A stretch of 64,000 nt of DNA from Escherichia phage vB_EcoM_SA35RD, in sequence record OL960577.1; one strand, written 5' to 3'. Below are positions 1 to 64,000 of this stretch, piece by piece. How positions within the stretch are numbered: the stretch's first letter is position 1; each line of letters opens with the position of its first letter. A program made the translations under genes and the position numbers. The notes under the pieces were generated by a model. That model ran no database searches. It was not told where the DNA came from and worked only from the letters and a program-made list of their open reading frames with translations.

Positions 1-935
1 AGCTTAGAAATAGGGCCGTCATATTTCAGTTTACCAACGTTCAATTCAAATTCTGAAATGTAATCCAGAGAATACGACGGTTGATTGGTAAAAGAGAATT
101 TTTTGTAAAGGTCAATGTAATCAAGAACAGAGATACCGAACAATGTAATGATTTCACGAGAACCATACATGTTTTCGATAACTTTAACACGAGTTTTACG
201 ATGTGGTGATAAACGTTTCGCAGTAGATTCGCCAAAAATATTCTTGATTCGGTTATACACATATGGAATATCAAATGACTCAACGTTCCATCCAGTCAAA
301 ATGACAGGAGTTTTCTGTTGCCAGAAGTTGAGATATTCCATCAACAATTCTTTTTCGTTATCAAACGGCATATAAATGATTTTATCGATAATTTCGGATG
401 GAACTTCATCACCACCTTGTTCTTGAAGCTTAGCCGCAATTTCGATAGACCATTCTTCTACATTACCGTATGGAGAATTCAATAGATCAAATACGTAGAA
501 CCTGTCGTCAATTGAGTCATAATGGGTGATAGCATCAATCGGATGTTTTGCTTGTGACGGCTCAGGGAACCCATCCGGAGATGTTACTTCGATGTCGAAG
601 TTAGCCACACGAATTTTTGTATGGTCGTATTTGATTTCATAGTTATAAGTGTCAGACAAATACGCCAATTTGAAATCGTCCATGCCAAGTGCTTCAAGTC
701 CGATATCTTCCATGCGTTTAATCCATTGGGAGGCATCACGCATATTAGCGAACAACTTACGAGTACACGGCTTACCATAGATATCGAAATATTTCGTAGC
801 CTGACTTTCCGGACAATGAGCAAACAGTGATGGTTTATATTCTACTTCACGAGTACGTTCACGGCCATTAGAATCGATGTAACGTTCAAAAATTGAATCA
901 CCAATCTGTTCAACCGTTAAGTAAAATTCTTTCAT
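1..935 (-). CDS. 43: DNA polymerase gp43, N-terminal part (partial; continues past window start)
   Basis: Reverse complement from ATG at 935 translates MKEFYLTVEQIGDSIFERYIDSNGRERTREVE; not in ORF track because no stop in window; matches my recollection of RB69/T4 gp43 N-terminus. Confidence 0.9.
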   Translation of the reverse strand, partial: MKEFYLTVEQIGDSIFERYIDSNGRERTREVEYKPSLFAHCPESQATKYFDIYGKPCTRKLFANMRDASQWIKRMEDIGLEALGMDDFKLAYLSDTYNYEIKYDHTKIRVANFDIEVTSPDGFPEPSQAKHPIDAITHYDSIDDRFYVFDLLNSPYGNVEEWSIEIAAKLQEQGGDEVPSEIIDKIIYMPFDNEKELLMEYLNFWQQKTPVILTGWNVESFDIPYVYNRIKNIFGESTAKRLSPHRKTRVKVIENMYGSREIITLFGISVLDYIDLYKKFSFTNQPSYSLDYISEFELNVGKLKYDGPISK

Positions 936-1016
936 TTAATTTCCTTTAGACGAGTTATTGTCTTTTGTTTGTTGATGAACTTATTATACTCCAAATGGGA
1001 CCGAAGTCCCATTGCT

Positions 1017-1385
1017 TTAATTACCAATTGTATATTTTGCTTTCAAAGTCCAGTCATCTTTCTGTTTAAAAGAGATAACACGGAAGTTATTAGTAAGGCC
1101 AAACAGATCTTCACGAGCAGAGTCTTCAATAACAATCAAGCCCCAGTCTTCAAGCAACTGAGCAATCGAATCACGTCGCTGATAGTCTTCACCGTCAATA
1201 TCAACCTGACGTCCATCCATACGCAGCATTTCTTTAAAGTGGACGATGTAGTATTTACCTTGCTTTTGGAGGATATGACAGGACTGATAAAGGACTTTAT
1301 CCTTGTTATTAGCGATGCCCATACGGGTCAAAGTCTCTTTGACTTTAAGAAAATCTTCAGGGTTCTTCAATTTAATTTCAATCAT
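1017..1385 (-). CDS. regA: RegA translational repressor
   Basis: Track ORF 1017..1394; MIEIKLKNPEDFLKVKETLTRMGIANNKDKVLYQSCHIL matches T4 RegA; start set to MIEI Met. Confidence 0.85.
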   Translation of the reverse strand: MIEIKLKNPEDFLKVKETLTRMGIANNKDKVLYQSCHILQKQGKYYIVHFKEMLRMDGRQVDIDGEDYQRRDSIAQLLEDWGLIVIEDSAREDLFGLTNNFRVISFKQKDDWTLKAKYTIGN

Positions 1386-1387
1386 TT

Positions 1388-1951
1388 TTACCATTCCAAT
1401 GCTAATTTTTTAAATTGTTTTTGTTCTTTCACATTTTTTGTAACTTCTTTGAGAAACTCATCAGTGACCATGGCCTTCAGTTCTTTAAGGACTATTGGCA
1501 GCTTGTTATTTTTTTCAAGGAGCCGCTTATACTCGGTAGCATCATTCATGTTGATTGTGTAATGTTTCATCAACAGTTTGATAACTAGTAACTCTGAAGT
1601 GTCTTCGACTAGTTTAGCCCATTTAGAGAATCGTCGGCCACGTGGAATTGCCGCCATCATATAGTTGAAGTGCGCTTCATCACTTAATTCAGAACCGACT
1701 AAGTTCATCATGTAAACGGCTGGCATACATTCTGGGAACTGGGATAATGAGTTCTCAACCATAAATTTTGAGTAGTCGACCTGAGCAATTGACATAGATT
1801 TCTTTTCATTAATAGCATTAATGATTTTAAAGAATTCATTCTCAGGTTTTTCTTTAAACATGTCAGCACATTTTTGAATCGCGTCAGCGTCGTTAGACTT
1901 CCATGCAATTTGGTGCTCGTTAAGTTGGACGTCATCATCAAATAAGTTCAT
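1388..1951 (-). CDS. 62: clamp loader small subunit gp62
   Basis: 187 aa ORF immediately upstream of regA and downstream of gp44, T4 gene order and size. Confidence 0.8.
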
Positions 1952-1952
1952 A

Positions 1953-2915
1953 TTATTTCCAAGTCAGTTCGCAGGTCAGTTGAAGAAGCATATACATAAC
2001 ATGTAATTCAATATTACTTGCTAATCCATGAAACTTATTATTTTCGCCTGCAATTTCATAAAGCGAAATAATACTTTTACCAGGTGCAACTTGGTCATAA
2101 CATTCTGAAACTAATTTATCGATGAACCATGAATAATCTGCGGCATATTTTGGAGCTAATGCACGAAGCTGTTTGATATCTTTGTTCTTCATTGCTTCGA
2201 TAACATCAGAGACTGTGCCACGGTCATTAGTTACGATAGACAAAATACCAGCATCAAGAACACCTTTAGACGAGTACTGGTCTAATTGACCAATTGTACG
2301 ACGAAAGTCCGGGAAGTTCTTTTTAACCAGAGCTGCAACAACTTTCATATCAGCGATTTCGATATTTTCATTCTTACAGATTTCAACCATACGATGAATC
2401 ATTTTCTTCATCATCGAGATTTTATCTTCTTCGGTTGGACGTCCGAATTCAATAACTCGACAACGACTACGTAATGGTTCAATAATTCCATCGATGTTGT
2501 TAGCAGTAATAACAATAGAGCAGTTACTAGAGAATTCTTCCATAAACGTACGAAGGTGACGTTGTGATTCGGCGAGACCACTACGGTCGAATTCATCAAT
2601 AACAATAACTTTAGGCTTGCCTTCCATTGAGACTGAACGAGCGAATGCAGTTAACGGACCACGCACAAAATCAATCTTACAATCAGAACCGTTGACGAAC
2701 ATCATTTCGGCATTGATATCATTACATAATGCTTTTGCTACGGTTGTTTTACCTGTACCAGGAGAAGGAGAGTGCAAAATAATATGAGGAAGTTTTCCTT
2801 TAGATACTAAAGACTTGAATGTTTCATGGTCATACGCAGGCAGAATACATTCGTCAATGGAAGAAGGACGATATTTCTGTTCTAGAATGTGTTCTTTGGA
2901 ATTGATAGTAATCAT
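1953..2915 (-). CDS. 44: clamp loader ATPase gp44 (AAA+)
   Basis: 320 aa; Walker [11 protein letters not shown], Walker B VIVIDEFD; position between 62 and 45. Confidence 0.9.
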
Positions 2916-2990
2916 GTAATTTTCCTCATTATCATTAAACTGGAGGATTTCTCCTCCATAATCGTATCACAATAAACGTAAAGCTTTGAC

Positions 2991-3677
2991 TTAGAAGTCG
3001 TGAGTAGAATCGGCTTCCATCGCAATAACATAACTTACTTGAGAGCTTTCAAACTTGGCTGCAACTTTATCACCGGCTCCCCACAACATTACTTTATAAT
3101 TACCTGGCTGGATTTTCATATTAGCCATATTGATTACGAAGTTAAAGTTGTTAGAACCATCATAATCGGTAAGAGTCAAAGAATACTTAGGACGAGTTAG
3201 TCCAGAATCTTCAACTTTATTATAGCCATTGATAACAATTTTACCATCTTTATTTGTAATAGCAATTGTATCAATCTGAAGACCACGTGAAACTCGAAGC
3301 AATTGTTGAAGGTCTTCAGCTTTAATTTCAGTAATCACAGAAGCCACTGGGAATTGAATTGGCTTATTAGGAAAAACAATGGTGCTCTTGTCAGCGGCAG
3401 GCCAATAAACCGTGGAGCGTGTGTCTGCAATTTTAATATTGCCATCAGTGTGCATTGAAATTTCAGCATCATCAGACACTAGACTCAAAATGCTTAAGAA
3501 GCTATTCAAATCATAAAGTGCTACGTCAAAATCAATTTCATCAGAGATATTTGCTTCCGCATAAGTGGTGCCATTAACTGCACGAGTCATAATAAATTTA
3601 CCTTGACTCAGCAGAATGCCGGAGTTAATAGAGGCAAAGTTTTTCAGAATAGCGATAGTATCTTTAGACAGTTTCAT
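2991..3677 (-). CDS. 45: sliding clamp gp45
   Basis: Track ORF 2991..3692; start set to MKLSKDT with AGGAAA RBS; 228 aa as T4 gp45. Confidence 0.9.
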   Translation of the reverse strand: MKLSKDTIAILKNFASINSGILLSQGKFIMTRAVNGTTYAEANISDEIDFDVALYDLNSFLSILSLVSDDAEISMHTDGNIKIADTRSTVYWPAADKSTIVFPNKPIQFPVASVITEIKAEDLQQLLRVSRGLQIDTIAITNKDGKIVINGYNKVEDSGLTRPKYSLTLTDYDGSNNFNFVINMANMKIQPGNYKVMLWGAGDKVAAKFESSQVSYVIAMEADSTHDF

Positions 3678-3719
3678 TTTATTTCCTTTCAAGACAATTC
3701 AAAGTTTATAACAAATTTA

Positions 3720-4136
3720 TTATGCAGCAACCATCTGCTTTTTAATAGCTTCAGGCAGTGATTCAATATATTCTGGAATTTTAGAGGCAACAATTTCGCC
3801 AGCTGCAATTAGTTGTTCGTCGGCATCAACACAGTAGAAATCTTCCAGACGCTCAGAACCGTCTTTATCAAGAACGATTTTTCCACCAGCTTCAATAGAA
3901 TCTTTATAGTGCTTACGCATCAGATGAATCCACATATCAGATACATCGTTATCAATAAAACCGTAAATCATAAAACGAGTTTCTTGTGGCAAAGATTGGA
4001 GTTTTTTAGCACTTGCGTCATCACAATGCAGGACCCATGCTTTACGAACACGATTATGGTTATGTGGGTTAGCGTCAGTACGGATAGAAGTAACTTTCAG
4101 ATCAGCAGCAGTGAAACCTTTAGCAGTAGTAAACAT
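3720..4136 (-). CDS. rpbA: RpbA-like RNA polymerase-binding protein (tentative)
   Basis: 138 aa ORF at the T4 rpbA position between 45 and 46; assignment by synteny and size only. Confidence 0.45.
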   Translation of the reverse strand: MFTTAKGFTAADLKVTSIRTDANPHNHNRVRKAWVLHCDDASAKKLQSLPQETRFMIYGFIDNDVSDMWIHLMRKHYKDSIEAGGKIVLDKDGSERLEDFYCVDADEQLIAAGEIVASKIPEYIESLPEAIKKQMVAA

Positions 4137-4148
4137 ATTATTTCTCTC

Positions 4149-4349
4149 TTATTCGTAGAAGTCGGTAACTGTCCATGCGGAATTGCGATTAGACATTATT
4201 TTATTATACTCATCTTTAAAAGCAGATTTGAGCATTTGTTCAGTAACAATATGTTCTTCACCTGAAAACGTATTGGTCAAAACATATTTTTTAATTTCAG
4301 GGACAACGAGAAGATGTTGGCCGGTTGAATACTCCATGTTGTTCTCCAT
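4149..4349 (-). CDS. hypothetical protein (66 aa)
   Basis: Track ORF, tightly packed between rpbA-like ORF and gp46. Confidence 0.4.
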   Translation of the reverse strand: MENNMEYSTGQHLLVVPEIKKYVLTNTFSGEEHIVTEQMLKSAFKDEYNKIMSNRNSAWTVTDFYE

Positions 4350-4391
4350 TTAATTTGATGTGGTCATTATAACCACATCGTGTTAAAGCGT

Positions 4392-6080
4392 TTATGAAAC
4401 AGTCATTACCGTAAATCGTCCAACTTTGCTCATTTGAAGATGTTGTCCATAAGCTTGTGGGTCATGGTCTCTGTGACTAATTATAAACACGTTTGCATCG
4501 GTTAGAGAGTTAAGAATTGTTGAAATAGCTTTAATACCTTCAGAATCAGTCGCGGAATCCATGACTTCGTCCATAATTAATGTATTGATTCTAACACCAG
4601 AGACCTTTTCAGCAATATCTCGCCATGTAAACAACAACGCGATATCGATACGCGCTTTTTCGCCTTGACTAAATGAAGCATAACTGAACTCTTCACGGCC
4701 ACGTGATTTTATAGATTCATTGAATTCTTCGTCAATAGAAAACACGTAATCGGCTTCCATGATTTTAAGATAATGGTTAATCTGCTTATTGAACAAAGGC
4801 ACGTATTTTTTAATGATAGCACCTTTAATACCAGAATCTTTTAACATATCTGTGATAATACCACGATGGTATTTTTCAAGAACGATATCTGATTTTGTTT
4901 TAATGATTTTATCAAGTTCTTTTTGAAGCAAAGCTATCTCATCGGCATGGTCGATAAATTCCGCTGAGGCTTGTTCTATTGCAGCTTTAACTTTCTTAGC
5001 TTTATCAATAGTGGCAATCATTGCTTGTTTCTTGGTACGAATATCAGATGCAAGGTCCTGTTTAGTCTTAACATTAGCTCTATATTCGTCCACTAGGACA
5101 CTCAGATTATCTCTGTGGCAGGTAAGTTGCTCGAATGAGTGATTACATTCATGAAGCTTATCGGTAATCTTAGAGACAATAGGGTCACCCTGGTGCAACT
5201 GTGATGCGCAAGTAGGACATGTACCGCCATCATGATACATCTTAATAACTTTGTTATATGAGTCAATTTTAGATTTAATCAAGAATGCTTCTTGTCCGAT
5301 CTTGTTGAATGCCTCAGTAGGGTCTTCGTCAAGAACGATATTAAGTAGACGCTCGTTAGCTTCTTCAATTTCTGCTTTTAATGAACGAGCTTCTTTGGCT
5401 AGGTCGTCATACATATTCTGTAGACGCGCTACATTATCGCCAGATAATTTCTTTTGACGTTCGATATTCTCGTTATAAATCTTAATTTGTTGGATAATAC
5501 CATCTTTCTTGGCATCGAGAACTTGTCCCTGGGAATTAAGTTCTCGAACTTGAGACTTATTGATTTTATCCATTTCGGCGAGTGTGCCGACTTCTAAAAG
5601 GTCTTCGACAAGTTTTCTACGAGCAGGGGTGCTAAGAGCCATGAAAGGGGTATACCCTGCCGTCCCAAGCACAACGATTTGTTTAAAAGACGCGTATGAC
5701 ATTCCGATGCTACGTTCAAATTCTTCTTGGAAGTCACGACTGCTGGCAGATTCATCAAGACGAACACCGTCAACGGAGATTTCGAAAATATTGGGCTTTT
5801 GGCCTCGTTTAATGAAGTATTTTTTACCATCGAATTCCATCCAAAGCTCAACTAAGAGCTCTTTCTTGTTCGTGCTATTAATGATTTGTCCTTTCTTAAC
5901 ATCACGAAATGGTTTACCGAAAAGTCCGAAAGTAATGGCTTCTAACATCGTAGATTTACCACCGCCATTTTTACCAGTGATTAATGTCTTTTGGACTTTA
6001 TCTAATTGGATATCAATAGGATTCCCACCTACCGACATGATGTTTTGATAACGAACACGATTTAATTTAAATGATTTCAT
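4392..6080 (-). CDS. 46: recombination endonuclease subunit gp46 (SbcC/Rad50-like ATPase)
   Basis: 562 aa; Walker A GKNGGGKST, ABC signature region FSQGEKAR, Walker B LIMDEV, long coiled-coil middle. Confidence 0.9.
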   Translation of the reverse strand: MKSFKLNRVRYQNIMSVGGNPIDIQLDKVQKTLITGKNGGGKSTMLEAITFGLFGKPFRDVKKGQIINSTNKKELLVELWMEFDGKKYFIKRGQKPNIFEISVDGVRLDESASSRDFQEEFERSIGMSYASFKQIVVLGTAGYTPFMALSTPARRKLVEDLLEVGTLAEMDKINKSQVRELNSQGQVLDAKKDGIIQQIKIYNENIERQKKLSGDNVARLQNMYDDLAKEARSLKAEIEEANERLLNIVLDEDPTEAFNKIGQEAFLIKSKIDSYNKVIKMYHDGGTCPTCASQLHQGDPIVSKITDKLHECNHSFEQLTCHRDNLSVLVDEYRANVKTKQDLASDIRTKKQAMIATIDKAKKVKAAIEQASAEFIDHADEIALLQKELDKIIKTKSDIVLEKYHRGIITDMLKDSGIKGAIIKKYVPLFNKQINHYLKIMEADYVFSIDEEFNESIKSRGREEFSYASFSQGEKARIDIALLFTWRDIAEKVSGVRINTLIMDEVMDSATDSEGIKAISTILNSLTDANVFIISHRDHDPQAYGQHLQMSKVGRFTVMTVS

Positions 6081-6325
6081 ATGTATTCTCTTCGAATGAA
6101 GTCCTCTACATATTTTAACATGTCATCTCTATCAGCAAAATATTCATCTAGTTCTGCATACATAACAACACCTGGGGCGTACTCACAGGTAACATACATT
6201 GTTCCAAAGAAACGAGGAGTTGATTCCTCGTAATTCTCAGTCCATTCAACGATACCAATATAACCGTCACCAATACTAAATTCGTGACGATGGATTTCAT
6301 AGTCAGTCTTCGTCATTATACGCAT
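6077..6325 (-). CDS. hypothetical protein (82 aa)
   Basis: Track ORF between 46 and 47, start overlaps neighbour stop. Confidence 0.5.
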   Translation of the reverse strand: MRIMTKTDYEIHRHEFSIGDGYIGIVEWTENYEESTPRFFGTMYVTCEYAPGVVMYAELDEYFADRDDMLKYVEDFIRREYI

Positions 6326-6560
6326 CCTCGATACATGCTTCAGCCATTTTAAGAATAGAGCCAGGAGTATCGTTGTCCATTATATTAAAGCTAAATTCAA
6401 TAGCCCAGTCAGTGCAGACATGAACTGCTTTAACTTCATTGCCTTCAACGCGTAATGGCTCAATCCAATACTTGATAGTGTTCTCGAATCCATCGTCATC
6501 TTTAACGTCCATTTCAACTTCAAGCCTGAGACCAGCATTGTTAAATTCATCTAAAGTCAT
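6303..6560 (-). CDS. hypothetical protein (85 aa)
   Basis: Track ORF between 46 and 47. Confidence 0.5.
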   Translation of the reverse strand: MTLDEFNNAGLRLEVEMDVKDDDGFENTIKYWIEPLRVEGNEVKAVHVCTDWAIEFSFNIMDNDTPGSILKMAEACIEDAYNDED

Positions 6561-7576
6561 TGTGTTGCCTCAATATAAAGTTCGTTGGAATATTTGACCA
6601 GCGCTTCTCTGTCTTCGTCTGAGATATCTGGAATCGCGTCAATATATTCTTTAATGATATCTTGAAGTGATTTAATCTCGATTTCCTGGTCGTCATCAGA
6701 TTCAACACTGTTATCAACTTTAGAAACCATACGAAGAGAGTGAACTACTTTTTCAAGTTCGGATTCAAACTTAGTCAACTCAGAATCAATTTCTGATACT
6801 ATAACACGTACGGCTAGATTAGTATAATCAGAATAATTGATTTTGCCTTTAAACGGATAAGTGATTCGTCGATGCCATGTTGTTTCATTAGGAATAAATT
6901 CCATACGTTCAACATCGGTGTCAAATACCCAGAATCCGCGCGGGTCGTTCTCATCACCTGCAGTAAGGGTCCATGGTGTCCCAATATATTTGACGTTAGC
7001 AGCTTCAGAGATTGTGTGGAAGTGGCCGGACCAGACTTGTTTATAAGTCTTTAAGAAATCAGGTTCAAGCCCATGAGACTTCATCCCTTTATAGAAATAA
7101 AAGCCATTCAGTTCCCAGTGCCCAACACAATACGCAGCAGAAGAAGTCTTGATGTGCTCTAAGATTTCACCTGTATTTTCTTCACACATCCATGGAACGA
7201 TATCAATCAGACATCCGTCAAAATCTACAGTAGTTGGATGCTCGTAAATAGTAAAGTTTTCAAATTGAGTTAACAATTCAGAAACAGTGTTAGGTGTTAT
7301 TGTATTCTTAAACGCCATGTCATGGTTTCCTATCGTGACATGAACGTGAATGCCTGCTTTAGAAATCATATCAACGATTTCACGATTGAATTCCATTGTA
7401 CGATGTGTTATTGCTTTACGGACGTCAAACCAATCACCGTACTGAATCCAAGTTTTAATCCCGTGTTTCTTAGAGTATTCAATTGCTTGACGAATACCAT
7501 CACGTTGAATATCTTGAACCCATGGGTCGTCTTGTTTGACTCCGATATGGAAGTCGCCTAAGTGCAAAATTTTCAT
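6557..7576 (-). CDS. 47: recombination endonuclease subunit gp47 (Mre11/SbcD-like phosphoesterase)
   Basis: 339 aa; MKILHLGDFHIG and GNHD metallophosphatase motifs. Confidence 0.9.
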   Translation of the reverse strand: MKILHLGDFHIGVKQDDPWVQDIQRDGIRQAIEYSKKHGIKTWIQYGDWFDVRKAITHRTMEFNREIVDMISKAGIHVHVTIGNHDMAFKNTITPNTVSELLTQFENFTIYEHPTTVDFDGCLIDIVPWMCEENTGEILEHIKTSSAAYCVGHWELNGFYFYKGMKSHGLEPDFLKTYKQVWSGHFHTISEAANVKYIGTPWTLTAGDENDPRGFWVFDTDVERMEFIPNETTWHRRITYPFKGKINYSDYTNLAVRVIVSEIDSELTKFESELEKVVHSLRMVSKVDNSVESDDDQEIEIKSLQDIIKEYIDAIPDISDEDREALVKYSNELYIEATQ

Positions 7577-7589
7577 ATTATTTCCTCAT

Positions 7590-7625
7590 TAGTTAATTCA
7601 TTCTATCATCCGTTTATAAAGCAAA
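7590..7625 (-). promoter_or_regulatory. possible MotA-type middle promoter upstream of gene 47
   Basis: Minus-strand TTGCTTTATAAA (MotA-box-like) followed about 13 nt later by TAGAAT, directly upstream of gp47 start. Confidence 0.35.
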
Positions 7626-7648
7626 AAAAGGAACTCCGAAGAGTTCCT
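7622..7648 (-). terminator. rho-independent terminator (minus strand)
   Basis: Perfect hairpin AGGAACTC-cgaa-GAGTTCCT; T-run follows on minus strand. Confidence 0.6.
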
Positions 7649-7650
7649 AT

Positions 7651-7821
7651 CCACATAGTACACCGTACAGAGGCTCATTTGAACTTTTAAATCGAATGGG
7701 CTTGTATGTAATAGTTCCTTCGGCTTTAGCTTTATCATAAGACTCTTTAAAACGTCTCATTCTTTCTGCTTTGCCTTTACGGATTTTATCGAAATTTTCA
7801 GAAGTCGGGATGTTCGTCATG
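7651..7821 (-). CDS. hypothetical small basic protein (about 56 aa)
   Basis: Hand-translated ORF MTNIPTSENFDKIRKGKAERMRRFKESYDK..., GAGAGG RBS; below track size cutoff. Confidence 0.3.
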
Positions 7822-7859
7822 CATAAGCACCTCTCAGAAAATGCCTAAATCAATTTCTC

Positions 7860-8081
7860 TCATCGTTTCCACCATTTCTTAACTTGAAATGAATCAACCC
7901 ACACGAGTTGTTTTGGGTCTGCCTTTACAATAGGCGGACAAATTTCTGTAATAGAACCGTCGTGATATTCCTTTTCAGAAATTTTAACACAAAGAGGACC
8001 TCCCAATTTAAGGGTGAACCCTGCGTTCAGCTTCAGACGTTTAAACTTTGTTTGAACTAGCGCCATTAATGATGTCCTCAA
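7860..8081 (-). CDS. hypothetical protein (73 aa)
   Basis: Track ORF; occupies the locus where T4 carries a-gt. Confidence 0.4.
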   Translation of the reverse strand: MRTSLMALVQTKFKRLKLNAGFTLKLGGPLCVKISEKEYHDGSITEICPPIVKADPKQLVWVDSFQVKKWWKR

Positions 8082-8364
8082 TAGCCTGACGAGTAGTAAC
8101 CCACTGGATTTTAATTAACTTGTCATTATATGGTTGTCGTAGAATATCCCGAGATTTCTTAATAGCATATTCGTAAGCTTCGAAGTTGTTTTGAATTGCT
8201 GCTTCTTGAGCATGAGCATAAAGACGGTTTAGTTCAAAACGATTCTTTTTAAGAATCTTTTCGGATTTTTTACGTGCTTCAGCTTCATTTTTCTTTTGGA
8301 TTTCTTGTAGCATTTTAGCTACTGCATCTTCTGCTTCTTTATTTTCAATAATCTCGGTAGTCAT
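8041..8364 (-). CDS. hypothetical protein (107 aa)
   Basis: Track ORF, charged helical sequence. Confidence 0.45.
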   Translation of the reverse strand: MTTEIIENKEAEDAVAKMLQEIQKKNEAEARKKSEKILKKNRFELNRLYAHAQEAAIQNNFEAYEYAIKKSRDILRQPYNDKLIKIQWVTTRQAIEDIINGASSNKV

Positions 8365-8365
8365 A

Positions 8366-8575
8366 TTATCTCATTAAATTAAAATAAAAACGTCCATCCT
8401 CTTCAATACAGAACTCATATTCAACTGGAGTCCCGTTTATCGAAAATGACACGTCATGTGGGTTCAAAGGGTCGATGTCAAAATTAATTTTAAATTCACG
8501 ACCCAACAGTTTTACCAAATAAGGGATTGCTTCGTCAAAAGGTTCTTCTAAGTAGTTAGAGATGTCAATTGTCAT
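8366..8575 (-). CDS. hypothetical protein (about 70 aa)
   Basis: Track ORF 8366..8659 trimmed to Met at 8575/8581 because upstream part overlaps gp55. Confidence 0.4.
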
Positions 8576-9140
8576 CCTCATATAAAAAATCCAAACTAGG
8601 CGAATCGCTAACAACTTCCTTCTTTTCAGCCCCAGGAGCTTTATAAGCGGATTCTTCATAATGCGTCATTTTATCGTAGATGTCTTGAATAAACGTTTCA
8701 TCTACCAACGCTACCATATCATCGTCATGGCTGTCGTAGACATTATGAACGAAGTAACTATATTTCTTTGCAACTTCCTTACGTTCTTTTTTGATACGTT
8801 GGACAAAAGCATTAAAACAAGCTCGAGTTATGTATGCATGTGGGTTATTGTACTTAGTTTCGTCGAAATTATGAAGTCCCTTAATAGAGGCTTCAATCCC
8901 ATCTGCAATCATCTCCTGCTTCCAAGACTGGGTATATCCTGAAAAGTTGAAACGTTTGGACAGGCCTTCGGCGATAAGCATAATTGCTAAACCGATGGTA
9001 TCATTCTGACGAATAATTTTGTTTGGGTCTTTATTATTTAAGAGCTCCTTTTTCCACTCGATTATAGCGGCGAGAAGCTCTTTATTATTCACATAGTTAT
9101 TTTTAGGTTTTTGTTCAGTCATAAGTACCTCTTGGCTCAA
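8565..9140 (-). CDS. 55: late-transcription sigma factor gp55
   Basis: [31 protein letters not shown]...[35 protein letters not shown] matches T4 gp55; start may be 9140 or 9122. Confidence 0.85.
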
Positions 9141-9194
9141 TTCATAGGTCTATTATATCATAATATTTAGAGACCTATCTTAAAGCACGAGATA

Positions 9195-9464
9195 CTATCG
9201 GAGCAAACAATAAGCCTGAAACACTTTTTCCATTAAACGTTTGAACTCATGGATATCGATATAAAGCTCAGTAAGACCGGCATTATAAAGAAAATCTAAA
9301 AAGTTCTCATGTGTTTCGTTATAGTCGCCTTCGTTTAATTGAGATACATGAGTTTCCCAAAAACCAACACCTTTAACGAATGGAAAATACGTGACTTTCA
9401 TGTATTCGTCAACATAAAATTCGCCCAGCTTTTCTTCAGTTATACTGATTCGAGTTAATTTCAT
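9195..9464 (-). CDS. hypothetical protein (89 aa)
   Basis: Track ORF. Confidence 0.45.
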   Translation of the reverse strand: MKLTRISITEEKLGEFYVDEYMKVTYFPFVKGVGFWETHVSQLNEGDYNETHENFLDFLYNAGLTELYIDIHEFKRLMEKVFQAYCLLR

Positions 9465-9688
9465 TCTAGTTCCTTTGCTGCTTCAAGAGCAGCATCCAGC
9501 GAATCAAATTGGTCAACGAAATCAATATTCAACGCATCGTCAACCGTAGCATATAACCACCATTGTTTGAATTCGTATTCTAGAATAAATCCAGGACCTT
9601 CAATCTGAGGAAGACCTAGACTATTTGTACCAACTTCGTAACCAGCTAGACGCAGGTCATTAATCAAAGTTTCTGTTAATACGCTCAT
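9461..9688 (-). CDS. hypothetical protein (75 aa)
   Basis: Track ORF, stop overlaps next start. Confidence 0.45.
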   Translation of the reverse strand: MSVLTETLINDLRLAGYEVGTNSLGLPQIEGPGFILEYEFKQWWLYATVDDALNIDFVDQFDSLDAALEAAKELE

Positions 9689-10017
9689 TTTACCGCCTTA
9701 ACAATTTTAAGGTCAACGAATTTTTTCTTACGTTGATTTTTCATACGACGGATAGTCTTTTCAGAGATTTCATGTTTCTGATAAGCTTTAGATTCAACAC
9801 CAAATGCAGCAACGTCAAATTCAGAAAGAATATATTGTACTAGAATTTCACGAATAGAATTACGTCCAATTTTCTGGTCGTGTTTTTGCATGATTTCATA
9901 AAGACGGAATTCCCACGCGTCAAGAACTTGAGGAGTAACAATATTGCCGGATTCCAGAAGAGCAACAACTTTATCGAAAGCGAAAGAATTAACTACGTTT
10001 TTGATTTTAGTAGACAT
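9685..10017 (-). CDS. hypothetical protein (about 110 aa)
   Basis: Track ORF 9685..10065; start moved to ATG at 10017 with GAGGAAAATAAT RBS, downstream of early promoter. Confidence 0.45.
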   Translation of the reverse strand: MSTKIKNVVNSFAFDKVVALLESGNIVTPQVLDAWEFRLYEIMQKHDQKIGRNSIREILVQYILSEFDVAAFGVESKAYQKHEISEKTIRRMKNQRKKKFVDLKIVKAVK

Positions 10018-10054
10018 ATTATTTTCCTCGGTTATTTTATTATCCAACGAGAGA

Positions 10055-10083
10055 ATTATACTCATCTCTCAAGAGTTTGTATA
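10055..10083 (-). promoter_or_regulatory. early promoter cassette (-35 TATACA, 17 nt, -10 TATAAT) with inverted repeat GAGAGA/TCTCTC around -10
   Basis: Read directly; near-identical copy at 40640..40668. Confidence 0.5.
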
Positions 10084-10323
10084 TTATTTTTTAAGCATGA
10101 AAAGTAAGTAATTTGTATCACGTGGAGTAATATCAACACCCATATCAAAGACGCCTTTATAGATTGGGTATTTGTTTTCGGTTGTATCGAAGCTGAAACT
10201 ATTTCCATCACAACTAACAGTAATAACATCTGTTAAAATGTCATACTCAATCCTAACAATTGAATCCCCAATTTTAACGTCGAGGTGTTTTTTGAATTTG
10301 ATAAAATCTAATTCTTGGGCCAT
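10084..10323 (-). CDS. hypothetical protein (79 aa)
   Basis: Track ORF. Confidence 0.45.
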   Translation of the reverse strand: MAQELDFIKFKKHLDVKIGDSIVRIEYDILTDVITVSCDGNSFSFDTTENKYPIYKGVFDMGVDITPRDTNYLLFMLKK

Positions 10324-10386
10324 GATATTTTACTCATTTTAAGACGATAGGAAGATAATAACATGTCTTCCTATCGTTGTACATTA

Positions 10387-10599
10387 TTAACCGAACTTTT
10401 TAGCGCCTTTCCAGCCTTCATACATAACTGCACAAGTCAATAGTACAGCGTGCTGGCATTCTTTGTATTTGTAAACCCAGAACCAGCGTAAGAAGTCTTC
10501 ATCCTCAACGCCGTTGAGTTTCATATTGGCAAAGAATTCTGCACGTTCTTCACGAAGCTTTTGCGATAACATAGATTCAGGATTCATTTTGTGTTCCAC
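10387..10599 (-). CDS. hypothetical protein (70 aa)
   Basis: Track ORF. Confidence 0.4.
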   Translation of the reverse strand: MEHKMNPESMLSQKLREERAEFFANMKLNGVEDEDFLRWFWVYKYKECQHAVLLTCAVMYEGWKGAKKFG

Positions 10600-10718
10600 G
10601 CCCCATTTTCATCGATGAACTTAATCCAGTCATTTACAGACCATTTAGTTGTATCACCCTTTGGATTAACATTTAAAGTGTATAATCCCTGCTTAAAAAG
10701 CATTCGTTTGATATTCAT
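10584..10718 (-). CDS. hypothetical small protein
   Basis: Track ORF 10584..10811 trimmed to internal Met to remove overlap with next ORF. Confidence 0.3.
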   Translation of the reverse strand: MNIKRMLFKQGLYTLNVNPKGDTTKWSVNDWIKFIDENGAWNTK

Positions 10719-10725
10719 AATTTCC

Positions 10726-11019
10726 TCAACTGTAACGATAACATTCGTTAGCTTTACGTTTGGCTTCAGTATGAGAAGTATTATAATCATAATCTTCTTT
10801 ACTGTAAACATCTTTTTTCAACTTACGAACTTCTTTGCGGAGTTGTCGATTCATTTCATTCTTGACTTCAGAATCAACGCCTTTCATACGTTTCCATTTA
10901 TCTGAGCGGAAGATGTTTTCAACCATGTCTTTGTGGCTAACACCATCAGGAGCTTTACGCTTACCAAAATAGTCATAATCACGAACTTTCAAATCTTTAC
11001 GACGATATGTTTTACCCAT
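10726..11019 (-). CDS. hypothetical basic protein (about 97 aa)
   Basis: Track ORF 10726..11046; Lys/Arg-rich; start trimmed to MGKTYRR. Confidence 0.4.
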   Translation of the reverse strand: MGKTYRRKDLKVRDYDYFGKRKAPDGVSHKDMVENIFRSDKWKRMKGVDSEVKNEMNRQLRKEVRKLKKDVYSKEDYDYNTSHTEAKRKANECYRYS

Positions 11020-11026
11020 AAGTACC

Positions 11027-11275
11027 TCAGAGGTTGATCGATACAACGCGTTTGATAAAATTCACTTCACTTACTGAAAGGTCTTTAAGACCGATTGATT
11101 CTAAACGCTGAGTAAGCGTCAACATCGGGATATAATCCCATTGAGTTTTATTTGCTTGATAAGTACGAACGCCATTAGCAATTTCAACATGCAAATCGGA
11201 AATGGTAATGAATACCGGATGCTCGTCATTAACTTTAAGGGTTAGAACAACCTTCTTTGAATCTAAACTAATCAT
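11027..11275 (-). CDS. hypothetical protein (82 aa)
   Basis: Track ORF. Confidence 0.45.
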   Translation of the reverse strand: MISLDSKKVVLTLKVNDEHPVFITISDLHVEIANGVRTYQANKTQWDYIPMLTLTQRLESIGLKDLSVSEVNFIKRVVSINL

Positions 11276-11616
11276 GGCTTAATTTCCTTCGCAATTGAAC
11301 AGAAGATACTACGGTCACAAAGCATTTCACCAATTTCTGGATATTTGATTGAACGGTACCAAACATCCAGGCTTGAAATTCTGGTTATCCGTACTGCATT
11401 ACCATTGACAGAATAATACCGGTCAACCTTAATTTCTTTATCTTCAATTGTCATTTTATTTTCCTCTATAGTAGATGGTTTAATCTTAACACATTTATTG
11501 AGGATGTAAACTGTTTTATGAAAATATTTTTTGATTTGAGAGGGGCACAAGGAGATAGTGAAGTGAAGATTCCAATGGATTATATTAGAAATGAGATAAA
11601 GAAGACCAGGCGGCAC
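11272..11616 (-). CDS. hypothetical protein (114 aa)
   Basis: Track ORF. Confidence 0.45.
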   Translation of the reverse strand: MPPGLLYLISNIIHWNLHFTISLCPSQIKKYFHKTVYILNKCVKIKPSTIEENKMTIEDKEIKVDRYYSVNGNAVRITRISSLDVWYRSIKYPEIGEMLCDRSIFCSIAKEIKP

Positions 11617-11620
11617 CTGG

Positions 11621-11944
11621 TCAATCTTCTATGATATCAGAGTCATATCCTAATGAAATCAAGGACTTTTTAAACTCTGCAATATTCTTTTGTTTCTTAT
11701 CATTTAAAAATATGACAGGATAACGAATATTAAGTGAAGTGAATCCTGCACGTTTAGCAAGAGATACAATTAAAGGACGGTCATATTCAATCTTACCATT
11801 ATTAGTGAGGACTTTATAAAATGTATAAGGAGCATTGAGCTCCTTTAAAAGTTTTGTAACAGTATAACATCCTGGACAACGTCCAACTTCTTCAGGGATG
11901 CCATAGATTTCAATCTTGTTCTTTAAGTTCGAGTTTTGTTCCAC
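11621..11944 (-). CDS. glutaredoxin/NrdH-like redoxin (CPGC active site)
   Basis: KIEIYGIPEEVGRCPGCYTVTKLL; no in-frame ATG near the domain start, GTG at 11944 with AAGGAA RBS proposed; track ORF 11621..12073 N-terminus looks out-of-frame. Confidence 0.55.
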   Translation of the reverse strand: MEQNSNLKNKIEIYGIPEEVGRCPGCYTVTKLLKELNAPYTFYKVLTNNGKIEYDRPLIVSLAKRAGFTSLNIRYPVIFLNDKKQKNIAEFKKSLISLGYDSDIIED

Positions 11945-12227
11945 GAGAAATAATTCCTTGGTAAGCCCAATAAGGAGGATTAACAGAATCCTCACCAGAG
12001 TTTTCTTCAGGAAAATAAACCTGGATAACAAATCCAGACTCATCAAAGGTAAAATAAACCGTAGGCAGTTCACCTAACAAATCGGCACGAGCGTTGATTT
12101 CTTCGAGGTCTTGTTCACGCCCAGCCCAAAAACTAGGATTTAGATTACATTCGTAAAAATAATAGTCATTACCGAACATATCAAACCCCTTCCAACTCTC
12201 TACCACATACCGCTCAAAACTAATCAT
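11910..12227 (-). CDS. hypothetical acidic protein (105 aa)
   Basis: Track ORF; composition typical of a real protein; stop overlaps redoxin start region. Confidence 0.5.
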   Translation of the reverse strand: MISFERYVVESWKGFDMFGNDYYFYECNLNPSFWAGREQDLEEINARADLLGELPTVYFTFDESGFVIQVYFPEENSGEDSVNPPYWAYQGIISRGTKLELKEQD

Positions 12228-12229
12228 AA

Positions 12230-12445
12230 TTAAGCCTTTTTATCAAGAACAGAATTCAGTTTATTAGTAATTTTGTCCAAACGTTCATTGAATTCGCTGG
12301 AGGATAAACCCTTTTCCGGAGAAATTAAACTAATCACGAAAAATACACCAGTAAAAGGAATAAGAAAAATAGCTCCAACTGCCATAAACAAAAAGAACGT
12401 TACAGTTGTAAGAAAATCAGCTAAACCTTTACGAAATTTGTACAT
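12230..12445 (-). CDS. hypothetical membrane protein (71 aa)
   Basis: Track ORF with one hydrophobic span. Confidence 0.45.
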   Translation of the reverse strand: MYKFRKGLADFLTTVTFFLFMAVGAIFLIPFTGVFFVISLISPEKGLSSSEFNERLDKITNKLNSVLDKKA

Positions 12446-12555
12446 ATTTACCCTTAATTAACTAAGCATTGATAATCATTAAACTATATTGCGAATAAAA
12501 TTCTGGACCAAAACGAAAAATCATATCATTTATAGTATCCATAATGTAATTCAAT

Positions 12556-13026
12556 TTAATCATGTTTCCACACCCCATCGGTATTTGACCAAAGTCGCTG
12601 ATTATCTGATCCTCGCCACAGCTTTTTGGTCGGAAGATTTTTCTCATACTTCCCATCAATAATAACATCAACATATTTAAGCATTTCTAGTTGTTTAATA
12701 TCTTCAAACTTATATCCTGTCCACAACCAAATGCTTTTACTGGGATAAAGATTTTTTACTGTTTGAACAATGCAATGAATAACATCTCGATTATCAGGAT
12801 AGAGAGGGTCTCCTCCAGTTATAGTTAATCCTTCTATATAATCATTATTCAAACATTCAATTAATTGTTCTAGTGTCTCTCCAGTGAATGGAACACCGTT
12901 TCTAGCATTCCATGTTGATTTATTATAACATCCTTCACATTTATGCAAACAACCTGTAACGAAAAGAACGACCCTGCAACCAGGGCCATTCACAAAATCG
13001 CAAGGATAAAATCTATCATAATTCAT
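12556..13026 (-). CDS. nrdG: anaerobic ribonucleotide reductase activating protein NrdG (radical SAM)
   Basis: 156 aa; CLHKCEGCYN radical-SAM cysteine motif. Confidence 0.9.
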   Translation of the reverse strand: MNYDRFYPCDFVNGPGCRVVLFVTGCLHKCEGCYNKSTWNARNGVPFTGETLEQLIECLNNDYIEGLTITGGDPLYPDNRDVIHCIVQTVKNLYPSKSIWLWTGYKFEDIKQLEMLKYVDVIIDGKYEKNLPTKKLWRGSDNQRLWSNTDGVWKHD

Positions 13027-14840
13027 TGGTGTTTAACCCTATGCATGATTTCTTTATTTTTGCCAAGATTAAATCCGCGTTCGTTCGGATTTCCCAAATA
13101 ACCACAAGTTCTTCTTATTGTGTTCATCTTTTTAGGGTCAGTTTCTCCGCAAACTGAACAAACAAATCCGTTTTCAGTAGGAGTCATTTCATGGGTACTT
13201 CCACATGTAAAACATTTATCTACTGGCATATTAACACCAAAATAATCTAAATGTTGTGCGGCATAATCCCATACAGCCTCAAGACCTTTTAAGTTATTTT
13301 TCATATCAGGAAGTTCAACATAAGAAATGTGTCCGCCAGTCGCAATGAAATGATATGGGGCTTCGCGAGAAATCTTTTCAAACGGAGTGATATTTTCTTC
13401 TACTGAAACATGGAAACTATTAGTGTACCAGCCTTTATCAGTAACATCCTTTACACTTCCATATTTTTCAGTATCAAGTTTACAGAAGCGATAACAAAGG
13501 TTTTCAGCAGGTGTAGAATACAAACTAAAAGCAAAACCGGTTCTTTCAGTCCACTGTTTAAGATGAGCATTCATTTTAGTTAAAATTTCTTGTCCAATAT
13601 CACGACCGACAAGAATATTCAATTCGTGAATACCAATGTATCCTAGGGACACTGAACTTCTACCGTTTTTAAATAACTCAATTATATCGTCATCAGGTTT
13701 AAGACGAACCCCGAATGCACCTTCTTGGTAAAGAATAGGAGCAACAGTCGCTTTAACTCCTTTTAAGGAACTAATTCTACACATCAAAGCTTCAAAACAC
13801 AAATCCATTCGTTCATTGAACAATTCGGCAAATTTCTGTTCATTGAATTGTGTTCCAATATAAGAATCTAACGCAATGCGAGGAAGATTCAGTGTTACAA
13901 CACCAAGATTATTGCGTCCATCAAGAATTTCATTACCAGTCGAATCTTTCCATACACTCAAGAAACTACGGCAACCCATTGGAGAAACTGGAACTGAAGA
14001 ACCAGTAATAGCTTTATTATTCTTAACCGAAATAATGTCAGGATACATTCTTTTGCTTGCACATTCTAACGCAAGTTGTTTAATATCATAGTTCGGATCA
14101 TCTTTATAAAGATTAACACCTTCTTCAACGAACATAACAAGCTTAGGGAAAATAGGAGTTATTCCATCACGACCAAGGCCTTTAATGCGGTTTTTAAGAA
14201 TTGCTTTCTGAATCATTCGTTCAGTCCAGTCGGTTCCTGTACCAAATGTAATTGTTACAAAAGGAGTCTGTCCGTTTGAACTAAAGAGAGTATTTACTTC
14301 ATATTCATAAGCTTGGAATGCATCGTATACGTCTTTTTCTGTTTTAGATTGAGCATAATTCAACGCATCAGCGATTTGCCATTTTTCTGCATCTTCAACA
14401 TGTTTAGCGTATGTACGTTTAACATAAGGAGAAAGAACTTTATCGACATTTGCAAATGTAGTTCCGCCATACTGATGTGAAGCAACTTGTGCAGTAATTT
14501 GTGCCATAATTGCAGTAGCAACACCAATCGATTTAGGCGTTTCAATTTGAGCATTGCCTAATTTAAATCCATTCTCAAGCATCCCCTTTAAATCGACTAA
14601 ACAGCAATTGGTAAACGGAAGAGCAGGAGAATAATCAATATCATGCATGTGGATAATTCCACTTTCATGCGCATTCATAATAAAAGACGGGACCGTATTT
14701 TTGGCAATGTGCTTAGACACAATACCAGCCATAAGGTCCCGTTGAGTTGGAAAAACACGAGAATCTTTATTAGCATTCTCGTTTAAAAGGTCTTTATTAG
14801 TTTTATGAATTAATCCTTCAATTTCTTTTTCAATTTTCAT
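13023..14840 (-). CDS. nrdD: anaerobic ribonucleoside-triphosphate reductase NrdD
   Basis: 605 aa; C-terminal Zn-ribbon CFTCGSTHEMTPTENGFVCSVCG and glycyl radical region RRTCGYLG; uninterrupted ORF. Confidence 0.9.
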   Translation of the reverse strand: MKIEKEIEGLIHKTNKDLLNENANKDSRVFPTQRDLMAGIVSKHIAKNTVPSFIMNAHESGIIHMHDIDYSPALPFTNCCLVDLKGMLENGFKLGNAQIETPKSIGVATAIMAQITAQVASHQYGGTTFANVDKVLSPYVKRTYAKHVEDAEKWQIADALNYAQSKTEKDVYDAFQAYEYEVNTLFSSNGQTPFVTITFGTGTDWTERMIQKAILKNRIKGLGRDGITPIFPKLVMFVEEGVNLYKDDPNYDIKQLALECASKRMYPDIISVKNNKAITGSSVPVSPMGCRSFLSVWKDSTGNEILDGRNNLGVVTLNLPRIALDSYIGTQFNEQKFAELFNERMDLCFEALMCRISSLKGVKATVAPILYQEGAFGVRLKPDDDIIELFKNGRSSVSLGYIGIHELNILVGRDIGQEILTKMNAHLKQWTERTGFAFSLYSTPAENLCYRFCKLDTEKYGSVKDVTDKGWYTNSFHVSVEENITPFEKISREAPYHFIATGGHISYVELPDMKNNLKGLEAVWDYAAQHLDYFGVNMPVDKCFTCGSTHEMTPTENGFVCSVCGETDPKKMNTIRRTCGYLGNPNERGFNLGKNKEIMHRVKHQ

Positions 14841-15310
14841 TTTAAACTCTTTCTAAGCTGCTTTTTGAATGAAGCTATTAATTGTGTTTTAGTATCAGAT
14901 TCATTATATTCAAATCCTCTTTGAAGCATCTCGGACATCATTTCCTCTTTACCTAGTCTTGAGAACTCTTTAGTTTTGTCTGGAACAAAATTAGGATGGA
15001 TATTATTATCAGAATAATCTTGTTTCAAATAAGCAAGAAGAGATTCAAGCCATTCGAGGTAGTCGACATCACGACCTTTAAGACCAGAACGGTTGAACTT
15101 ATGCTTCATTTGGCCTTCTGCTGCGTTGCACAGATTACAGAGTAACCCACGAACTCTACCTGCTTTTGGCCCGTTTAATTCGTGGTCGTGGTCAAGATGG
15201 TTACCTTGAACATCAGGGTCTAATTCACGGTGGCAAATAGGACACTTACCGTTCTGTGCATCATAAAATTTTTGTTTTTCTTCTTTGTATAATTTGCCAG
15301 ATAATAACAT
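14837..15310 (-). CDS. 49: endonuclease VII (Holliday junction resolvase) gp49
   Basis: 157 aa; KCPICHREL...HLDHDHELNGPKAGRVRGLLCNLCN zinc/H-N-H-like motif matches T4 endo VII. Confidence 0.85.
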   Translation of the reverse strand: MLLSGKLYKEEKQKFYDAQNGKCPICHRELDPDVQGNHLDHDHELNGPKAGRVRGLLCNLCNAAEGQMKHKFNRSGLKGRDVDYLEWLESLLAYLKQDYSDNNIHPNFVPDKTKEFSRLGKEEMMSEMLQRGFEYNESDTKTQLIASFKKQLRKSLK

Positions 15311-15339
15311 AATAAACCCTTACCATATATAGATAAGGG

Positions 15340-15347
15340 TATTTATA
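15340..15347 (-). promoter_or_regulatory. late promoter TATAAATA upstream of gene 49
   Basis: Forward tatttata = minus-strand TATAAATA, about 30 nt upstream of gp49 start. Confidence 0.6.
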
Positions 15348-15349
15348 AT

Positions 15350-15529
15350 TTAGTAAACGTTATAAAAGTCTCGATGAAAACGTTTATACTGTCGAATCAT
15401 TCTTTTAGTAGGACGTGTTACCGAAATGATTGAAGTCCTCATGTTCGGATTGTTTGGAGCCCCAATCATAATAAATTTCCAGGATTTTTGGCCGTTTGTT
15501 CTTTCGCCATAAAATAGTTCAGTTTTCAT
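15350..15529 (-). CDS. hypothetical small basic protein (59 aa), paralogue family VTRPTKR...KRxHRxFY
   Basis: Hand-translated MKTELFYGERTNGQKSWKFIMIGAPNNPNMRTSIISVTRPTKRMIRQYKRFHRDFYNVY; below track cutoff. Confidence 0.4.
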   Translation of the reverse strand: MKTELFYGERTNGQKSWKFIMIGAPNNPNMRTSIISVTRPTKRMIRQYKRFHRDFYNVY

Positions 15530-15538
15530 AATAAACCT

Positions 15539-15952
15539 TTAACTTAAACGTCTTTCTAAATATTCAATGTATTCCGCTGCGGCTTGCATCAGATTACCTT
15601 CATAACCGTCATTATTTTCTTGGGCGGCTAATTTAGCTAAAGCATAAGAAATACGTTCACCTTCGAATTCGCCAAGTCCACCATCACAAACTACTTGGTC
15701 AATTTCTTCGAGTTCATCTATTGAATGGGATTCCCAGAAGCACCAAAGAGAAGTATCACGGTCATAGATGCAAAGTTTCTCACCTGTGTTCAACATCACT
15801 TCAATAATGCCATGGTCGCCATAACCATCTTCGGTAGTAGTACCAATTACCTTGATGATCGTATCTTTCTTTAATTCAGGAAACTTGACTTGTAGTTCTT
15901 CATCTTCTTTAACAATCTTGAACCATTTACCGCGAGTTTCAGAAATATTCAT
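15539..15952 (-). CDS. hypothetical acidic protein (about 137 aa)
   Basis: Track ORF 15539..16090; N-terminal 46 codons look out-of-frame, start set to MNISETRGKWF. Confidence 0.45.
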   Translation of the reverse strand: MNISETRGKWFKIVKEDEELQVKFPELKKDTIIKVIGTTTEDGYGDHGIIEVMLNTGEKLCIYDRDTSLWCFWESHSIDELEEIDQVVCDGGLGEFEGERISYALAKLAAQENNDGYEGNLMQAAAEYIEYLERRLS

Positions 15953-15953
15953 A

Positions 15954-16124
15954 TCAATATTCTCTATAAAAGTTACGATGAGAACGTTTAGCTTTGCGAA
16001 GCTGACGTTTAGTAGGACGAACTGTAAATGGTTGTCCAGAGAAAAAATTCGGATCGGTTTTAATAAGCAAATACCAATCATGCTTGCCATTTTTTAATAA
16101 ACGGTACAATAATTTAACTTGCAT
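15954..16124 (-). CDS. hypothetical small basic protein (about 56 aa), paralogue of 15350..15529
   Basis: Track ORF 15954..16151; ...GQPFTVRPTKRQLRKAKRSHRNFYREY shares C-terminal motif. Confidence 0.4.
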   Translation of the reverse strand: MQVKLLYRLLKNGKHDWYLLIKTDPNFFSGQPFTVRPTKRQLRKAKRSHRNFYREY

Positions 16125-16252
16125 AATAATCTCTTCCCATCTCCATATCAATTAATTCATTTATTGAAGGTTCATCATAACACGTTTCTTCGTCGTTGTA
16201 AACTGTTTCGACGTCTGGCTCGACTGTCTCCCATCGAGCCGAATACCATGGC

Positions 16253-16609
16253 TTAACCCCGGAGTTTATTGAGCTCTTCATAATCAATCCAGGATTCTAG
16301 CCCTGACGGCAGGTCACATTCAATGTTCCACAGAAGCTCTTCAATGGCTTGCAGGCGATTATATTCTTCAACGGTAATGGTAACCATTGGTGCAACCGGT
16401 TCTGTCTTTTTAACCATCATGTCGTTCATCAGGACGTAAAGGTCATCACGAACGACAGTGTCGTTCCATCCCCATGATTTGGCTTCGTAAGCTAATGATG
16501 AAGGGAGCACATTTAAAACTTCAATAATAGTTGGAGCATCAGGACCAAGTTCATTGGCACAAACTTCGTATACATCTTGGAAATCTTTAAGATTTAATGA
16601 ATATGTCAT
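16253..16609 (-). CDS. hypothetical protein (118 aa)
   Basis: Track ORF. Confidence 0.5.
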   Translation of the reverse strand: MTYSLNLKDFQDVYEVCANELGPDAPTIIEVLNVLPSSLAYEAKSWGWNDTVVRDDLYVLMNDMMVKKTEPVAPMVTITVEEYNRLQAIEELLWNIECDLPSGLESWIDYEELNKLRG

Positions 16610-16869
16610 TTAAAATATTCTCGTAGTTGGTCAAAGCCACCGATCGAAGTTCCATCAGGAGCAAACACTTGAGGCATAGTCAATCCGACTTGTGATTCAC
16701 GTCCAAGCTTAACCAGAAGCTCAGCAATTTTTTCTTCATCGAATACACCTTTTTCTGGCATAACATTAATGAATTCGAACGGCTGTTTCTTAACAGTCAG
16801 CAATCGTTTCGCATTATCACAATAAATGCATTTATGAATAATAGAGTCATACCCGTACACTTTAAACAT
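16606..16869 (-). CDS. nrdC: thioredoxin NrdC
   Basis: MFKVYGYDSIIHKCIYCDNAKRLLTVKKQPFEFINVMPEKGVF matches T4 NrdC; CxxC active site. Confidence 0.85.
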   Translation of the reverse strand: MFKVYGYDSIIHKCIYCDNAKRLLTVKKQPFEFINVMPEKGVFDEEKIAELLVKLGRESQVGLTMPQVFAPDGTSIGGFDQLREYFK

Positions 16870-17275
16870 TATTTTTCCTTTCATCGATTAAATATGCAAT
16901 GCCAAATACAATACATGTAATAAAACCTGTTATACAGATAGAAACCAACAACACTGTACCAAAGAACCAAATCAAGTTATCTTTAGTAGTTTGTTTGATA
17001 TCCATCTCACGAATTTCTATAGCTATCGTATCACCTTTATTCAGAAGCGTATAAAACGAAGGTGATACACGCCTGTCAAAAACTCGTCCTTGCTCATCTT
17101 TATAGACTGCAATAAATTCTAATTTAGAATATTTTCCTGTAGATTGGCCTGAGATTAATTCCACTACCTCCACAGGAATTACTTTAGTTTCCATGTAAGT
17201 ATTCTGGCTGTTCCAAATGAATGGAATAATAGCAAAAACTAAAGCTGCGATAAAACAACGAAGGCTATATCTCAT
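16862..17275 (-). CDS. hypothetical membrane protein (137 aa)
   Basis: Track ORF; N- and C-terminal hydrophobic spans. Confidence 0.5.
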   Translation of the reverse strand: MRYSLRCFIAALVFAIIPFIWNSQNTYMETKVIPVEVVELISGQSTGKYSKLEFIAVYKDEQGRVFDRRVSPSFYTLLNKGDTIAIEIREMDIKQTTKDNLIWFFGTVLLVSICITGFITCIVFGIAYLIDERKNNV

Positions 17276-17580
17276 TATAATGTTCTCTCAAATTTGTGGA
17301 AGCATTTACGGCATTTCAATTTCAAGTTATCACTGGTCCAGTTAACCAGTTGGACTTGGATAGTTCCACATTCCGGACATGGATGTTTTGCTGCCGATTT
17401 GGCAGCATTTTCACGTCGTTCAACCATTTTCATTATTTCGTTCCATGCCGGAGGAACGAACTCTTCTTCACCATGAATTTTATCTCGCTGAACAAATTCA
17501 ATCTTTGAACTATCATCAATAAACTTAACTAAGCCATGATTAGTGCTCATATCAATATCCTCTAGAAGACGTAGGTTCAT
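17275..17580 (-). CDS. hypothetical Zn-ribbon protein (101 aa)
   Basis: CPECG...CRKCFHKF four-Cys motif. Confidence 0.5.
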   Translation of the reverse strand: MNLRLLEDIDMSTNHGLVKFIDDSSKIEFVQRDKIHGEEEFVPPAWNEIMKMVERRENAAKSAAKHPCPECGTIQVQLVNWTSDNLKLKCRKCFHKFERTL

Positions 17581-18527
17581 TATAACACCTCAATGGCATT
17601 TCGTAAACCATCCGCTTTCGCGTTCAGAGCTTTTAACGATTTAGTCTGTTCTTTAATCTGGGCTTCGACTTCTTTAAGACGAGATTTGAGATATTCACGT
17701 TCTTCGCTCAAGTTGTCAACTTTTTCTACTTTAGGTTCTTTAATAGTCTTAAGTTTATACTCGTTAGGGTTCTTCAACTTAATTTGAATGCGAGAACTGA
17801 ATAACATCGAACCGTTATCTTCGGTTTCGTCATACATTTCTACTACGTCCATGATTCTTAACATCATGCGAAGTTTATAAGACAGCGAACGAACGGTTTT
17901 ATTGTGCTTCTTAATTTCTTCAGCTTTCATGGTGCCGAGATTACGTGAGTAGTAATAAGGAACCTGGATATCAATTGACAATGATGCGTTACCATTACCT
18001 GTTGGTTTGAATACTGCAGTAACCCAATCTTTAACATGAACTTTATTTGTACGATCATCGCCACCAGTGAATAATTTACGAGAATGTTTAAAAAGCATAT
18101 TCACTTGGTTATTGAATTCACAAGCAAATTTATCAGCAAATTTAGTTTCAGGAATGGTAGATAACCAATCAGCCAAATGAGTCTTTTTAACATCATTAAC
18201 AATAGTGAATTCAACCAAATCGGTTTTAGATGTCACAGATTTAATAAAGCTCGGCTTCATAAAGTTTTTAATGTTATCGCGAGCTACAGTAGAAGATAAT
18301 AAACGAGAACGTTTGAACCATTGAAGCAGCGTCCCTAATGAATGAGAATATGCATTTTGAGTATCTTTACAGATATGATTTTCTTGGCCTGTGTATGTAA
18401 GAAAATCACGAAGAATACTATAAACCACACCTTTATGTGGAACATCAGTCCAAGCACCAGTAGCACGTTGAGCGTGAGCGTTAGCGATAAGACCGGCAAA
18501 GTATTCAATGTAATGTGAACGTGTCAT
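17580..18527 (-). CDS. hypothetical protein (315 aa)
   Basis: Track ORF; C-terminal coiled coil; own early promoter. Confidence 0.55.
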   Translation of the reverse strand: MTRSHYIEYFAGLIANAHAQRATGAWTDVPHKGVVYSILRDFLTYTGQENHICKDTQNAYSHSLGTLLQWFKRSRLLSSTVARDNIKNFMKPSFIKSVTSKTDLVEFTIVNDVKKTHLADWLSTIPETKFADKFACEFNNQVNMLFKHSRKLFTGGDDRTNKVHVKDWVTAVFKPTGNGNASLSIDIQVPYYYSRNLGTMKAEEIKKHNKTVRSLSYKLRMMLRIMDVVEMYDETEDNGSMLFSSRIQIKLKNPNEYKLKTIKEPKVEKVDNLSEEREYLKSRLKEVEAQIKEQTKSLKALNAKADGLRNAIEVL

Positions 18528-18545
18528 AATATTTTCCTCTCGTTA

Positions 18546-18575
18546 AGATAGGTTCATTATACTCCAACCATCCTT
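18546..18575 (-). promoter_or_regulatory. early promoter cassette (-35 GTTTAC, 17 nt, -10 TATAAT) with CAACCA-agga-TGGTTG hairpin in spacer
   Basis: Read directly. Confidence 0.55.
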
Positions 18576-18589
18576 GGTTGTAAACTGAT

Positions 18590-19549
18590 TTATGATTTTA
18601 ATGCATTCATTGCGTTAAAAAGTTTAGAGTACTGCAACTGGAGATTGGTCACCACCTGTTGAGCATCACGAAGCTTAGCTTGTGCTTTGTCAAGTTCAAC
18701 GGACAGTTGGTCTACAGTAGCCTTGATTTGGTTGTAATGATAATCTTCGGCCGGAAGAAGGTCATTAGAAACATTTAGTTTTACTGCCGACAGTTTGCAC
18801 ACATTTGGCAAACCTTTAAACATACCAGATTGTGCTGGAGAATATGCGCCTAGAACCTCTGCATTACCGACTGGTGTTGCTGTAATATTGCCTTCAAACA
18901 ATGCATTTTCCTTTTTAAGATTTTGATAGTATTCAGAGTCTTTGTGCCACCATGGCGCAGGAACCTTTTTACCAATAGATACACGAGCTTGGATAGCGAT
19001 ATGGCCCTTATTCTTGATAGGGTCGATAATATTAAGCTCACGAGAATAAATTGCTTTAATCTGGTGGATATTATCACCTAAAACTTCCAACGCTTGGTGA
19101 AATACACGAGCAACGTTATCATTCTTAGGTTTATACGTAAGAGTGAACTCATTCTCACTGATAACCATGATTTCCAACTTATCATAAGTATATTTCAAAT
19201 GTTTCATGTTAATTGCTTGAGGACGAATACGAGAAGCAATGGCCATCAGATTGTTAAGGTTATTCCGGAACTGCTTAGCGAAATATTGTCCTTCACCGCC
19301 AATACAAAAATTACGAAGTTTCTGTTTGGCCAATAAACGGCTGAACTCACCATTTTTAATGAACTCTTTAACGGGTGTGTTAGTAACACATTCAAATTGA
19401 GTAAACTTACGAGAATTAATCCCATAATACGAACAGATTTCCTCAATCTCTTCAGGAGTCTTTACAGGCATACGGATAGGATTAGGTCCTGGAGTATATG
19501 CGTTCGAGGTAAATTCTTTGATAAGTTCTCTACGTGTAATAAAAGCCAT
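18590..19549 (-). CDS. hypothetical protein (319 aa)
   Basis: Track ORF; C-terminal coiled coil. Confidence 0.55.
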   Translation of the reverse strand: MAFITRRELIKEFTSNAYTPGPNPIRMPVKTPEEIEEICSYYGINSRKFTQFECVTNTPVKEFIKNGEFSRLLAKQKLRNFCIGGEGQYFAKQFRNNLNNLMAIASRIRPQAINMKHLKYTYDKLEIMVISENEFTLTYKPKNDNVARVFHQALEVLGDNIHQIKAIYSRELNIIDPIKNKGHIAIQARVSIGKKVPAPWWHKDSEYYQNLKKENALFEGNITATPVGNAEVLGAYSPAQSGMFKGLPNVCKLSAVKLNVSNDLLPAEDYHYNQIKATVDQLSVELDKAQAKLRDAQQVVTNLQLQYSKLFNAMNALKS

Positions 19550-19575
19550 TTTATATTCCTCATGTTGAAAAATTT

Positions 19576-19604
19576 ATTATACTCCAACCATCCTTGGTTG
19601 TACA
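19576..19604 (-). promoter_or_regulatory. early promoter cassette (-35 TGTACA, 17 nt, -10 TATAAT), same spacer hairpin
   Basis: Near-identical 28-nt core to 18546..18575. Confidence 0.55.
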
Positions 19605-20600
19605 TCATTCCTTAAGAAGTTTTACTACCTGAATAAGATTAGCTCGTTCTGTTTTATTTTTACCATTTAAGCCTGCTAATCGTGAGATTTCATCGTCAGT
19701 CTGTTGAATAGTTACATTAAGTTCGTTAATCAAAGCTTCAAAGTATTTGATTTGCTCAGCATGTTTTGATTCAAATTTCTGAACCGGAATAACGTCTTGG
19801 TTTAGTTCATCAATAAGGTCTTTAAGAGCATCTTCTTGGTTGATATCATATTCAACTTCTTTTATTTCTTCAACGAGCTCGTCTTTATATCTAACGTCTT
19901 TTAGTCCTGGTGCTGGTCCTGAAATCTCTTCTTTAAGAGTACAAACATATCCAATACGGTATCCAATGCCGTCTCGCTTGATATCAACTTCGTCGATAAA
20001 TCCACAATGTTTAAGCCCGGAGCCGATTATGTCAAAATATCCTTGACGTCGTCCTTCAAACGTTACACGAACTACTAAGACAGTTTTACCTGCAACCTTT
20101 TGAAGCTCACATTTATAAAAGTCAGTTGAACCTGAATAACGTGGATGAGTTTTAAAGTTCATCTGACGATCTAGGCCCATTTGTAAGCGTGCTGTTACGG
20201 CCATAAAACGTGTTTGGTTCTCGTTAAGATGAGCAACAATCCATTTCAAAGGCATTTTACACTGTTCACGGCCGAACAAATCGGTACGTCCTAAATTACG
20301 CAGGATATTGTTAGAGTTAATCATCGACAGAACGTTAAGTTTATTCAGCGCGCTGAAGATTCCATCAGCCATTGATTTTCCATAACCTTTACACGCTTTA
20401 ATAAGTGCTCGCGGCAGATTAGTATAGATTTCAGACGGCATATGAAAATCAAATTTACTAACCAGTAATTGATGAACTTGGATAGCAATTTGTTCATAAT
20501 TAAGTGCTCTGCGATCGTTATGGTCTTTAAACCACACTTTAATCTGTGAAGCACATAAACCGTTAATTTCATGTTTTACCGCATCAGATGTAATGCTCAT
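19605..20600 (-). CDS. hypothetical protein (331 aa)
   Basis: Track ORF. Confidence 0.55.
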   Translation of the reverse strand: MSITSDAVKHEINGLCASQIKVWFKDHNDRRALNYEQIAIQVHQLLVSKFDFHMPSEIYTNLPRALIKACKGYGKSMADGIFSALNKLNVLSMINSNNILRNLGRTDLFGREQCKMPLKWIVAHLNENQTRFMAVTARLQMGLDRQMNFKTHPRYSGSTDFYKCELQKVAGKTVLVVRVTFEGRRQGYFDIIGSGLKHCGFIDEVDIKRDGIGYRIGYVCTLKEEISGPAPGLKDVRYKDELVEEIKEVEYDINQEDALKDLIDELNQDVIPVQKFESKHAEQIKYFEALINELNVTIQQTDDEISRLAGLNGKNKTERANLIQVVKLLKE

Positions 20601-20635
20601 AACTATTTCCTCAGATTGAATTGGAACTCAAAACC

Positions 20636-20664
20636 ATTATAACCCGTCCTTGGGTAAAGCGTTT
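20636..20664 (-). promoter_or_regulatory. probable early promoter (-10 TATAAT) with AACCC-aaggac-GGGTT hairpin
   Basis: Read directly; -35 weak. Confidence 0.4.
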
Positions 20665-21190
20665 ATGCGTGAACCGTCTTTAAACGTTCTTCAAATTTCC
20701 GAAGAGTACTAATACGTTCTGCTTTCTGTTTTGTATAGTTTGCAATACGTTCTGAAGTGAGAGCGTATCGTTCGTTTACTGTTTCTTTCATGAAGTCAGG
20801 GATTTCACGAGAAGCTTTAATTTCATCAAACTTATCGAGTACTGCCTGGTCTTCAGCGATTAAATTTTCGTACATCTCGATATCTTTCTTGATAAACTCG
20901 ATATCTTCCTGGGTTACTTTGGATAAACGAGATGCTTTATCCTTTTTGTACTGCTCGTTAGTTTCACGAGACCAGAATAATGTACGTTTTTTGTTGGTGT
21001 TTTTGTAGACTTCCACAATTCCAACTGAATCGATGATAACGATCCAATTCCAGCGAGATTTGAAAATCTGTCCTCCGTCCACGGTAATCTCGTTACCATA
21101 AGCAATGTCATTAAAGAACTTACTTTGTGCTTCAGATTTAAATTTACCGTCGTTATAATTTACCAGGTTGAAAATATCTTTAGCGTTCAT
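20663..21190 (-). CDS. hypothetical protein (175 aa)
   Basis: Track ORF; GGAGG RBS. Confidence 0.55.
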   Translation of the reverse strand: MNAKDIFNLVNYNDGKFKSEAQSKFFNDIAYGNEITVDGGQIFKSRWNWIVIIDSVGIVEVYKNTNKKRTLFWSRETNEQYKKDKASRLSKVTQEDIEFIKKDIEMYENLIAEDQAVLDKFDEIKASREIPDFMKETVNERYALTSERIANYTKQKAERISTLRKFEERLKTVHA

Positions 21191-21217
21191 GTTTTACCTC
21201 CAGTAGTTGATAGGTCT

Positions 21218-21246
21218 ATAATAACATAACTATAGACCTTGTAAAC
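21218..21246 (-). promoter_or_regulatory. early promoter cassette (-35 GTTTAC, 17 nt, -10 TATTAT) with AGGTCTATA/TATAGACCT inverted repeat
   Basis: Read directly. Confidence 0.5.
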
Positions 21247-21248
21247 AA

Positions 21249-21536
21249 CTAAAAGAAACTTTTTTCGGTATTTTTTCCACTGAACCAAACAGACTTCGGG
21301 ATTTTTTGTAATTTTTCAGATTTAAGTTTCTCTTCCTGTTCTTTCTTATATACACCCTTGTCGTACTGGAGCGTCTCTATGGCATTCTTTTGCAAACGAT
21401 CTAAGGTAATTAAGGCTTTAGTTTTTCCTTTCAAGGAAGAGTCCTGGCGAACCTCCTCACTATATTGCATCGTAGAACTAACCATACGATGAGCATACAG
21501 TTCGACTGCGGCTTTAATTTTTTGCATAAAATCCAT
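21249..21536 (-). CDS. hypothetical protein (95 aa)
   Basis: Track ORF. Confidence 0.45.
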   Translation of the reverse strand: MDFMQKIKAAVELYAHRMVSSTMQYSEEVRQDSSLKGKTKALITLDRLQKNAIETLQYDKGVYKKEQEEKLKSEKLQKIPKSVWFSGKNTEKSFF

Positions 21537-21673
21537 AACATATCCTCTTTGATTTGTACATCATTATTTTAAATATTTCTATGCCCTCAGTAGGTTCCTG
21601 GTGTCCTTCTTTGAGGTAAGCCATATGATTATTCATCTTTATGGCTTTTGTTACCTCAGAACTTCCTATAAGC

Positions 21674-22675
21674 TTATTTCAGTAAAGTTACTTCAGAGAT
21701 TTCCTCCCAACCATCTTTATCAGTTGAAATAAAATCTGCTACATAAAGAGCGGTACGTAATGATACATTGCGAAGACGAGATACATTAGCCTTCATCCAG
21801 GACAATGCTTTATACGTTTCTGCATCAGTCAGACCACGTTTCTGCATCATGTCAGTAGATAATATTACATCTTCAACTCGAACCATAATCTCTTCATTAG
21901 AGTGTACTCCAAGGTCGAGATACACTGAGCGAGATACTAAAGCTTGAAGGTGTGGAGCAAGTTTCGAACCGCGTTCTAACTCTTTATCGATATCAACGTT
22001 TGTAATGAAAACGATAGTACCTTCAAACTCAAATTCTTTATCAATACCCTTATCATCGAGATAAGATGACGCAGTGCTCCAACAAACTTTGCGTTTATCA
22101 CCGGTATCTAATGCTGCTTTAAGAAGGTTCAGGATGTCCATATCTGAGAATACGTCAACGTCATCGATTAAGAGAACGCTGTCTGCATCACGGTTGAGCC
22201 AAAGTTGTTCGTAAAGGCCAATACCAGAGATTTTACCATTAATGCTTTTGTATTTGATGAAACCATTATCATTAGCATTATTAAGTGCTTTATCCAGAGA
22301 ATACGTCTTACCAATACCGGCTGCACCTGAAATAATGAGTGAACGAATTTTGCCATCGATAATGCCATTCGTCATCATGTTCATTACTTTAAAGCGTTTG
22401 TTGATACGAGTTTTCATATCTTCAGTGCTTTCAACAACTGCAACTGGTGATGTCTCAACTCCTTCCATTACGATGTCTGATTTGAAGACCCATACTCCAC
22501 GTTCAGAACCATCAATCATAACGAAAATTTTACCGTCACCTAAGTGGGAACATTCAGGATTAAGCTTTGCTGGGAACCAGGTCTTTGTGGCAACATAAGA
22601 ACCAGAGATTTCGTTATTACGATAGATACCTTTTTTGATTTGAACGTTGAACATTTTATTCTCCAATTTACTCAT
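21674..22675 (-). CDS. P-loop ATPase (Walker A/B), function unknown
   Basis: 333 aa; Walker A SGAAGIGKT, Walker B LLIDDVD. Confidence 0.6.
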   Translation of the reverse strand: MSKLENKMFNVQIKKGIYRNNEISGSYVATKTWFPAKLNPECSHLGDGKIFVMIDGSERGVWVFKSDIVMEGVETSPVAVVESTEDMKTRINKRFKVMNMMTNGIIDGKIRSLIISGAAGIGKTYSLDKALNNANDNGFIKYKSINGKISGIGLYEQLWLNRDADSVLLIDDVDVFSDMDILNLLKAALDTGDKRKVCWSTASSYLDDKGIDKEFEFEGTIVFITNVDIDKELERGSKLAPHLQALVSRSVYLDLGVHSNEEIMVRVEDVILSTDMMQKRGLTDAETYKALSWMKANVSRLRNVSLRTALYVADFISTDKDGWEEISEVTLLK

Positions 22676-22692
22676 TTCGTTTCGATAGGTCT

Positions 22693-22721
22693 ATAATAAC
22701 ATATCCTAAAAGCATGTACAC
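22693..22721 (-). promoter_or_regulatory. early promoter cassette (-35 GTGTAC, 17 nt, -10 TATTAT)
   Basis: Shares ATGTTATTATAGACCTATC core with 21218..21246. Confidence 0.5.
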
Positions 22722-22751
22722 TACTTTTTAAAAATATTTTAACCCCCTAAA

Positions 22752-22767
22752 GGGACCCGAAGGTCCC
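22752..22767 (-). terminator. terminator-like hairpin GGGACC-cgaa-GGTCCC
   Basis: Perfect 6-bp stem, followed on minus strand by TTTAGGGGG. Confidence 0.4.
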
Positions 22768-22772
22768 CACAT

Positions 22773-23054
22773 TTACTTATCACACTTAGCAACATAATTA
22801 GGCATATCACAGAATACGGAGCGAGTAACTACTCGACCCTTTGACCATGCTTCAGTTGCTTGTCCGGCCGTGCTATTAATATAGCTTGATTTAATGTTCT
22901 CAATACCCTGAGAATGTGATGCATTTACCGAACCATTGGAAGGCCCAGAAGACTGGTTACCACCAGCTCCTGCACTACCGCTGGCTGCACCCGTGGTAGC
23001 ACCAACAGAGAATGCCATCATTACTGCGAATAAACCAATTGCTAATTTTTTCAT
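22773..23054 (-). CDS. small secreted/periplasmic protein (93 aa) with signal peptide and Gly/Ser-rich linker
   Basis: MKKLAIGLFAVMMAFSVGA signal-like N-terminus; two C-terminal Cys; late promoter upstream. Confidence 0.5.
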   Translation of the reverse strand: MKKLAIGLFAVMMAFSVGATTGAASGSAGAGGNQSSGPSNGSVNASHSQGIENIKSSYINSTAGQATEAWSKGRVVTRSVFCDMPNYVAKCDK

Positions 23055-23085
23055 ATTTACCTCAAGTTAAGGGTTATTTATCTAC

Positions 23086-24075
23086 TTATTTATAGTAAGA
23101 ATTATGATTTTCGAGATAGACTTGCTCAAGGAAATCATCCCAGAAACTCATATCTACTTTTTGTTGCATACCATTCTTGGCAGCTTGTTCTGACGCATGT
23201 TCAACTTGGTCAACGATATCTTCTAGGAATTCTTGTACAGTTTTAAACGTATGTTTACCAAGCTTAACATCGAGAATAAATGGAGCATCCTGAAGTGGGT
23301 AAACCAGGTCGCCGGTTTTGTAAATTTCCAATAATTGAAGTCCACCACGACACGCATGACTCAATGCTTTCCAGTCAATACCTTCGTTAGCTTCTGCCTT
23401 ACGAGCACGTTCACCATAGTTCTCTTCCAGTTTAACCAAGATGGCATTGAACTCTTTATTGGTTAACGTGTCTTGGAATTTACGGTCTAACAGATTATAG
23501 AATGTTTGCTTACCTGTTTTCTCGTTTTCGGTTTCAACCCACGAAGCAAATTCACCTATAGGCAGAACATTCTTCATATGTGATAAACGAATTACTGCAC
23601 CGTTATCAAAGTATTGTCCCCATTCATTAGAACGTTTAAGGGCTTGACGAAGAACAGCCAGTCGAGAACCCTTGACACCATATTTAGAAGCTTGCTTACG
23701 GACGTACCCTAAATAAGATTTCATGTTAGTGGTATAGAAACGAGACCTGTTATCTTGAATATACTTCCATACATCAGGCAAATCAGATTTAACTACTAAA
23801 CTTTGTGGAGTGTGAAGCATATCTAATGCGACAGTTTCACCGTCCGCAGCTAGTTTAAAGAAATATTTGAGACTATACAACTCATGGTCCACGTCGTCTT
23901 TTGTGTTCTTAGAAGATGTGTTATTCGTGTTCTTGCTCATATGTTCTTTAACGTTACCGGTCAAGATATCACGAGCATGAGGGACATAAATTTCTTTAAA
24001 ATCAACGTCAGATTCTGGGGTAGACGTTCCATAAAGGTGGCTACCAAAGTAGCCTTTCATAATTGTTTTCATCAT
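23086..24075 (-). CDS. putative nucleotidyltransferase-fold protein (329 aa)
   Basis: N-terminal GSHLYGTSTPESDVDF fits the Pol-beta-superfamily G-S-x(9-13)-D-x-D motif; otherwise uncharacterised. Confidence 0.45.
   Translation of the reverse strand: MMKTIMKGYFGSHLYGTSTPESDVDFKEIYVPHARDILTGNVKEHMSKNTNNTSSKNTKDDVDHELYSLKYFFKLAADGETVALDMLHTPQSLVVKSDLPDVWKYIQDNRSRFYTTNMKSYLGYVRKQASKYGVKGSRLAVLRQALKRSNEWGQYFDNGAVIRLSHMKNVLPIGEFASWVETENEKTGKQTFYNLLDRKFQDTLTNKEFNAILVKLEENYGERARKAEANEGIDWKALSHACRGGLQLLEIYKTGDLVYPLQDAPFILDVKLGKHTFKTVQEFLEDIVDQVEHASEQAAKNGMQQKVDMSFWDDFLEQVYLENHNSYYK
23087..23094 (-). promoter_or_regulatory. late promoter TATAAATA upstream of secreted small protein
   Basis: Forward tatttata, about 33 nt upstream of start at 23054. 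Confidence 0.5.
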
Positions 24076-24545
24076 TTAGCCTTATATTCAAGAGTAGGAC
24101 AGACTTTTTCTTTACGAGCTTTAAGGTATTCACCTATTAATGATTTCTTACGTTCAATAGGCTCAAGTCCATTTTTAATTCGTTCTTGGTTTTGCGCAAT
24201 GAGCTCAATTTCTTTATAATATTTTCTGTCGTTATATTTGTCTAACAACCAAGACGGACCAATTACCAACCCGGTAGCAATAAAAGCCATGACTGCTACC
24301 ATTAAAATGCCTACACCAATTGAAGCCGGAACTAATGTCCATAGACTGCTAAAAACAAAGAATTTAGTTAAAATTTCCTGGCCAATGATTGTGACTGCTG
24401 CTAAAATCGCAAATCCAATAATTGAAACAGCCAATACCGGGATTAACGTTTTCCAAAAATAAGCACACAACGTTTTCGGACGATTCCATGTACTATTGAA
24501 CGCGGCATAAAGTTTAAAGTGCCAAGAGTTTTCATTGATAATCAT
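24072..24545 (-). CDS. hypothetical membrane protein (157 aa)
   Basis: Three or four hydrophobic spans; stop overlaps next start. Confidence 0.5.
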   Translation of the reverse strand: MIINENSWHFKLYAAFNSTWNRPKTLCAYFWKTLIPVLAVSIIGFAILAAVTIIGQEILTKFFVFSSLWTLVPASIGVGILMVAVMAFIATGLVIGPSWLLDKYNDRKYYKEIELIAQNQERIKNGLEPIERKKSLIGEYLKARKEKVCPTLEYKAK

Positions 24546-24554
24546 AATAATTCC

Positions 24555-25085
24555 TTATTTCAAAGTTGGGATAATAGAATCGAGATAAGCTTTAAGAGCA
24601 ACTGCTTCATCTTTGTCTAATGTAATGATATGTTGACGAAGGTCATCAATTTGACGAATAACTACGACATCACCATCTTCATAAGAAGGATTAACGCCTA
24701 GGACTGTTGTATAGTCAGGGCGGTCCTGATTTGTAATAAAAGCATTACGGCATTTAGCCCATTGAAGTTTGGCCTTTTTAGCTGTTTCAGATTCCACGAA
24801 TTCTTTCACCTTAGTGACGAATGTTTTCCAATTATTAATAGAAAAACATTCGTCTTCAGTTTCGATATTAACCCCACTATAAAGTCCATGATAAAAACGA
24901 ACTTGAAGGTCTTCGTCAATGTTAATTACAGATGCATGGCCCGGTGGATTGAGTTTCAAAATCTTGTCCAGTTCCATAGGAAGAATAGTAGCAGCATCAT
25001 CTTCTTGTGTCAGAACATACACATAACCACGTTTTTCGATACATAAATCACCAAACAACTCGGTTGTTTCAATTACAGTTTTCAT
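24555..25085 (-). CDS. hypothetical protein (176 aa)
   Basis: Track ORF. Confidence 0.5.
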   Translation of the reverse strand: MKTVIETTELFGDLCIEKRGYVYVLTQEDDAATILPMELDKILKLNPPGHASVINIDEDLQVRFYHGLYSGVNIETEDECFSINNWKTFVTKVKEFVESETAKKAKLQWAKCRNAFITNQDRPDYTTVLGVNPSYEDGDVVVIRQIDDLRQHIITLDKDEAVALKAYLDSIIPTLK

Positions 25086-25255
25086 TTATTCACCAATTAA
25101 AGTTTCAACAAAATTCACCAAAGCATTCTGGCAAGCATCAACCTGATTTTCGTAAAAGTCTCCGCTATCATTTACCGCATGATAAGCTACATCATTCAAA
25201 TCTGAATCGGCTTCACGTAAGTCACGGATAAGGTCCATCAATTTATTAGCTTGTT

Positions 25256-25372
25256 CACGGGTCATTTTACCATACTCGTTTCAATAAGATTCACTATGCC
25301 GTTTACCATGTTATAAGTAAACATCGGATAATTGTATTGTACTACAACATAAGCGATAAGCAAAAGTTTCAT
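25256..25372 (-). CDS. possible small hydrophobic peptide (38 aa)
   Basis: Hand-translated MKLLLIAYVVVQYNYPMFTYNMVNGIVNLIETSMVK after promoter cassette and GGAG RBS. Confidence 0.25.
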
Positions 25373-25400
25373 TTTGTTCTCCATTTGTTTTGGTAGGATT

Positions 25401-25430
25401 ACTATATCATAGTCCTACCAAGACGTAAAC
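25401..25430 (-). promoter_or_regulatory. early promoter cassette (-35 GTTTAC, -10 TATAGT)
   Basis: Read directly; leader CAAAACAAATGGAG. Confidence 0.45.
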
Positions 25431-25645
25431 TACCGATTGTGTTTTAAATGTTGATAAAGCTCTTCAACTTGTTTAGGGTCCAGGTAAATAACATCATCAT
25501 CTTGCTCAATGGAAATTCCGCCAGTATTACCTTCAACGAAATTACATTCGCATACTTCAACGGTGCGATATACATCACCAACTGGATGCCCAGGCTCCAG
25601 AACAATCACACCATCTTCAGAACAACCGCTTGGGTCATATAACAT
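25430..25645 (-). CDS. hypothetical protein, MLYDxxGxSEDGV family
   Basis: Track ORF 25430..25720 trimmed to MLYDPSGCSEDGVIVLEP. Confidence 0.4.
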   Translation of the reverse strand: MLYDPSGCSEDGVIVLEPGHPVGDVYRTVEVCECNFVEGNTGGISIEQDDDVIYLDPKQVEELYQHLKHNR

Positions 25646-25736
25646 TACAGTTTCCTCGCTAACCATGAAAAGAATAAACCAATTAAAACAGGTCCTACAG
25701 TCATTGTTAACCAAGCCCAAGGTTCAAGATAATAAA

Positions 25737-25901
25737 TCATCTCATGCTCCTGTGCCAACAGTTTCTTGGTTCACGTTTAAAAATTTCATCATGCATTGAT
25801 TGACAACCAACACAATATATCACCACCATATCATCTTCAGCGCTTTCAGGTAAAAGTTCAAGTACACCGTCTTCAGATTTTCCAGTATAATCGTAAAGCA
25901 T
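25737..25901 (-). CDS. hypothetical protein, MLYDxxGxSEDGV family paralogue
   Basis: Track ORF 25737..25928 trimmed to MLYDYTGKSEDGVLELLP. Confidence 0.4.
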   Translation of the reverse strand: MLYDYTGKSEDGVLELLPESAEDDMVVIYCVGCQSMHDEIFKREPRNCWHRSMR

Positions 25902-25908
25902 AATATCC

Positions 25909-26089
25909 TCACATAATCTCGTTAACATACATTTGCAATTCGGTGTGGGCTTCGGCCATCTTTTTCATAGCTCTGTTAATGTCGATGTCTCCATCTTCGC
26001 AACCATGAGCATTTTCCCAATCAGATACCGCATTAGCGTACTCTTCAATCAAAAACATTAACTTAGAAATTTTTTCTTTACGTGTCATA
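25909..26089 (-). CDS. hypothetical protein (about 59 aa)
   Basis: Track ORF 25909..26157; start set to MTRKEK downstream of promoter. Confidence 0.4.
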
Positions 26090-26115
26090 ATGTTCTCCTC
26101 TAGTAAGTAAGGACT

Positions 26116-26144
26116 ACTATAACACAACCTGAGGAGAAGTAAAC
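26116..26144 (-). promoter_or_regulatory. early promoter cassette (-35 GTTTAC, 17 nt, -10 TATAGT)
   Basis: Read directly. Confidence 0.5.
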
Positions 26145-26155
26145 TGATAGATGCC

Positions 26156-26185
26156 AAAAAGCCCCAACCATAAGGAAGGGGCTAG
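26156..26185 (-). terminator. rho-independent terminator, copy 1 of a repeated hairpin element
   Basis: Minus strand GCCCC-TTCCTTATGGTT-GGGGC followed by TTTT. Confidence 0.55.
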
Positions 26186-26189
26186 TAAA

Positions 26190-26492
26190 TTAGATAGATG
26201 TAGGCTCTAATTTTATTTTCATGAACTCGGCAAATTGTCTGGCAGTTTTTATGCCTTGTTCATGGCATTCAAATGCATCATCACAGGGGCTATTTTTGTA
26301 ATGCTTTGCCATATACTTATAGAATTTTTCAGAATTCTCGACATTTTGAATTTCAAACAAAGTATATACGTTTTTAATCCCTGATTCCATAAAGTTATCA
26401 AAATATGGGTCGGTGTACGCAGTACCAACGATAGGAGTTGTTGCTGCAAAAAACCCCAGCATCGCCATGACAGCTATCGCTCTTAAGGCCAT
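26190..26492 (-). CDS. rI: lysis-inhibition protein rI-like
   Basis: 100 aa; hydrophobic N-terminus; resembles T4 RI as I recall it; position next to tk. Confidence 0.6.
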   Translation of the reverse strand: MALRAIAVMAMLGFFAATTPIVGTAYTDPYFDNFMESGIKNVYTLFEIQNVENSEKFYKYMAKHYKNSPCDDAFECHEQGIKTARQFAEFMKIKLEPTSI

Positions 26493-26504
26493 ATAGGCCT
26501 CCTG

Positions 26505-26717
26505 TTAATTTTGACCAGTATTTATTTTTCGCCTTTGGACGGCCTTAACATCTGTGAGGTATTTTTCCAGCTTGCGCTTGCGTGTATAATCAGCTTTAGA
26601 ACCAGTTTGACGGATATCCTCGTTTAAATGAGAAATAGAATGTCCTAATTCTCTTCGGATTTCATCCAATTGGGTTACAGTAAGATTACGAAGTTGTCTT
26701 TCGTTTAATTGCTGCAT
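26505..26717 (-). CDS. hypothetical protein (70 aa)
   Basis: Track ORF; late promoter immediately upstream. Confidence 0.45.
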
Positions 26718-26741
26718 ATATACCTCTTGGTTAGATATTAG

Positions 26742-26749
26742 TATTTATA
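26742..26749 (-). promoter_or_regulatory. late promoter TATAAATA
   Basis: Forward tatttata, about 25 nt upstream of ORF start at 26717. Confidence 0.5.
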
Positions 26750-27326
26750 ACAACCCTGTCAAATCATTCCAATGCTTCCGGCATAATGACACGTATCTAT
26801 CGGTATCACCAATTTCAATTTGACTGCCATCTGTAATTGGAAGTCCGTCTTCCGTGACTCTAGCTACCATTGTGGCCTTTTTACCACAATGACAGACACC
26901 TTTAAGTTCAACAAGCTTATCGGCAATAGCCATTAATGCTTGAGAACCTTCAAATAGATTACCTTTAAAATCTGTTCGTAGTCCATATGCCATTACCGGC
27001 ACATTGTATACGTCAACAATACGACTAAGTTGATACACCTTTTCAGTAGTTAAGAACTGAGCTTCGTCAACAAATACACAATGAATATCCTTTTGTGCTG
27101 CAGCCCATTTATAGAATTCAAAGATATCCATGTCTTTTGTAATTATATTGGCATCCTGACGAATACCAATACGAGAGACTATTTCACCTTTTGAATCGCG
27201 AGTATCAATAGCCGGTTTAAGAACTAATACACCCATGCCACGTTCTTTATAGTTGTGTGCGGCAGTAAGTAATGAAGCAGACTTACCAGCGTTCATAGCG
27301 GCATATGTAAAAATTAAACTAGCCAT
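26745..27326 (-). CDS. tk: thymidine kinase
   Basis: 193 aa; P-loop YAAMNAGKSASLL and C-terminal Zn-binding CHCGKKATM...CRKHW. Confidence 0.9.
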   Translation of the reverse strand: MASLIFTYAAMNAGKSASLLTAAHNYKERGMGVLVLKPAIDTRDSKGEIVSRIGIRQDANIITKDMDIFEFYKWAAAQKDIHCVFVDEAQFLTTEKVYQLSRIVDVYNVPVMAYGLRTDFKGNLFEGSQALMAIADKLVELKGVCHCGKKATMVARVTEDGLPITDGSQIEIGDTDRYVSLCRKHWNDLTGLL

Positions 27327-27335
27327 AAGAGTCCC

Positions 27336-27518
27336 TTATAGTGAATTCACGTAGTCAATGAGTTCTTGTTCTTTCCTGTCAAATGATTCCATCAATGCGT
27401 GATATTCTTCATCTGTTAAAGGAGCATATTCATCGTACGCATTGGTGGCTGCTTGTTCATCCAATAGGTCATGGATAAGTTCGAACAGTTTAGCTTTCTC
27501 TTCTTTAGTTAATTTCAT
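27336..27518 (-). CDS. hypothetical acidic protein (60 aa)
   Basis: Track ORF. Confidence 0.4.
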   Translation of the reverse strand: MKLTKEEKAKLFELIHDLLDEQAATNAYDEYAPLTDEEYHALMESFDRKEQELIDYVNSL

Positions 27519-27742
27519 TTAGGTTCACCTTCTTTAACGAAATCTGGGTAAGGGTAAAATCCTGAGTAAAACCCTTCACCTTTATGATTGCTACAACCTT
27601 TGTTCGAACAGTAACACCAATAATCAAAATCACAAGCCATTTCGTCATTGCATAAAGCAAAAACTACAGGCCATTCGCATTTTTCGCATTTAGCACCTGT
27701 AAGAATTTTTGTTTGACTCATAGCCATGTCACCTTTAAGCAA
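27515..27742 (-). CDS. hypothetical Cys-rich protein (75 aa)
   Basis: Multiple Cys/CxxC pairs. Confidence 0.4.
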   Translation of the reverse strand: MLKGDMAMSQTKILTGAKCEKCEWPVVFALCNDEMACDFDYWCYCSNKGCSNHKGEGFYSGFYPYPDFVKEGEPK

Positions 27743-27945
27743 TATTCTTCTACATGTTGTTTACGGCCTTTCTTATCAATAAAGGTATATTCAACGAATG
27801 TTCCGATGTAGTCTTTATCTACATCATGTGGACTATTAATTGGGCATTTGGTACGACAAATGCGTTCCCATTGACGAATAATTACTGCCTTATTCTTTGG
27901 GTCATATGGATGTGGATAATGTATATTCATAATAACGGTTCCCAA
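27718..27945 (-). CDS. hypothetical protein (75 aa)
   Basis: Track ORF. Confidence 0.4.
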   Translation of the reverse strand: MGTVIMNIHYPHPYDPKNKAVIIRQWERICRTKCPINSPHDVDKDYIGTFVEYTFIDKKGRKQHVEEYCLKVTWL

Positions 27946-28424
27946 TCAACAATCACAATTTCTAGTTTAGTAGAATACGTATCTAAAATCTCTTCGATGA
28001 CATCCCAGTTTCCACCACCAATACCTGCACCAATTCTTGGCATATAAATTACAGGCTTTATTATCTTATTCTTTCCGAATTCATTTAATTCTATTATACA
28101 ATTCATTAAAGCATAGTACTCAAAATTAGGTCCCGGCTCAAACTGTGTATAAAGATTAAAGCAATAAGCTTTATGGGTCTTAAAATATTTTTCATAAACC
28201 GAATAAGTCCCGAGTTTAGACTCGTCTCCGAATTCGGTTTGAAGTTTATCGGCTTCCAGAATTTTTGGATAAGCCTTTGCTAATTGTCCTGCCACACCGG
28301 CGCCCATTGTATGAAAACAATTACACCCATGAGCAATATTATTACCTTTAGAAAACAGGGCGACAATATCGCCCTTGATGTAGTTTTTAATCACTTGCTG
28401 CAAGTCCTCTATTATAAGAGTCAA
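27927..28424 (-). CDS. hypothetical protein (165 aa), possibly macro-domain-like
   Basis: NIAHGCNCFHTMGAGVAGQL loosely resembles macro-domain N-x-A...G-G-V motif; weak. Confidence 0.35.
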   Translation of the reverse strand: MTLIIEDLQQVIKNYIKGDIVALFSKGNNIAHGCNCFHTMGAGVAGQLAKAYPKILEADKLQTEFGDESKLGTYSVYEKYFKTHKAYCFNLYTQFEPGPNFEYYALMNCIIELNEFGKNKIIKPVIYMPRIGAGIGGGNWDVIEEILDTYSTKLEIVIVDWEPLL

Positions 28425-28734
28425 CTAGACGGTCCACCATAGAATTGCATGCTGCCTTATCTTTAGGTTCCGCCACCGAGCATTCTAATATTTGCCATTT
28501 TTTATAGTATCTTTTAATTAAGGTAGACGCCTTGAACCTACTAGACGCCCCATCTTTTTCTCCGTCTTTATACGCGTATAACAATTTTTGTGAAAAATCT
28601 ACTTTACACTCTTGACTTTTACCACAATAATCAGACGCCGTTCTGTTTGTATACTCCGTTACATCAGTATATGTAGTATTAGCAAGAGCGTTAAATGAAA
28701 CCAAGCTAACTATTAAAGCCAACATTTTGGTCAT
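28387..28734 (-). CDS. secreted/periplasmic protein (115 aa)
   Basis: Signal-peptide-like MTKMLALIVSLVSFNALA; four Cys. Confidence 0.5.
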   Translation of the reverse strand: MTKMLALIVSLVSFNALANTTYTDVTEYTNRTASDYCGKSQECKVDFSQKLLYAYKDGEKDGASSRFKASTLIKRYYKKWQILECSVAEPKDKAACNSMVDRLVDSYNRGLAASD

Positions 28735-29273
28735 TCTTTTATTTCCAGTAGTTTATTTGATTTAAGGTAATTAGCCTTTTCTAGGACTTCAGAAGCATAT
28801 TTACTTCCAGCACTTGTCTTCCATCCCGCATTATATGAGGATATAGCTTTTCTTATATCCCCGTTATGTATATTTAACCAATAAGAAAATTCGATATAAG
28901 CCCATCTGGCTGAATTAGACCGCTTAGATAGCATTTTCTTAATTTGGGCATCAGTCATATTATAACCAAGCTGGTTAATTCTTGCCCTCATTGTTGGTAG
29001 ATAATTTTGGAACATTCCATACGCATGGTGACCTTTCTTATCTTTAAGATTAATACCGGCAGATGATTCTTGCCATAGTATTGCGGCCATTATGTATCCA
29101 AGTCCTTTCTTATGCATATTTTCATGCGTTTTAAATTTTCCGTCCTTAGAAAACTGTTCCCCAAACTGATAAGCATAATTCAAGTTATCGAGTTGGACAT
29201 TACTAAAAGTATGCTCGGAGCTATGTGCTGATAATGAAAGAGCAAATAGACCAGCGAGTAGTGCTTTTCTCAT
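28731..29273 (-). CDS. secreted lytic-transglycosylase-like protein (180 aa)
   Basis: Signal peptide; WQESSAG...YGMFQ resembles SLT-domain ES...GLMQ catalytic motif. Confidence 0.5.
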   Translation of the reverse strand: MRKALLAGLFALSLSAHSSEHTFSNVQLDNLNYAYQFGEQFSKDGKFKTHENMHKKGLGYIMAAILWQESSAGINLKDKKGHHAYGMFQNYLPTMRARINQLGYNMTDAQIKKMLSKRSNSARWAYIEFSYWLNIHNGDIRKAISSYNAGWKTSAGSKYASEVLEKANYLKSNKLLEIKE

Positions 29274-29281
29274 GTTTACCT

Positions 29282-29740
29282 CTAGATTTTAATCACTGCT
29301 TTAGAAGCTTTTCCTGGTAGTCGTTTACTGTTAATAATAGCCATTCTACATTGAAGAGTCTTCATTTTGAATGTCGGATTTTCGCGACAAACTGTAAGTC
29401 CTAACCAAAGATTTCCGTCAGTTATTTCTAAACGGCCTGGACGATACTCGACACCTTCGACAAAATCTTCATCAACATCTGGACGTGCCGGCATTGATAA
29501 AAATTCTGCAACTTCTTTAACGTGATTTTTTACTTTATGAAATAATTCAAAAACGTAATTCTCATCTATTTCTCTCTGGATGGCACGATCTAAGAGATGT
29601 TGAGAATACTTGATATGAAAGCCTGGTAGTCCAAGAGACTTTGCAGCATCTTTTATACCGGCATTTATTTTGCGGAACTCCGTTTCAAAGATTCGACGGA
29701 GTTTATTACGACGGATAAAAACGTCTGAATTGATAGTCAT
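29282..29740 (-). CDS. regB: RegB endoribonuclease
   Basis: 152 aa; MTINSDVFIRRNKLRR...YSQHLLDRAIQREIDE...RLPGKASKAVIK matches T4 RegB. Confidence 0.85.
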   Translation of the reverse strand: MTINSDVFIRRNKLRRIFETEFRKINAGIKDAAKSLGLPGFHIKYSQHLLDRAIQREIDENYVFELFHKVKNHVKEVAEFLSMPARPDVDEDFVEGVEYRPGRLEITDGNLWLGLTVCRENPTFKMKTLQCRMAIINSKRLPGKASKAVIKI

Positions 29741-29768
29741 TTTGATTTCTCCTCTAGTTGACAGGTCT

Positions 29769-29797
29769 ATAGTAACACAACTAGAGGAGAAGTAAAC
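29769..29797 (-). promoter_or_regulatory. early promoter cassette (-35 GTTTAC, 17 nt, -10 TACTAT) upstream of regB
   Basis: Read directly. Confidence 0.5.
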
Positions 29798-29801
29798 TAC
29801 T

Positions 29802-30017
29802 TTATTGATAAAATGGAGTTAAAGCCCAAGATTCTTTAGATACTATATTGGCGAAATGCCTCATCTCTTCGATTTGGCGACGACGTTGGTCAGCATAGTC
29901 TTCTTCGCCTTCTTCCTTACAATCTTCAAGGTCTTCTTCAAGATACTTTAAGTATTCACTACAAATTTTGTTGACCTTTTCTTGGAAGTCCAATAACCCA
30001 GTAATAGTAGAAGCCAT
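29802..30017 (-). CDS. hypothetical acidic protein (about 71 aa)
   Basis: Track ORF 29802..30059 trimmed. Confidence 0.4.
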   Translation of the reverse strand: MASTITGLLDFQEKVNKICSEYLKYLEEDLEDCKEEGEEDYADQRRRQIEEMRHFANIVSKESWALTPFYQ

Positions 30018-30283
30018 TAGTATTTTTCCTCGGGTCGAAATACTGCACGACATGCCCACATGCTGGCTTCTTTTAGATGTTGCTTAGCATACTTAAGAGC
30101 CTGCACTGCATCCATATCTTCTTTGGTTTGTTGCTCTGTTTCATTTTCTTTCAAGATATATGCTTCTTCAATCAGAGCATCAAACATCAATCCAAGACGG
30201 ACTTCTGCATCTTTAATAGCGTTCACTTTACTGATTTTATCATCGGTATGCGGTTTGTAGCCTTTGATGTCTTCAATCGACAT
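30017..30283 (-). CDS. hypothetical protein (about 88 aa)
   Basis: Track ORF 30017..30451 trimmed to MSIEDIKGYK. Confidence 0.4.
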   Translation of the reverse strand: MSIEDIKGYKPHTDDKISKVNAIKDAEVRLGLMFDALIEEAYILKENETEQQTKEDMDAVQALKYAKQHLKEASMWACRAVFRPEEKY

Positions 30284-30497
30284 AAGGAATTTCCTCATCG
30301 GTGGCAAGGTCATATTCGACCAATTGGATAGGCTCATTAATACCATATCCACGTACAGTGATATCAGTTGTCGGATAGTTTCCAGTAATATCACCCATTC
30401 TAAATGCTTCAGTGAATGATTGCTCGCCTGAGCAACTAAACCAGGCGGCAAAACATTTTAAAACATCTTCAGACCCGTCTATAATCAATTTAGCCAT
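30273..30497 (-). CDS. hypothetical protein (74 aa)
   Basis: Track ORF. Confidence 0.45.
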   Translation of the reverse strand: MAKLIIDGSEDVLKCFAAWFSCSGEQSFTEAFRMGDITGNYPTTDITVRGYGINEPIQLVEYDLATDEEIPYVD

Positions 30498-30859
30498 TAT
30501 AGACTCTCAGTAAAGGTACGAGCGATAACGTCGCGCTGCTGTTCTGGAGTCAGAGAGTTAAAGCGAACTGCATAACCGGATACACGAATGGTCAGCTGAG
30601 GATATTTTTCCGGATGCTTAACTGCATCTTCCAGAGTTTCACGACGCAGAACGTTAACGTTCAGGTGTTGACCACCTTCAATTTTAACTTTAGGTTGATG
30701 TTCAATTTCAATTTCACGGGCGTTAAGACCGTAGAAAATTTCCGGGTCTACAATAGCGTCTTCTTTAAAAGTCTTAGAGACAATAATCCGGGCTTGAGTA
30801 CAGTCTTCAAAATAAATAGTGCCTTTGTGTGTGCCTTCAAGAATTTGATATGCTTTCAT
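30497..30859 (-). CDS. autonomous glycyl-radical cofactor (GrcA/YfiD-like)
   Basis: C-terminal [60 protein letters not shown] is the PFL-type glycyl radical domain. Confidence 0.8.
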
Positions 30860-30865
30860 ATAACC

Positions 30866-31174
30866 TCAATTAGAAAATAAATTTATCCAAGTTTTTTCTT
30901 TAATCAAAAATGGGTCGGAATTAAACGCCATTAAACTTTGAGTGATTAATCCCTTAAATGGCCCATCAATAAATTCCATTTTGAAATGCGGAATACTAGT
31001 CATCAACCGTGCATTAGGAGCAGTACAAAGAACCTGCTGCCCTGCGAACGGACCTTTAGTCAAACGATATCGTTTAGGTTTAAAATGGTAAATCTCGTAA
31101 TTTTCTACAAGGGCCCTTTTATTGCATACTGGACTGTTATAACAATACTCAAAAACTTCAATAGTGGTCATCAT
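30866..31174 (-). CDS. hypothetical protein (102 aa)
   Basis: Track ORF; stop overlaps upstream gene start. Confidence 0.45.
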   Translation of the reverse strand: MMTTIEVFEYCYNSPVCNKRALVENYEIYHFKPKRYRLTKGPFAGQQVLCTAPNARLMTSIPHFKMEFIDGPFKGLITQSLMAFNSDPFLIKEKTWINLFSN

Positions 31175-31710
31175 TGCATTCCAATCACAAAAAATTGAGG
31201 ACGAGCATTACTGCCGATGCAATATTTGCTTTTGCAGCAGTGCTGTACTGTTTTAATGTGGACATTGTAAATCTTATCCATATCAGGAGCTTTAATAGGC
31301 TCGTCAATTATATACAGAATACGAGAAAGCGTTAATCCACGGAATTTAGAACCTTCATTGCCAATAAAACTACGAACAGAATCAGTAAATAAACGGAATC
31401 GAATATCGTCGCTAGAATAACGAGAAAATTCTTTTTCAATGTTGCCAGCAGAAATTTTAGCATAAGCTGAAGTATTAGAAAGAACAATAACCGTTCCACC
31501 ATCATACAGCCAATTAGCAGCAAAGTTAGTCACAGCAATTGATTTACCTGATTGTCGGCCGCCGTCTAAACGAAGTGTACAGTACTGCTTGAGTACGTCT
31601 TCAAATGGTGGGGCATAACCGTTCTTACAAATTTCTTCTACTCTAGCATCAGAATGGTGTGTAAAAGCATTCATCAGGGATAGATAAGGTCCAGTTAAAA
31701 ATGTTCTCAT
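31171..31710 (-). CDS. small P-loop NTPase-like protein (179 aa)
   Basis: Walker A DGGRQSGKS, Walker B-like ILYIIDEP. Confidence 0.5.
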   Translation of the reverse strand: MRTFLTGPYLSLMNAFTHHSDARVEEICKNGYAPPFEDVLKQYCTLRLDGGRQSGKSIAVTNFAANWLYDGGTVIVLSNTSAYAKISAGNIEKEFSRYSSDDIRFRLFTDSVRSFIGNEGSKFRGLTLSRILYIIDEPIKAPDMDKIYNVHIKTVQHCCKSKYCIGSNARPQFFVIGMQ

Positions 31711-31823
31711 TTAGTTTCTCTTTTAGGTTGGGCCATTCCGTGGCGCATGAATTGTCCATTTCTGTATTTACCCCTCCAAGTAATTATGAATATACTATCA
31801 CAATTCTAGGAGAAAGTAAACTG

Positions 31824-32126
31824 TTATTTACCTTTAATTACTTTAGCTGCTTCGATAGCCGCTTGCTGAAGGTCATCCATAGACATACCGAATTTAGAAG
31901 CAAAGTTATCAATTTTCTTTTCGACAGCATTCAAAGGCTTGGCCTGTTTACCTTCATTAGCGCCAGGAAGAGCGAGAATACGCTCTTTGTCAATATAAAG
32001 GCTTACAAGTTTCTTACGGTCTTTATCGGACAAATCATGAAATGAATGGGCCTTTTTATTTATAGCGGCTTCTAATTTACCTGCACTCACTCGAGCTTCA
32101 GTAATAAATTCTTGATATGTTTTCAT
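31824..32126 (-). CDS. internal (capsid-targeted) protein, IPII-like
   Basis: N-terminal capsid targeting sequence MKTYQEFITE; 100 aa. Confidence 0.65.
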   Translation of the reverse strand: MKTYQEFITEARVSAGKLEAAINKKAHSFHDLSDKDRKKLVSLYIDKERILALPGANEGKQAKPLNAVEKKIDNFASKFGMSMDDLQQAAIEAAKVIKGK

Positions 32127-32151
32127 TTTGTTCCTATTGTTTTAATTTATG

Positions 32152-32466
32152 TTATTCTTTAGGGAAGTTTTTAGAGTATGCATCATAAAGTTTATTACCA
32201 ATACGGCGGAAGACTTTAGCTGCAAAACGGTTTTCAGGGTTTTTAATCATGATTTGCATCATGTAAGTTCCTGCATCCGAAAGAGCTTCTTCATAGTACC
32301 CATTAATTTCTTTAAGAGTCCTACGTTTACCACCAGGACCATCAACAGTAATTTTCCATTTACCTGTAGAAGTGCGGCTCGGTGGCTCAACTTGTTCAAT
32401 CCAAATATAACCACCTTCAACGCGTTGGTTGGCGGATTCTGCAATAAATTCTTTATACGTTTTCAT
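32152..32466 (-). CDS. internal (capsid-targeted) protein
   Basis: N-terminal MKTYKEFIAE; 104 aa. Confidence 0.6.
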   Translation of the reverse strand: MKTYKEFIAESANQRVEGGYIWIEQVEPPSRTSTGKWKITVDGPGGKRRTLKEINGYYEEALSDAGTYMMQIMIKNPENRFAAKVFRRIGNKLYDAYSKNFPKE

Positions 32467-32529
32467 TTTTGTTTCCTTGTTTGTTTTGATAGAGTAATTA
32501 TACCATATTAATACTTAAGCGTAAACAAT

Positions 32530-32790
32530 TTAAGCTTTACCGCCAGAAATAATTCCGAAGTTGTTAAAATCGTATCCAATATCGTCAACATCTACTTTAG
32601 GACTTGCTGCAACATAAGCAATTTCACTACGTTTTGCATAGGTGTTGATTTCTTTACCATCGCCACCTAAGAAAGAATACCCATTACGTTTTAATGAGCC
32701 AAAGTCTTCCGCATCACCAATGAAAGCTTTAACTTTAAATTTGGGGTCTTTGGCATCTGATTCAGCGATAAATTCTTGATACATTTTCAT
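32530..32790 (-). CDS. internal (capsid-targeted) protein
   Basis: N-terminal MKMYQEFIAE; 86 aa. Confidence 0.6.
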   Translation of the reverse strand: MKMYQEFIAESDAKDPKFKVKAFIGDAEDFGSLKRNGYSFLGGDGKEINTYAKRSEIAYVAASPKVDVDDIGYDFNNFGIISGGKA

Positions 32791-32796
32791 TTTTCC

Positions 32797-33210
32797 TTAG
32801 TAAATTGATTTACCATAGTATTTGTACCAAGTCGGACGTTGAGCAATTTTTTCATCTAAGCGTGCTTGACTTATCGCAATGGACGCTTCGGACGGGTCAT
32901 AATTATTACGAAATTCGGCAGGGATGTCGGAAATATCCTGGACTGTCGTGTCCTTGATTTTGAAACCACGTTTCAAGCATTCAGCGATTAGCTCGATTTG
33001 ACGTAAACGTAAAAATTCGAGTTTGTCGTAAAAGAATGTTACGTGACCTGTGCCTAAGATAAATGTTGGAGAGATTTTAAAATCCTTTACACGTTTACCG
33101 TTTTGAACATGTTTACGGACTGCACCAAATACGCGTGGTAATTCACGATACTCAGCCATAAGATGTTGGTCGGACAGTTCAGAAACAAGTGTTAAATTGA
33201 TACGAGTCAT
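32797..33210 (-). CDS. denV: endonuclease V (pyrimidine-dimer DNA glycosylase)
   Basis: [35 protein letters not shown] matches T4 DenV; start set to MTRIN. Confidence 0.9.
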
Positions 33211-33237
33211 AATTTCCTCCAAGTAGTTGATGAATGT

Positions 33238-33267
33238 ATAGTATCAAAACCCTTGGAGGAAGTAAAC
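33238..33267 (-). promoter_or_regulatory. early promoter cassette (-35 GTTTAC, -10 TACTAT) upstream of denV
   Basis: Read directly. Confidence 0.45.
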
Positions 33268-33268
33268 A

Positions 33269-33541
33269 CTATTTTTCTGAAGCGCCTGAAATATATTTTT
33301 CAAGACGTTGTTTCATCAGCGAGCCGTTCTTAGCGATTTCTTCTGGTTTATCGCACATACGCAACAAGGCTTCAAGCTTAGCGATATCGCTGGTACGTTC
33401 AAATTTGCGAGTATCTATCTTACTAGCAAGTTCAGAAATACGTGCTAATAGACTTTCAGCTTCAACCAAAGCTGCACCTAGCTTAGTTGCAAATGTGTCA
33501 GTAGCTTCGTTAAGAATAGATTCTGATAAAAATTCACTATA
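33269..33541 (-). CDS. internal (capsid-targeted) protein
   Basis: Track ORF 33269..33565; start set to [10 protein letters not shown]. Confidence 0.6.
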   Translation of the reverse strand, partial: YSEFLSESILNEATDTFATKLGAALVEAESLLARISELASKIDTRKFERTSDIAKLEALLRMCDKPEEIAKNGSLMKQRLEKYISGASEK

Positions 33542-33546
33542 TGTTT

Positions 33547-34035
33547 TCATATATACGCTTTCCAAGTTCCTGTTTTAAATGTTGAGATTACGCGTTTCGC
33601 GCGATTAGGTGTCTGACGATACCATTTAGATTGAGCTAGATTTACTGCCGCTTCATCCCAACGTTTCTGTTTAAGCATACGAAGAGAATTAGTAAAACCG
33701 GCGACTCCTGCTACACCCATTTGGAAGACCATATTGACCAATGCACACCGACGAACTGCATCTAAAGAATCATATACCGGTTTAAGTTTAGCATTACCCA
33801 AGATTCCGCGAACGGCTTTATCAACGTCTTCATTAAATAGCTTTTCAGCCTCATCAAGGGTAATTGTACCGTTGCATTTACGACCGATCATTCTGTCAAG
33901 TTCAGCTTTAGCTACGGCTAAAGACGGGTTCTTTGTTACCAAGTGGCCTATGCCAATCGTCCAAAAGCCTTCAGTGTCTTTGTATAAAGTCAGTCTAAGA
34001 CCTTCGTCATTACGAAGCATTTCAAATATATTCAT
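33547..34035 (-). CDS. e: lysozyme (endolysin) e
   Basis: [32 protein letters not shown] matches T4 lysozyme; catalytic Glu/Asp region present. Confidence 0.9.
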
Positions 34036-34069
34036 AATACCTCCCACGTTTATAGGAGATATTTATTAC

Positions 34070-34528
34070 TTATAGGATAGTAGTGAGCACCTTATATAAT
34101 GATTTGCCCATCACATATTCCCATTGAGAAGGTTTAATTAAAGCGAACGCATCAAATTCAGGAATCTGTCGTCCGTCTGGGAATGTATGATAGGAATTAC
34201 AAGCACTGTTTCTGAATTGCTCGTGCTCTACAGGGATGGTATATAGGAACAGATGAATATTCTTATTGTCTGAGTAATGATGTTCACCTAGGTCTTTCAG
34301 GAAGGCAGGGTCATATTGTGTAAACCCAGTTTCTTCTTCGCATTCGCGAATAGCGGCTTCAATAGGAGATTCACCGGGCTCGACACGTCCTTTAGGAATA
34401 TCCCAGCGATGAGCTAAAGAACCTTTAGGACGAGAACCAGTTACACGCCCCATGAATAATTCTTTATCTTCGGTAAGGAAAATAATACCGGCTGATAGTT
34501 CTTTCACTTTATTTTTCTTACTCATCAT
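34070..34528 (-). CDS. nudE: Nudix hydrolase
   Basis: Nudix box GRVEPGESPIEAAIRECEEETG. Confidence 0.8.
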   Translation of the reverse strand: MMSKKNKVKELSAGIIFLTEDKELFMGRVTGSRPKGSLAHRWDIPKGRVEPGESPIEAAIRECEEETGFTQYDPAFLKDLGEHHYSDNKNIHLFLYTIPVEHEQFRNSACNSYHTFPDGRQIPEFDAFALIKPSQWEYVMGKSLYKVLTTIL

Positions 34529-34769
34529 CTCGGTCCCATGATTTGGCCATTAATTCGGACATAAATTCTTCAATGCGCGTTTCTTTAGATGGACTTTCAC
34601 TATTAGAGACCGCAAGTTTGTAATCTGCAATAGGACAGAACATATCAAGATCCGTATTAAGGTCGTCTTTGATTTTTTCTTCTGACACATCTTTATCGTA
34701 TGTGTACAGATAACTATCACATGATTCTGATTTAATGTAAATTGCTATACTCATCTCAAATTCCTGCAT
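34518..34769 (-). CDS. hypothetical acidic protein (83 aa)
   Basis: Track ORF. Confidence 0.45.
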   Translation of the reverse strand: MQEFEMSIAIYIKSESCDSYLYTYDKDVSEEKIKDDLNTDLDMFCPIADYKLAVSNSESPSKETRIEEFMSELMAKSWDRDDE

Positions 34770-35242
34770 TCAGTAATAAAACATTCAACTTCGTTATTCT
34801 TGGCCTTTATCTTGTCTTTACGTTCCTGTAAACTACTTTTAACAAGATTAATAATGATGCCTACAGTACCTCCACCAATTATACCGCCAATTATACTTAC
34901 GATAGCAGATGCTAATAAGATAGCAATAATATCAACAAAACCGAAAGAACTCACCTTAGTACTAAAAAACCATACCGACGGTACAAATATAATCCATCCT
35001 GTTATCCATTGGCACTTATTGAAAAACTTTTCAAGATCAGCTTGAGTTGTTCGTATTACTTCATCGATAGGTTGATATCCATTAATGTATCTGTTCACGA
35101 TAATACCTGCTGGTTTGTCGATTTTAAATTCTTGGCAAATACGTTTCACTAAGTAGGATGGACATCCTGTCCAATCCACTGAATAGTACGAAATACCTTC
35201 ATTGCCGTCGTCAATATTAGACCAATATGTTTTGTTAATCAT
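34751..35242 (-). CDS. hypothetical membrane protein (163 aa), C-terminal ECFITECR tail
   Basis: Hydrophobic spans with GGIIGGG motif. Confidence 0.5.
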   Translation of the reverse strand: MINKTYWSNIDDGNEGISYYSVDWTGCPSYLVKRICQEFKIDKPAGIIVNRYINGYQPIDEVIRTTQADLEKFFNKCQWITGWIIFVPSVWFFSTKVSSFGFVDIIAILLASAIVSIIGGIIGGGTVGIIINLVKSSLQERKDKIKAKNNEVECFITECRNLR

Positions 35243-35928
35243 TACCAGCCTTCCATAGGGAATTCCAGATAAACTTGGGCATTGACGCGAATTTCATTGG
35301 TAATCTTTTTAACTCGGTCTGTATTACGAGATACACGTCCGAACCAACGCCATCCATTACTAATTGCACGAGAACCAGTGTGCCATGTTTGCCAATCAAA
35401 CTGAAGAAGAGTACGGTCTGGAGCTTCCCATTTCTCTAGTTCGCCTTTTTCGATTTTTTCGAGGACTTCTTTGTGCCACTGGCGATAGATAAGTTCGCCA
35501 TCAGGAATCTGACTGAACTCTGCAGTTCCTGTTGCAAAATGAGTAGGACACACATCAGCGTTAACAAGACCAAGAATATGTTCAGACAAATAGCGAGGAT
35601 TGTCATAGTCAGGTTGTCCTGCAGTAATAAAATGTTGACCAACCGGAATATCCGGGCGTGGTACGTCATCATGGTGATAACCTGGGATAGCAGGATACCA
35701 ACCAGGCATCAGCATGTGGACTCGTGAATCAAATACAACCTGGTCGGTGTTCCAATCATCTGGCAAGTTCATAATGAAAGAGCGAGTAATAGGACCGCCG
35801 TTATTATAAGCAAATTCTAAACTACAGTTGAAGAACATAGGCTCGTTCTTGATTTTATCATTAGAAATACCGCCGGCAAAACCACCTACTGCACGAGCTT
35901 GACTATTAAACACTTTAGAACTATTCAT
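35242..35928 (-). CDS. hypothetical protein (228 aa)
   Basis: Track ORF; Trp/His-rich. Confidence 0.5.
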   Translation of the reverse strand: MNSSKVFNSQARAVGGFAGGISNDKIKNEPMFFNCSLEFAYNNGGPITRSFIMNLPDDWNTDQVVFDSRVHMLMPGWYPAIPGYHHDDVPRPDIPVGQHFITAGQPDYDNPRYLSEHILGLVNADVCPTHFATGTAEFSQIPDGELIYRQWHKEVLEKIEKGELEKWEAPDRTLLQFDWQTWHTGSRAISNGWRWFGRVSRNTDRVKKITNEIRVNAQVYLEFPMEGW

Positions 35929-35929
35929 A

Positions 35930-36235
35930 TTATTTTCCTCGACATTCTTTAATGAAATTTTCTAGATTGGTAGATTCAATAGCTTTTTTACGAGCTTCTG
36001 CGTGTTCTTCTTCGGACAATTTACGTTTATAATTGACCCAGACATTATGGTCGAAACCAGTCGTGGCATATAATAACAATGCTCCAACGAATAGCAAAAA
36101 CGGCGATAAGAATACAAAACCAGGAACACCATCCATATCGTAAGCCTTTTGTAATACTGCAACAGAAAGAGTTGCGTAAAAAGGTGATGCAAGTATTGTT
36201 AAAAGACCAATTCGATTGGTTTCTGTTAATTTCAT
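35930..36235 (-). CDS. hypothetical membrane protein (101 aa), C-terminal ENFIKECR tail
   Basis: Two hydrophobic spans. Confidence 0.5.
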   Translation of the reverse strand: MKLTETNRIGLLTILASPFYATLSVAVLQKAYDMDGVPGFVFLSPFLLFVGALLLYATTGFDHNVWVNYKRKLSEEEHAEARKKAIESTNLENFIKECRGK

Positions 36236-36266
36236 AATATTCTCCTCATGTTTTAATAGGACTACT

Positions 36267-36296
36267 ACTATAACATAGTCCTATCAGTTTGTACAC
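36267..36296 (-). promoter_or_regulatory. early promoter cassette (-35 GTGTAC, -10 TATAGT) with TAGGACTA inverted repeat
   Basis: Read directly. Confidence 0.5.
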
Positions 36297-36497
36297 TTAT
36301 TTTGACATTTCTTCGATGTCACGACGATACCCATCACGAACTTCACGAAGAGCTTCAAGGCCACACATAGGCTCGATACCAGTAATGTGAACTTGATTAA
36401 TCTGATACTCTACATCTTCTAACTGAGCGAAAACATAACGACGTTCTGCTGCACAACCAGGTTTAGCTTTACCGAAACGTTTATTCAAAGTAGTCAT
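36297..36497 (-). CDS. hypothetical protein (about 66 aa)
   Basis: Track ORF 36297..36515 uses GTG; ATG at 36497 follows GGAGAT RBS. Confidence 0.45.
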   Translation of the reverse strand: MTTLNKRFGKAKPGCAAERRYVFAQLEDVEYQINQVHITGIEPMCGLEALREVRDGYRRDIEEMSK

Positions 36498-36535
36498 TTT
36501 TATATCTCCATTCACTCATTTGTTTTGATAGGTCT

Positions 36536-36565
36536 ATAGTATCAACAACTACAGACCTTGTAAAC
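36536..36565 (-). promoter_or_regulatory. early promoter cassette (-35 GTTTAC, -10 TACTAT)
   Basis: Read directly. Confidence 0.5.
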
Positions 36566-36577
36566 TGTTTTGTGAAA

Positions 36578-37534
36578 TTATTTGAAAGGTTTTACCATAT
36601 GAAAGTTTTGTTTGAAACGCTTGACGTAATCGTCGTGTCCTAAGCTTTGGTACATACTTACTACTTTGCTATAATTTTCCCAAGCGAACTCACGGAACCA
36701 TCCTGATGTGATTGATGTACAGACCTTTTCAAGGGCCATCATAAAACTATCACGTGGATGGATTTTAAAGTCGTTAGGAATCTGAGAACGTTCTAATGCT
36801 AGTACACATGATTCTTCATATACACCGGCCAATTTGACCATTTCTGGTAATGATTCGAACTTCTCGCGTGAGGTCATGACTTCAGAACCATCTTTCATGT
36901 AAAATGTATAAGCCGGACGGTCTGTTAGTGCAATAGCTTCGTGAATAGTATCATGGTCATATGTATAGATGTCATCTTTAAAGAACGCACTTTTAGAAGT
37001 GTCAAGAACAGGGTGAGCATAGTTCAAGGTTTCTTTCTGGCGTTTCAGCATAATTTCAGTAAGTTCATCGTTCAGTTTAACACCTTTACCACGAAGATAC
37101 TGAATATGGTTCATAGTCTTTAAAAAGAATGGATTATTTTTCTTGAAACGATGAGACATCTTAATTGCAAGACATATCTCAGGAGTTGCCCAGTAAAACC
37201 CGTTCAAACGGTCTTTAGTCAAATTTTTCTTGGCGTATTTTAAAAGGTCATAAGAAGACGTGAAATCTTCAGGAGTGAGTTCACCGACTAATTCACGGAC
37301 ACTAGTGATTGCCGGAACAATATATGCTTCAAAATGAGTTTCGCGTCCATTATGGAAGCATTTGAAAACTTGGACATCAGGGTTATCTTGGTGAACATAT
37401 ACACCCATCATTTGATTTTTGAATGCATTCCAAGAACCTTGGTCCGCAATAAAGTCCCAATCACTATTTTTAATAGCGCTAGAATCAATAAGACCGTGAT
37501 AGTGAAGTGCACGAGAACCAATAACTAACATCAT
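36578..37534 (-). CDS. hypothetical protein (318 aa), possible nucleotidyltransferase-like N-terminus
   Basis: VIGSRALHYHGLIDSSAIKNSDWDF loosely fits GS...D-x-D; weak. Confidence 0.45.
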   Translation of the reverse strand: MMLVIGSRALHYHGLIDSSAIKNSDWDFIADQGSWNAFKNQMMGVYVHQDNPDVQVFKCFHNGRETHFEAYIVPAITSVRELVGELTPEDFTSSYDLLKYAKKNLTKDRLNGFYWATPEICLAIKMSHRFKKNNPFFLKTMNHIQYLRGKGVKLNDELTEIMLKRQKETLNYAHPVLDTSKSAFFKDDIYTYDHDTIHEAIALTDRPAYTFYMKDGSEVMTSREKFESLPEMVKLAGVYEESCVLALERSQIPNDFKIHPRDSFMMALEKVCTSITSGWFREFAWENYSKVVSMYQSLGHDDYVKRFKQNFHMVKPFK

Positions 37535-37562
37535 AATATTTTCCTCGGATTAATTCATTAAC

Positions 37563-37814
37563 TTAAATTTCACGACATGCGATATTATATTCATCCCAGA
37601 GGTCATCATGTGAAGCCTCTACCAATGGAACGATTGTACCGTTTATGTCTTCATTATAAGGGCAAATTGTACAGTGCGCATCTTCGAATCGGATGCCTTT
37701 GTGTTCAGATTTTTTATAACGCATATCGAATATCTTTGCAAACTTTTCACGAGTAATGGTTTTACCAACCACTTTGGTTCCGATACTTTCGTAATAAATC
37801 ATTGTGGACTCCAT
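37563..37814 (-). CDS. hypothetical Cys/His-containing protein (about 80 aa)
   Basis: HCTICPYNED motif; start 37814 or 37802. Confidence 0.45.
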   Translation of the reverse strand: MESTMIYYESIGTKVVGKTITREKFAKIFDMRYKKSEHKGIRFEDAHCTICPYNEDINGTIVPLVEASHDDLWDEYNIACREI

Positions 37815-37830
37815 TTGTTTTGATAGGACT

Positions 37831-37860
37831 ACTATAACATAGCCCTATCTTGTTGTAAAC
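37831..37860 (-). promoter_or_regulatory. early promoter cassette (-35 GTTTAC, -10 TATAGT)
   Basis: Read directly. Confidence 0.5.
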
Positions 37861-37864
37861 TGTT

Positions 37865-38062
37865 TTAGCAAGAATAACTAGATGATACCCAGCCTTGAAC
37901 AGTGATACTATTGTGGGATAATGAGATCGCGTCCTGGAGATTCAGACCTGCGTTATCTTCAATCCATAATGTAACTTCTTCGCGTTCTTCTGTTGCAATT
38001 TGGAACAGGTTTTCCAGAGCAGCTACTGCCGTACGTACAGCACAATCTAATTCACGAGACAT
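37865..38062 (-). CDS. hypothetical protein (65 aa), GWVSSSxxC-tail family
   Basis: Ends QGWVSSSYSC. Confidence 0.45.
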   Translation of the reverse strand: MSRELDCAVRTAVAALENLFQIATEEREEVTLWIEDNAGLNLQDAISLSHNSITVQGWVSSSYSC

Positions 38063-38071
38063 ATTGTTTCC

Positions 38072-38344
38072 TTAGCAAGTGTGAGAAGATGCGACCCAAC
38101 CACCAGTTTCGAGGCTCAGGTTGTAGTCGTATTGGTAAACGTCAGCCCATTCAGCATAGCCATTTTTTGTACAACGTTCAAGATCGGCTTTAAGATGTCC
38201 GGGTGAATGATAGGTTCCACCCATACCGTAAGCTGGATACAAGTCGAATGTTGTGTTTTGTTTATCAGCAATTTCTTTGGCAGCCTCAATAGCTGCATAG
38301 ATTTTTGCTACAGCTTCAGCCAGTTCGGTTTGTTCTTTAGACAT
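38072..38344 (-). CDS. hypothetical protein (90 aa), GWVSSSxxC-tail family
   Basis: Ends GGWVASSHTC. Confidence 0.45.
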   Translation of the reverse strand: MSKEQTELAEAVAKIYAAIEAAKEIADKQNTTFDLYPAYGMGGTYHSPGHLKADLERCTKNGYAEWADVYQYDYNLSLETGGWVASSHTC

Positions 38345-38353
38345 AATGATTCC

Positions 38354-38659
38354 TTAGCACAACGCAGAAGACGAAACCCAAGCACCTTCAGTAATAACGT
38401 AACCATTACCTTCACGCTTAACATCGCCACCATTATTTTCAATTTCATCTTTCATCCACTGGGATACGATTTCACCCTTAGGATAATAAGTACGACCGCT
38501 ACCATAATCACCTACAGAAAATGATACGGCATATTGGTCTGCGATCTTTGTTGCTTCTTCTTCGATACGTTCAGCTTGATTCAGAAGTTTATAAATTGCA
38601 TCTGAAGCGGATTTGGCATTATTAAACTCTGGTACTTTAATTTCAATAATCTTACTCAT
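38354..38659 (-). CDS. hypothetical protein (101 aa), GWVSSSxxC-tail family
   Basis: Ends EGAWVSSSALC. Confidence 0.45.
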   Translation of the reverse strand: MSKIIEIKVPEFNNAKSASDAIYKLLNQAERIEEEATKIADQYAVSFSVGDYGSGRTYYPKGEIVSQWMKDEIENNGGDVKREGNGYVITEGAWVSSSALC

Positions 38660-39015
38660 TTTCTACATTCCTTAATAAAGTTTTCGATTGTTTCATTTTC
38701 ACGTCTAGCTAGGAGTTCATTATAACTAATCATTTGAGAAGCGTAAACCTTTTTATTTTTCTTGTTATGGTTTATAAAATCGTAGTAAAAATAGACTACA
38801 GTACAAAATGATGCGATGGATGCAAAGGCTTGGGTATACCGTAAGTCCTGCCATTGGTCTGTGAATCCACCAGTGTTCCCTATAAATCCTAACACAACGC
38901 CGTCAATAAGAAATCCAACTAATCCAAAGGCAAATCCCATGCCAATACTCATAATAAAAATTAGAATGTTCTCACCAAGAGAAGGCCATACGGTTAAGAG
39001 TTGAGGCTTTTGCAT
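38656..39015 (-). CDS. hypothetical membrane protein (119 aa), C-terminal ENFIKECRK tail
   Basis: Two or three hydrophobic spans. Confidence 0.5.
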   Translation of the reverse strand: MQKPQLLTVWPSLGENILIFIMSIGMGFAFGLVGFLIDGVVLGFIGNTGGFTDQWQDLRYTQAFASIASFCTVVYFYYDFINHNKKNKKVYASQMISYNELLARRENETIENFIKECRK

Positions 39016-39419
39016 CTTATTTCCTTAACGAATTCCATAGCTTCTTCATATTCATACTTTTTAATAGCTTCATCATACTGAGCTTGGGCTTTTGCGCACT
39101 GAACTTTCCATTCTCTTAATCGGGCTCTGTGATGACGGCCTTGGTGCCAATATCCCACCCAATTAATAGGCATTAATAAAAACGGTACAATAAGTGGTGC
39201 GACGAACATTAATGAAAATGCTGCATCAGACGATATAACTTCACTAGAATCTAAAACAGCTCCTATAATCATAAAGATTAAAAATGCTAAAGCTAAAATA
39301 GGGCCAAATAGTACTTCATTTGGGATTAATTTACGCTTGTATTCATACGCCCAGGGCTTACTTGGCATGTATAGGGTTGGCTTTGACATATTCTCTACAT
39401 TCCATAATAAATTGCTCAA
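38994..39419 (-). CDS. hypothetical membrane protein (about 131-141 aa), C-terminal EFVKEIRCK tail
   Basis: Hydrophobic spans; start ambiguous (39419 or 39389). Confidence 0.45.
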   Translation of the reverse strand: MSNLLWNVENMSKPTLYMPSKPWAYEYKRKLIPNEVLFGPILALAFLIFMIIGAVLDSSEVISSDAAFSLMFVAPLIVPFLLMPINWVGYWHQGRHHRARLREWKVQCAKAQAQYDEAIKKYEYEEAMEFVKEIRCKSLNS

Positions 39420-39975
39420 GGATTAAATTGTTAGTGAAATTAGGACTAACAACCATAGTTTCATAAAGCGCATCAATAGCACTTAAAGCATCAACTCTTT
39501 TAAGCAAAGGCTTGCCTTCATACATAGTTTCAGAATCGACGATTAAAGTGAAGTAGTATTTTTTATTATTGGCCAGAACTTCTGTATCAATATAAAACAT
39601 GTTAGACCTTAAAAGCTTGTCTCTAAAGCCTACGTAATCATCTGAACGTTCACTGATATATTCCCATTCGGTGTTTAAACAACAAACAGACCACGTAGGA
39701 GCAACGAAATCAGTGAATCTAATATCATGGTCTGCAACTAGTTTAGCAATAGCTCCGATATCATGAATCATAATACCTGGGGCTAATAAAGATTTTCGGT
39801 TATTTGCATATTCAGTTGTCTCATAAGAAGACGACCAGTACCATTTACGTCCAGTTGCAACATATCGTAATGAATCAACTAAAGACGTAGGTGGATTTAC
39901 CTTATCTCGGAACTCTTCGAACATTGAGTCAATATCATTATTTTGGTTTCGCATGTTAACTCCTTTATTATCCAA
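39358..39975 (-). CDS. hypothetical protein (205 aa), C-terminal EQFIMECR motif
   Basis: Track ORF. Confidence 0.5.
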   Translation of the reverse strand: MDNKGVNMRNQNNDIDSMFEEFRDKVNPPTSLVDSLRYVATGRKWYWSSSYETTEYANNRKSLLAPGIMIHDIGAIAKLVADHDIRFTDFVAPTWSVCCLNTEWEYISERSDDYVGFRDKLLRSNMFYIDTEVLANNKKYYFTLIVDSETMYEGKPLLKRVDALSAIDALYETMVVSPNFTNNLILEQFIMECREYVKANPIHAK

Positions 39976-39996
39976 AAGGAGGACCGGGGTCCTCCG
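39973..39996 (-). terminator. terminator hairpin GGAGGACC-gg-GGTCCTCC
   Basis: Perfect 8-bp stem; T-run follows on minus strand. Confidence 0.5.
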
Positions 39997-40003
39997 TATT
40001 ATT

Positions 40004-40597
40004 TTATTTCAAAGAGTTAATATATTCTTGTACATCAGCAGAAGTGGTTTCGACACCTGCTGGAGTGCCATTGAACGTTTCAACCCGAGTCAGAGTGTCT
40101 TCGATATCAACCTTAGTCAGTGCAGCGATTTCAATTACATCATCGGCCGTAGAGATACCAAGGGCATTAGCTGCTCGAGTTTCACGAATGTATTCGAGTT
40201 TGATTGCCAGATTCTGACGAGCATCATCAAGTTCAACCACCTTACGAGCAATTTCAATTCGCATAGCGGCATACCCGTCAGCTTTTGTATTAAGTTGTTC
40301 GGCAGTTCGACGATACAGAAGACCAAGCTTAGCATGCATGGTAACATCTTGTCCTTCAGCCAGGAGCTTACGAATTTCACGTTCCTTAGAAGCGGCTTGC
40401 TTGTTCTTTTCAATAACAAGTTCGCGAATACGTTTTTCTTCATTAATAGATTTAACAGAAGCCGTTTTTAGTTCTTTGATTTGGGTAATCAACTTATCTG
40501 CAGCTGCGTTATACTGTTCTTCGACAGTCAGATTTTTAGCCATAGCAGTACCCAGTTTAGTGCGAATGAATTCAACAAGTTTCTTCAGTGTGTTCAT
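40004..40597 (-). CDS. hypothetical coiled-coil protein (about 197 aa)
   Basis: Track ORF 40004..40612 uses TTG; ATG at 40597 follows AGGT RBS; architecture vaguely PspA-like. Confidence 0.5.
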
Positions 40598-40639
40598 ATT
40601 ATTACCTTTCAATTGGTGGTTTATTATCCAACGAGAGCA

Positions 40640-40668
40640 TTATACTCTGCTCTCAAGAGTTTGTACAC
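40640..40668 (-). promoter_or_regulatory. early promoter cassette (-35 TGTACA, 17 nt, -10 TATAAT) with GAGAGC/GCTCTC inverted repeat
   Basis: Near-duplicate of 10055..10083 with compensatory A:T to C:G change. Confidence 0.5.
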
Positions 40669-40919
40669 TTATTTGTACGAATTAATAATCTCTTCCATTT
40701 TATCCAGAACATGGATATCGATTATACGAGGAAGTGCCGAAAGATTAGAACCGTCGAAAGATTTAAGGTCTTCCAAAATAATATTTTCAATGGCCTTTAA
40801 AGCTTCCGCAGATTCTGATGCAGAATTAAATTCAGGAATTTCTCCAAAAAGACGTAAGAATGAACCAAAGTATTCTGCGGCGATTTCTTTAGCTTGTTCG
40901 ATATCAGACTTAAACATTT
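40669..40919 (-). CDS. hypothetical acidic protein (about 83 aa)
   Basis: Track ORF 40669..40950; start set to MFKSD after GAGGAAA RBS. Confidence 0.45.
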
Positions 40920-40945
40920 TGTTTTCCTCATTTGTTGGTGGAGTA

Positions 40946-40974
40946 ATCATATCACCATCCTTGGCGTTTGTACA
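40946..40974 (-). promoter_or_regulatory. early promoter cassette (-35 TGTACA, 17 nt, -10 TATGAT) with CACCA-agga-TGG hairpin
   Basis: Read directly. Confidence 0.45.
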
Positions 40975-41202
40975 TTATTTTTTAATCAAGTTGACATAAA
41001 ATTCTGCATCTTCAGGGTGCATGCCTTCGCAGTATTCTTCAACCATGAACTTCTTAACAGCTTCATAAGGACCACTCAGATTAAGCTCAGTTGTCCAGAA
41101 CTTGGAATCTTGGACTGAATCGATATGAACTTCAGGGTGTCGGTTGCGAATAACTTCTTCGGTGTATTCATAATCAACGACATCAATACTAACTTTAGCC
41201 AT
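40975..41202 (-). CDS. hypothetical protein (75 aa)
   Basis: Track ORF. Confidence 0.45.
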   Translation of the reverse strand: MAKVSIDVVDYEYTEEVIRNRHPEVHIDSVQDSKFWTTELNLSGPYEAVKKFMVEEYCEGMHPEDAEFYVNLIKK

Positions 41203-41443
41203 TTTATTTTCCTCTTGATTTGATGTGATTACTATAACATAAACTTACTTAGATGTAAATTATTTCAACGTCACCTTTAGCTGCTTTATAACCTTCAGCC
41301 CAAGATACAACAGAGTTTTTATCCGAGGATTCAAATTCAGGCATTGGACTTTCACCAATATTCACACAGTATGTTTCTTCATTTTCATCGAACCAAATAA
41401 TTAAAGTAGTCATTTTGTTTACTCCTCTGTAGTTGATAAGTCT

Positions 41444-41472
41444 ATAGTATCACCATCCTTGGTGCTTGTACA
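41444..41472 (-). promoter_or_regulatory. early promoter cassette (-35 TGTACA, 17 nt, -10 TACTAT) with CACCA-agga-TGGTG hairpin
   Basis: Read directly; a short ORF (about 40-50 codons, roughly 41290..41413) follows. Confidence 0.45.
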
Positions 41473-41480
41473 TCATTATT

Positions 41481-41786
41481 TTATTTTTTCCAACTCAACA
41501 ACTTGTAATGTCCTTCATTCGTACGTGGTTTATCCCAAGAAATACTAATATATGATTCGCTGTCAATAGAAGTCGCCGGGTTTTTCTCTACCGTAAGACC
41601 TTCACTTTCCAGCCATTCAATAGTATTTGCGCATAAATCGGAAGAACACCTCATCGGGAACCGGCAAGATTTTTCACCTTTAGATGCTGCATCGTACATC
41701 TTTTCCAAAATACGCTTTTGCACGTTTTTAAAAATAGTTTCAGCAGATTCTTCAGATTTTTTATTCAGTTCAGTGTAAAGACTCAT
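41481..41786 (-). CDS. hypothetical protein (101 aa)
   Basis: Track ORF. Confidence 0.45.
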   Translation of the reverse strand: MSLYTELNKKSEESAETIFKNVQKRILEKMYDAASKGEKSCRFPMRCSSDLCANTIEWLESEGLTVEKNPATSIDSESYISISWDKPRTNEGHYKLLSWKK

Positions 41787-41814
41787 AACATTTTCCTCTA
41801 TGGTTGATAAGTCT

Positions 41815-41843
41815 ATAGTATCATGTCCTTAGAAGAAGTAAAC
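41815..41843 (-). promoter_or_regulatory. early promoter cassette (-35 GTTTAC, 17 nt, -10 TACTAT)
   Basis: Read directly. Confidence 0.5.
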
Positions 41844-41875
41844 ATCTTTATGAAATATTTTTATGCCCTAGATAC

Positions 41876-41905
41876 CAAAAGGCCCCAACCATAAGGAAGG
41901 GGCAT
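41876..41905 (-). terminator. rho-independent terminator, copy 2 of repeated hairpin element
   Basis: Same GCCCC...GGGGC hairpin plus T-run as 26156..26185. Confidence 0.55.
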
Positions 41906-41909
41906 TCTA

Positions 41910-42374
41910 TTATTTAATTTGTTTAGCAGACCAGATACGGTCTTTAATAAGTTTTTGGATATCTTCAACATACTCAAGGCTATGAGCGTGAGGATTATCT
42001 TTGAAGCTATGTGCTCGTGCCAGTTTCTGGCCTTCTGTTTTGATTACTAAAAGCTCTTTAAGAATTGCTTCATACTTAGAAATAATTCCTTTGGCGATAT
42101 TTTTTTCTTGAGCTGCTTTAGGGTCTGTTTTTGGCGCAGGTGCTTTACCTGTAGCTTTCTGGAACAATTCACCTGATGCAGCTAGGCTTTTAAAAACTCG
42201 GCTAACAGTATTAGCATTAGTAAAACCTTCGGCTTTAAAATCTCTAATAAAACGGAAACGTTCTTCATCAGAGGCGTCTTTGTAAGAATATTTACCTGCT
42301 TGAATTGCTGCAATCGCAGCGGCTTTTACATCTGAACTAGATTGTTCAGTCAAAAATTCAGCGTATGATTTCAT
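41910..42374 (-). CDS. internal (capsid-targeted) protein (154 aa)
   Basis: N-terminal MKSYAEFLTE capsid-targeting-like leader. Confidence 0.55.
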   Translation of the reverse strand: MKSYAEFLTEQSSSDVKAAAIAAIQAGKYSYKDASDEERFRFIRDFKAEGFTNANTVSRVFKSLAASGELFQKATGKAPAPKTDPKAAQEKNIAKGIISKYEAILKELLVIKTEGQKLARAHSFKDNPHAHSLEYVEDIQKLIKDRIWSAKQIK

Positions 42375-42420
42375 GTTGCTTTTCCTAAGTTAATTAACTT
42401 ATCTATTTATTATTATGCCA

Positions 42421-42450
42421 AAAAGCCCCGACCTTTCGGAAGGGGCTAAG
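42421..42450 (-). terminator. rho-independent terminator, copy 3 (variant loop)
   Basis: Minus strand AGCCCC-TTCCGAAAGGTC-GGGGCT then TTTT. Confidence 0.55.
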
Positions 42451-42454
42451 CCTT

Positions 42455-42745
42455 GCGGCAACCTTGTCGGGGTTTCCACCTACTAAGGCAAGTGTTTGTA
42501 CGAAACGCCGGGATTCGAACCCGGTTATCAAGTAGTTGACGCTACTCAATATTTTTAAAAGGCCATATCTCGACCATATCCGAACGTTCCGTCAAAAACG
42601 CTACTCGGCTTACGGCAAAGATATTTCCTCGAATCGATAATTCGGTGCGCCGTTTCTGCTGTGATGTAAGGGGATATTAACAAATCGTAAAGATTTATTA
42701 AGACCAGTCCTTACTCAGGGAACATCAGTCCGACGACTTACCGGT
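42455..42745 (-). ncRNA. non-coding region with tRNA-like 3' end (stable RNA or degenerate tRNA)
   Basis: About 300 nt with no ORF; minus strand carries CCGGG-TTCGAAT-CCCGG T-arm plus 7-bp acceptor pairing at 42497..42523, but I could not fold a full cloverleaf. Confidence 0.3.
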
Positions 42746-42759
42746 AGCGACCCGGCTTC

Positions 42760-43104
42760 TTATTTTGGCATATCATCAATTTGCTCTCGACGCCGACGCC
42801 ATAGATTAATCGCTTCATTAACACATTCGGCGTTTGGTATATGACGGCAATAATATAATGATTCGCGTTTCTGGAACCGATGTTGCAATGGAATTTCGTT
42901 TAAAAGGTCTTTACGGTCAAAGTATTCAAAACTAGTTAACCCAGAACGATTTTTAATGAACTTCCAATGTCCAAATTCATTTTGAACATAGATGTAATCG
43001 GCATGCTGATACAGCAAATTAATCAATCGATGAGAAATAACTGTATCATATTCGTTAAAATAAAACGTTAAATCATGAACTACCAGATAAATATTGCCTT
43101 TCAT
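42760..43104 (-). CDS. hypothetical protein (about 114 aa)
   Basis: Track ORF 42760..43152 trimmed to MKGNIYLVVHDL to clear the tRNA. Confidence 0.45.
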   Translation of the reverse strand: MKGNIYLVVHDLTFYFNEYDTVISHRLINLLYQHADYIYVQNEFGHWKFIKNRSGLTSFEYFDRKDLLNEIPLQHRFQKRESLYYCRHIPNAECVNEAINLWRRRREQIDDMPK

Positions 43105-43122
43105 ATTTTCCTCACTTGAAGT

Positions 43123-43199
<77 letters not shown>

Positions 43200-43205
43200 A
43201 ATATA

Positions 43206-43279
43206 TGACCCAGACCAGATTCGAACTGGTAACCTTTCCCTTATGAGGGGACTGCTGCTAACCATTGAGCTACAGGGCC
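43206..43279 (-). tRNA. tRNA with CAU anticodon (Ile2/AUA-decoding or Met)
   Basis: Acceptor GGCCCTG/CTGGGTC (one U-U mismatch), anticodon loop CTCATAA, T-arm ACCAG-TTCGAAT-CTGGT; 3-bp D-stem. Confidence 0.6.
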
Positions 43280-43358
43280 TAAATAACTTTCTATTATGAA
43301 AGGCACTTTAGAGCACCTTTGGTAATAGAGGGTATGAATTAATAATATCACATTATTC

Positions 43359-43874
43359 TTAAAGCAAATCAATCATTTTAACAGTCGGCAAAACGATTTC
43401 TTCTTCAATATAAGCGAATTCAACACGTTCAACTACACGCAAGAAATCATAGTCGTAGTATTCAGAAGCATAGCCAAGAATATCAATAAGGCCTTTGGAT
43501 ACCTCATCACCTTTCACAAAGAACAGGTCGAATACACGGGCTTCGTCTTCTTCAGATTTATCGCCAAGGTCAACTTCAATACCAAAGACCTTTTTAATGA
43601 ATTCCGGCTGGAGCTGGTCAGAGAACAGTCCTTCAACCAGATATTCGTAGATAATAAGCGAGCAACGACCGAATGGCGTATTACCACAGTAACGTTCGGC
43701 TTTAGTGCTGGAATGACGACTCTTAAATTTCTTCAAGAGATATTTAAACTGTTGGAGCTCATGCTCTTCTACACCAAATAATGTTTTGGTTTTATAGTTG
43801 TCACCGTCATTTTCCCAAGTAGTGACATCAATTACGTAACCCTTAGGAATTGTACTGCCTAAACAAATATTCAT
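43359..43874 (-). CDS. hypothetical protein (171 aa)
   Basis: Track ORF. Confidence 0.5.
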   Translation of the reverse strand: MNICLGSTIPKGYVIDVTTWENDGDNYKTKTLFGVEEHELQQFKYLLKKFKSRHSSTKAERYCGNTPFGRCSLIIYEYLVEGLFSDQLQPEFIKKVFGIEVDLGDKSEEDEARVFDLFFVKGDEVSKGLIDILGYASEYYDYDFLRVVERVEFAYIEEEIVLPTVKMIDLL

Positions 43875-43878
43875 TTAC

Positions 43879-44169
43879 TCACCTTACCATATTAATGTAA
43901 TTATATTCAATGCAACGCAATTTCAAAGGATTCTTGAAAATATCATATTCAAGAGGGCCTTTTTCTGTTTCAATAAAGAAATCAAAGTTAACTGTGTTAA
44001 ATTTATCATCTTCACATAGTAATTTAACCTGTGAAGATGAACGGTCGATATAAACCTTTTCAACCTCAAAGTTAGTCAGAATACCGTAGTCATCGACTAG
44101 TGCTTTAGCTGCACGTTGATCGCTTTCATATCCATTCTCAATGGACGATACTTTAGCATAAAGAATCAT
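43879..44169 (-). CDS. hypothetical protein (96 aa)
   Basis: Track ORF. Confidence 0.45.
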   Translation of the reverse strand: MILYAKVSSIENGYESDQRAAKALVDDYGILTNFEVEKVYIDRSSSQVKLLCEDDKFNTVNFDFFIETEKGPLEYDIFKNPLKLRCIEYNYINMVR

Positions 44170-44561
44170 GAATGTTCCACCACTTCAAAAGTATGTGCAC
44201 TGACAATCTGGTACCAGTCAAAATTTTCTTCAGCATTTTTGTAGATTTCACGAAGAGCTTCAACAGTTTTTCCTGTAGCAACAAGGTCGTCAATACCACC
44301 AAGAGGATAACAGTCATAACCAGCAAACAGAAGGAAATTAATAGTTTCTGTAGGTTCTTGATGCAGTGTACCATTGTCATCGACTACTTCAAAGAACATA
44401 TAACCAGGCGATTTAGATTTAATCCAAGCCCATGCTTGAGCTGCTGAATCAAATGGTTTGCGTATCAAACGACAATCAGGATCTTTAGAAGGATTTGCTT
44501 CAAAATCCGCATATACGTGATATTTCATTTTACTCACCTTTTGCAATTTTATCCATAACAA
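44166..44561 (-). CDS. hypothetical protein (131 aa)
   Basis: Track ORF. Confidence 0.5.
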   Translation of the reverse strand: MLWIKLQKVSKMKYHVYADFEANPSKDPDCRLIRKPFDSAAQAWAWIKSKSPGYMFFEVVDDNGTLHQEPTETINFLLFAGYDCYPLGGIDDLVATGKTVEALREIYKNAEENFDWYQIVSAHTFEVVEHS

Positions 44562-44736
44562 TAGCGATTAAACCGATTAGAAATGCTACTACCAATGAGA
44601 TAGAATTTTCGGTTGTTGTCAGTAGTCCGCAAATGAATCCTACAAACATCGAAAAACTAAAAGCCATTGAAGCAATTACTACAGCAACATTACGAATCAG
44701 TTCAGCGCGTTTCATTTTATTTCTCCATTTACTCAT
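44530..44736 (-). CDS. hypothetical small membrane protein (about 61-68 aa)
   Basis: Two hydrophobic spans; start 44736 or 44715. Confidence 0.45.
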   Translation of the reverse strand: MSKWRNKMKRAELIRNVAVVIASMAFSFSMFVGFICGLLTTTENSISLVVAFLIGLIAIVMDKIAKGE

Positions 44737-44753
44737 TTTGTTTTGATAGGACT

Positions 44754-44783
44754 ACTATAACATAGTCCTATCGTGTTGTAAAC
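44754..44783 (-). promoter_or_regulatory. early promoter cassette (-35 GTTTAC, -10 TATAGT) with TAGGACTA inverted repeat
   Basis: Read directly. Confidence 0.5.
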
Positions 44784-44786
44784 TAC

Positions 44787-45074
44787 TTACAGAAGAGTTT
44801 TTGCAATAATTTTAAGCTGAGCTACAGAAATGTGCTTAGTTTTAAACAGTGCAGTCTCTTCAGCCGGAGAGATAACAATAGTAGCGCCATCTTTCTTAGC
44901 AGACCATCCATCCCCTAAGTAAACAGTACCTTTTACTTCTTCGCCGTCAACCAGACTAATCATTGGTTTACCCTCACGTCCTTTATTTGCTTTAATAACT
45001 TCGGAAGTAAGGGTTGCTTCGGTTAGAGTAGAAACGTTAGCATCAGGTGATATAAATTCTTTATAGGTTTTCAT
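44787..45074 (-). CDS. ipI: internal protein I (IPI-like)
   Basis: 95 aa; MKTYKEFIS leader; position next to 57B as in T4; body resembles IPI as I recall it. Confidence 0.7.
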   Translation of the reverse strand: MKTYKEFISPDANVSTLTEATLTSEVIKANKGREGKPMISLVDGEEVKGTVYLGDGWSAKKDGATIVISPAEETALFKTKHISVAQLKIIAKTLL

Positions 45075-45108
45075 TTTATTTCCTTGAGGTCGTTTATTTG
45101 ATAGGATG

Positions 45109-45138
45109 ATAGTAACACGTCATCATCCTTATGTAAAC
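45109..45138 (-). promoter_or_regulatory. early promoter cassette (-35 GTTTAC, -10 TACTAT) upstream of ipI
   Basis: Read directly. Confidence 0.5.
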
Positions 45139-45151
45139 TGTTTTGTGAAAA

Positions 45152-45837
<686 letters not shown>

Positions 45838-45841
45838 TTTA

Positions 45842-46576
45842 TTACCTTAAGATTGTTTCAATTTTAGAATAAAGCTCTTCTAAAGAGCCGTCGTTTGTAA
45901 TAACTAAATCGCCTTCTTCAATAGGCAACCCAGCTTCTGTAATATGTTTATCGGTGGATTCCGTACCAGAGCGAACCACATGAATAACTGTAGCACCCAT
46001 CGCTCTAGCGGTTTCCATTTCATGGACTTGGCGTGTATCGGTTACAACATAGTAATCGAAATCACTTCCAATATAATCCATATAATTTAATGCAAAAAGT
46101 TTAACCCAATACATACGGTCAAATAAATTAACGACAACATCCGTACCGAGGGCTTGCATAAGACGGCGGATTGACCATGTGTCGTTGATATTATTTATAG
46201 CTTCACGCAGGGCTTCATATGGTTTAATATCTAGATATGAATATCCACCTTCTAAGGATGATAATACTTTAACATTATTAATTGGTAAATATTGACTTTG
46301 TAAATAAATTAGCGCTTCTTCCATTAATTCAATAACATCCAACTTATTGATATTTAATGGCGTTTCACGGTCGTATCCAACACCTTCAAAGTATTCATAT
46401 TTCAACTCAGTGAATACATCAGGGTTTTCAGCATGTTTACGTCCCCAGGCTATTGCTAGAGCGTCTTTAATCGGATATGCCAATTGGTATTTTACGGATT
46501 TAAAGTTTGAATTGATGTAATCAGCAGTAGTGTCTTTACCACTACGTTTGATGCCACTTAAAAAGATTAGCTCCAT
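45842..46576 (-). CDS. 1: deoxynucleoside monophosphate kinase gp1
   Basis: 244 aa; P-loop FLSGIKRSGKDTTADYI. Confidence 0.85.
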   Translation of the reverse strand: MELIFLSGIKRSGKDTTADYINSNFKSVKYQLAYPIKDALAIAWGRKHAENPDVFTELKYEYFEGVGYDRETPLNINKLDVIELMEEALIYLQSQYLPINNVKVLSSLEGGYSYLDIKPYEALREAINNINDTWSIRRLMQALGTDVVVNLFDRMYWVKLFALNYMDYIGSDFDYYVVTDTRQVHEMETARAMGATVIHVVRSGTESTDKHITEAGLPIEEGDLVITNDGSLEELYSKIETILR

Positions 46577-46629
46577 AGGTTTTCCTCATATAATTTATGA
46601 GTGATTATAACATACGGAGCTAGAAGCGA

Positions 46630-47214
46630 TTAACGCAAGGAAGGGTGTCTAGAAATGGATTTAGATTCGGCTGCCTGACGTGGTTGTTGAGATACAATGA
46701 CTTCACCATCTTTTTCTATCGTCATATACGCATAGTGAATAGTTGCTACGCACGTAACAGCAGGGTCAGAGTCTTCAGTGTAACTAAATTCAATTTCACT
46801 CAAATCAGAAATCCATGGTTTATAGAAATTTGCCGTCAAAACGACTTCAGTCTTATTGTTGTTTAAAATGTGCAAAGTAACAAACTCAGGACCATCGGAG
46901 TGGGCCGTATTATGTCCGGTTATATAGTTATTAGTGCTGAGCATCCATTTATACATGTTCATCCAGGACGTCATGTCTTCATCAACTATAAATCGTACAA
47001 CAAAAGGGTCATATTCAAATGTGGTGCCTGCACGCATTGCACGTCCTAACCCCATTGTGCCTGTCACAGTTTCAACAACAGGAATTCTCACACCTGGCAA
47101 TGGAGCCGTTTGGGCATTGAGCACAAAACCCGAAGTTCGTGTACTATCTGGGATATCCACAACAAAGTTTGTTATATTTGTTTGGTTAAAAATCTGTCTC
47201 GCTGGACGAGTCAT
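46630..47214 (-). CDS. 3: tail completion/sheath stabiliser gp3
   Basis: Track ORF 46630..47220; MTRPARQIFNQTNITNFVVDIP N-terminus; synteny. Confidence 0.7.
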   Translation of the reverse strand: MTRPARQIFNQTNITNFVVDIPDSTRTSGFVLNAQTAPLPGVRIPVVETVTGTMGLGRAMRAGTTFEYDPFVVRFIVDEDMTSWMNMYKWMLSTNNYITGHNTAHSDGPEFVTLHILNNNKTEVVLTANFYKPWISDLSEIEFSYTEDSDPAVTCVATIHYAYMTIEKDGEVIVSQQPRQAAESKSISRHPSLR

Positions 47215-47316
47215 AAGCACCTCAAAAACGCTTTAATAAAAATGCAGTATAATGGTTTTAGGTCTCTTCCATTAATCCGGTTCAACAGAATATCGGAAGA
47301 ACGGAAGAGAATAGAA

Positions 47317-48138
47317 TTAAGATTTCCAAACAGTATTCGCAGAGAAACGTTTTCCTTTTGACATAAACTGCTGAGTAGGTAACATGATTATGTTAGCCCA
47401 GTCTTTAGGAGCTATTTCTGTTATTGTTCCTCTAATGTGGCCTGGCAGGTATGCTTTAATCATTTTGTCAGCACCTTGAAATCCTTTCACCTTGCTCCAG
47501 TCTATCTTCAACTTTGTGTTATTAGTAATAGTAGTTGTGCTAGCATATTGCTTCAGCAATTCTTCAAGAAACTGTTGTCGTGCTTTAGGTGGGATATAGT
47601 GCAAGTTTAACCCATACATCAAATTATGTTTACCTAATCCTAAATAAATAATCAAAGGATATCTGTCCCAATATGGCAGAGTATCTTTATGTTTAGCATC
47701 ATACACGTAAGTATAAATTTTGCCTGGCGTAGGCTTGACTACTTTATGACCTTTTACACTTTTCTTAATTGTTTCAACAAACCACTTAGATGATTTGTTG
47801 TTTACTGCTGCGCCTTCATTTCTAATCTTTTCTCGTATTGAACTGCGAAACGAGTTTATCATCAGAAGTTGACGTTCTTGCTTATTGAGTTTATTTTTAG
47901 GTTTAGATTCAAGCGTTTCAATTTTCTGTGCAGTCTTAATAGATGATGCATATCTAGACATTGCAGATGTAAACGACGAGTATTTTATTCCTTTTGATTC
48001 TGCAAATGCTTTTGCAGTGATTCCTTTCTCTTTAGCTTTCTTGTATTCTAATCCTATCTCAATCCATTTTCTTTCATTCATAGACTGAGCAATCTTAGGG
48101 GCTTGTACGCCTTCAGATATAATTTGGAATATGCTCAT
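47317..48138 (-). CDS. 2: DNA end protector gp2
   Basis: 273 aa basic protein at T4 gene 2 position. Confidence 0.75.
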
Positions 48139-48140
48139 AA

Positions 48141-48593
48141 TTACCCCTTGTATCCGAGTTTTCTAAGACCATCTTCGGTTAGAACTCGAAATTTTATATT
48201 TCTCTTTTCAGCAACAGCTGAGGCAGCTTTCCATTTGTCACAGTTCACAGACCATGTGTAGATTTCATTCATATAACGTTTCTTAGCCGCAGTTGTAAGA
48301 TTCACCGGTTTAATAGGTGGCTGAGTTTCTTTCTTTGGTTTTATTTCTACAAAAAACTCTTGACCTGATGCATCTTTCATCCATATGTCCATATAGTATC
48401 GACGTTTTTTACCTTCAGCATTACAAAAATATGGAATTACTGCTGTTTCACTACCCCATGCAATAATTTCTGGATTTTTATCCAACCATTCGAAAAAGAA
48501 TTTTTCCCAGTTTGAACGATACGTTATTTTGGTATGGTCTCCACGGTATTTTTTTAAATTTTTTGGGACCCATTTACCAGAGTAGGCCATGTT
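48141..48593 (-). CDS. 4: head completion protein gp4
   Basis: Track ORF 48141..48734 trimmed to [19 protein letters not shown] (150 aa). Confidence 0.75.
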
Positions 48594-48601
48594 GTCCTCC
48601 T

Positions 48602-48609
48602 TATAAATA
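48602..48609 (+). promoter_or_regulatory. late promoter TATAAATA for gene 53
   Basis: Exact motif about 43 nt upstream of gp53 start. Confidence 0.7.
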
Positions 48610-48616
48610 GTATTAT

Positions 48617-48624
48617 TATTTATA
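48617..48624 (-). promoter_or_regulatory. late promoter TATAAATA for gene 4 (divergent)
   Basis: Forward tatttata about 24 nt upstream of gp4 start. Confidence 0.6.
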
Positions 48625-48651
48625 CCAATTTCATATTGGAAGGAGACTATC

Positions 48652-49227
48652 TTGTTATTTACATTCTTCGACCCAATAGGATATAGTGCTAAAACAGTTG
48701 ATAAGAATGCACCTACTATTCCTATGACAGACATATTTCGTAACTATAAAGAGTACTTTAAGCGTGTTGCTGCCAATTATAGATTACGTTCTTATTATAT
48801 TAAAGGCTCTCCGCGTCCTGAAGAACTAGCGAATATCATTTATGGCAACCCTCAATTATACTGGGTCATTTTGATGTGTAATGACAACTATGATCCGTAT
48901 TATGGTTGGATTACATCTCAGGAAGCCGCGTATCAAGCTTCCATTCAGAAATATGCTAATGCAGGCGGCGACCAAGTTCTTTATCATATTAATGAAAATC
49001 GTGAGAAATTTTACAATTTGGTTTCATATCCGGACGAGCCTTTAGTGTGGTACGATAAAGGTGATGAAGCTCGTAAGTATCCGCAATATAAAGGACCTTT
49101 AGCTGCAGTAGATACTTATGAAGCGGCAGTATTAGATAATGAAAAACTTCGTAAAATAAAAATTGTTGCAAAAGAAGATATAAACTCGTTTATCACAGAT
49201 TTGATTCGTGAGATGGAGATTGCATAA
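48652..49227 (+). CDS. 53: baseplate wedge protein gp53
   Basis: 191 aa, MLFTFFDPIGYSAKTV..., TTG start after GGAAGGAG RBS. Confidence 0.85.
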   Translation: MLFTFFDPIGYSAKTVDKNAPTIPMTDIFRNYKEYFKRVAANYRLRSYYIKGSPRPEELANIIYGNPQLYWVILMCNDNYDPYYGWITSQEAAYQASIQKYANAGGDQVLYHINENREKFYNLVSYPDEPLVWYDKGDEARKYPQYKGPLAAVDTYEAAVLDNEKLRKIKIVAKEDINSFITDLIREMEIA

Positions 49228-50960
49228 TGGAAATGATTAGCAGTAGCCTTAATTGGTTCGTGGGTGTTGTCGAGGACAGAATGGACCCGTTAAAACAAGG
49301 GCGAGTTCGAGTTCGAGTCGTTGGTCTTCATCCGGCCCAGAGAGCACAAGGTGACGTACAAGGTATTCCTACAGAAAAACTTCCATGGATGACTGTTATT
49401 CAACCTATTACGTCTGCATCAATGTCAGGTATTGGCGGTTCTGTTACAGGTCCTGTTGAAGGAACTCGAGTATATGGTCATTTCTTAGACAAATGGAAAA
49501 CAAACGGGATTGTACTTGGTACATACGGCGGAATCGTACGTGAAAAGCCTAATAGACTTGAAGGTTTTTCAGACCCGACGGGCCAGTATCCGCGACGTTT
49601 AGGTAATGATACGAACGTATTAAACCAAGGTGGTGAAGCTGGTTATTATTCGAACTCTAACGTAATTCAAGATAACAACTTAGATTATGGTATAAACCCA
49701 GACGATACAGATTTAGCAAATATTCCAGAAGATGACGACCCTAATTTTACAATAACAGAAATGTTACGTCGTGACGAAGGTCTTCGTGATAAAGTGTATT
49801 GGGACCATCTCGGGTATCCTACAGTAGGTATTGGACACCTTATCGTAATGGAAAAGACCCGAGATATGTCTCGAATTAATAAATTGTTATCTGATCAAGT
49901 AGGGCGTGAAGTAACAGGAAATCCGGGAACTATTACATTAGAAGAAGCAACAGCGTTATTTGAGAAGGACCTTGCTAAGATGCAGAAAGACATTCGTTCT
50001 AATTCTAAAGTAGGTCCTGTTTATGCTAAAATGAACAGATCTCGCCAAATGGCATTAGAAAACATGTGCTTCCAAATGGGCGTTGGTGGTGTAGCAAAAT
50101 TCAATACTATGCTTAAAGCAATGGCCGAAGGTGATTGGAAAACTGCATACAAATCTGGGCGCGATTCATTATGGTTCCAACAGACTAAAGGACGCGCTTC
50201 ACGTGTAACAACAATTATTTTAACCGGTAACATGGAATCATACGGTGTTCCTGTTAAAACACCGCCTTCACCAGGAGTTGGTGCCGATTTAGTTACTAGA
50301 AATACCGATCCAGAAGACCCGGCTGGTCCTCCTGTTCCATTAGATTCACGCATCCTTTTTAAAGAACCTGAATCAAGTTATCGTGGTGAGTATCCATATG
50401 TTCATGCTATGGAAACAGAAAGCGGTCATATCCAAGAATTTGACGATACTCCAGGTAATGAACGTTATCGCTTAGTTCATCCAACAGGGTCATATGAGGA
50501 AGTTTCTCCTTCTGGGCGTCGTACTCGTAAAACTGTAGAAGACCTTTTTGACATCACTAATGGCGATGGGAACTTTTTGATTTCTGGCGATAAGCTTGTT
50601 AACGTTGGTGCTAATGAAATATATTATAACATGGCAGACCGCCTCCATCAAATAGACGGCAATGACACAATCTTTATTCGTGGTAACCAATCTAAAACTG
50701 TTGAAGGCGATGGAACTCTTTACGTTAAGGGTGATATCAAAATAGTTGTTGACGGAAATGCAGATATTCTTGTTAAAGGTGATGCTAAAACTCAGGTCGA
50801 AGGGAATCATGATTACACCGTCAACGGAAACGTTAAATGGACTGTTAATGGTAATGTTGATATGACTGTTGCCGGGGATTGGGCAGAAACAATGTCTACA
50901 ATGAGCTCAGTAGCTTCAGGACAATACACTGTTGACGGATCTCGTATTGATATTGGGTAA
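49227..50960 (+). CDS. 5: baseplate hub/tail lysozyme gp5
   Basis: 577 aa; N-terminal OB domain, central T4-lysozyme-like domain, C-terminal VxGxxxxx beta-helix repeats. Confidence 0.9.
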   Translation: MEMISSSLNWFVGVVEDRMDPLKQGRVRVRVVGLHPAQRAQGDVQGIPTEKLPWMTVIQPITSASMSGIGGSVTGPVEGTRVYGHFLDKWKTNGIVLGTYGGIVREKPNRLEGFSDPTGQYPRRLGNDTNVLNQGGEAGYYSNSNVIQDNNLDYGINPDDTDLANIPEDDDPNFTITEMLRRDEGLRDKVYWDHLGYPTVGIGHLIVMEKTRDMSRINKLLSDQVGREVTGNPGTITLEEATALFEKDLAKMQKDIRSNSKVGPVYAKMNRSRQMALENMCFQMGVGGVAKFNTMLKAMAEGDWKTAYKSGRDSLWFQQTKGRASRVTTIILTGNMESYGVPVKTPPSPGVGADLVTRNTDPEDPAGPPVPLDSRILFKEPESSYRGEYPYVHAMETESGHIQEFDDTPGNERYRLVHPTGSYEEVSPSGRRTRKTVEDLFDITNGDGNFLISGDKLVNVGANEIYYNMADRLHQIDGNDTIFIRGNQSKTVEGDGTLYVKGDIKIVVDGNADILVKGDAKTQVEGNHDYTVNGNVKWTVNGNVDMTVAGDWAETMSTMSSVASGQYTVDGSRIDIG

Positions 50961-50963
50961 TAT

Positions 50964-51479
50964 ATGGCACAAATACTTCCTTTAAATACCGACTTAGGAG
51001 AAGACATGGAAGGGGCGTCTATTGAGGTCCTTTTTACTCCACAGTTAGAAACAACCGAAACTTTAGTGTCAATAAATATAACAGATTATGAACCGACACA
51101 AGGCATTACGGTAGATGGTAATCGTTTATATGGAACATATGAAAGTGTGTTTAGCTTTTCTTCGGATGCATTGAAATACCGATTAAATGATGATTTTGAA
51201 ACCGCATCTTCATGGGATGATTTACCAAAAGATGAATCCACACAGTTATATTTGTGGAGAGCTCCTCAGAATCTTCGTAAAGTGTTTAGTTATACGGTTG
51301 AAATGATTTATAACCACCAAGAAGAAAGTTCATCAGGCGGTTCTAGAAGTGACTCTGGTACAGAACCTCCACCGGCTCCAGTACAAAAAACTCTTACTAA
51401 GGTTTATACAAAAACTATAGTAGGAAATTGGAGCAAATGGGCTCATCAATTACGAAACTATGTTTATGTGAGGCCGTGA
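50964..51479 (+). CDS. gp5.1-like protein (171 aa)
   Basis: Track ORF between 5 and 5.4. Confidence 0.55.
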
Positions 51480-51481
51480 AA

Positions 51482-51775
51482 ATGTCTGGCTTAAGTTACG
51501 ACAAGTGCGTTACAGCAGGTCATGAAGCATGGCCTCCTACTGTAATAAATGCTTCTCAATCTAAAGTGTTCACCGGCGGTATTCCTGTTCTTGTGGCAGG
51601 AGACCAAATAACACCTCATACAGAAATTAAAAAACCATACGAGACTCATGGAGGTGTTACTGAACCTCGTACATCTAAAGTATACGTCACCGGTAAAAAG
51701 GCCGTTCAAATGGCTGACCCAATTTCATGCGGGGATACTGTTTCTCAGGCCTCGTCAAAAGTCTTTATCAAATAG
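51482..51775 (+). CDS. 5.4: PAAR spike-tip protein gp5.4
   Basis: Track ORF 51428..51775 trimmed to [20 protein letters not shown] (97 aa). Confidence 0.8.
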
Positions 51776-51783
51776 GAATTAAA

Positions 51784-53757
51784 ATGGCAAACACTCCTGT
51801 AAATTATCAATTAACCCGAACAGCGAATGCTATTCCCGAGATTTTTATCGGGGGCACATTTGCCGAAATCAAACAGAATATTATCGAATGGCTTAATGGG
51901 CAGAATGAATTTCTTGATTATGATTTTGAAGGTTCACGCTTAAACGTATTGTGCGACCTTTTAGCATATAACACTCTTTACATCCAACAGTTTAGTAATA
52001 GTGCAGTGTATGAAAGTTTTATGCGTACTGCAAACTTGCGTAGTTCTGTTGTACAAGCGGCTCAAGATAACGGATATCTGCCTTCATCTAAATCAGCAGC
52101 ACAAACAGAAATTATGCTCACATGTACGGATGCATTAAATAGAAACTATATCACCATTCCACGTGGCACTCGTTTCTTAGCATACGCTAAAGATACTTCT
52201 GTTAACCCGTATAACTTTGTTTCTACTGAAGATGTCATTGTAGTTAAAGACAAAAATAACCAATATTTTCCACGTCTTCGATTAGCTCAAGGACGTATTG
52301 TTCGCACTGAATTAACATTTGATAAATTAAAACCTATCATTATTCGTGATAAGAATATTGACCGTAATTTGGTTAAGTTGTATGTTGACGGAGCAGAATG
52401 GATTAACTGGACTCGTAAGTCGATGGTTCACGCTGGTTCTACGTCAACAATCTATTATATGCGTGAAACAGTTGACGGGAACACCGAATTTTATTTTGGT
52501 GAGGGCGAAATCTCTATTAACACATCAGAAGGTGCGTTAACATCTAACTATATTGGTGGCCTTAAACCTGTTCAGGGTTCTAAAATCGTAATTGAGTATA
52601 TTTCTACTAATGGTGCAGATGCTAACGGAGCTGTAGGATTTTCTTATGCTGATACATTAGCTAATATCACGGTAATCGATATTAACGAGAACCCTAGCAA
52701 TAACCCAGACTTTGTTGGGGCCGACGGTGGTGGTGACCCTGAAGATATTGAACGTATCCGCGAATTAGGCACAATTAAACGCGAAACTCAACAACGTTGT
52801 GTAACCGCTTCCGACTATGACACATTCGTCTCTGAGCGGTTTGGTTCTATTATTCAAGCGGTTCAAACATTCACAGATTCATCTAAACCCGGGTACGCAT
52901 ATATTGCTGCTAAGCCTAAATCTGGATTGTATTTGACTTCTGTCCAACGTGATGATATCAAAAACTATTTGAATGATTATAACTTAGGGACTATTACACC
53001 TGTTGTTATTTCGCCTGATTATTTGTTTATCAAAATGAATATCAAAGTTACATATGCTTTGAATAAGCTTCAAGAATCAGAGCAATACCTTGAAGGGCAG
53101 ATTATTAATAAAATAGACCGTTATTATATTGAAGATGTAGAAATTTTTAACTCATCGTTTGCAAAATCTAAAATGCTAACTTATGTCGATGATGCAGATA
53201 TTTCTATTATTGGTTCTTCAGCTACTATTCAAATGGTTCGCGAAGTACAAAACTTCTATAAAACGCCTGAGGCCGGTATTAAATACAATAATCAGATTAA
53301 AGATAGATCGATGGAATCTAATATATTCTCGTTTGATTCACACAGACCTAATCCAGAAAATGCAAATGAAACTATTAAATACGGTGTTCGCATAGTATCT
53401 TCTGACCGTAATGACCGTGGCATAGGTCAAGTTATTATTGGACCATTTGCAGACGGTGATGTTGTTGAAAACGAAAATATACAACCTTATACAGGTAATG
53501 ATTTTAATAAACTTACTGTTACTGACGGACGAAACAAATACTATTCAATTGGTGAAGTGAATTATCCTGCCGATTCGATTTATTGGAACATTGCTAAAAT
53601 TGACCTCACTTCGGATCGTTTTGAAGTTCAAACAATTGAACTTTATTCCGACCCTGCAGATGATATTATTTTTACAAAGGATGGTTCTTTAATCGTATTC
53701 GAAAATGACTTACGTCCTCAGTACTTAACTATAGATTTGGAGCCTATTTCACAATGA
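51784..53757 (+). CDS. 6: baseplate wedge protein gp6
   Basis: Track ORF 51727..53757 trimmed to MANTPVNYQ; size as T4 gp6. Confidence 0.85.
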   Translation: MANTPVNYQLTRTANAIPEIFIGGTFAEIKQNIIEWLNGQNEFLDYDFEGSRLNVLCDLLAYNTLYIQQFSNSAVYESFMRTANLRSSVVQAAQDNGYLPSSKSAAQTEIMLTCTDALNRNYITIPRGTRFLAYAKDTSVNPYNFVSTEDVIVVKDKNNQYFPRLRLAQGRIVRTELTFDKLKPIIIRDKNIDRNLVKLYVDGAEWINWTRKSMVHAGSTSTIYYMRETVDGNTEFYFGEGEISINTSEGALTSNYIGGLKPVQGSKIVIEYISTNGADANGAVGFSYADTLANITVIDINENPSNNPDFVGADGGGDPEDIERIRELGTIKRETQQRCVTASDYDTFVSERFGSIIQAVQTFTDSSKPGYAYIAAKPKSGLYLTSVQRDDIKNYLNDYNLGTITPVVISPDYLFIKMNIKVTYALNKLQESEQYLEGQIINKIDRYYIEDVEIFNSSFAKSKMLTYVDDADISIIGSSATIQMVREVQNFYKTPEAGIKYNNQIKDRSMESNIFSFDSHRPNPENANETIKYGVRIVSSDRNDRGIGQVIIGPFADGDVVENENIQPYTGNDFNKLTVTDGRNKYYSIGEVNYPADSIYWNIAKIDLTSDRFEVQTIELYSDPADDIIFTKDGSLIVFENDLRPQYLTIDLEPISQ

Positions 53758-56700
53758 CAGTAAAAGCGCCAGCAGTCACAAGTCTCAGAATATCCAAGTT
53801 GTCCGCTAACCAAGTTCAAATACGCTGGGATGACGTTGGTGCTAATTTCTACTATTTCGTAGAAATCGCTGAGACTAAAACGGCAGACGGGGAAATAATT
53901 CCCCCTGCCAGCTACAGATGGATAAATTTAGGATATACTCCTGATAGCAACTGGTTCGAAAGTAGCTTAGACCCATTAACTTCTTATATTATTCGTGTAT
54001 CAACTGCCGCTGAAGGCTTTGAGAGATCTGATTGGGTATATACCGAAATATTTGAATCATTTCAGACTAACGCGTATACATTTCAACATATGATTGAAAT
54101 GCAATTGGCTAACACTTTTATTAGAGAAAAATTTACAAATAACAACATGGCTTATGTCGATTTTAATAACGACACTATAATGGCAGCTCTAATGAATGAA
54201 TCGTTCCAATTTAGCCCTGCTTATGCGGATATTTCATCTATTAAAAATTTCATTATTGGCGAAAATGAGTATCATGAAATTCAAGGTTCGATTCAACAGG
54301 TGTGTCATGATATAAACCGTGTTTATTTGATGGAATCCGAAGGAATTCTTTATTTGTTTGAACGGTATCAGCCTGTGGTTAAAGTCTCTAATGATAAGGG
54401 ACAAACCTGGAAATCGGTTAAATTGTTTAATGACCGTGTAGGGTACCCTGTATCAAGAACAGTGTATTACCAGACAGGTTATACCACGTATGTTCTTGGG
54501 TATGATAAATTATTTTACGGCCGTAAATCAACTGACGTTCGTTGGTCTGCTGATGATGTGAGATTTAGTTCTCAAGATATAACATTTGCTAAAATTGGTG
54601 ACCAGTTAAATTTAGGATTTGATGTAGAAATATTTGGTAACTATGCATCATTACCTGCTAACGTATCACGTATTGCAGAAGCTATCGTTTGCAATGACGA
54701 TTATGTATACGTTGCTGCTCGAGATAAAGTTCGTTTTATTAAAACTAGTAATGCCCCTATTGATTCAGACCCGTTATCTCCGACATATTCCGAACGTTTG
54801 TTTGAACAAGAAACATTTAACATCACAGGTAACCCTAAGGCAGTTTGCTATAAAATGGATTCTGTCGGTGGTAAAATATTTGCACTGATTATTGGTGAAG
54901 TTGTTAATCTTAATGACGACCCGAGGACCACTCCTATTGTCGATTCTGCTGATAAGGGTGTTTACGTTCTAGACCATGATGCTGGCACATTTAAACGTGT
55001 GTTTGGTAATACTGAAGAAGAACGCCGTCGTATTGAACCTGGGTACACCAGTATGTCTACTGATGGTGTTGAGTTATCTATTTCATCTAGTAATTTTAAA
55101 TTTCTAGAATCGGATATTGTTGATGACCCGAAAACACAAATCAAGTACGGTTTAATCGGTGCTGTTAAATATGAGTATCCTCGCGAATGGTTGGCTGATA
55201 AACATTATCATATGATGGCATTTATTTCAACTGAAGACTCTCAATGGGAATCGTTCACTCCTCAACCGATGGAATACTATGCTGAGCCATTCTTTAGTTA
55301 TTCTAGAAAGTCTGGTACTCGATGTTGGATTAATAACTCAGACAAGGCCGTTGTAATTTATTCTGATTTACTTTACACTAAGGTTATTGAGAATCATCCA
55401 CTTAGTTCTTCAGACCGTGAAGTTCATGAATATTGGAAGGACGGCGACTGTACAATAGTGATGCCTAACGTAGATTTCACCGGATTTAAAAAATATGCAT
55501 CTGGCATGATTTTCTATAAAGCATCAGGTGAGATTATTTCTTATTATGATTTTAGTTACCGTGTTAGAGATAATGTTTCTATAATTTGGAAGCCTACTAA
55601 TATATTCTTAACAGCATCGTTACAAAACCAAGAAAAAGATACCACATGGACTCCTGTAGAAGAGAACGGTATTGCAGACCCAGATTTACGACCATTGCTC
55701 ACTACAATGATGCCAGAGTCTTATCTTTTAGATAATACAAACTTCGAAGCATTCTGCGAGGCTTATATTCAGTATCTTTCTGACGGTTATGGGACCCATT
55801 ATAACAACCTTTTGAATCTTATTAAAAATCAGTATCCGCGCGAAGAACATGCGTGGGAATATTTATGGTCTGAGATTTATAAACGAAACATTTACTTAAA
55901 CGCCGAAAAACGCGATTTAGTGTCTCGTTTCTTTGAATCAAGAAGTTATGACTTCTATTCAACTAAAGGAACTGAAGCATCGTATAAATTCTTGTTTAAA
56001 GTGCTTTATAACGAAGATGTTGAAATTGAAATTGAATCTAGTTCCGGGACCGAATATGATATCATCATTGAATCTGATTCGTTGACAGAAGATTTGGTCG
56101 GACAAACCATATACACCGCGACAGGACGTTGTAATGTGACGTATATCGAGAGAAGTTACTCTAAAGGTAAATTACAATGGACTGTAACAATTCACAACCT
56201 CTTAGGTCGTTTAATCCAAGGACAGGAAGTTAAAGCTGAAAGACTCCCTGGTTTTGAAGGTGAAATTGTTCGTGGTATTAAAGGTAAAGAGCTTTCTCAG
56301 AACAACATCGATTACATAAATCGTGGTAGAGCATACTACGTAATGAAGATTAAATCTAAACTTCCATCATCTCGTTGGAAATCAGACGTATTACGTTTTG
56401 TTCATCCGGTTGGATTTGGATTTATCGCAATTACCCTTCTCACAATGTTTATTAACACCGGATTAACACTTAAACATGTTGAAACCATTATTAATAAATA
56501 CAAAAACTATAAGTGGGATTCTGGATTACCGACTAAATATGCAGACCGAGTGGCTAAATTAGACCCACAAGGAAATGTTGAGTTTGACCCTATTACAGGT
56601 AAAGCGATATATGAAATAGGCCCTATGGCTGGTCAAGATTATCCATTGCCTGAAGATTATAATGCTGAAAACAATAACTCCATATTTCAAGGTCAACTTC

Positions 56701-56852
56701 CATCGGAACGACGTAAACTGATGAGCCCATTATTTGATGCGTCCGGAACAACATTCTCTAGATTTAGAGATTTGGTTGAACAACGGTTAATCGATAATGT
56801 AGGAAATCCAAGAGACCCCGTGAATCCACCACAGGTTAAATTAGATGAATGA
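53754..56852 (+). CDS. 7: baseplate wedge protein gp7
   Basis: 1032 aa, identical length to T4 gp7; synteny. Confidence 0.9.
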   Translation: MTVKAPAVTSLRISKLSANQVQIRWDDVGANFYYFVEIAETKTADGEIIPPASYRWINLGYTPDSNWFESSLDPLTSYIIRVSTAAEGFERSDWVYTEIFESFQTNAYTFQHMIEMQLANTFIREKFTNNNMAYVDFNNDTIMAALMNESFQFSPAYADISSIKNFIIGENEYHEIQGSIQQVCHDINRVYLMESEGILYLFERYQPVVKVSNDKGQTWKSVKLFNDRVGYPVSRTVYYQTGYTTYVLGYDKLFYGRKSTDVRWSADDVRFSSQDITFAKIGDQLNLGFDVEIFGNYASLPANVSRIAEAIVCNDDYVYVAARDKVRFIKTSNAPIDSDPLSPTYSERLFEQETFNITGNPKAVCYKMDSVGGKIFALIIGEVVNLNDDPRTTPIVDSADKGVYVLDHDAGTFKRVFGNTEEERRRIEPGYTSMSTDGVELSISSSNFKFLESDIVDDPKTQIKYGLIGAVKYEYPREWLADKHYHMMAFISTEDSQWESFTPQPMEYYAEPFFSYSRKSGTRCWINNSDKAVVIYSDLLYTKVIENHPLSSSDREVHEYWKDGDCTIVMPNVDFTGFKKYASGMIFYKASGEIISYYDFSYRVRDNVSIIWKPTNIFLTASLQNQEKDTTWTPVEENGIADPDLRPLLTTMMPESYLLDNTNFEAFCEAYIQYLSDGYGTHYNNLLNLIKNQYPREEHAWEYLWSEIYKRNIYLNAEKRDLVSRFFESRSYDFYSTKGTEASYKFLFKVLYNEDVEIEIESSSGTEYDIIIESDSLTEDLVGQTIYTATGRCNVTYIERSYSKGKLQWTVTIHNLLGRLIQGQEVKAERLPGFEGEIVRGIKGKELSQNNIDYINRGRAYYVMKIKSKLPSSRWKSDVLRFVHPVGFGFIAITLLTMFINTGLTLKHVETIINKYKNYKWDSGLPTKYADRVAKLDPQGNVEFDPITGKAIYEIGPMAGQDYPLPEDYNAENNNSIFQGQLPSERRKLMSPLFDASGTTFSRFRDLVEQRLIDNVGNPRDPVNPPQVKLDE

Positions 56853-57849
56853 TTCAAGTGTTATCTATCGTGCAATAGTTACATCAAAATTTAGAACAGA
56901 GAAAATGCTGAATTTTTATAATTCAGTTGGGGATGGAGATGATAAGAACTCCATTTATATTACGTTTGGACGTTCAGAGCCTTGGGCGTCAAATGAAAAT
57001 GAGGTGGGCTTCGCCCCACCTTATCCTACAGATTCTGTTCTTGGTGTTACCGATATGTGGACCCATATGATGGGTACCGTTAAAGTTTTACCTTCAATGT
57101 TAGATTCTGTTATTCCTAGACGTGATTGGGGAGATGTACGATATCCAGACCCTTACACGTTTAGAATTAACGATATAGTCGCATGTAATACTGCTCCGTA
57201 CAACGCGACAGAAGTTGGAGCCGGTTGGTTAATTTACCGTTGTTTAGATGTCCCTGACGTAGGGCTCTGTTCAATAGAATCTTTAGATAATAAAGATGAA
57301 TGTCTTAAATTAGGTGGTAAATGGACTCCGTCTGTTCGTTCTATGTCTCCTCCTGAAGGCAGAGGCGATGCTAATGGGGTTATCGAAACCGGTGATGGAT
57401 ATATTTGGGAATATCTTTATGAGATTCCTGCCGATGTGTCAATTAACCGTTGCACTAATGAATATCTTGTAGTTCCATGGCCGGAAGAAATTAAAGAAGA
57501 CCCCACCCGTTGGGGATATGAAAATAACTTAACTTGGCAACAAGACGACTACGGCTTGATTTATCGTGTTAAAGCTAATACAATGCGGTTTAAAGCATAT
57601 TTTGATTCTGTTTATTTCCCTGAGGCAGCTTTGCCAGGTAACAAGGGTTTTAGACAGATATCAATTATCGCAAACCCATTAGAAGCTAAGAAAAATCCAA
57701 ATGACCCTAATGTTAAAGCAGAAAAGGATTATTACGACCCTAGAGACCTGCAACGTCATTCTGGTGAAATGATTTATATGGAAAACCGACCACCTGTTAT
57801 TATGGCAATGGACCAAACAGAAGAAATTAACATTTTGTTTATGTTTTAA
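56845..57849 (+). CDS. 8: baseplate wedge protein gp8
   Basis: 334 aa as T4 gp8; synteny. Confidence 0.9.
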   Translation: MNDSSVIYRAIVTSKFRTEKMLNFYNSVGDGDDKNSIYITFGRSEPWASNENEVGFAPPYPTDSVLGVTDMWTHMMGTVKVLPSMLDSVIPRRDWGDVRYPDPYTFRINDIVACNTAPYNATEVGAGWLIYRCLDVPDVGLCSIESLDNKDECLKLGGKWTPSVRSMSPPEGRGDANGVIETGDGYIWEYLYEIPADVSINRCTNEYLVVPWPEEIKEDPTRWGYENNLTWQQDDYGLIYRVKANTMRFKAYFDSVYFPEAALPGNKGFRQISIIANPLEAKKNPNDPNVKAEKDYYDPRDLQRHSGEMIYMENRPPVIMAMDQTEEINILFMF

Positions 57850-57852
57850 TTA

Positions 57853-57876
57853 GGGAGCCTTCGGGCTCCCATTTTT
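57853..57876 (+). terminator. rho-independent terminator after gene 8
   Basis: GGGAGCC-ttcg-GGCTCCC followed by ATTTTT. Confidence 0.65.
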
Positions 57877-57882
57877 GTATCT

Positions 57883-57890
57883 ATAAATAG
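57883..57890 (+). promoter_or_regulatory. late promoter TATAAATA for gene 9
   Basis: Exact motif about 32 nt upstream of gp9 start. Confidence 0.7.
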
Positions 57891-57921
57891 AATATAATAT
57901 CGGACAACAAAAGGCAGAATT

Positions 57922-58794
57922 ATGGCATTTTTTAAGCAAACTCCTAAACAATTAATCGATACCGGCGAAATTGGTAATGCCTCAACAGGTGATATCTTAT
58001 TCGACGGTGGTAATAAAATAAATGACGATATCAACGCTATTTACAATGCATTTGGCGATCAACGTAAAATGGCTGTAGCAGATGGAACCGGACCTACAGG
58101 TCAAACTATTCATGCCACAGGTTATTATCAAAAAGGAAAGGCGGCCGATTATCAAACTCCTATTAAACCAGGCACCATGCATGATATTGATGCTTCTGAT
58201 GGTGGTGTGATTGTTATTATTGACCGTCCTGAATTAGGTGACTCTGTAGAATTCATAAACTCTAATGGGTCTATTTCTGTTAACAATCCTTTAAGTATCC
58301 AAGTAACCGATGGTTCGATTAAAGGTGTTCTTAATAATCTTGTTATTTCCACCCCTTATACCCATGTTGTTCTTCGTTGTGTTGAACTTAATGGGCCAAC
58401 TTCAGTATGGAATTATTCTACTGATAGCATGTTTGGGCAGAAAGAATCTCCTGTTGATGGGACTTGGAGTCTTACAGGAAACACAGTTTCTATTCCTCTG
58501 TTTTATCGCACAGATTATAACATGGCTAAATTGCTTGTTACATGTCAATCCGCCGACGGTAGAAAAATAAAAACATGCGAAATAAATATTCTAATAGATA
58601 CAATTAACTCAGAAGTTCTTTCTACCGAATTTGCAGTAATGCGAGTTGGTAATGTAGATGAAACCGACGAGATTGCTAATATTAGCTTTAGTATTATTAA
58701 CAACTTTGCTACTATGACGATTACATCCGATATTATTGGATTACGTTCGGCAGTTAAAATTATCTCAACTCAGAAAATTGGGGTCGCTCAATAA
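57922..58794 (+). CDS. 9: baseplate wedge/long tail fibre socket gp9
   Basis: 290 aa; ...KQLIDTGEIGNASTGDILFDGGNKIN resembles T4 gp9. Confidence 0.9.
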   Translation: MAFFKQTPKQLIDTGEIGNASTGDILFDGGNKINDDINAIYNAFGDQRKMAVADGTGPTGQTIHATGYYQKGKAADYQTPIKPGTMHDIDASDGGVIVIIDRPELGDSVEFINSNGSISVNNPLSIQVTDGSIKGVLNNLVISTPYTHVVLRCVELNGPTSVWNYSTDSMFGQKESPVDGTWSLTGNTVSIPLFYRTDYNMAKLLVTCQSADGRKIKTCEINILIDTINSEVLSTEFAVMRVGNVDETDEIANISFSIINNFATMTITSDIIGLRSAVKIISTQKIGVAQ

Positions 58795-60599
58795 TGAAAC
58801 AAAATATTAAAATTGGTAACGTCGTTGATGACGGACAAGGCGATTACCTTCGTCGAGGTGGTGAAAAAATAAATGAGAACTTTGACGAAATCTATTATGA
58901 ATTAGGTGATGGTGAAGTTCCTTATGCAGCTGGTGCATGGAAGACTTATGATGCGGCTGATGGTCTTAATCTTAAGGCTGCTTGGGGTAAATCTTATGCA
59001 ATTAATACTACTTCTGGGCGAGTTTCGGTAAATCTTCCTAAAGGGACAATTGCAGACTATAATAAAGTTATTCGTGCTCGTGACGTATTTGCAACTTGGA
59101 ACATTAACCCTGTTACTTTAATTCCGGCAAACGGAGATACGATTAAAGGTTCTTCATCTCCGGTAGAAATTAACGTTCAGTTCTCTGATTTAGAATTAGT
59201 TTATTGTGCTCCTGGACGTTGGGAATACATCAAGAACAAACAAATTGATAAAATAGTTAGCTCTGACATTAGTAATGTTGCTCGTAGAGAATATCTGGTT
59301 GAAACCCAAGGTCAGACCGATTTCATGGATGTTTTTAACGGTACCTCTTATAACATTAACAACATTCGCGTAAAACATCGTGGCAACGAATTGTATTATG
59401 GTGATGTATTCAGTGATAATAGTGATTTTGGTTCTCCAGGCGCTAATCCTGGTGAACTGGTTGCACTCGATGGATTTAATATTAGATTACGCCAACCATG
59501 TAATGTTGGGGACACTGTACAAATTGAGACATTCCTAGACGGTGTTTCTCAGTGGCGTAGTTCATATACTCGTCGCCAAGTTCGCATTTTAGATAGTAAA
59601 TTGACTGCTAAAAAGTCTATTGACGGAAGTATTTACGTCACTGATTTGAGTACATTCAGGTCTATTCCATTTACAGCATTTGGTATTAATCCTACAGAAC
59701 CACCTAACCCGAATTCATTAGAAGTTCGCTTCAATGGTATTCTCCAAGAATTAGCGGGTACTGTTGGAACTCCTATTTTCCGTTGTGAAGGTGTGGATGC
59801 TGATTCTGAAGAGTCATGCGCTAATCTCGGTGGGACATGGACTCAATCGTATACAGATTATGCGATTGAATATACTGATAATATCCCTAGCGCAATTCTG
59901 TTTGACCGTCAATTTGAAGACCAAGACATTATTACCATCACATGGTTTAATAACGATTTAGGAACTCTTCTTGAAATGGAAGAAATCCTTGATGCCACTG
60001 ACGAGAAATATGTTTCTCAAGGGTCTAACATTGAAATTACTGGCGATGTTGCATTAACCGATTTTGATAAAATCGGCTGGCCTAATGTAGAACCTGTTCC
60101 TACATATGAACGTGAATTCTCGACTATTTCAGCAATATTTGACACAATTTATCCTGTTGGGACTATTTACGAAAATGCTGTTAACCCTAATAATCCGGCC
60201 ACTTATTTAGGTTTTGGTTCGTGGAAAATTTGGGGACAAGGCAAAGTATTAGCAGGTTGGAATGACGACGCATCCGATCCTAATTTTGCATTAAATAATA
60301 ATGACCTTGACGTCAATGGTAACCCTACTCATACCGCGGGTGGTACCGTTGGTGTAACAACCATCACATTAGAAAATGCTGATTTACCGGCTACACAAAC
60401 CGATGAAAAGGTTCTTATTTCTGATGATAATGGTACAGTAATTATAGGCGGTTGCCAATATGACCCGGATGAAGAAGGTCCTATTTACACTAAATATCGT
60501 GAAGACCATGCAAAGACTAATGGATCTCATGTTCCAGCGCGTTCTATAACTAATATTCAGCCATCTATAACTGTATACCGTTGGGTAAGGATTGCATAA
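58794..60599 (+). CDS. 10: baseplate wedge protein gp10
   Basis: 601 aa; synteny. Confidence 0.9.
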
Positions 60600-61258
60600 T
60601 GACTGTACTTAATACAAAGGCGGGAGTTATTTCCCGTCATGCTGATTTTTTGAATTACAGAAAAAATCCAGATCAAATTGATGTTTTAAACAACCAAGCT
60701 GTAGGTTCCGTGACTATTTCTCAGTTAGCTCGCGGTTTTTATGATGCTAACGTAGAATCTGCAATAAATGATGTCCATAATATGGCACGAGCTGATATTG
60801 GTACTGTTGTCACAAACACTTCAGGCGTATCGCCTGAAGGTACAGCACAAGTTGATTATTGGACTTTTTCTGGTGATGTTCTCGACGATACTTTGGCCCC
60901 TGGAACGCCGGTCGTTATTAACGTATTTGGACTTGCGGTTAAAGCAACAATCGGTATGACTGATAACGAATTAACGGCACAAGTTCGTATAGCTTTACAA
61001 GAAGCCATTGCTAATCAAATCGCTATTTCTTCTTATAAAGACCATCCGTCAGAAGGTAATAAACTTCAGGTGACATATTTAGATAACCAACGTCATGTGT
61101 TGCCAACATATGCTTCGTTTGGTGTAACAATTTCGCAAGAAATTTTGTCTGAAGCAAAATCCGGATACGGAACATGGAATTTACTGGGTGCCCAAACGGT
61201 TACTCTTGATAACCATAATACTCCTACCGTTTTCTACCACTTTGTGAGAGCCTCATGA
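60599..61258 (+). CDS. 11: baseplate wedge protein gp11
   Basis: Track ORF 60581..61258 trimmed to [12 protein letters not shown] (219 aa); local coordinates may be off by 1. Confidence 0.85.
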
Positions 61259-62838
61259 GTAATAACAATACATACCAACACGTTTCAAACGAATCCATTT
61301 ACGTTGAATTCGACCCTACGGGGTCGAATTTTCCAGATACAGTCACTAATGTCCAAGCCGCATTAGCTGCTATTTCTCCTTCAGGTGTTAATGGTGTACC
61401 GGAAGCGACAACTACTACATCAGGAATTATTCAAATAGCTACTCCACAAGAAGTTATTGATGGATTAGATAATAGTAAAGCTGTTACTCCGGCATCACTG
61501 AATGCTCGTCTACAATATCCTAATGCAACTGAAACTCAATATGGCTTAACTCGTTATGCTACTGAAGATGAAGCAGTAACAGGAACTATTGACGATGCAT
61601 CAATTACTCCGCTTAAATTGAATCAAAAAATAGACAATGTATTTCAGACAAAAGTGTCAACAGAAGCAACAAATGGTGTAATTAAAATTTCAACTTCTGC
61701 TGCGGCATTAGCTGGCTCTGACGATACAACGGCAATGACCCCGTTAAAAACGCAACAATTAGCAATTAAACTTATTTCGCAAATTGCTCCAAATAATAGT
61801 GACGCCACCGAATCTATTACCGGTGTTGTTCGTTTGGCTACAGTTGCTCAAGCACAACAAGGCACCCTGCGTGAAGGCTATGCAATTTCACCTTATACCT
61901 TTATGAATTCAGTAGCATCAGAAACTAATAAAGGTGTCGTTAAACTAGGGACACAGACTGAAGTAAATAGTAACAACTCTTCAGCTGTAGTGACCGGCGC
62001 AACATTAAACGGACGTGGTGCTACAACTTCTTTACGTGGAGTTGTTCGTTTAACTACACAAGCGGGTAGTCAATCAGGTGGTGATGGTTCTTCTGCCCTT
62101 GCTTGGAATGCTGATGTTATCCACCAACGAGGTGGACAAACTATTAATGGCACGCTTCGCATTAATAATACGTTGACGGTTGGTTCTGGTGGTGCTAATA
62201 TAACGGGTAATGTCAATATGACCGGCGGTTATATTCAAGGCAATCGTATTGTGACTCAAAATGAATTAGACCGAATTCTTCCAGTTGGCGCTATTACAAT
62301 GTGGGCTGCAGATAGTTTACCGAGTTCTGATTGGCGCTTCTGTCACGGTGGGACCGTTTCTGCTTCAGAATGTCCGGTATATGCTTCCAGAATTGGGACA
62401 CGATATGGTGGTAGTTCTTCTAACCCAGGCTTGCCTGATATGCGTGGATTATTTGTTCGTGGCTCAGGTCGTGGCTCTCACTTAACAAATCCAAATGTTA
62501 ATGGTAATGACCAGTTTGGTAAGCCTAGATTAGGTGTAGGTTGTACTGGTGGATATGTTGGTGAAGTACAGAAACAACAGATGTCTTATCATAAACACGC
62601 TGGCGGATTTGGTGAGCATGATGATTCTGGAGCATTCGGTAATACCCGTAGATCAAATTTCGTTGGTACACGTAAAGGACTTGACTGGGATAACCGTTCA
62701 TACTTCACCAATGACGGATATGAAATCGACCCGGCATCACAACGAAATTCCAAATATACATTAAATCGTCCTGAATTAATTGGAAATGAAACACGTCCAT
62801 GGAACATTTCTTTAAACTATATCATTAAGGTAAAATAA
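61255..62838 (+). CDS. 12: short tail fibre gp12
   Basis: 527 aa; [27 protein letters not shown]...; C-terminal HxH receptor-binding region. Confidence 0.9.
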
Positions 62839-64000
62839 TGGCTGATATAACTCTGGTAGATTTACCATATGTTGACGGCCCGCCAGACGCGGGTCAGAGT
62901 CGTATTGAATGGATTAAAAACGATGAAGAAATAACAGGTGCTGACACAAAATACGGTTCTGAAGGTGTAATGAACCGTCCTATTGTTGAAGTTCAACGTA
63001 ACGTAGAAGCGTTAGATGTTAATATTAAAACTATAGCATCTTCTTTGAATACGGCCAATGAAGATATAAAAGTTATTCAAGGTATTTTAGATGTTTCTGG
63101 GGATGTTGATGCTCTTGCACAGATAGGCCAGAACACCCAAGATATTGATGTCATTAAAGTCACAGTTCAAACCCATGCTAGTGAATTGAATGATTTGAAT
63201 GAACGTATTGATGCGAATACTGATGATATTGGTGTTTATAATCAGGAAACAGATTCAGTTTATAGAACGGTTCGTAACGACCTGCTTTGGATTAAAAATG
63301 AATTAGGACAATATACTGGTCAAGATATTAATGGGGTTCCTACTCCAGGAAATGATAGCACTGGTATGAAACGCCGTATTATGACTAATAGCTCCGTAAT
63401 TGTTGACCATGGCGTTCGATTAACTGATTTAGAAACTAAATTTGCTGATTCTGACGTCGGCTCTTTAACTATTGAAGTCGAACACTTGCGCGAAGAAATG
63501 GGACCTCGCACTTCTTTCACTACTCCAGTGTTTAGTCGTCTTTCCGGTATTGATTTAACTTTGTCGCGTCAAAATGCTGACTTGGATGGCATTAAACAGT
63601 CTATTGGGTATCCTAATACGACTTCTATTATTACTACAACTAATGCGAATAGTTCAGCAATAAACGACATTAATCTTGAGCTCAATAAATCAGGTGGTAT
63701 TAAACCTCGTTTGACTACAGTAGAAACTGTCATTGGCGCTGATGATTTGCCTACTACAATCCAAGGACGTATTAAACTCAATACTGATGCTATCGGAGCA
63801 TTGAACACTGTTGTCGGCTCTGATTCTTCGTCAGGATTGCGTTTTAATGTGTCATGGTTAAATAACGTAGTCGGTGTTGACGCTTCAGGTGGGAAACCGG
63901 AACCAGCCGGCTCTTTGCTTTATCGTACTCGAGAGCTTGAAGGAACTATCAGTGGGATGAGTAATGACATTCAGAACATTCAAACTGATGTTGGGACTAA
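62838..64000 (+). CDS. wac: fibritin (whisker) wac, N-terminal part (partial)
   Basis: ATG at 62838 opens [31 protein letters not shown]..., heptad-repeat sequence open to window end. Confidence 0.85.
   Translation, partial: MADITLVDLPYVDGPPDAGQSRIEWIKNDEEITGADTKYGSEGVMNRPIVEVQRNVEALDVNIKTIASSLNTANEDIKVIQGILDVSGDVDALAQIGQNTQDIDVIKVTVQTHASELNDLNERIDANTDDIGVYNQETDSVYRTVRNDLLWIKNELGQYTGQDINGVPTPGNDSTGMKRRIMTNSSVIVDHGVRLTDLETKFADSDVGSLTIEVEHLREEMGPRTSFTTPVFSRLSGIDLTLSRQNADLDGIKQSIGYPNTTSIITTTNANSSAINDINLELNKSGGIKPRLTTVETVIGADDLPTTIQGRIKLNTDAIGALNTVVGSDSSSGLRFNVSWLNNVVGVDASGGKPEPAGSLLYRTRELEGTISGMSNDIQNIQTDVGT

Follow-up and report, generated by a model that had tools for sequence, protein, structure and literature searches.

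A T-even phage grcA gene whose radical-domain half nearly matches Escherichia coli DNA, probably through gene conversion from the host

The grcA gene and its surroundings

The DNA analysed here is a stretch of 64,000 nucleotides from Escherichia phage vB_EcoM_SA35RD (sequence record OL960577.1), which is hereafter referred to as the window and which comes from a T4-like phage. The minus strand of the window carries a short gene for a glycyl-radical protein. The parts of this gene, and the other genes of the window that are relevant to it, are the following.

30497..30859, minus strand: vs.6/Y06I ortholog encoding a phage GrcA (autonomous glycyl radical cofactor) of 120 amino acids, assigned from the list of open reading frames (ORFs), from profiles and from synteny
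30864..30867, minus strand: GAGG ribosome-binding site, 5-8 nt upstream of the ATG, read from the sequence
30682..30859, minus strand: phage-type 5' half of the grcA ORF, with a GC content of 0.356 and without significant nucleotide similarity to E. coli grcA
30500..30681, minus strand: block very probably derived from the host, made of the last two bases of codon 60 and of codons 61-120, with 174/180 nt equal to E. coli grcA
30575..30577, minus strand: GGT codon for Gly95, which is predicted to carry the radical and lies in the RVSGYAV motif, from the computed motif position and from alignments to 6owr and to PflB 696-759
29282-29740: RegB Pfam match
30017-30451: Acb2/Tad1 (vs.4-like) match
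13023-14840: nrdD
12556-13026: adjacent radical-SAM gene resembling nrdG

The phage GrcA is a stand-alone small protein, as cofactors of this type (~14 kDa) are, and not the C-terminal part of a large glycyl radical enzyme. Its ORF of 120 codons has its own ATG and its own GAGG, and it is flanked by separate small ORFs on either side. The ORF ends with a TAA stop at 30497-30499, and the final base of this stop also opens the ATG of the following ORF. In a profile search with the 120-residue protein, the Pfam family Gly_radical (PF01228) scored 67.5 bits against a cutoff of 22.2. The NCBIfam family TIGR04365 (GrcA) was by far the top-scoring family for this protein, although its score of 159.1 bits lies just below the equivalog cutoff of 170, a shortfall that is explained by the divergence of the N-terminal half. 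The closest solved structure is that of E. coli YfiD (PDB-id 6owr, E = 2.8e-42), and the next one is that of residues 696-759 of PflB. The glycine-radical domain and the RVSGYAV motif, which contains Gly95, are both found in the phage protein. From the offset of 7 residues and from established knowledge, we take Gly95 to be the equivalent of G102 in YfiD and of G734 in PflB.

The gene order vs.7 - vs.6 - vs.5 - vs.4 - regB is kept and is colinear with that of T4, and the neighbours are annotated in the phages moskry, T2 and T4. The gene is 98.3% identical to its counterpart in Escherichia phage moskry, a Mosigvirus, and 92% identical to vs.6 of T2. The T4 protein Vs.6 (NP_049730.1, annotated as 'autonomous glycyl radical cofactor GrcA') also has 120 amino acids, and its gene lies between vs.7 and vs.5, near vs.4 and regB. 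The two proteins differ at 8 of 120 residues, seven of which are in the 5' half, while the eighth is T4's own R73H in the block. At the nucleotide level, the two genes are 88% identical in the 5' half and 96% identical in the block, and T4 shares both the 5' junction and the host-identical block. The initial annotation, which described the ORF as a GrcA/YfiD homologue, is borne out by the Pfam, TIGR04365 and 6owr matches and by the synteny with T4 vs.6, and the gene is almost certainly an ortholog of T4 vs.6 (Y06I) of the GrcA/YfiD type. The vs.6/Y06I gene is already known from T4, and the function of its protein is already known from biochemistry.

The N-terminal half of the protein is also homologous to GrcA, and it is far more diverged than the radical domain. 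Positions 23-126 of the 126 positions of the TIGR04365 profile align to residues 18-120 of the protein, and residues 27-127 of 6owr align to residues 21-120. Compared with E. coli GrcA/YfiD, the phage protein has an identical C-terminal segment of 60 residues, the same RVSGYAV motif and an N-terminal half that can be aligned from residue 18-21; however, it is 7 residues shorter and its N-terminal half is strongly diverged. The earlier description of this half as phage-like is accurate in that it is diverged and of phage type, but it is a diverged half of GrcA and not an unrelated sequence. Since the 5' half aligns to TIGR04365 and to 6owr, the gene is better described as an old phage grcA that was probably overwritten in part by a host copy than as the chimeric fusion that had been proposed.

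Predicted function and glycyl-radical context

According to PMC8683613, which cites Wagner (2001), the PFL-activating enzyme activates both E. coli YfiD and T4 Y06I, and these two proteins bind to PFL that has been cleaved by oxygen at Gly734 and restore its activity. Residues 61-127 of YfiD form the structured radical domain; residues 1-60 are disordered, yet they aid the binding to cleaved PFL and the activation (PMC8683613). Residues 696-759 of PflB, which have the same fold element and the same motif, are the part of PFL that is replaced by GrcA (PMC8683613), but their amino acid identity to the phage block is only ~80%. By orthology, with 112/120 residues identical to T4 Vs.6, the phage GrcA would be a 'spare-part' for host PFL. 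The host PFL-activating enzyme would install the radical on Gly95 of the phage protein, and the radical domain would then dock into oxygen-cleaved host pyruvate formate-lyase and restore its activity. Fermentative energy metabolism would thus be sustained in infected cells under microaerobic or anaerobic conditions. For this role, phage GrcA is expected to need host PflA and PflB. Because YfiD's N-terminal half aids binding and activation, and that of the phage protein has diverged, the phage GrcA may engage PFL differently from YfiD.

The window also contains nrdD and, next to it, the radical-SAM gene that resembles nrdG. NrdG activates NrdD, and the two genes make up a separate glycyl-radical system. 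No further glycyl-radical genes were found among the 11 ORFs of the window that were profile-scanned. The suggestion that the phage has a glycyl-radical toolkit of its own is therefore correct as to the presence of nrdD and of an nrdG-like gene, but the toolkit depends on host enzymes. The vs.6 gene is dispensable in the laboratory, because a deletion of 13 nt in vs.6 of RB55 takes out the radical motif.

The 3' half of the gene is nearly identical to E. coli grcA

The last 60 residues of the phage protein are identical, at 60 of 60 positions, to residues 68-127 of E. coli GrcA. In the codon alignment, 174 of the 180 bases (96.7%) match E. coli grcA, including an exact run of 80 nt, and all 6 differences in the block are synonymous third positions. 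The near-identity over the last ~60 codons, which had been pointed out at first, is thus confirmed for the protein and for the DNA. If the block followed the codon usage of the phage, as drawn from 70 other ORFs in the window, 24.5 of the 60 codons would be expected to be identical to those of E. coli, whereas 54 were observed (Poisson-binomial P = 4.7e-19). The block, taken as 185 nt, was matched in all 5,426 complete E. coli genomes, with up to 96.8% identity. It was the sole megablast match when the entire 64 kb was compared with these 5,426 genomes, and no other segment of the window matched E. coli.

The similarity to the host begins sharply at ...ATT|GAA GGT GGT and stops at the stop codon, beyond which there is none. 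Upstream of codon 60/61, the codon alignment gave no significant nucleotide similarity to E. coli grcA. The change in nucleotide identity to the host gene is therefore abrupt and occurs inside one reading frame, at codon 60/61. The limits of the block are identical in T4, in OES_C-2 and in this phage. The host-like stretch was correctly located within the gene from the start, but its true extent is 30500-30681 and not 30497-30700. An identity of 96.7% at the nucleotide level, together with this sharp boundary, agrees with the proposal that DNA from the host makes up the 3' half and adjoins a 5' half that is diverged and of phage type.

The composition of the gene is not uniform. The block has a GC content of 0.478, compared with 0.356 for the 5' half and 0.374 for the window, and the value for the block exceeds those of all 230 sixty-codon blocks taken from the other ORFs in the window (maximum 0.472). 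The codons of the block are host-like, as had been noticed: CTG is used for 5 of the 6 Leu residues, compared with 10% of the Leu codons of the phage, and CGT or CGC is used for 6 of the 6 Arg residues. GC3 was considered as evidence of host origin and was rejected, with a value of 0.367 in the block compared with a phage mean of 0.298 and with 18% of the phage blocks equally high. Furthermore, the unconverted phage homologues show a GC step of +0.02 to +0.10 at the same point. It follows that part of the step is due to amino acid composition, and that composition is a weak signal of origin while nucleotide identity is a strong one. The higher GC content ascribed to the block is thus real (0.478 versus 0.356 and 0.374), but its GC3 is unexceptional and the step arises in part from the encoded amino acids.

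Donor of the block and direction of transfer

The block was compared with grcA from 80 bacterial species. Its identity is 96.7% to E. coli, 95.6% to another Escherichia species and 89.4% to the next best species, Citrobacter amalonaticus; over the block, the grcA genes of E. coli and Citrobacter amalonaticus are 92.8% identical to each other. This phage has the E. coli state at 13 of the 13 sites that are diagnostic between E. coli and Citrobacter, and at both of the sites that distinguish E. coli from the other Escherichia species. The E. coli diagnostic states are also present in nearly all the T-even phages examined. The gene pflB was rejected as a donor, with ~80% amino acid identity compared with 100% for grcA, and with ~77% nucleotide identity for the pflB type.

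Conservation of the radical domain is extreme across all the hosts and phages compared. Protein constraint alone, however, is insufficient to produce the nucleotide match, because the homologues of Klebsiella phages have 100% identical residues in the domain and yet are only ~83% identical in nucleotides to any host. The homologues of T5-like phages, Krischvirus, Karamvirus-like phages and the other groups compared have nucleotide identities of 63-84%. The initial annotation had named two outcomes that would speak against it, namely an identity to host grcA no higher than that of other phage homologues and a uniform composition across the gene. Instead, the block matches E. coli grcA at 96.7% of its nucleotides, the homologues of the other phage groups compared reach 63-84%, and the GC content changes from 0.356 to 0.478 within the gene.

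Host grcA diverges about equally in both halves. For the 5' half and the block, respectively, dS is 0.57 and 0.36 between E. coli and Citrobacter, and 0.80 and 1.02 between E. coli and Salmonella. The host gene is therefore not the mosaic one. The changes in the block that occurred on the phage side comprise 14 from GC to AT and 6 from AT to GC (P = 0.015), as expected for host DNA that decays inside an AT-rich phage. The direction from host to phage is thus supported by the even divergence of the host gene, by the host-type codons, by the E. coli diagnostic sites and by the AT-biased changes in the phages.

Distribution among phages and discordance of the two halves

A search of 50,697 phage records with the 3' 183 nt of E. 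coli grcA gave a bimodal distribution of identities. There are 637 records at 95% or above (three of them at 99% or above), only 8 at 90-95%, and 864 below 90%. The group of high identity consists of Tequatrovirus and Mosigvirus, and it includes isolates on Shigella, Salmonella, Citrobacter and Yersinia. The capture is not peculiar to the present phage, as had been assumed, since the identical block with the same boundaries is found in T4 and T2 and 637 phage records reach at least 95%. Tequatroviruses that were isolated on Salmonella, Citrobacter or Yersinia keep the E. coli allele, from which it follows that the block is not brought rapidly into line with every host. Among the other phages of E. 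coli, T5-like phages and Krischvirus have grcA homologues that are unconverted. When T4-like phages of Klebsiella and Enterobacter were compared with hosts, no match above 88% was found in a panel of 81 sequences that did not include K. pneumoniae itself. In Jiaodavirus, the GC content of the block is 0.57.

A sample of 19 T-even sequences, made of isolates, IMG/VR contigs and metagenome contigs, was compared base by base. Over block positions 1-170, the 19 sequences differ from E. coli at 0-4 sites, and for T2 and several contigs the identity to E. coli is 100% over 170-173 nt. The mean difference between Mosigvirus and Tequatrovirus is 19.1/180 in the 5' half and 3.2/170 in the block (positions 1-170). 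The diversity within the clades is 3.0-6.0 in the 5' half and 2.4-3.3 in the block (positions 1-170), and the mean difference between phage and E. coli is 1.2-2.0 in block positions 1-170. The 5' half is 87-90% identical in nucleotides between Mosigvirus and Tequatrovirus, which corresponds to a dS between genera of 0.39-0.49, while dS in the block (all 60 codons) is 0.02-0.15. The dS between phage and E. coli is 0.05-0.15 and is comparable to the value of 0.045 between two Escherichia species. The block has no Mosigvirus/Tequatrovirus clade structure; each phage is nearer to E. coli than to the other phages, and the sequences form a star that is centred on the host allele. In the alignment of the window with T4, the identity is ~79% on average and shows a plateau of 0.97-0.98 exactly over the block.

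A single ancient capture followed by vertical descent was rejected, because the block lacks clade structure while the 5' half has diverged between the genera. The same contrast indicates that the block was homogenised after the genera split. When only strictly fixed differences between the clades are counted, with a larger sample of Tequatrovirus, the 5' half has 8, of which 4 lie at third positions, and the block has 0 (P = 0.007); with third positions only the contrast is not significant (P = 0.12). The mean pairwise divergence is a more robust measure than fixed differences, and the case for homogenisation rests on it. A four-gamete test in the block was dropped, as four gametes were seen only with a contig that is probably an assembly chimera (L173, described below). 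The last three codons alone carry variants that are typical of a clade or widely shared, namely GAG, AGT and then CTA or TTG. Where a tract that requires flanking homology to either side comes to its end, such variants are to be expected. This mosaic of the last three codons was rejected as proof of independent conversions, since recombination between phages explains it equally well. Taken with the donor comparison, the block is very likely of E. coli origin and very likely passed from host to phage later than the split of the genera.

Probable conversion by host DNA and rival explanations

The whole pattern is probably best explained by an old phage grcA in which the radical half has been overwritten by the host copy, most likely more than once. 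The phage lineage would have held an old, diverged homologue of grcA, and the chromosomal grcA of E. coli would overwrite its radical-domain half (30500-30681) by homologous recombination. This process would be a gene conversion, that is, a marker rescue from host DNA during infection. The converted tract would be confined to the region where the phage and host genes are similar enough, and since recombination needs sufficient similarity, the tract would start where the conservation of the protein starts and end at the stop codon. Conversion would have taken place after the genus split, and probably repeatedly, because clade structure is absent and each phage is nearest to the E. coli allele; the block would in this way evolve in concert with the host gene. 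Between the conversion events, phage-specific mutations would build up, mostly from GC to AT. Singer et al. reportedly found in 1982 that tens of base pairs of homology suffice for recombination in T4, and the block of 180 bp should therefore be adequate. T4 recombines with homologous DNA in the infected cell, and marker rescue from plasmids is routine (PMC4872099). As a point against the explanation, the host donor would differ in being single-copy, cytosine-containing DNA that is under degradation by the phage.

On balance, we lean towards recurrent conversion templated by the host rather than one event followed by spread. In the latter explanation, which we consider rather unlikely, a single host-to-phage capture or conversion took place in the T-even ancestor or in one T-even lineage, and the block then spread from phage to phage without further input from the host. 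T-even phages are indeed mosaic: CrRp10 combines a 5' half of Tequatrovirus type with a last codon of Mosigvirus type, and in pSe_SNUABM_01 the 5' half is intermediate. The 5' junction is common to all the phages and GAG/AGT in the last codons is common to most of them, and a star-like pattern around the captured allele is also expected from spread. However, spread needs repeated crossovers exactly at the boundary of host homology, with clade structure preserved in the 5' half next to it. The discordant segment and the host homology have one and the same boundary, which is automatic if the host is the template and a coincidence if the block spreads between phages. Spread would also be a sweep without an evident protein advantage to drive it, because the amino acids of the domain probably were the same in the ancestor already, as they are in the Klebsiella phages. 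Another argument comes from a different phage clade and a different host genus. The phage contig L111, from the L108-L113 phage clade, and its sister L112 are 98% identical in the 5' half, yet at block positions 97-171 L111 is identical to Haemophilus grcA at 73/75 positions, compared with 62/75 for L112 (Fisher P = 0.005). This tract favours an independent second case and argues that the gene has been converted by host DNA on more than one occasion. The evidence for more than one event thus consists of the absence of clade structure together with the L111 tract, while the T-even pattern alone also fits one event. Recurrence is disfavoured by the third-position contrast (P = 0.12), by the retention of the E. 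coli allele in Tequatroviruses from other host genera, and by the E. coli phages whose homologues are unconverted. For the single capture that was originally envisaged, the cross-genus pattern is unfavourable, as it points to repeated homogenisation.

Two other explanations have little probability. An ancient single capture could have been preserved by strong purifying selection on the nucleotide sequence, through codon optimisation or a function at the RNA level. The gene grcA is strongly codon-biased, the block uses codons preferred by E. coli, and the domain is under extreme protein constraint in all hosts and phages. Nevertheless, hosts under the same constraint diverge silently, with a dS in the block of 0.36 for E. 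coli and Citrobacter and of ~1.0 for Salmonella, and phage homologues with an identical protein are only 83% identical in nucleotides. Moreover, the identity to E. coli is bimodal with almost nothing at 90-95%, and the private substitutions of the phages drift toward A/T and are hence tolerated, so that we regard selection of this kind as very improbable. It is even less probable that E. coli took the block from a T-even phage, or that the block reflects contamination of phage assemblies by host DNA. Metagenome assemblies are indeed disturbed at the block: a phage contig of 171 kb continues beyond it into host-like DNA, and two others stop within it. On the other hand, E. coli grcA is colinear with that of other Enterobacteriaceae, with both halves diverging to match, the codon usage of the block is of the E. 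coli type and not of the phage type, and the block lies in frame between phage-specific flanks in hundreds of independent isolates, including T4 and T2.

Under the preferred explanation of conversion by host DNA, the process may still be continuing. There is perhaps an even chance that the radical half of T-even vs.6 is in continuing concerted evolution with the chromosomal grcA of whichever host has enough homology. Host DNA would then serve repeatedly as a repair template, and the phage would track the host allele without selection on silent sites; the same could hold in other pairs of phage and host, for example that of L111, a reading that we judge to be as evenly balanced.

Comparison with cyanophages and implications

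Intragenic recombination between host and phage has been described for psbA and psbD of cyanophages (Zeidner 2005; Sullivan 2006, PMC1484495). As in that system, phage grcA is a host-derived metabolic gene in T4-like phages, with a patchy G+C content and with segments exchanged within the gene. Unlike psbA and psbD, phage grcA has one block whose boundaries are fixed and whose identity to a single host species is near 100%. This block is common to over 600 genomes from two or more genera, and the direction is apparently from host to phage only. Furthermore, the carriers of the block are the classical coliphage group and not marine cyanophages. The literature that we found on vs.6 deals with biochemistry only, and none of it concerns the nucleotide-level identity to the host or the homogenisation in T-even phages, although an earlier remark is possible. 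The proposed conversion pattern of vs.6 thus seems to be undescribed, and by analogy it resembles that of cyanophage psbA.

These are the lytic phages that have been studied best, and they destroy host DNA, and yet one block of 180 bp stays nearly identical, base by base, to the host chromosome. The near-identity extends over hundreds of genomes in at least two genera, although the DNA next to the block differs between these genera by 10-20%. If the conversion is indeed ongoing, grcA would be a natural and measurable reporter for the rate and the genetics of host-to-phage recombination in T4, and gene exchange of the cyanophage psbA type would be extended to coliphages.

Effects of the block on assemblies and assays

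The metagenome contig L173 (171 kb) leads from phage sequence across the block to its own end, where at least 600 nt are host-like and 92.7% identical to the E. coli flank. Two other contigs, L174 and L177, end inside the block. The run-through and the two contig ends are most likely assembly effects of the shared repeat, and L173 was left out of the evolutionary tests. The block breaks or chimerises metagenome assemblies, and it can mislead filters for host prediction or for contamination. One proposed qPCR marker for Straboviridae is grcA (PMC12845203); primers placed inside the block would amplify E. coli itself.

A host-matching tract and a GC-rich block in other phage homologues

A tract that matches a different host was found in L111, one of two related IMG/VR phage contigs (L111 and L112, of 91 and 130 kb, respectively). 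Over positions 97-171 of the block, the host-derived 3' part of the GrcA-type gene vs.6, L111 is identical to grcA of Haemophilus sp. (L068) at 73 of 75 positions, including an exact run of 56 nt, while its sister L112 matches the same Haemophilus gene at 62 of 75. In the diverged, phage-type 5' half of the gene, the two contigs share 98% identity. The L111 tract is a second host-matching tract, independent of the one that matches E. coli.

The grcA homologue of Klebsiella phage Roth20 has a GC content of 0.57 in the block and 0.35 in the 5' half, the largest step among all the homologues compared. Its block carries three amino acid changes and has a best host match of at most 87.8% in a host panel without K. 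pneumoniae grcA. It may represent an older capture, with a GC-rich host as the source.

Contigs that run into host-like DNA or end at the block

The metagenome contig L173 (OCHD01000040.1, 170,927 bp; locus positions 7717-8531) is 96% identical to the window up to the block, and beyond it continues into at least 600 nt of host-like DNA, 92.7% identical to E. coli, which corresponds to the grcA terminator and the eamB side. The contig of L174 ends 100 nt inside the block, and the available sequence of L177 runs only 151 nt into it. All three cases are probably explained by phage-host assembly chimerism, or by breakage at a repeat common to both genomes; a genuine larger capture of host DNA is a possible alternative.

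Variation within vs.6 and its use in typing

In Enterobacteria phage RB55 (KM607002.1), in which vs.6 is not annotated, a 13-nt deletion lies within the block, at about locus positions 500-520. The loss of GYAV from the radical motif, together with the frameshift that the deletion causes, suggests that vs.6 can be dispensed with in laboratory culture. Codon 20 of vs.6 (window 30800-30802), which lies in the 5' half, carries a non-synonymous change private to the window phage: it encodes Cys20 (FEDCTQ), where moskry, T2, T4 and all other T-even sequences examined have Gly.

The gene grcA was chosen as the core-gene target for PCR/qPCR typing of Straboviridae in a 2026 paper (PMC12845203). With primers sited in its 3' half, E. 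coli grcA would be amplified as well, because the block is host-identical.

Neighbouring genes and local divergence

Features identified in the window
12556-14840 (-), nrdD (NF006732, 902.7 bits) and the adjoining radical-SAM/Fer4_12 gene
29282-29740 (-), RegB endoribonuclease (PF10715, 231.6 bits)
30017-30451 (-), ORF with an Acb2/Tad1 hairpin domain (Pfam match of 63 bits, residues 64-139)

The neighbour of nrdD encodes a 156-aa protein that looks like NrdG. This nrdG-like gene, nrdD and RegB are usual T4-type gene content. The hairpin-domain ORF, the second gene downstream of vs.6, is the positional counterpart of T4 vs.4, which is the anti-CBASS sponge Acb2; its listed TTG start is probably placed too far upstream. 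In the alignment with T4, identity falls to 0.41-0.54 at window 31020-31150 and 30095-30210, within small ORFs that are elsewhere 70-90% identical to T4. Both patches are sites of local replacement, of the kind that T-even phages typically show in their hyperplastic regions.

Follow-up and report, generated by a model that had tools for sequence, protein, structure and literature searches.

Vs.8 of Escherichia phage vB_EcoM_SA35RD, a stand-alone terminase-like P-loop ATPase of T-even phages, and its likely partner Vs.7

Two proteins of 179 and 102 residues, encoded side by side in Escherichia phage vB_EcoM_SA35RD, are the Mosigvirus orthologues of the products of the T4 early genes vs.8 and vs.7, respectively. 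The analysis covers a window of 64,000 nucleotides (sequence record OL960577.1), in which both reading frames were found where the initial annotation had placed them, with the motifs DGGRQSGKS and ILYIIDEP in the longer one. That annotation had taken them for a two-gene unit of unknown function. The orphan status has to be given up: the 179-residue protein has its orthologue in T4 Vs.8, which has been annotated for decades, and the pair are rediscovered annotated genes of T-even phages and no new element. Our preferred reading, to which we assign a probability of about 0.6, is that Vs.8 is an ATP-using early accessory protein that works with Vs.7 as its partner, in host takeover or counter-defence.

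The window belongs to a T-even phage of the genus Mosigvirus, approximately 97% identical to JS09, and the 1.8 kb around the two genes is 95-98% identical to Mosigvirus phages such as JS09, ST0 and AV117. At the protein level, BLASTP gives 89% identity to T4 Vs.8 over all 179 residues (E 1e-124), and the profile phrog_1488 matches residues 3-179 (3e-78). T4 Vs.8 (UniProt P13318, Y06K_BPT4; phrog_1488) has the same motifs and the same place upstream of vs.7 and vs.6. The 102-residue protein is 63% identical to T4 Vs.7 (E 5e-49) and matches phrog_2049 (1.1e-48), and its homologues carry the Pfam domain PF26834 (Phage_T4_Y06J). T4 Vs.7 (UniProt P13317, Y06J_BPT4; PF26834; phrog_2049) is the orthologue and its gene has the same ATGA overlap with vs.8; compared with it, the protein in the window lacks 7 residues within its variable N-terminal part.

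The order of genes in the window is tk, tk.x, tk.4 (Macro), vs, vs.1, regB, vs.3, vs.4, vs.5, vs.6 (GrcA-like), vs.7, vs.8, ip genes, denV, ip, e and nudE, which agrees with T4 and JS09 and places the pair in the early cluster from denV/ip to regB. The GrcA-like neighbour that had been named initially is identified as such because it matches Pfam Gly_radical (1.7e-18). In T4, denV adjoins vs.8, whereas in the window three internal-protein genes lie between the two. These encode proteins of 100, 104 and 86 residues that each start MKTY[QK]EFI, and T4 has none there. Internal-protein cassettes are variable, and there are anti-restriction functions among them, such as IPI*. It should be added that in some phages (e.g. 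mogra, BW-1 and APTC-EC-2A) vs.7 and vs.8 carry the label "endoribonuclease" or "RegB domain-containing protein". We reject this label because Pfam REGB_T4 matches neither protein; the true regB matches it at 4.5e-69, and the label seems to have spilled over from this nearby gene during annotation. The features discussed here are listed in Table 1.

Table 1. Features of the vs.8/vs.7 region, in window coordinates.
Feature	Position	Strand	Description
vs.8 orthologue	31171..31710	minus	179 aa; stand-alone ASCE P-loop ATPase resembling terminase ATPase
vs.7 orthologue	30866..31174	minus	102 aa; N-terminal two-helix region, then SH3-like beta-barrel (model)
ATGA shared by vs.8 stop and vs.7 start	31171..31174	minus	Possible termination-reinitiation
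Predicted early promoter of vs.8	31792..31821	minus	GTTTACT, 17-nt spacer, TGnTAGTAT; 8/12 consensus
vs.8 leader with small uORFs	31729..31773	minus	45 nt, conserved; nearly identical in window, JS09 and T4
uORF overlapping vs.8 start	31707..31748	minus	TGA overlaps vs.8 ATG
Walker A / P-loop DGGRQSGKS	31540..31566	minus	Residues 49-57; D49 to K56 invariant in 19 homologues
Candidate arginine fingers R113, R124 (with G125)	31336..31374	minus	Invariant columns, ahead of Walker B strand
Walker B ILYIIDEP	31297..31320	minus	Residues 131-138, putative catalytic Glu137; E137 and P138 invariant, D136 at least 90%
Vs.7 conserved core	30905..31078	minus	Residues ~33-90; Y36, G41-P42-F43, T51, F68, G75, S80, D85
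GrcA-like ORF (vs.6)	30497..30859		Pfam Gly_radical
vs.4 homologue	30017..30283	minus	Pfam Acb2_Tad1_hairpin
vs.3 (TadIV-1) homologue	29802..30017	minus	Short form, ~71 aa
regB	29282..29740		Pfam REGB_T4
Three internal-protein-like genes	31824..32790	minus	100, 104 and 86 aa

The Walker A pattern by itself is weak evidence for an ATPase, because translating the window in all six frames yields the bare pattern G....GK[ST] five times, compared with 1.3 +/- 1.1 in shuffled sequence. The four other matches lie on the minus strand at 22327, 5975, 37781 and 62881 (GAAGIGKT, GKNGGGKS, GTKVVGKT and GPSTYGKS, respectively), and some of them are probably known T4 ATPases. For Vs.8, the clear conclusion is that the P-loop is real, because it is invariant in 19 homologues, is followed by a Walker B and glutamate at the right spacing, and sits in a confidently predicted RecA-like fold. 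The initial call of a P-loop NTPase, which was to fall if the Walker residues were not conserved in homologues, is upheld, because they are invariant. The alignment of these 19 homologues reaches down to 36% identity, and the invariant columns include D49-G-G-R-Q-S-G-K56, R113, R124-G125, E137-P138, K146, Y148 and the C-terminal G177 and Q179. Remoter representatives, at 31-36% identity, retain the Walker A lysine and an acidic pair at Walker B.

The AlphaFold2 model of Vs.8 has a mean pLDDT of 82.5 and a pTM of 0.83, and has a long N-terminal helix followed by a five-stranded alpha/beta core. In this core the P-loop comes after strand 1, between strand E45-48 and helix H53-69, and the Walker B motif is on strand E131-137, with its D-E pair at the end of strand 4. 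The C-terminus at residue 179 comes directly after strand 5. The fold is confidently predicted to be RecA-like. It had been remarked initially that the protein is too small for most characterised ATPase families. The size is explained by its consisting of one ASCE/RecA-like domain, which corresponds to the core ATPase subdomain of large terminases of the T4 type or to the first domain of SF2 helicases.

Between these two families, the sequence favours terminase as the nearest relative. The large terminase profile phrog_2 matches 18 of 19 members of the Vs.8 family (best 1e-6) and Pfam Terminase_6N weakly matches 16 of the 19 (best 6.8e-5), every one of these terminase matches being below the curated thresholds; the Terminase_6N score for the protein in the window is 13.5 bits, compared with a cut-off of 22. 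Aligned with T4 gp17 by hhalign, the family profile gives an E-value of 0.002 over 100 columns, with Walker A and Walker B both in register. The alignment pairs GGRQSGKT with LSRQLGKT (gp17 residues 160-167), so that the P-loop arginine of Vs.8 has a counterpart in the SRQLGKT of gp17, and it pairs RG..L.RiLyIIDEP with RGNSFAMIYIDEC. In this second block the Walker B of Vs.8 lies on the IYIDE of gp17, and R124-G125 on the R-G that precedes it. Pfam DEAD gives a marginal match in only one of the 19 members, and Helicase_C no meaningful match. Vs.8 also lacks the second RecA domain of SF2 helicases (Mfd, DDX20, RIG-I RecA1) and their motifs beyond I and II. The N-terminal ATPase domain of phi29 gp16 (PDB 5hd9) has no sequence similarity to Vs.8, and gp16, unlike Vs.8, has a C-terminal domain and acts at the prohead together with pRNA. 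When PDB sequences were searched with a profile of the Vs.8 family, nothing scored below E 0.1. Neither NCBIfam nor PADLOC has a match for Vs.8 or Vs.7, and the Pfam set searched, which does not include PF26834, gave no significant family for either beyond the weak P-loop/terminase matches.

Vs.8 differs from a gp17-type large terminase (Terminase_6N; PDB 2o0h) in that the lid subdomain and the RNase H-like nuclease domain are absent from its approximately 180 residues. It differs from TerL also in its genetic setting, vs.8 being early and not late, with no adjoining genes for a small terminase or portal. The terminase likeness was reached here independently, but most of its novelty is gone, because a May 2026 preprint describes the homology of T4 vs.8 to the terminase ATPase (bioRxiv 10.64898/2026.04.30.721860).

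Among 1.84 billion cluster representatives, searched exhaustively with HMMER, only 34 are relatives of Vs.8, all of approximately 170-185 residues or fragments. By tblastn, vs.8 is present in 1008 phage records, always as a single copy, these being T4-like phages of enterobacteria with genomes of approximately 160-175 kb; vs.7 is present in 932 records. As far as sequence searches reach, the family is confined to T4-like phages. A Foldseek search of viral models (BFVD) first returns uncharacterised look-alikes of 140-175 residues, and then encapsidation proteins and terminases. The look-alikes come from T4-like phages of Proteus, Aeromonas, Vibrio and Stenotrophomonas and from the jumbo phages 201phi2-1, Dickeya JA29 and Erwinia Desertfox. 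Going by these predicted structures, the stand-alone mini-ATPase may have a far wider distribution than sequence searches indicate. A related family is phrog_2586.

Compared with T4, vs.8 of phage T2 (LC348380, 1201-1736) has lost 2 bp at each of two places, which splits it into three frames, and this copy looks like a pseudogene. Shortened Vs.8 proteins of approximately 66-133 residues are found in SV76, Lutter and several metagenomic contigs. The broken T2 copy and the shortened copies in several isolates support the dispensability of vs.8, and suggest that it has been lost repeatedly, being dispensable and possibly visible to host immunity.

The early promoter predicted for vs.8 (Table 1) was not listed by a simple promoter scan, because only 8 of the 12 consensus positions match; in T4, the "promoter of vs.8" has been used for driving expression in E. 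coli (PMC13243611). Time-resolved omics of T4 places both Vs.7 and Vs.8 in the class of early RNA and early protein; for vs.3, vs.4 and vs.6 the RNA is classed as early and the protein as middle (PMC9697503 supplements). Downstream of the predicted promoter is the conserved leader, upstream of which the DNA is unrelated, being ipII in the window and a denV remnant plus a hairpin in T4 and JS09. The leader may be a translational control element; an Rfam search of 29000-34000, which includes it, gave no match. The uORF that overlaps the start of vs.8 encodes MRHGMAQPKRETK and stops there, whereas in T4 its ATG is in frame with vs.8 and gives a 195-residue form.

We take 31710 as the conserved start of vs.8, because the frame upstream is interrupted by stop codons and every homologue has the same start, the N-terminus M-[RK]-T/x-F/Y-L-T being common to all those aligned. 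A T4 annotation of 219 residues was considered as the conserved form of Vs.8 and rejected, because its 40-residue N-terminal extension is not conserved and, in the window, falls in another frame or runs into stop codons.

In its structural model, Vs.7 is an SH3-like barrel. Its conserved core was defined from an alignment of 31 homologues, and the pattern Y-x-x-x-x-G-P-F ... G-L ... S is present in the protein in the window. The first 35 residues vary, and many homologues, with a length of only 78-88 residues, do not have them. The protein contains a G-P-F-K-G motif that is suggestive of KOW, with no Pfam match that backs KOW membership.

The initial annotation had proposed translational coupling of a two-gene unit on the basis of the overlap between the two frames. 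The overlap itself is real (the junction reads GGA ATG CAA TGA TG), but it says little, because about one third of the same-strand junctions in the window overlap (32 of 99, 17 of them as ATGA), and it is thus generic for the genome. The T4 neighbourhood of the two genes is similar, with 12 of 27 junctions overlapping. A better line of evidence for a link, as far as genome comparison goes, is conserved adjacency, which is found in nine sampled lineages. In eight of these, vs.8 is followed at once by vs.7 with an ATGA or TAATG junction: Tequatrovirus (T4), Mosigvirus (JS09), Karamvirus, Gaprivervirus, Moonvirus, a Klebsiella T4-like phage and two metagenomic lineages. In the ninth, also metagenomic (L003), a 43-residue ORF comes between them. 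The junction is of this type in T4, L004, L005 and L011-L014.

The most natural alternative is that the two genes are functionally independent, and that overlap and adjacency reflect nothing but the compact and collinear early clusters of T-even phages. In its favour are the many overlapping junctions in the window, the ORF that separates the pair in L003, and two of the remotest vs.8 homologues, which have a vs.5 homologue downstream, in L009 with the same 4-nt overlap. In addition, Vs.7 diverges much faster than Vs.8 (63% compared with 89% identity to T4), and no fusion of the two was found among the homologues, including those from the 1.84 billion representatives; one candidate fusion of 246 residues (P0037) proved to be only upstream read-through. 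Against independence, the adjacency persists across genera at 36-45% Vs.8 identity even though vs.6 or the ip genes are lost or swapped around it, and vs.7 and vs.8 share one early-protein class, unlike vs.3, vs.4 and vs.6. We therefore consider independence unlikely. The two genes are nevertheless not an obligate unit, because two distant phages carry vs.8 without vs.7. Judging from the conserved gene order, Vs.7 is most likely a partner or adaptor of Vs.8 in most lineages.

The partnership of an early ATPase with Vs.7 can be set out as a mechanism. In it, Vs.8 is a shortened paralogue of the core ATPase subdomain of gp17, without the lid and nuclease domains. It has kept the arginine-containing P-loop, the aspartate of Walker B, the catalytic glutamate and two invariant arginines. 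The vs.8 gene would be transcribed directly after infection from its own early promoter, and Vs.7 would be translated by coupling from the overlapping ATGA junction and act together with Vs.8. From its motifs, Vs.8 is predicted to bind and hydrolyse ATP. It is probably oligomeric, with an arginine finger supplied in trans: the invariant R113 and R124 may include such a finger, and oligomeric action as in terminase rings would follow from this. Trans-acting arginine fingers are documented in the terminase ATPases of phi29, P74-26 and D6E (PMC7617512).

The pair would then be a dispensable early accessory for host takeover or counter-defence, encoded in the vs.3-vs.8 block together with Acb2 (vs.4) and TadIV-1 (vs.3). 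We infer this role from the neighbouring genes. The vs.4 homologue, which overlaps vs.5 by 11 nt, matches Pfam Acb2_Tad1_hairpin (9.6e-18), and this match marks it as a cyclic-oligonucleotide sponge (Acb2). The T4 vs.3 product is TadIV-1, a sponge of the type IV Thoeris signal, and the vs.8-vs.3 fragment of T4 is clonable; when T4 Vs.3 to Vs.8 were expressed singly, only Vs.3 had anti-Thoeris activity, Vs.4-Vs.8 having none against type IV (PMC13243611). Short TadIV-1 forms that were tested there did not inhibit type IV Thoeris (PMC13243611). The phage studied here may be sensitive to this system, because its own vs.3 is of the short form.

A connection between Vs.8 itself and immunity comes from the same preprint that reported its terminase homology. 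In that work, an in silico screen of T4 proteins against the terminase sensor EcAvs2 picked vs.8, termed "an uncharacterized ATPase-like protein", and an anti-defence role was suggested (bioRxiv 10.64898/2026.04.30.721860). Co-expression of T4 vs.8 with EcAvs2 was toxic, and an AF3 model placed Vs.8 in the EcAvs2 pocket with ATP bridging the two (bioRxiv 10.64898/2026.04.30.721860). The toxicity data are for the T4 protein, to which the protein in the window is 89% identical. Vs.8 resembles the non-terminase Avs2 activators Ksap1 and Ksap2, in that all are small lineage-restricted phage proteins with a terminase-ATPase-like sheet that trigger Avs2 on co-expression; unlike them, Vs.8 has detectable terminase sequence homology and intact Walker motifs (bioRxiv 10.64898/2026.04.30.721860). 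Vs.8 may thus be a liability to the phage, recognised by Avs2 because it has kept the shape of a terminase ATPase, and the breakage of vs.8 would also fit selection against an Avs2-visible protein. The literature contains no report of an anti-defence activity for either Vs.8 or Vs.7.

A more specific form of the proposal is that Vs.8 and Vs.7 make up an ATP-driven counter-defence module derived from a duplicated packaging-motor ATPase, recognition by Avs2 being a guard-type response to it. Here Vs.7, as a dedicated partner, would direct Vs.8 to an immune component of the host, or would hide the terminase-like surface from Avs2-type sensors. We regard this version as distinctly unlikely as it stands.

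It is also conceivable that Vs.8 is not an enzyme at all and instead mimics the terminase ATPase, as a decoy that occupies or mis-times the sensors (Avs1-3, Upx); the Walker residues would then be retained only because bound ATP forms part of the recognised surface. Such a role would fit a protein that is terminase-like in sequence and fold, is made early when terminase is late, is encoded in a block rich in anti-defence genes, and is modelled by AF3 in the pocket of EcAvs2, where ATP forms a bridge. However, the toxicity of co-expression implies that Vs.8 activates the sensor and does not block it, the invariant Glu137, R113 and R124 are unnecessary for mere ATP binding, and the pseudogene in T2 fits a liability equally well. 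On balance, a decoy is improbable.

Finally, it is very improbable that Vs.8 is an accessory of packaging or other DNA transactions, be it a regulator of gp17, a component of mixed rings with gp17 or a DNA-end loader, with Vs.7 as a nucleic-acid-binding SH3/KOW-like subunit.

An ATP-using early accessory that acts with Vs.7 remains our preferred reading. Vs.8 is among the few conserved T4 early proteins that have an obvious enzymatic core and yet no known role; two of its neighbours have recently been shown to be sponges of immune signals, and Vs.8 has just been reported to trip Avs2. The role of a stripped-down and duplicated packaging-motor ATPase in the first minutes of infection would inform our view of host takeover or counter-defence by T-even phages, and modulation of Vs.8 by Vs.7, if true, would help to explain why a phage should hold on to a protein visible to the immune system of its host.

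Follow-up and report, generated by a model that had tools for sequence, protein, structure and literature searches.

Six probable leader-bearing internal-protein genes in an RB69-like Escherichia phage, one of them from a family not labelled as internal protein

Introduction

Repoila et al. are said to have described polymorphic leader-bearing internal proteins of T-even phages in 1994. This palette, which includes the later-named Ip4–Ip10, consists of unrelated small bodies behind a conserved leader, encoded in cassettes at the e/denV and 57B/tRNA.4 loci. In T4, leader positions 4, 7, 8 and 10 are critical by mutagenesis, the prohead protease gp21 cuts after L/I-x-E, ten leader residues are enough to package foreign proteins, and the internal proteins (Ips) enter the host together with the ejected DNA (PMC9026906). 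T4 IPIII mutants assemble heads more slowly and give smaller bursts (PMC9026906). Host-expressed IPIII still rescues infection when its leader is removed (PMC9391042). GmrSD type IV restriction enzymes are inhibited by Ip1, Ip2 and Ip3, with a different enzyme as target in each case, and no reproducible inhibition of the tested GmrSD variants was seen with Ip4–10, Ip10 included, in assays with the glucosyl-hmC phages T2, T4 and T6 (2025, PMC12373910). RB69 IPI also protects against GmrSD, and the DNA of RB69 contains ara-hmC (PMC6024577). Promoter/stem-loop (PeSL) elements have been proposed as cassette borders in T4-type genomes, with shuffling of ip cassettes between them (PMC4122927). The Dar proteins of phage P1 follow the same strategy, being anti-restriction proteins loaded in the head and delivered with the DNA, but neither these proteins nor the way they are packaged is related to the T4-type ones, and their targets are type I restriction systems.

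Here we compare six leader-bearing genes of Escherichia phage vB_EcoM_SA35RD with these systems.

Results

Six leader-bearing open reading frames

The DNA analysed, a stretch of 64,000 nucleotides (the window), comes from a Mosigvirus of the RB69/JS09 group, that is, an RB69-like T4-type phage. A six-frame scan with a relaxed leader pattern gave six matches, all located at ORF starts on the minus strand.

31824..32126, minus strand: ipA, orthologue of T4 internal protein II, 100 aa, 93% identical to T4 IPII over its full length (100/100 residues)
32152..32466, minus strand: ipB, Ip10, 104 aa, 95% identical to Ip10 of Enterobacteria phage Pol (CAA84455)
32530..32790, minus strand: ipC, RB69ORF125c-type internal head protein, 86 aa, matching phrog_2667 (1.8e-20)
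33269..33550, minus strand: ipD, Ip5-like internal head protein, 93 aa, 48% identical to T6 Ip5 and matching phrog_3499
41910..42374, minus strand: ipE, leader-bearing basic protein of 154 aa, matching phrog_2280 'unknown function' (1.4e-53)
44787..45074, minus strand: ipF, internal protein I orthologue, 95 aa, matching Pfam PF11634 IPI_T4 and PDB 2JUB

For the strict motif MK.Y.EF[IL], 0.002 occurrences are expected from residue frequencies and none appeared in 200 shuffles, against the six seen. With a position-specific score built from 26 known leaders, the six ORFs reached 24–32 bits and the next best of 658 candidate starts only −4, so that no further degenerate leaders were found among these starts. 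A GGA-type ribosome site lies 6–9 nt upstream of each of the six. Between 188 and more than 500 homologous phage records, or an identical entry in the protein collection, exist for each ORF. That the ORFs are small is the single point in favour of reading the leaders as chance matches or the ORFs as something other than real genes; the statistics, the shared coding strand with its ribosome sites and the conservation rule this reading out, and we give it practically no weight. The six are thus very probably leader-bearing internal-protein genes of the known kind, and a sequence-only reading of the window, which had counted six ORFs with a T4 capsid-targeting leader, proved exact in that number.

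Two details of that reading needed correction. It had placed the fourth start at 33541; the true start of ipD is 33550, where the sequence ATGA combines its start codon with the stop codon of e, the lysozyme gene. It had also assigned one Glu10-ending pattern to all six leaders, and the sixth, MKTYKEFISP in ipF, has no glutamate at position 10; its sole L/I-x-E is LTE at residues 17–19, as in T4 IPI. Tyr4 and Phe7, the positions critical for targeting (PMC9026906), are present in all six leaders, and the remaining five carry L/I-x-E at residues 8–10 (ITE in ipA, IAE in ipB and ipC, LSE in ipD, LTE in ipE). Beyond the first ~11 residues the bodies are mutually unrelated, with the sole exception of a weak extra similarity between ipE and IPII over residues 1–43. 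The leaders are also alike at the DNA level, sharing 17–26 of 30 nt.

The same six genes, in the same order and with 96–100% protein identity, are found in phages AV110 and Bas47 (AlbertHofmann), already in GenBank. Across the homologous stretch, leader-bearing ip genes number three in T4, five plus a variant-leader sixth in ST0, at least seven in RB69 and about eight in VR7. The set is therefore expanded, as had been claimed, only relative to T4. The classical ip loci (the e/denV cluster and 57B/tRNA.4) house five of the six genes, and ipE lies outside both. The 64-kb window does not extend to gene 21 (prohead protease) or gene 22 (scaffold), both of which are listed as core genes of all T4-related phages (PMC9026906).

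Orthologues of IPII and IPI

The IPII-like and IPI-like character that had been noticed in the first and last ORFs was borne out by database comparison. The leader of ipA, MKTYQEFITE, contains the only L/I-x-E site of the protein, at residue 10; the predicted cut after Glu10 would leave a mature protein of 90 aa with a pI of 9.7. The protein matches phrog_7857 'internal virion protein' (4.5e-55), and its 90% cluster carries the names IpII and internal protein II. With T4 Ip2, an inhibitor of ECOR21 GmrSD/BrxU (Silas et al. 2025), ipA shares full-length homology and leader type. The gene order differs, being e-ipD-denV-ipC-ipB-ipA here, with ipA last, and e-ipIII-ipII-denV in T4.

For ipF, the match to IPI_T4 is strong (5.8e-50; 167.6 bits, the cut-off being 25), with residues 20–95 spanning profile positions 1–76 of 76, and the structure 2JUB is matched at 2.2e-41. 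The protein is 87% identical to T4 IPI, agrees with it in length and in having a 19-residue propeptide of two parts that closes with LTE, and occupies the same genomic slot adjoining 57B. Its leader is MKTYKEFISPDANVSTLTE, and the predicted cut after Glu19 would give a 76-aa IPI*. Position 10 is proline in place of the usual glutamate, which T4 IPI likewise lacks. Five residues would separate the mature protein from T4 IPI*, and a single one from RB69 IPI*. The DNA of this phage is presumably arabinosylated, in contrast to the glucosylated DNA of T4. From the one-residue difference to RB69 IPI*, we infer that ipF probably inhibits a GmrSD type IV restriction enzyme.

In searches with all six proteins, Pfam returned only IPI_T4 and weak leader-only matches to DUF7412, NCBIfam returned nothing, and the PDB sequence search found a solved relative for IPI only. 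No body among the six aligns with IPIII beyond the leader, and tblastn against the T4 region gave only leader-length matches at ipIII. The leader type is thus shared with T4 IPIII, but the gene directly downstream of e is here the unrelated Ip5-like one of 93 aa, where T4 has ipIII.

Three bodies from described internal-protein families

The leader of ipB is MKTYKEFIAE, and the predicted cut after Glu10 would give a mature protein of 94 aa with a pI of 9.6. It matches CAA84455, the Ip10 deposited from phage Pol in the 1990s, at 92 of 97 residues (E 7e-69) and falls in the same 90% cluster; the VR7 gene annotated ip10 is 72% identical. The protein belongs to phrog_3966. In phage mogra, an IpIII-like gene of 192 aa occupies the slot of ipB. 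Structure prediction for Ip10 from three sequences gave a mean pLDDT of 47, too low for the model to be used.

The ipC leader is MKMYQEFIAE, with a predicted mature protein of 76 aa and a pI of 5.2. Its family, phrog_2667, is named 'internal head protein', as are its RefSeq counterparts in ST0, RB69 and VR7, and relatives occur in 216 phage records. We found no relatives in Pfam, NCBIfam or PDB and no Ip number for this ORF125c-type protein among database names, from which the Ip numbering used here was taken indirectly.

In ipD, the leader ending at Glu10 (LSE) is followed by a second candidate cut site, LNE15. The protein matches phrog_3499 'internal head protein' (2.1e-46), corresponds to RB69ORF127c in RB69, and aligns with the UniRef-named Ip5 of T6 over 84 residues (E 2e-24). 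By this level of identity ipD appears to be an Ip5 homologue and not a close orthologue, and T6 Ip5 is encoded in the 57B locus, in contrast to the e/denV location of ipD. The RB69 copy has a degenerate leader, MKTYMNFYQN, in which Glu6, Ile8 and Glu10 are lost and the body is intact, so leader function may not be maintained everywhere. The mature proteins of ipC (pI 5.2) and ipD (pI 6.3) lie in the acidic to neutral range, unlike the classical basic internal proteins.

PHROG families named 'internal head/virion protein' cover four of the six proteins, and this phage carries Ip10 and an Ip5 homologue from the described palette. The sequence-only reading had listed four bodies as unrecognised and hence as candidates for new factors. 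All four are indeed unrelated to T4 IPI, IPII and IPIII, but novelty has to be given up for three of them (Ip10, the Ip5 homologue and the member of the 'internal head protein' family). Homology to known internal proteins, which that reading had named as speaking against its proposal, was found for 32152–32466 (Ip10, 95%) and for 33269–33550 (Ip5 homologue, 48%). Among the four, only 41910–42374 belongs to a family without an internal-protein label in the sources examined.

A widespread 154-residue family beside the tRNA genes

The remaining gene, ipE, is the third place at which a leader-bearing gene is found, between the e.x genes and the tRNA cluster. Its leader is MKSYAEFLTE and the predicted mature protein has a pI of 9.6. 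The protein is made up of an N-terminal helical domain, a Lys/Pro/Ala linker (GKAPAPKTDPKAAQEK) and a C-terminal helical hairpin. Homologues occur in 510 phage records, every match listed being called 'hypothetical protein' or unnamed, and for the three 90% clusters of the family (373 members) every name listed is hypothetical or uncharacterised. The names shown for the Tequatrovirus and ST0-type relatives likewise never say internal protein. The leader is kept in four genera, Mosigvirus, Tequatrovirus, Jiaodavirus and Tegunavirus, and the homologues in other genera were found by protein-level search only, the DNA being too diverged. The window and ST0 versions share about 24% identity and are linked through an intermediate; in the ST0 counterpart the linker is long, abundant in Pro, Lys and Ala, and resembles that of histone H1.

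The AlphaFold2 model of ipE is usable (mean pLDDT 75). A Foldseek search of the PDB gave nothing below E = 2, and BFVD yielded two proteins of the ipE family together with a marginal match to an uncharacterised protein of Serratia phage PS2, so the fold gives no functional clue. An exhaustive HMMER search of 1.8 billion proteins returned eight representatives, all but one short fragment of which look like family members; the family is therefore narrow and has no remote functional link.

Proteome data exist for a relative. The ipE homologue g140 of Yersinia phage fD1 (76% identical) was detected in virion preparations by LC-MS/MS, and the IPI homologue g146 and g129 were also particle-associated; g129 is a 157-aa protein that carries the label 'head protein' and occupies the slot of Ip4 in AR1. 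This proteome is noisy: it lists 672 host proteins alongside 113 of 277 gene products, and DenV, lysozyme and NudE are among those detected. Of the genes nearby, about half scored as particle-associated as well, and we therefore downgraded it as support for the packaging of ipE.

The gene is flanked by two copies of a 32-nt element.

42415..42446, no strand assigned: upstream 32-nt GC-hairpin and T-run element flanking ipE, direct repeat family D1, also terminator-like
41872..41903, no strand assigned: downstream 32-nt copy flanking ipE, direct repeat family D1
42404..42411, minus strand: late-promoter-like AATAAATA, 7/8 matches to TATAAATA, 37 nt upstream of the ipE start, a consensus match only

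The two copies are 81% identical and spaced 543 nt apart. In AR1, two identical 32-nt copies surround the ipE homologue, and in T4 a single 32-nt copy lies at the empty ipE site, between e.8 and rnaC, with flanks matching at 56/60 and 47/50 positions. This arrangement points to a clean repeat-bounded indel as the way in which T4 came to be without ipE, which would explain why the family was overlooked by classical T4 biochemistry and current annotation.

These observations bear on whether some of the four bodies, ipE above all, are mainly structural, neutralising the charge of the DNA as counter-ions or helping in head assembly or DNA ejection, as was long proposed for IPIII, instead of inhibiting a host defence. 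The basic mature protein with its GKAPAPKTDPKAAQEK linker, the H1-like linker of the ST0 counterpart and the conservation of the family across several genera, unlike the swapped slots, would suit such a role, as would the phenotype of T4 IPIII mutants (PMC9026906) and the lack of IPIII in the window. Against this, T4 does without the ipE family, which is thus dispensable for head assembly, IPIII itself proved to be a GmrSD inhibitor, and the fast divergence of ipE is typical of arms-race genes. We consider a mainly structural role unlikely. That ipE represents a widespread and unrecognised family of injected head proteins, encoded at a third ip locus beside the tRNA genes and directed at a target beyond those of IPI, IPII and IPIII, is a proposal for which we see equal chances of being right or wrong.

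Slot contents and cassette borders

Consensus matches and scans identified early-type promoter-like elements next to ipB and ipF.

32497..32525, minus strand: early-type promoter-like TTTACG-17-TATAAT upstream of ipB, a consensus match only
45103..45137, minus strand: early-type promoter-like TTTACA-17-TACTAT with an embedded perfect 8-bp hairpin, upstream of ipF, from a consensus scan
44745..44782, minus strand: early-type promoter-like TTTACA-17-TATAGT with an embedded perfect 10-bp hairpin, directly downstream of ipF, from a consensus scan

The upstream elements are mostly of this early type, and the late-promoter matches are weak, all with one mismatch. As in the PeSL cassettes (Arbiol 2010; Comeau 2014), TTTACA-N17-TAnnnT early-type promoters with short perfect hairpins flank ipF, and hairpin repeats bracket ipE, where the one-copy empty site of T4 fits repeat-mediated gain or loss. 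The hairpins here differ in lying inside the promoter spacer and not upstream of the promoter, and the ipE repeats are terminator-like and not promoter-bearing; cassette exchange is here read from the sequence alone. The contents of the slots differ among the window, ST0, mogra, RB69, VR7, AR1 and T4. The ip genes would thus behave as exchangeable cassettes, with slots that hold different leader-bearing genes and are bordered by promoter/hairpin or terminator-hairpin repeats.

Such exchange raises the question of whether the leader and ribosome site are kept mainly as a recombination handle, in which case some ORFs would be unpackaged and, if active, early cytoplasmic proteins. The similarity of the leader DNA, the early-type promoters preceding ipB and ipF, the RB69 ipD homologue with its degenerate leader and intact body, and the published proposal of ip cassette shuffling (PMC4122927) are compatible with such a handle. 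However, positions 4, 7 and 8 and an L/I-x-E are intact in all six leaders while synonymous and neighbouring positions vary, the ipE leader is kept in four genera despite DNA divergence, and a leader of ten residues is enough for foreign proteins to be packaged in T4. A leader retained chiefly for recombination is in our view quite improbable, and we retain the reading of the leader as a packaging signal.

Discussion

Injected proteins that vary from phage to phage have been on record since 1994, and the genes described here leave the accepted picture unchanged. Packaging of these particular six proteins is inferred, and their cleavage, injection and the targets of the IPI and IPII members are likewise carried over from the T4 literature. 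By this analogy, an N-terminal capsid-targeting sequence of ~10 residues, with Tyr4 and Phe7 for targeting and Ile/Leu8 and Glu10 for processing, would tether each protein to the scaffolding core of the prohead. The prohead protease gp21 would then cleave after L/I-x-E, at Glu10 in five proteins and at Glu19 in IPI, and a mature protein of 8–16 kDa would remain in the head with the DNA. Ejected into the cell together with the DNA, it could act before any phage gene is expressed.

The IPI orthologue would be expected to act on a CT596-type GmrSD and the IPII orthologue on the ECOR21 GmrSD/BrxU enzyme. For Ip10, the Ip5-like protein, the ORF125c-type protein and the 154-aa protein, the most likely role would be that each neutralises a different first-line host defence. 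Modification-dependent nuclease variants are the leading candidate targets because Mosigvirus DNA carries arabinosyl-hydroxymethylcytosine. Whether all four are anti-defence factors is, in our estimate, close to evenly balanced.

The six genes of this phage have now been mapped to known families, two with orthologues of defined target and four without. The ipE family is common in T4-like phages of Escherichia and Shigella, yet annotation pipelines leave it unlabelled as internal protein. Phage Bas47 of the BASEL collection carries the identical set and can be used for testing these proteins. Injected internal proteins act before phage gene expression, and the survival of T-even phages under type IV restriction in wild E. 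coli is now known to depend on them; a full inventory is important when the host range of therapeutic T4-like phages is to be predicted.

Six leader-bearing genes in the window

A relaxed six-frame pattern search of the window returned exactly six matches, each of them at the start of a minus-strand ORF, and the MK.Y.EF[IL] motif was seen six times against 0.002 expected and in none of 200 shuffles. When scored against 26 known leaders, these ORFs reached 24-32 bits, and no other of the 658 candidate starts scored above -4. The six leader-bearing ORFs proposed in a sequence-only reading are thus real, and its assignment to T4-type internal proteins (Ip) was right. Two details required correction: the fourth ORF starts at 33550 rather than 33541, with an ATG that overlaps the stop of gene e, and position 10 of the sixth leader is Pro, not Glu. 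By analogy with T4 IPI, the product of the sixth ORF is predicted to be cleaved after LTE19.

Leader-bearing ORFs of the window
31824-32126, minus strand, IPII; 93% to T4 IPII
32152-32466, minus strand, Ip10; 95% to a phage Pol deposit in the same 90% cluster, 72% to the VR7 gene annotated ip10
32530-32790, minus strand, RB69ORF125c type; family named "internal head protein" in RefSeq and PHROGs
33269-33550, minus strand, Ip5 homologue; RB69ORF127c counterpart, 48% identity (E 2e-24) to the UniRef-named Ip5 of T6
41910-42374, minus strand, unannotated family; phrog_2280, "unknown function"
44787-45074, minus strand, IPI; 87% to T4, Pfam IPI_T4 5.8e-50, PDB 2JUB 2e-41

The middle four had been called unrecognised, which holds for 41910-42374 but not for the Ip10, Ip5-like and RB69ORF125c-type genes. 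The Pfam IPI_T4 match spans the whole mature part of the 44787-45074 product, which is one residue apart from RB69 IPI* (mature IPI). The six proteins are mutually unrelated beyond the first ~11 residues, the sole extra similarity being a weak one between residues 1-43 of the 154-aa protein (41910-42374) and IPII. In T4, the first ten residues of IPIII are sufficient for head loading, leader positions 4 and 7 serve targeting and 8 and 10 processing, and the prohead protease gp21 cleaves after L/I-x-E (PMC9026906). The targeting and processing residues are present in all six leaders. A role of the leader as a recombination handle only is unlikely, since the DNA has diverged without loss of these functional residues.

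Comparison with related phages

Hundreds of T4-type phage genomes match the region, the nearest being Mosigviruses of the RB69/JS09 group (AV110, ST0, JS09 and Bas47, also named AlbertHofmann) at ~96-97% nucleotide identity in several pieces. The minus-strand order, colinear with T4, is regB, vs genes, the ip cluster with denV, e, nudE, e.x genes, tRNAs, tRNA.2-4, ipI, 57B, 57A and gene 1. The set had been described as expanded, which is correct relative to T4, whose homologous region has three, but not relative to RB69 (at least seven leader-bearing genes), VR7 (~8), or AV110 and Bas47, which carry the identical six in conserved order at 96-100% protein identity. ST0 has five leader genes, its IPI slot being filled by a different 87-aa protein; additional to the five, a 208-aa protein related to the 154-aa one, with the variant leader MYTFNEFLAE, is encoded in its tRNA-side slot. 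In mogra, an IpIII-like gene occupies the slot of Ip10. Slot-by-slot ip polymorphism was reportedly described by Repoila et al. in 1994, as later papers credit, and the window and its relatives show the same pattern. The phenomenon was known before, as were the precise gene set and all but one of the six families.

Several other features were also observed. The RB69 Ip5-like copy (4923-5204 of the RB69 comparison locus, L006) has a degenerate leader, MKTYMNFYQNLSLNE, and an intact body, and in the tRNA-side slot (13429-13991) RB69 ORF149c, overlapping with ORF148c, may derive from a longer protein by frameshift. The window has only two tRNA genes, 43123-43199 and 43206-43279 (Arg-TCT and a CAT-anticodon tRNA, the latter labelled Ile (ATA), not Met, in the Bas47 record), as does RB69, whereas T4 has eight at the same place. 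Three tandem minus-strand ORFs of 65, 90 and 101 aa (37865-38062, 38072-38344 and 38354-38659) all terminate in W-V-[S/A]-S-S-x-x-C directly before the stop codon and look like paralogues. Five neighboring e.2-e.5-like ORFs on the same strand (34751-35242, 35930-36235, 38656-39015, 38994-39419 and 39358-39975) carry F-[I/V]-x-E-[C/I]-R near the C-terminus. In several, the motif codons (e.g. AAGGAATGTAGAAAATGA) also comprise the ribosome site of the gene that follows and its overlapping ATGA start, so the motif may be constrained at the RNA level through translational coupling.

The 154-aa family

The 154-aa family is the only part of the set with some novelty. It was found in 510 phage records, every listed one named "hypothetical protein" or unnamed, and the 90% clusters that contain the 154-aa protein and its relatives of Tequatrovirus and ST0 type comprise 373 sequences, the names shown all being "hypothetical" or "uncharacterised". 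The family is narrow, with eight representatives among 1.8 billion proteins. Tequatrovirus homologues are 76-79% identical, and leaders of the same type are kept in Tequatrovirus, Jiaodavirus and Tegunavirus (MKSYAQFLNE, MKFKEFLAE and MLEYSEFLKE). An intermediate sequence joins the window protein (E 1.6e-17) and the ST0-type 208-aa protein (E 3e-14), which therefore belong to one fast-diverging family in the tRNA-side slot. In the AlphaFold2 model (pLDDT 75), a Lys/Pro/Ala linker connects a helical bundle at the N-terminus to a C-terminal helical hairpin; the model has no fold match in PDB and none in BFVD outside its own kind. The homologue g140 of Yersinia phage fD1 passed a strict particle-association threshold; as that proteome is noisy, this lends weak support to virion presence.

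Yersinia phage fHe-Yen9-01 (Tegunavirus) encodes two adjacent members, gp154 and gp153 (877-1992 of comparison locus L005), each with an MLxYxEFLKE leader, and a nearby 52-aa ORF (155-313) with the canonical leader MKTYIEFINE. A 94-aa metagenome protein (P0009) appears to be a chimera, tRNA.3-like in its N-terminal part and almost identical to the 154-aa C-terminus in its last 32 residues, suggesting recombination between neighboring genes or an assembly artefact.

The 154-aa gene forms a cassette of its own, with the late-promoter-like sequence AATAAATA 37 nt upstream and a 32-nt hairpin repeat on either side, the two copies being 81% identical; the AR1 homologue is enclosed by two identical copies. 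T4 has one copy at the corresponding site, with flanks matching the outer flanks of AR1 (56/60 and 47/50). What T4 lacks is therefore the gene and precisely one repeat. A third copy of this GC-hairpin and T-run element is located ~16 kb away at 26151-26182, with four mismatches to that at 42415-42446. The IPI gene is flanked by two other sites, which are similar to PeSL cassette borders, proposed mediators of gene shuffling in T4-like phages.

Sites flanking the IPI gene
44745-44782, early-type promoter-like site with embedded perfect 10-bp hairpin
45103-45137, early-type promoter-like site with embedded perfect 8-bp hairpin

Proposed function

The best-supported account is leader loading, gp21 processing, storage and co-injection. 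The leader would load each internal protein onto the scaffolding core, gp21 would then remove it, and the mature protein would be stored with the DNA and co-injected. GmrSD-type nucleases would be the targets of the IPI and IPII orthologues, and first-line defences those of the other four. A structural or DNA-binding role of the basic 154-aa protein is a fair alternative, although its clean loss in T4 speaks against an essential one.

The CT596 GmrSD enzyme is blocked by IPI*. IPIII is required on strain ECOR17 and is active without its leader when host-expressed (PMC9391042). Ip1, Ip2 and Ip3 differ in the GmrSD variant that they block, and Ip4-10 had no reproducible effect on further active variants (Silas et al. 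2025, PMC12373910). RB69 DNA, which contains arabinosyl-hmC, is cut by GmrSD and protected by RB69 IPI (PMC6024577). The proposal that the unrecognised members are candidates for new injected anti-defence proteins thus agrees with how such genes are generally viewed, and the targets of the T4 orthologues of IPI and IPII are already known. The value of the set lies in four orphan, putatively injected proteins, for which Bas47 provides a ready test system, and in one family, that of the 154-aa protein, unrecognised by annotation.

Follow-up and report, generated by a model that had tools for sequence, protein, structure and literature searches.

The question raised by this locus is why five genes end by encoding nearly the same peptide, at the point where the next gene begins to be translated. 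The locus lies in the window, the whole 64-kb stretch of DNA analysed here, which comes from a Mosigvirus (RB69-like) phage; the genes are e.2-like, ORF101 (101 aa), e.3, e.4 and e.5, all on the minus strand. To our knowledge, the genes e.2 to e.6 are still without known function, even in T4, which is among the best-studied viruses. The first-pass annotation had proposed a conserved element of about 25 nt at each gene junction, acting as a protein-level signal, a translational-coupling or repressor site, or a recombination linker.

The five ORFs and their shared tails were confirmed on the minus strand (Table 1). A six-frame scan of the entire window for F[IV].E[CI]R returned exactly five matches, all located in these five ORFs and no more than 11 residues from the stop, whereas 1000 residue shuffles gave 0.20 on average and never more than 3. 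Hydropathy peaks were present in four of the proteins and absent from e.5, in agreement with the four membrane proteins described before. The statement that all five end in a near-identical tail holds for the tails themselves, but not for their placement in e.5, where 11 residues follow the motif, nor for the sequence in e.4, whose variant tail (FVKEIRCK) has Ile in place of Cys. The upstream ends originally given for e.4 (39419) and e.5 (39975) were those of the first TTG in each open frame; the likely starts are the ATG codons at 39389 (MSKPT..., matching the T4 e.4 annotation) and 39954 (MRNQ..., with AAGGAG before the ATG). The end of e.5 and the start of e.4 overlap by about 30 nt. The DNA quoted earlier as an example, GAAAACTTTATTAAGGAATGTAGAAAATGA, is the reverse complement of 38656-38685.

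Table 1. Tail-bearing genes, their motifs and associated features in the window. Tails are written up to the stop codon; motif coordinates include position -8.
Feature	Position	Strand	Remarks
e.2-like gene	34751..35242	minus	163 aa; tail ...NNEVECFITECRNLR; phrog_2203 match
e.2-like motif	34763-34789	minus	
Start codon, 78-aa gene downstream of e.2-like	34752..34754	minus	ATGA overlap; SD AGGA in C-R-N codons of tail
ORF101	35930..36235	minus	101-aa membrane protein, two hydrophobic segments; tail ...TNLENFIKECRGK
ORF101 motif	35939-35965	minus	
Start codon, conserved 228-aa gene downstream of ORF101	35926..35928	minus	SD GAGGA from tail R-G codons
e.3 homologue	38656..39015	minus	119-aa membrane protein; tail ...ETIENFIKECRK
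e.3 motif	38662-38688	minus	
Start codon, 101-aa WVSSSxxC-family gene downstream of e.3	38657..38659	minus	SD AAGGA from K-E codons within motif; e.3 stop overlaps start (ATGA)
e.4 homologue	38994..39389	minus	131-aa membrane protein; variant tail ...EAMEFVKEIRCKSLNS, Ile at Cys position
e.4 motif	39015-39041	minus	
e.5 homologue	39358..39954	minus	198-aa soluble protein; ...LILEQFIMECREYVKANPIHAK
e.5 motif	39394-39420	minus	
Terminator-like hairpin between e.6 and e.5	39978..39995	minus	GGAGGACCCCGGTCCTCC, then TTTT; annotated terminator in ATK47
e.6 homologue	40004..40597	minus	197 aa; conserved long-helical-hairpin protein; candidate common partner

Across T4-type phages, we collected 101 distinct versions of the tail from at least 10 genera, with carriers in Mosigvirus, Tequatrovirus, Dhakavirus, Kanagawavirus, Moonvirus, a Klebsiella phage, Biquartavirus, Pseudotevenvirus and Tegunavirus; the Muldoonvirus tail is a variant, IIHQAR. 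The full motif has the spacing of a heptad-based amphipathic helix, hydrophobic(-8)-x-x-F-[IV]-x-x-C-[RK], and can be extended to hydrophobic(-8)-[E/N/D]-x-Phe(-5)-[Ile/Val](-4)-x-x-Cys(-1)-[Arg/Lys](0). Positions -5, -4 and -1 are hydrophobic in 100% of the 101 tails and position 0 is always R or K. Position -8, which lay outside the search pattern, is hydrophobic in 92%, as against about 15-30% for the flanking positions. The motif stands 0-16 residues ahead of the stop. In the whole T4 genome it occurs only in e.2, e.3 and e.5, together with the e.4 variant; T4 e.3 ends in EFVIDCRKIK and T4 e.4 in KFVKESRCKSQS, and relatives of e.4 end in FVMEMRK, FLKEIRK or FIKNVRRK. The e.4-type tails are without the Cys. 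For annotation, the deposited T4 e.2 entry (102 aa) carries a frameshift relative to a 162-aa gene that bears the tail. We found no earlier description of this shared tail.

In T4-type phages, several early proteins that are not otherwise related share, judging from their sequences, the same short helix at their C-terminal ends. The carriers are fast-evolving and most are predicted to be small inner-membrane proteins, some being soluble. None of the membrane proteins in the window matched Pfam, and their PHROGs labels are unknown function or just 'membrane protein'. The e.2-like protein comprises a soluble N-terminal domain, hydrophobic segments and a predicted cytoplasmic tail; ORF101, which occurs only in Mosigvirus, weakly matches the C-terminal half of phrog_2203. 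By the positive-inside rule, the tails of the membrane carriers are predicted to face the cytoplasm. The structure prediction for e.5 reached a pLDDT of 38.

What is conserved at these junctions is the peptide and not, as originally suggested, the DNA. Pairwise nucleotide identity between the tails of the window is 10-20 of 24, with a longest exact common run of 10 nt, and the peptide ENFIKECR, common to ORF101 and e.3, is encoded with four synonymous differences between the two. The invariant residues are free at their synonymous sites (Phe, TTT 58 and TTC 31; Cys, TGT 48 and TGC 45; Arg, all six codons). Moreover, the tail outlives divergence of the protein body beyond recognition: every representative of the e.2-family clusters, at 27-36% identity, has the ending [FW]-I-x-x-C-R-(K), and an alignment of 12 sequences shows no exception to C-R; proteins at the e.5 position are often unalignable outside the tail. 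Relatives also keep the tail when the downstream gene differs, the next gene being a 78-aa ORF, nudE, a 106-aa ORF or another tail protein. Purifying selection therefore targets the tail peptide rather than the nucleotides, as the suggestion of a protein-level signal had anticipated.

The overlay of the tail on the SD and start codon of the next gene is nevertheless real, and in e.4 the K-E codons of the tail form the SD and the R-C codons contain the ATG of e.3. The tail might then be an RNA element for translation initiation, coupling or repression, for example by RegA, with the peptide as a by-product. Such a role would fit the 20 of 26 next starts that lie within 7-28 nt of the Cys codon, the many ATGA overlap junctions and the presence of regA in the window. 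Codon usage points the same way: of the 9 junctions with the next start 7-10 nt past the Cys codon, 8 have GGA or GGG in the two variable codons, compared with 1 of the 17 others (Fisher p about 5e-5), and AGR accounts for 49% of the Arg codons of the tails versus 21% of the background. We consider this explanation very improbable, because the Phe, Ile/Val, Cys, Arg and -8 hydrophobic residues use all synonymous codons and the next start lies anywhere from -1 to 73 nt after the Cys codon. The motif is kept even where the next start lies 47-55 nt past the stop and has its own SD, and in e.5-type proteins, where 5-16 further codons follow it; an Rfam search gave no match; and SD sequences within coding regions are generic in these compact genomes, and T4 has no further copy of the motif outside these genes. 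The initiation region of the next gene, with its ribosome-binding site and start codon, shapes only the two variable residues and the choice of Arg codon, and translational coupling or RegA binding is not supported as the reason for the conservation. A RegA operator should sit at one set place over the start codon of the gene it regulates, which the same variable distance and the synonymous variation do not fit.

Recombination has passed through the tails in one clear case. In Tequatrovirus G4498, e.2 is lost and the e.3 tail (...EFVSDCRK-LK) is joined directly to nudE, with the crossover within TGCAGGAAA, common to the T4 e.3 and e.2 tails; two other records share the same 43-nt match as this deletion. 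Tail DNA similarity occasionally provides microhomology for the precise in-frame loss of a gene cassette. This event, and the presence of the tail whichever gene comes next, would suit short repeats kept at gene boundaries as linkers for the in-frame swap or loss of cassettes, but we regard selection for such a function as improbable. A linker has no need for invariant Phe, Cys and Arg or for a heptad pattern, and the synonymous divergence means that DNA identity is not maintained. Since exact DNA matches between tails of one genome are short (10 nt or less in the window) and other indels use other microhomologies, recombination looks like a by-product. Two nearby indels in phi25-307 made no use of the tails, the 78-aa gene having been lost via GAGATGA microhomology and the endpoints of the 228-aa gene deletion lying outside them. 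Compared with boundaries of modular exchange, an endpoint in repeated sequence was found only in G4498, and the boundary is not conserved as DNA. One stretch of 25 nt therefore carries three layers, a peptide motif, the ribosome-binding site of the next gene and recombination microhomology, and its nucleotides are not conserved.

The motif is confined to a block linked to e.6, just downstream of this gene. It was found at 97 of 491 ORF ends within 4 kb downstream of e.6 and at 1 of 546 upstream, and the ORF directly after e.6 carries it in 35 of 37 IMG/VR loci. The identity of e.6 itself across the same phages is 35-88%. Its C-terminus (40007-40033) has the same heptad pattern (V-8, Y-5, I-4, L-1, K0), and when a looser, five-position form of the pattern was required at the C-terminus, all of T4 yielded only e.3, e.6 and rIII. 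The AF2 model of e.6 (pLDDT 78) consists of a helix, a long hairpin and two short helices. The top 8 Foldseek matches were all Vipp1, the best sequence-aware structural matches were Vipp1/PspA, and the profile matches, weak but colinear, covered Vipp1 residues 5-141; the Pfam PspA_IM30 model did not match.

The best explanation overall, in which our confidence is moderate, is that the tail is a shared short C-terminal docking helix kept by protein-level selection, and the sequence pattern suggests that all carriers probably bind one common partner. That this partner is e.6 itself is a more speculative possibility, based on synteny and on a pattern resemblance noticed post hoc. With e.6 possibly a PspA/Vipp1 (ESCRT-III)-like protein that repeats the pattern in its own C-terminal helix, the membrane carriers could anchor it at the inner membrane or regulate it there, in the way that PspB/PspC act on PspA. 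A broader and rather doubtful proposal is that e.6 is a phage ESCRT-III/PspA-like remodeller or protector of membranes, into which rapidly diversifying inner-membrane and soluble adaptors would plug through a MIM-like helix mimicking its C-terminus; this would give modular hub-and-adaptor control of the host inner membrane, with the tail also serving as an in-frame joint for adaptor swaps. The terminator-like hairpin separating e.6 from e.5 counts against docking to e.6.

A peptide under selection could instead serve the carriers themselves, the tails binding each other in a hetero-oligomeric membrane complex, perhaps with a metal, disulfide or redox centre formed via the Cys, or binding a host protein. 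A near-invariant Cys beside the Arg is more than a hydrophobic face requires, each genome encodes 1-5 carriers together, and the hosts are all Enterobacterales or Aeromonas, so that a conserved host target is conceivable. We nonetheless consider this alternative unlikely, as it leaves the strict adjacency to e.6 and the matching pattern of the e.6 C-terminus unexplained, and the replacement of Cys by Ile, Met, Val or Ser in e.4-type tails and by Ala in Muldoonvirus argues against obligatory Cys chemistry. A docking helix that is simply hydrophobic would, for its part, leave the near-invariance of the Cys unaccounted for; redox, metal or covalent chemistry may be involved instead. Under the docking explanation, the tail would tie four to seven genes of the e.2-e.6 block per genome into one functional group. 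Its nine residues, three or four of them invariant, offer an experimental handle for fishing out a common partner and a way to ask whether e.6 is PspA/Vipp1-like and recruited to the inner membrane by small adaptors.

Known systems provide partial parallels. ESCRT-III subunits carry at their C-termini the MIM1 (MIT-interacting motif), with the consensus (D/E)xxLxxRLxxL(K/R), which binds the MIT domain of a Vps4-type ATPase. Judged against this consensus, the phage tails share a short amphipathic helix at the extreme C-terminus with hydrophobic residues at i, i+3/4 and i+7 in heptad spacing and a basic end, and they are genetically linked to e.6, whose best Foldseek matches belong to the ESCRT-III superfamily. 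However, Phe and Cys take the key role that Leu has in MIM1, and the carriers are not ESCRT-III subunits: e.5 is an unrelated soluble protein and the other four are membrane proteins, each with 1-2 hydrophobic segments. In the PspA and PspB/PspC (LiaH and LiaI) systems, a soluble long-hairpin protein is likewise encoded beside small proteins of the inner membrane, to which it could be recruited by their C-terminal helices on the cytoplasmic side; the phage differs in that its membrane proteins lack PspB or PspC homology (no Pfam matches), e.6 fails to match PspA_IM30, and several interchangeable, unrelated carriers have one motif. Within T4 itself, gp43, gp33 and gp55 bind gp45 through C-terminal clamp-binding tails. 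They too are unrelated proteins sharing a short end peptide and one hub, but their sequences are different, whereas the carriers here are mostly membrane proteins of unknown function and the hub is a candidate.

The recurrence of short sequences at gene boundaries in variable T4-type regions also recalls the promoter-early stem-loops (PeSLs), mobile regulatory cassettes of hyperplastic regions (PMC2839356, PMC4122927), between copies of which recombination removes or swaps ORFs, as in G4498. PeSLs are intergenic hairpin-plus-promoter units conserved as DNA, whereas the tails are coding and conserved as peptide. We rejected the tails as PeSL cassettes, because they lie inside coding sequence, have low DNA identity between copies and coincide with no hairpin or promoter-like site in the window. 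The region does contain PeSL-like elements, but at other places (about 36240-36295, 36520-36575 and 37815-37860).

All genes of the 34-41 kb region lie on the minus strand, and in sequence the region matches Mosigviruses (RB69-like, T4-type) such as APCEc01 and ATK47 at ~97% identity. The homologues of e (lysozyme), nudE, e.3, e.4, e.5 and e.6 were named via the annotations of T4 and close relatives. A first-pass annotation had pointed to a near-identical tail at the ends of five ORFs (the e.2-like gene, ORF101, e.3, e.4 and e.5), and the DNA quoted for it is present in the window. The strict form of the motif, F[IV].E[CI]R, matched the six-frame translation of the 64-kb window five times, always in these five ORFs and at most 11 residues from the stop, whereas residue shuffles gave a mean of 0.20 matches and never reached five in 1000 trials. 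The ORFs thus carry the tails as noted, although the start codons of e.4 and e.5 needed correction, 11 residues follow the motif in e.5, and e.4 has the variant FVKEIRCK. The e.4 start is annotated in two ways (39368 or 39389, minus strand): in ATK47 and phage 55 the gene begins at the downstream ATG (MPSKPW...), which has no SD, and in T4 at the upstream ATG (MSKP...), 10 nt past the e.5 Cys codon with a purine-rich stretch ahead.

Tail-bearing genes and other elements of the window
Feature	Position	Strand	Remarks
e.2-like gene	34751-35242	minus	163 aa
228-aa protein gene	35242-35928	minus	
ORF101	35930-36235	minus	101 aa; Mosigvirus-only
e.3	38656-39015	minus	
e.4	38994-39389	minus	start ATG as in the T4 annotation
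e.5	39358-39954	minus	AAGGAG before start ATG
W-[VI]-[SA]-S-S-x-x-C ORFs	37865-38062, 38072-38344, 38354-38659	minus	also in relatives' loci L007 (3643-4889) and L008 (3935-5558)
Intergenic hairpin + T4-early-type promoter (GTTTACA...17 nt...TATAGT/TACTAT)	~36240-36295, ~36520-36575, ~37815-37860	minus	

The five carriers are not plain paralogues, since pairwise BLASTP aligned only their 9-15-residue tails, the sole exception being a weak similarity of ORF101 to the transmembrane-plus-tail region of the e.2-like protein. Four of them contain one or two strongly hydrophobic segments each, and e.5 and e.6 contain none. Pfam has no family for any of the five; a precomputed family, PF26876, is listed in the protein database on relatives of e.5 (P0043), with no family assigned to the window e.5 by the local Pfam copy. 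The AF2 model of e.5, built from a 4-sequence alignment, had a pLDDT of 38.

We aligned 101 distinct tails from the window, T4, nine further annotated phages and 36 IMG/VR loci on the Cys-Arg pair, which gave hydrophobic(-8)-x-x-F(-5)-[IV](-4)-x-x-C(-1)-[RK](0). The F, I/V, C and R/K positions were search criteria for the tails; position -8, which was independent of the search, is hydrophobic (L, I, V, F or M) in 92% of the tails, compared with ~15-30% at neighbouring positions. Acidic residues or Asn are frequent at -7 and -6. The hydrophobic positions (-8, -5, -4 and -1) are spaced as on a single face of an alpha-helix, and 0-16 residues separate the end of the motif from the stop. Position -1 is Ile, Met, Val or Ser in e.4-type variants (FVMEMRK*, FLKEIRK*, FIKNVRRK*), and Muldoonvirus variants read IIHQAR and AIHEAR.

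The tails had been proposed to reflect a conserved DNA element of ~25 nt, which the nucleotide comparison does not bear out: over eight codons, the window tails are pairwise identical at 10-20 of 24 nt, and the longest exact common run is 10 nt. In ORF101 and e.3, the peptide ENFIKECR is identical, with four synonymous differences in its codons. Among 93 distinct coding versions, Phe (TTT 58, TTC 31) and Cys (TGT 48, TGC 45) codons are used near background, and all six Arg codons occur. The peptide itself is kept in diverged orthologues. The T4 e.3 ends in EFVIDCRKIK* and e.4 in KFVKESRCKSQS*, and e.5 contains EKFVKECREY...; every cluster representative of the e.2 family, at only 27-36% identity to the window protein, ends in [FW]-I-x-x-C-R-(K), and in an alignment of 12 e.2 sequences no column outside the N-terminal domain is invariant except this C and R. 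Between genera, the proteins encoded at the e.5 position are often unalignable save for the tail. The tail is also kept where the next gene differs, e.2 being followed by a 78-aa ORF, nudE, a 106-aa ORF or another tail protein. Synonymous variation combined with retention in orthologues marks the peptide as the object of selection: conservation acts at the protein level, as one of the initial suggestions had it, and the tails form no conserved DNA element.

The tail DNA does, as described at the outset, overlap the ribosome-binding site and start codon of the gene that follows, whose annotated start lies 7-28 nt from the Cys codon in 20 of 26 cases, and ATGA overlaps occur at many junctions. 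The distance is not fixed (range, -1 to 73 nt), and the motif is retained also where 47-55 nt separate the stop from the next start. When the next start lies 7-10 nt past the Cys codon, the two x-x codons are AAG-GAA, GAG-GAA, AAA-GGR or ATG-GAA; GGA or GGG is found there in 8 of 9 such tails versus 1 of 17 others (Fisher p ~5e-5, our own arithmetic). At a distance of 13-16 nt, the Arg codon and the following residue supply the SD (CGA-GGA, AGG-AAT, AGA-AGG); in keeping with this, AGR accounts for 49% of the Arg codons in the motif versus 21% in the background. The overlay shapes only the two variable residues and the choice of Arg codon, so the element is dual-coding: the peptide is its invariant part, and the ribosome-binding site uses the remaining degrees of freedom. 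An Rfam search of 34000-41000 found no match.

The motif is confined to a block linked to e.6, a conserved helical-hairpin protein. Near stop codons of the whole T4 genome, the strict motif is limited to e.5, e.3 and the reading frame of e.2, with e.4 adding its variant; thymidine kinase has a weak, chance-like match. The genome-wide six-frame scan of T4 (3 matches vs 0.75 expected) is a weak test by itself because non-coding frames add noise, and the stronger one is a comparison of the two sides of e.6. A locus search based on e.3 and word-indexed searches for proteins similar to e.3 and e.5 returned near-identical relatives only; the diversity sample comprised tblastn anchors, fetched loci and an e.6 profile scan of IMG/VR. 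The motif was found in the syntenic block of Dhakavirus, Kanagawavirus (two phages), Moonvirus, Biquartavirus, Pseudotevenvirus, Tegunavirus and a Klebsiella phage, with soluble 95-109-aa proteins and one 66-aa protein as further carriers. In every genus examined, the gene directly downstream of e.6 bears it, as does the first ORF after e.6 in 35 of the 37 IMG/VR loci found by the e.6 profile. For the matched control we used the 35 of these 37 loci with full 4-kb flanks and counted same-strand ORFs of at least 45 aa: the strict motif stood at the end of 97/491 ORFs in the 4 kb downstream of e.6 versus 1/546 in the 4 kb upstream, and every locus had carriers (1-5 each). Across phages whose neighbouring carriers are unrecognisable, e.6 retains 35-88% identity.

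Taken together, a heptad-patterned C-terminal peptide is common to several unrelated early proteins, with the next gene's ribosome-binding site superimposed on it. Many proteins docking through a common terminal peptide on one hub is a well-known principle, exemplified by the T4 clamp-binding tails and the ESCRT-III MIM motifs. We consider it somewhat probable that the tail helix docks all carriers onto a single shared partner, because a slow-evolving hub and fast-evolving partners with a fixed docking peptide would give exactly this pattern. Alternatively, the tails may associate with each other or perform Cys chemistry; the near-invariant Cys beside Arg is a feature that a simple hydrophobic docking helix does not account for. 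Within the docking reading, the hub could be e.6, possibly a PspA/Vipp1-like protein, a proposal we hold as doubtful. Membrane carriers would then recruit or regulate e.6 at the inner membrane, in a relation that might be analogous to that of PspB/PspC to PspA, or of LiaI to LiaH, and the finding would gain in interest if this were true. Literature searches with peptide strings, T4 e.3/e.5/e.6 and phage PspA/Vipp1, of partial coverage and no proof of novelty, returned no account of the tail motif and none that likens e.6 to PspA.

In the AlphaFold model built from 24 aligned sequences (pLDDT 78), e.6 has an N-terminal helix, a helical hairpin of ~55+60 residues and two short C-terminal helices. 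Vipp1 structures were the top eight PDB matches in Foldseek, with PspA and archaeal CdvB2 ranking lower, and the e.6 profile gave weak but colinear matches to Vipp1 residues 5-141; Pfam PspA_IM30 did not match e.6. With this mixed evidence, the predicted PspA/Vipp1-like fold is a lead and not a result. The e.6 C-terminus has V, Y, I, L and K at -8, -5, -4, -1 and 0, kept across its family, and so appears to resemble the tail pattern, a likeness noticed post hoc that needs testing. When the pattern was loosened and anchored at the C-terminus, e.3, e.6 and rIII were the only matches among all T4 proteins. The rIII protein (T4 genome 130785-131033; ...AVRHFVVTLK*), the sole fit outside the e cluster, may match by chance. 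Residues 62-75 of the e.2-like protein (35017-35058, minus) form an internal stretch, TTQADLEKFFNKCQ, similar to both the e.6 C-terminus and the tail pattern; it is not kept in the wider e.2 family and is therefore probably coincidental.

The tails had also been suggested to be recombination linkers. Tequatrovirus G4498 (L021 2470-2560, compared with the T4 locus L004) lacks e.2, its e.3 tail (...EFVSDCRKLK*) being joined to the nudE start; the crossover from T4 e.3-tail to T4 e.2-tail/nudE sequence falls within TGCAGGAAA, common to the e.3 and e.2 tails. A gene cassette was thus lost precisely and in frame by a tail-to-tail crossover. The same match of only 43 nt occurs in two other records, T4_ev240 and LYE-01. 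In contrast, Mosigvirus phi25-307 (L024; window equivalent 34518-35928) lost the 78-aa gene via GAGATGA microhomology at gene junctions, and the 228-aa gene together with the first ~10 e.2-like codons, leaving e.2-like N-terminally truncated, with endpoints unrelated to tails. From these deletions, tails can serve as recombination joints, and nothing indicates their upkeep for exchange.

The T4 e.2 as annotated (102 aa; T4 67472-67960, L004 1073-1561) is the disrupted version of a 162-aa gene (compare 310-798 of L022, the locus paired with it). We rejected the idea of a tail kept after pseudogenisation: the gene is intact in Tequatrovirus slur04, ending in NSFITECRKLK*, and T4 differs from it by one or two single-base indels, so that the break either arose recently or is peculiar to the strain or record. 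Of the two e.2 indels in the reference record, one is absent from a re-sequenced T4 (MT984581).

Several other elements were seen nearby. Three tandem small ORFs share a second C-terminal tail, W-[VI]-[SA]-S-S-x-x-C-stop (GWVSSSYSC*, GGWVASSHTC* and GAWVSSSALC*); TAAGGA after the final Cys codon makes the stop part of the next SD. Such ORFs (phrog_899) occur in 3-5 tandem copies in Dhakavirus, Kanagawavirus, Moonvirus, Tegunavirus and Muldoonvirus. The three hairpin-promoter elements resemble PeSLs, the mobile regulatory cassettes of T4-type hyperplastic regions; a PeSL is an intergenic DNA element (PMC2839356, PMC4122927), different from the coding tails. The 228-aa protein, which has no Pfam match, is extremely well conserved, with 78-83% identity among T4-type phages of Aeromonas, Klebsiella, Edwardsiella and Kosakonia and ~30% in phages of Mycobacterium, Gordonia and Bacillus. 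The three genera first compared agree in all of its final 31 residues, and in Aeromonas phage 31 its gene lies in another neighbourhood, near rIIB and denB.
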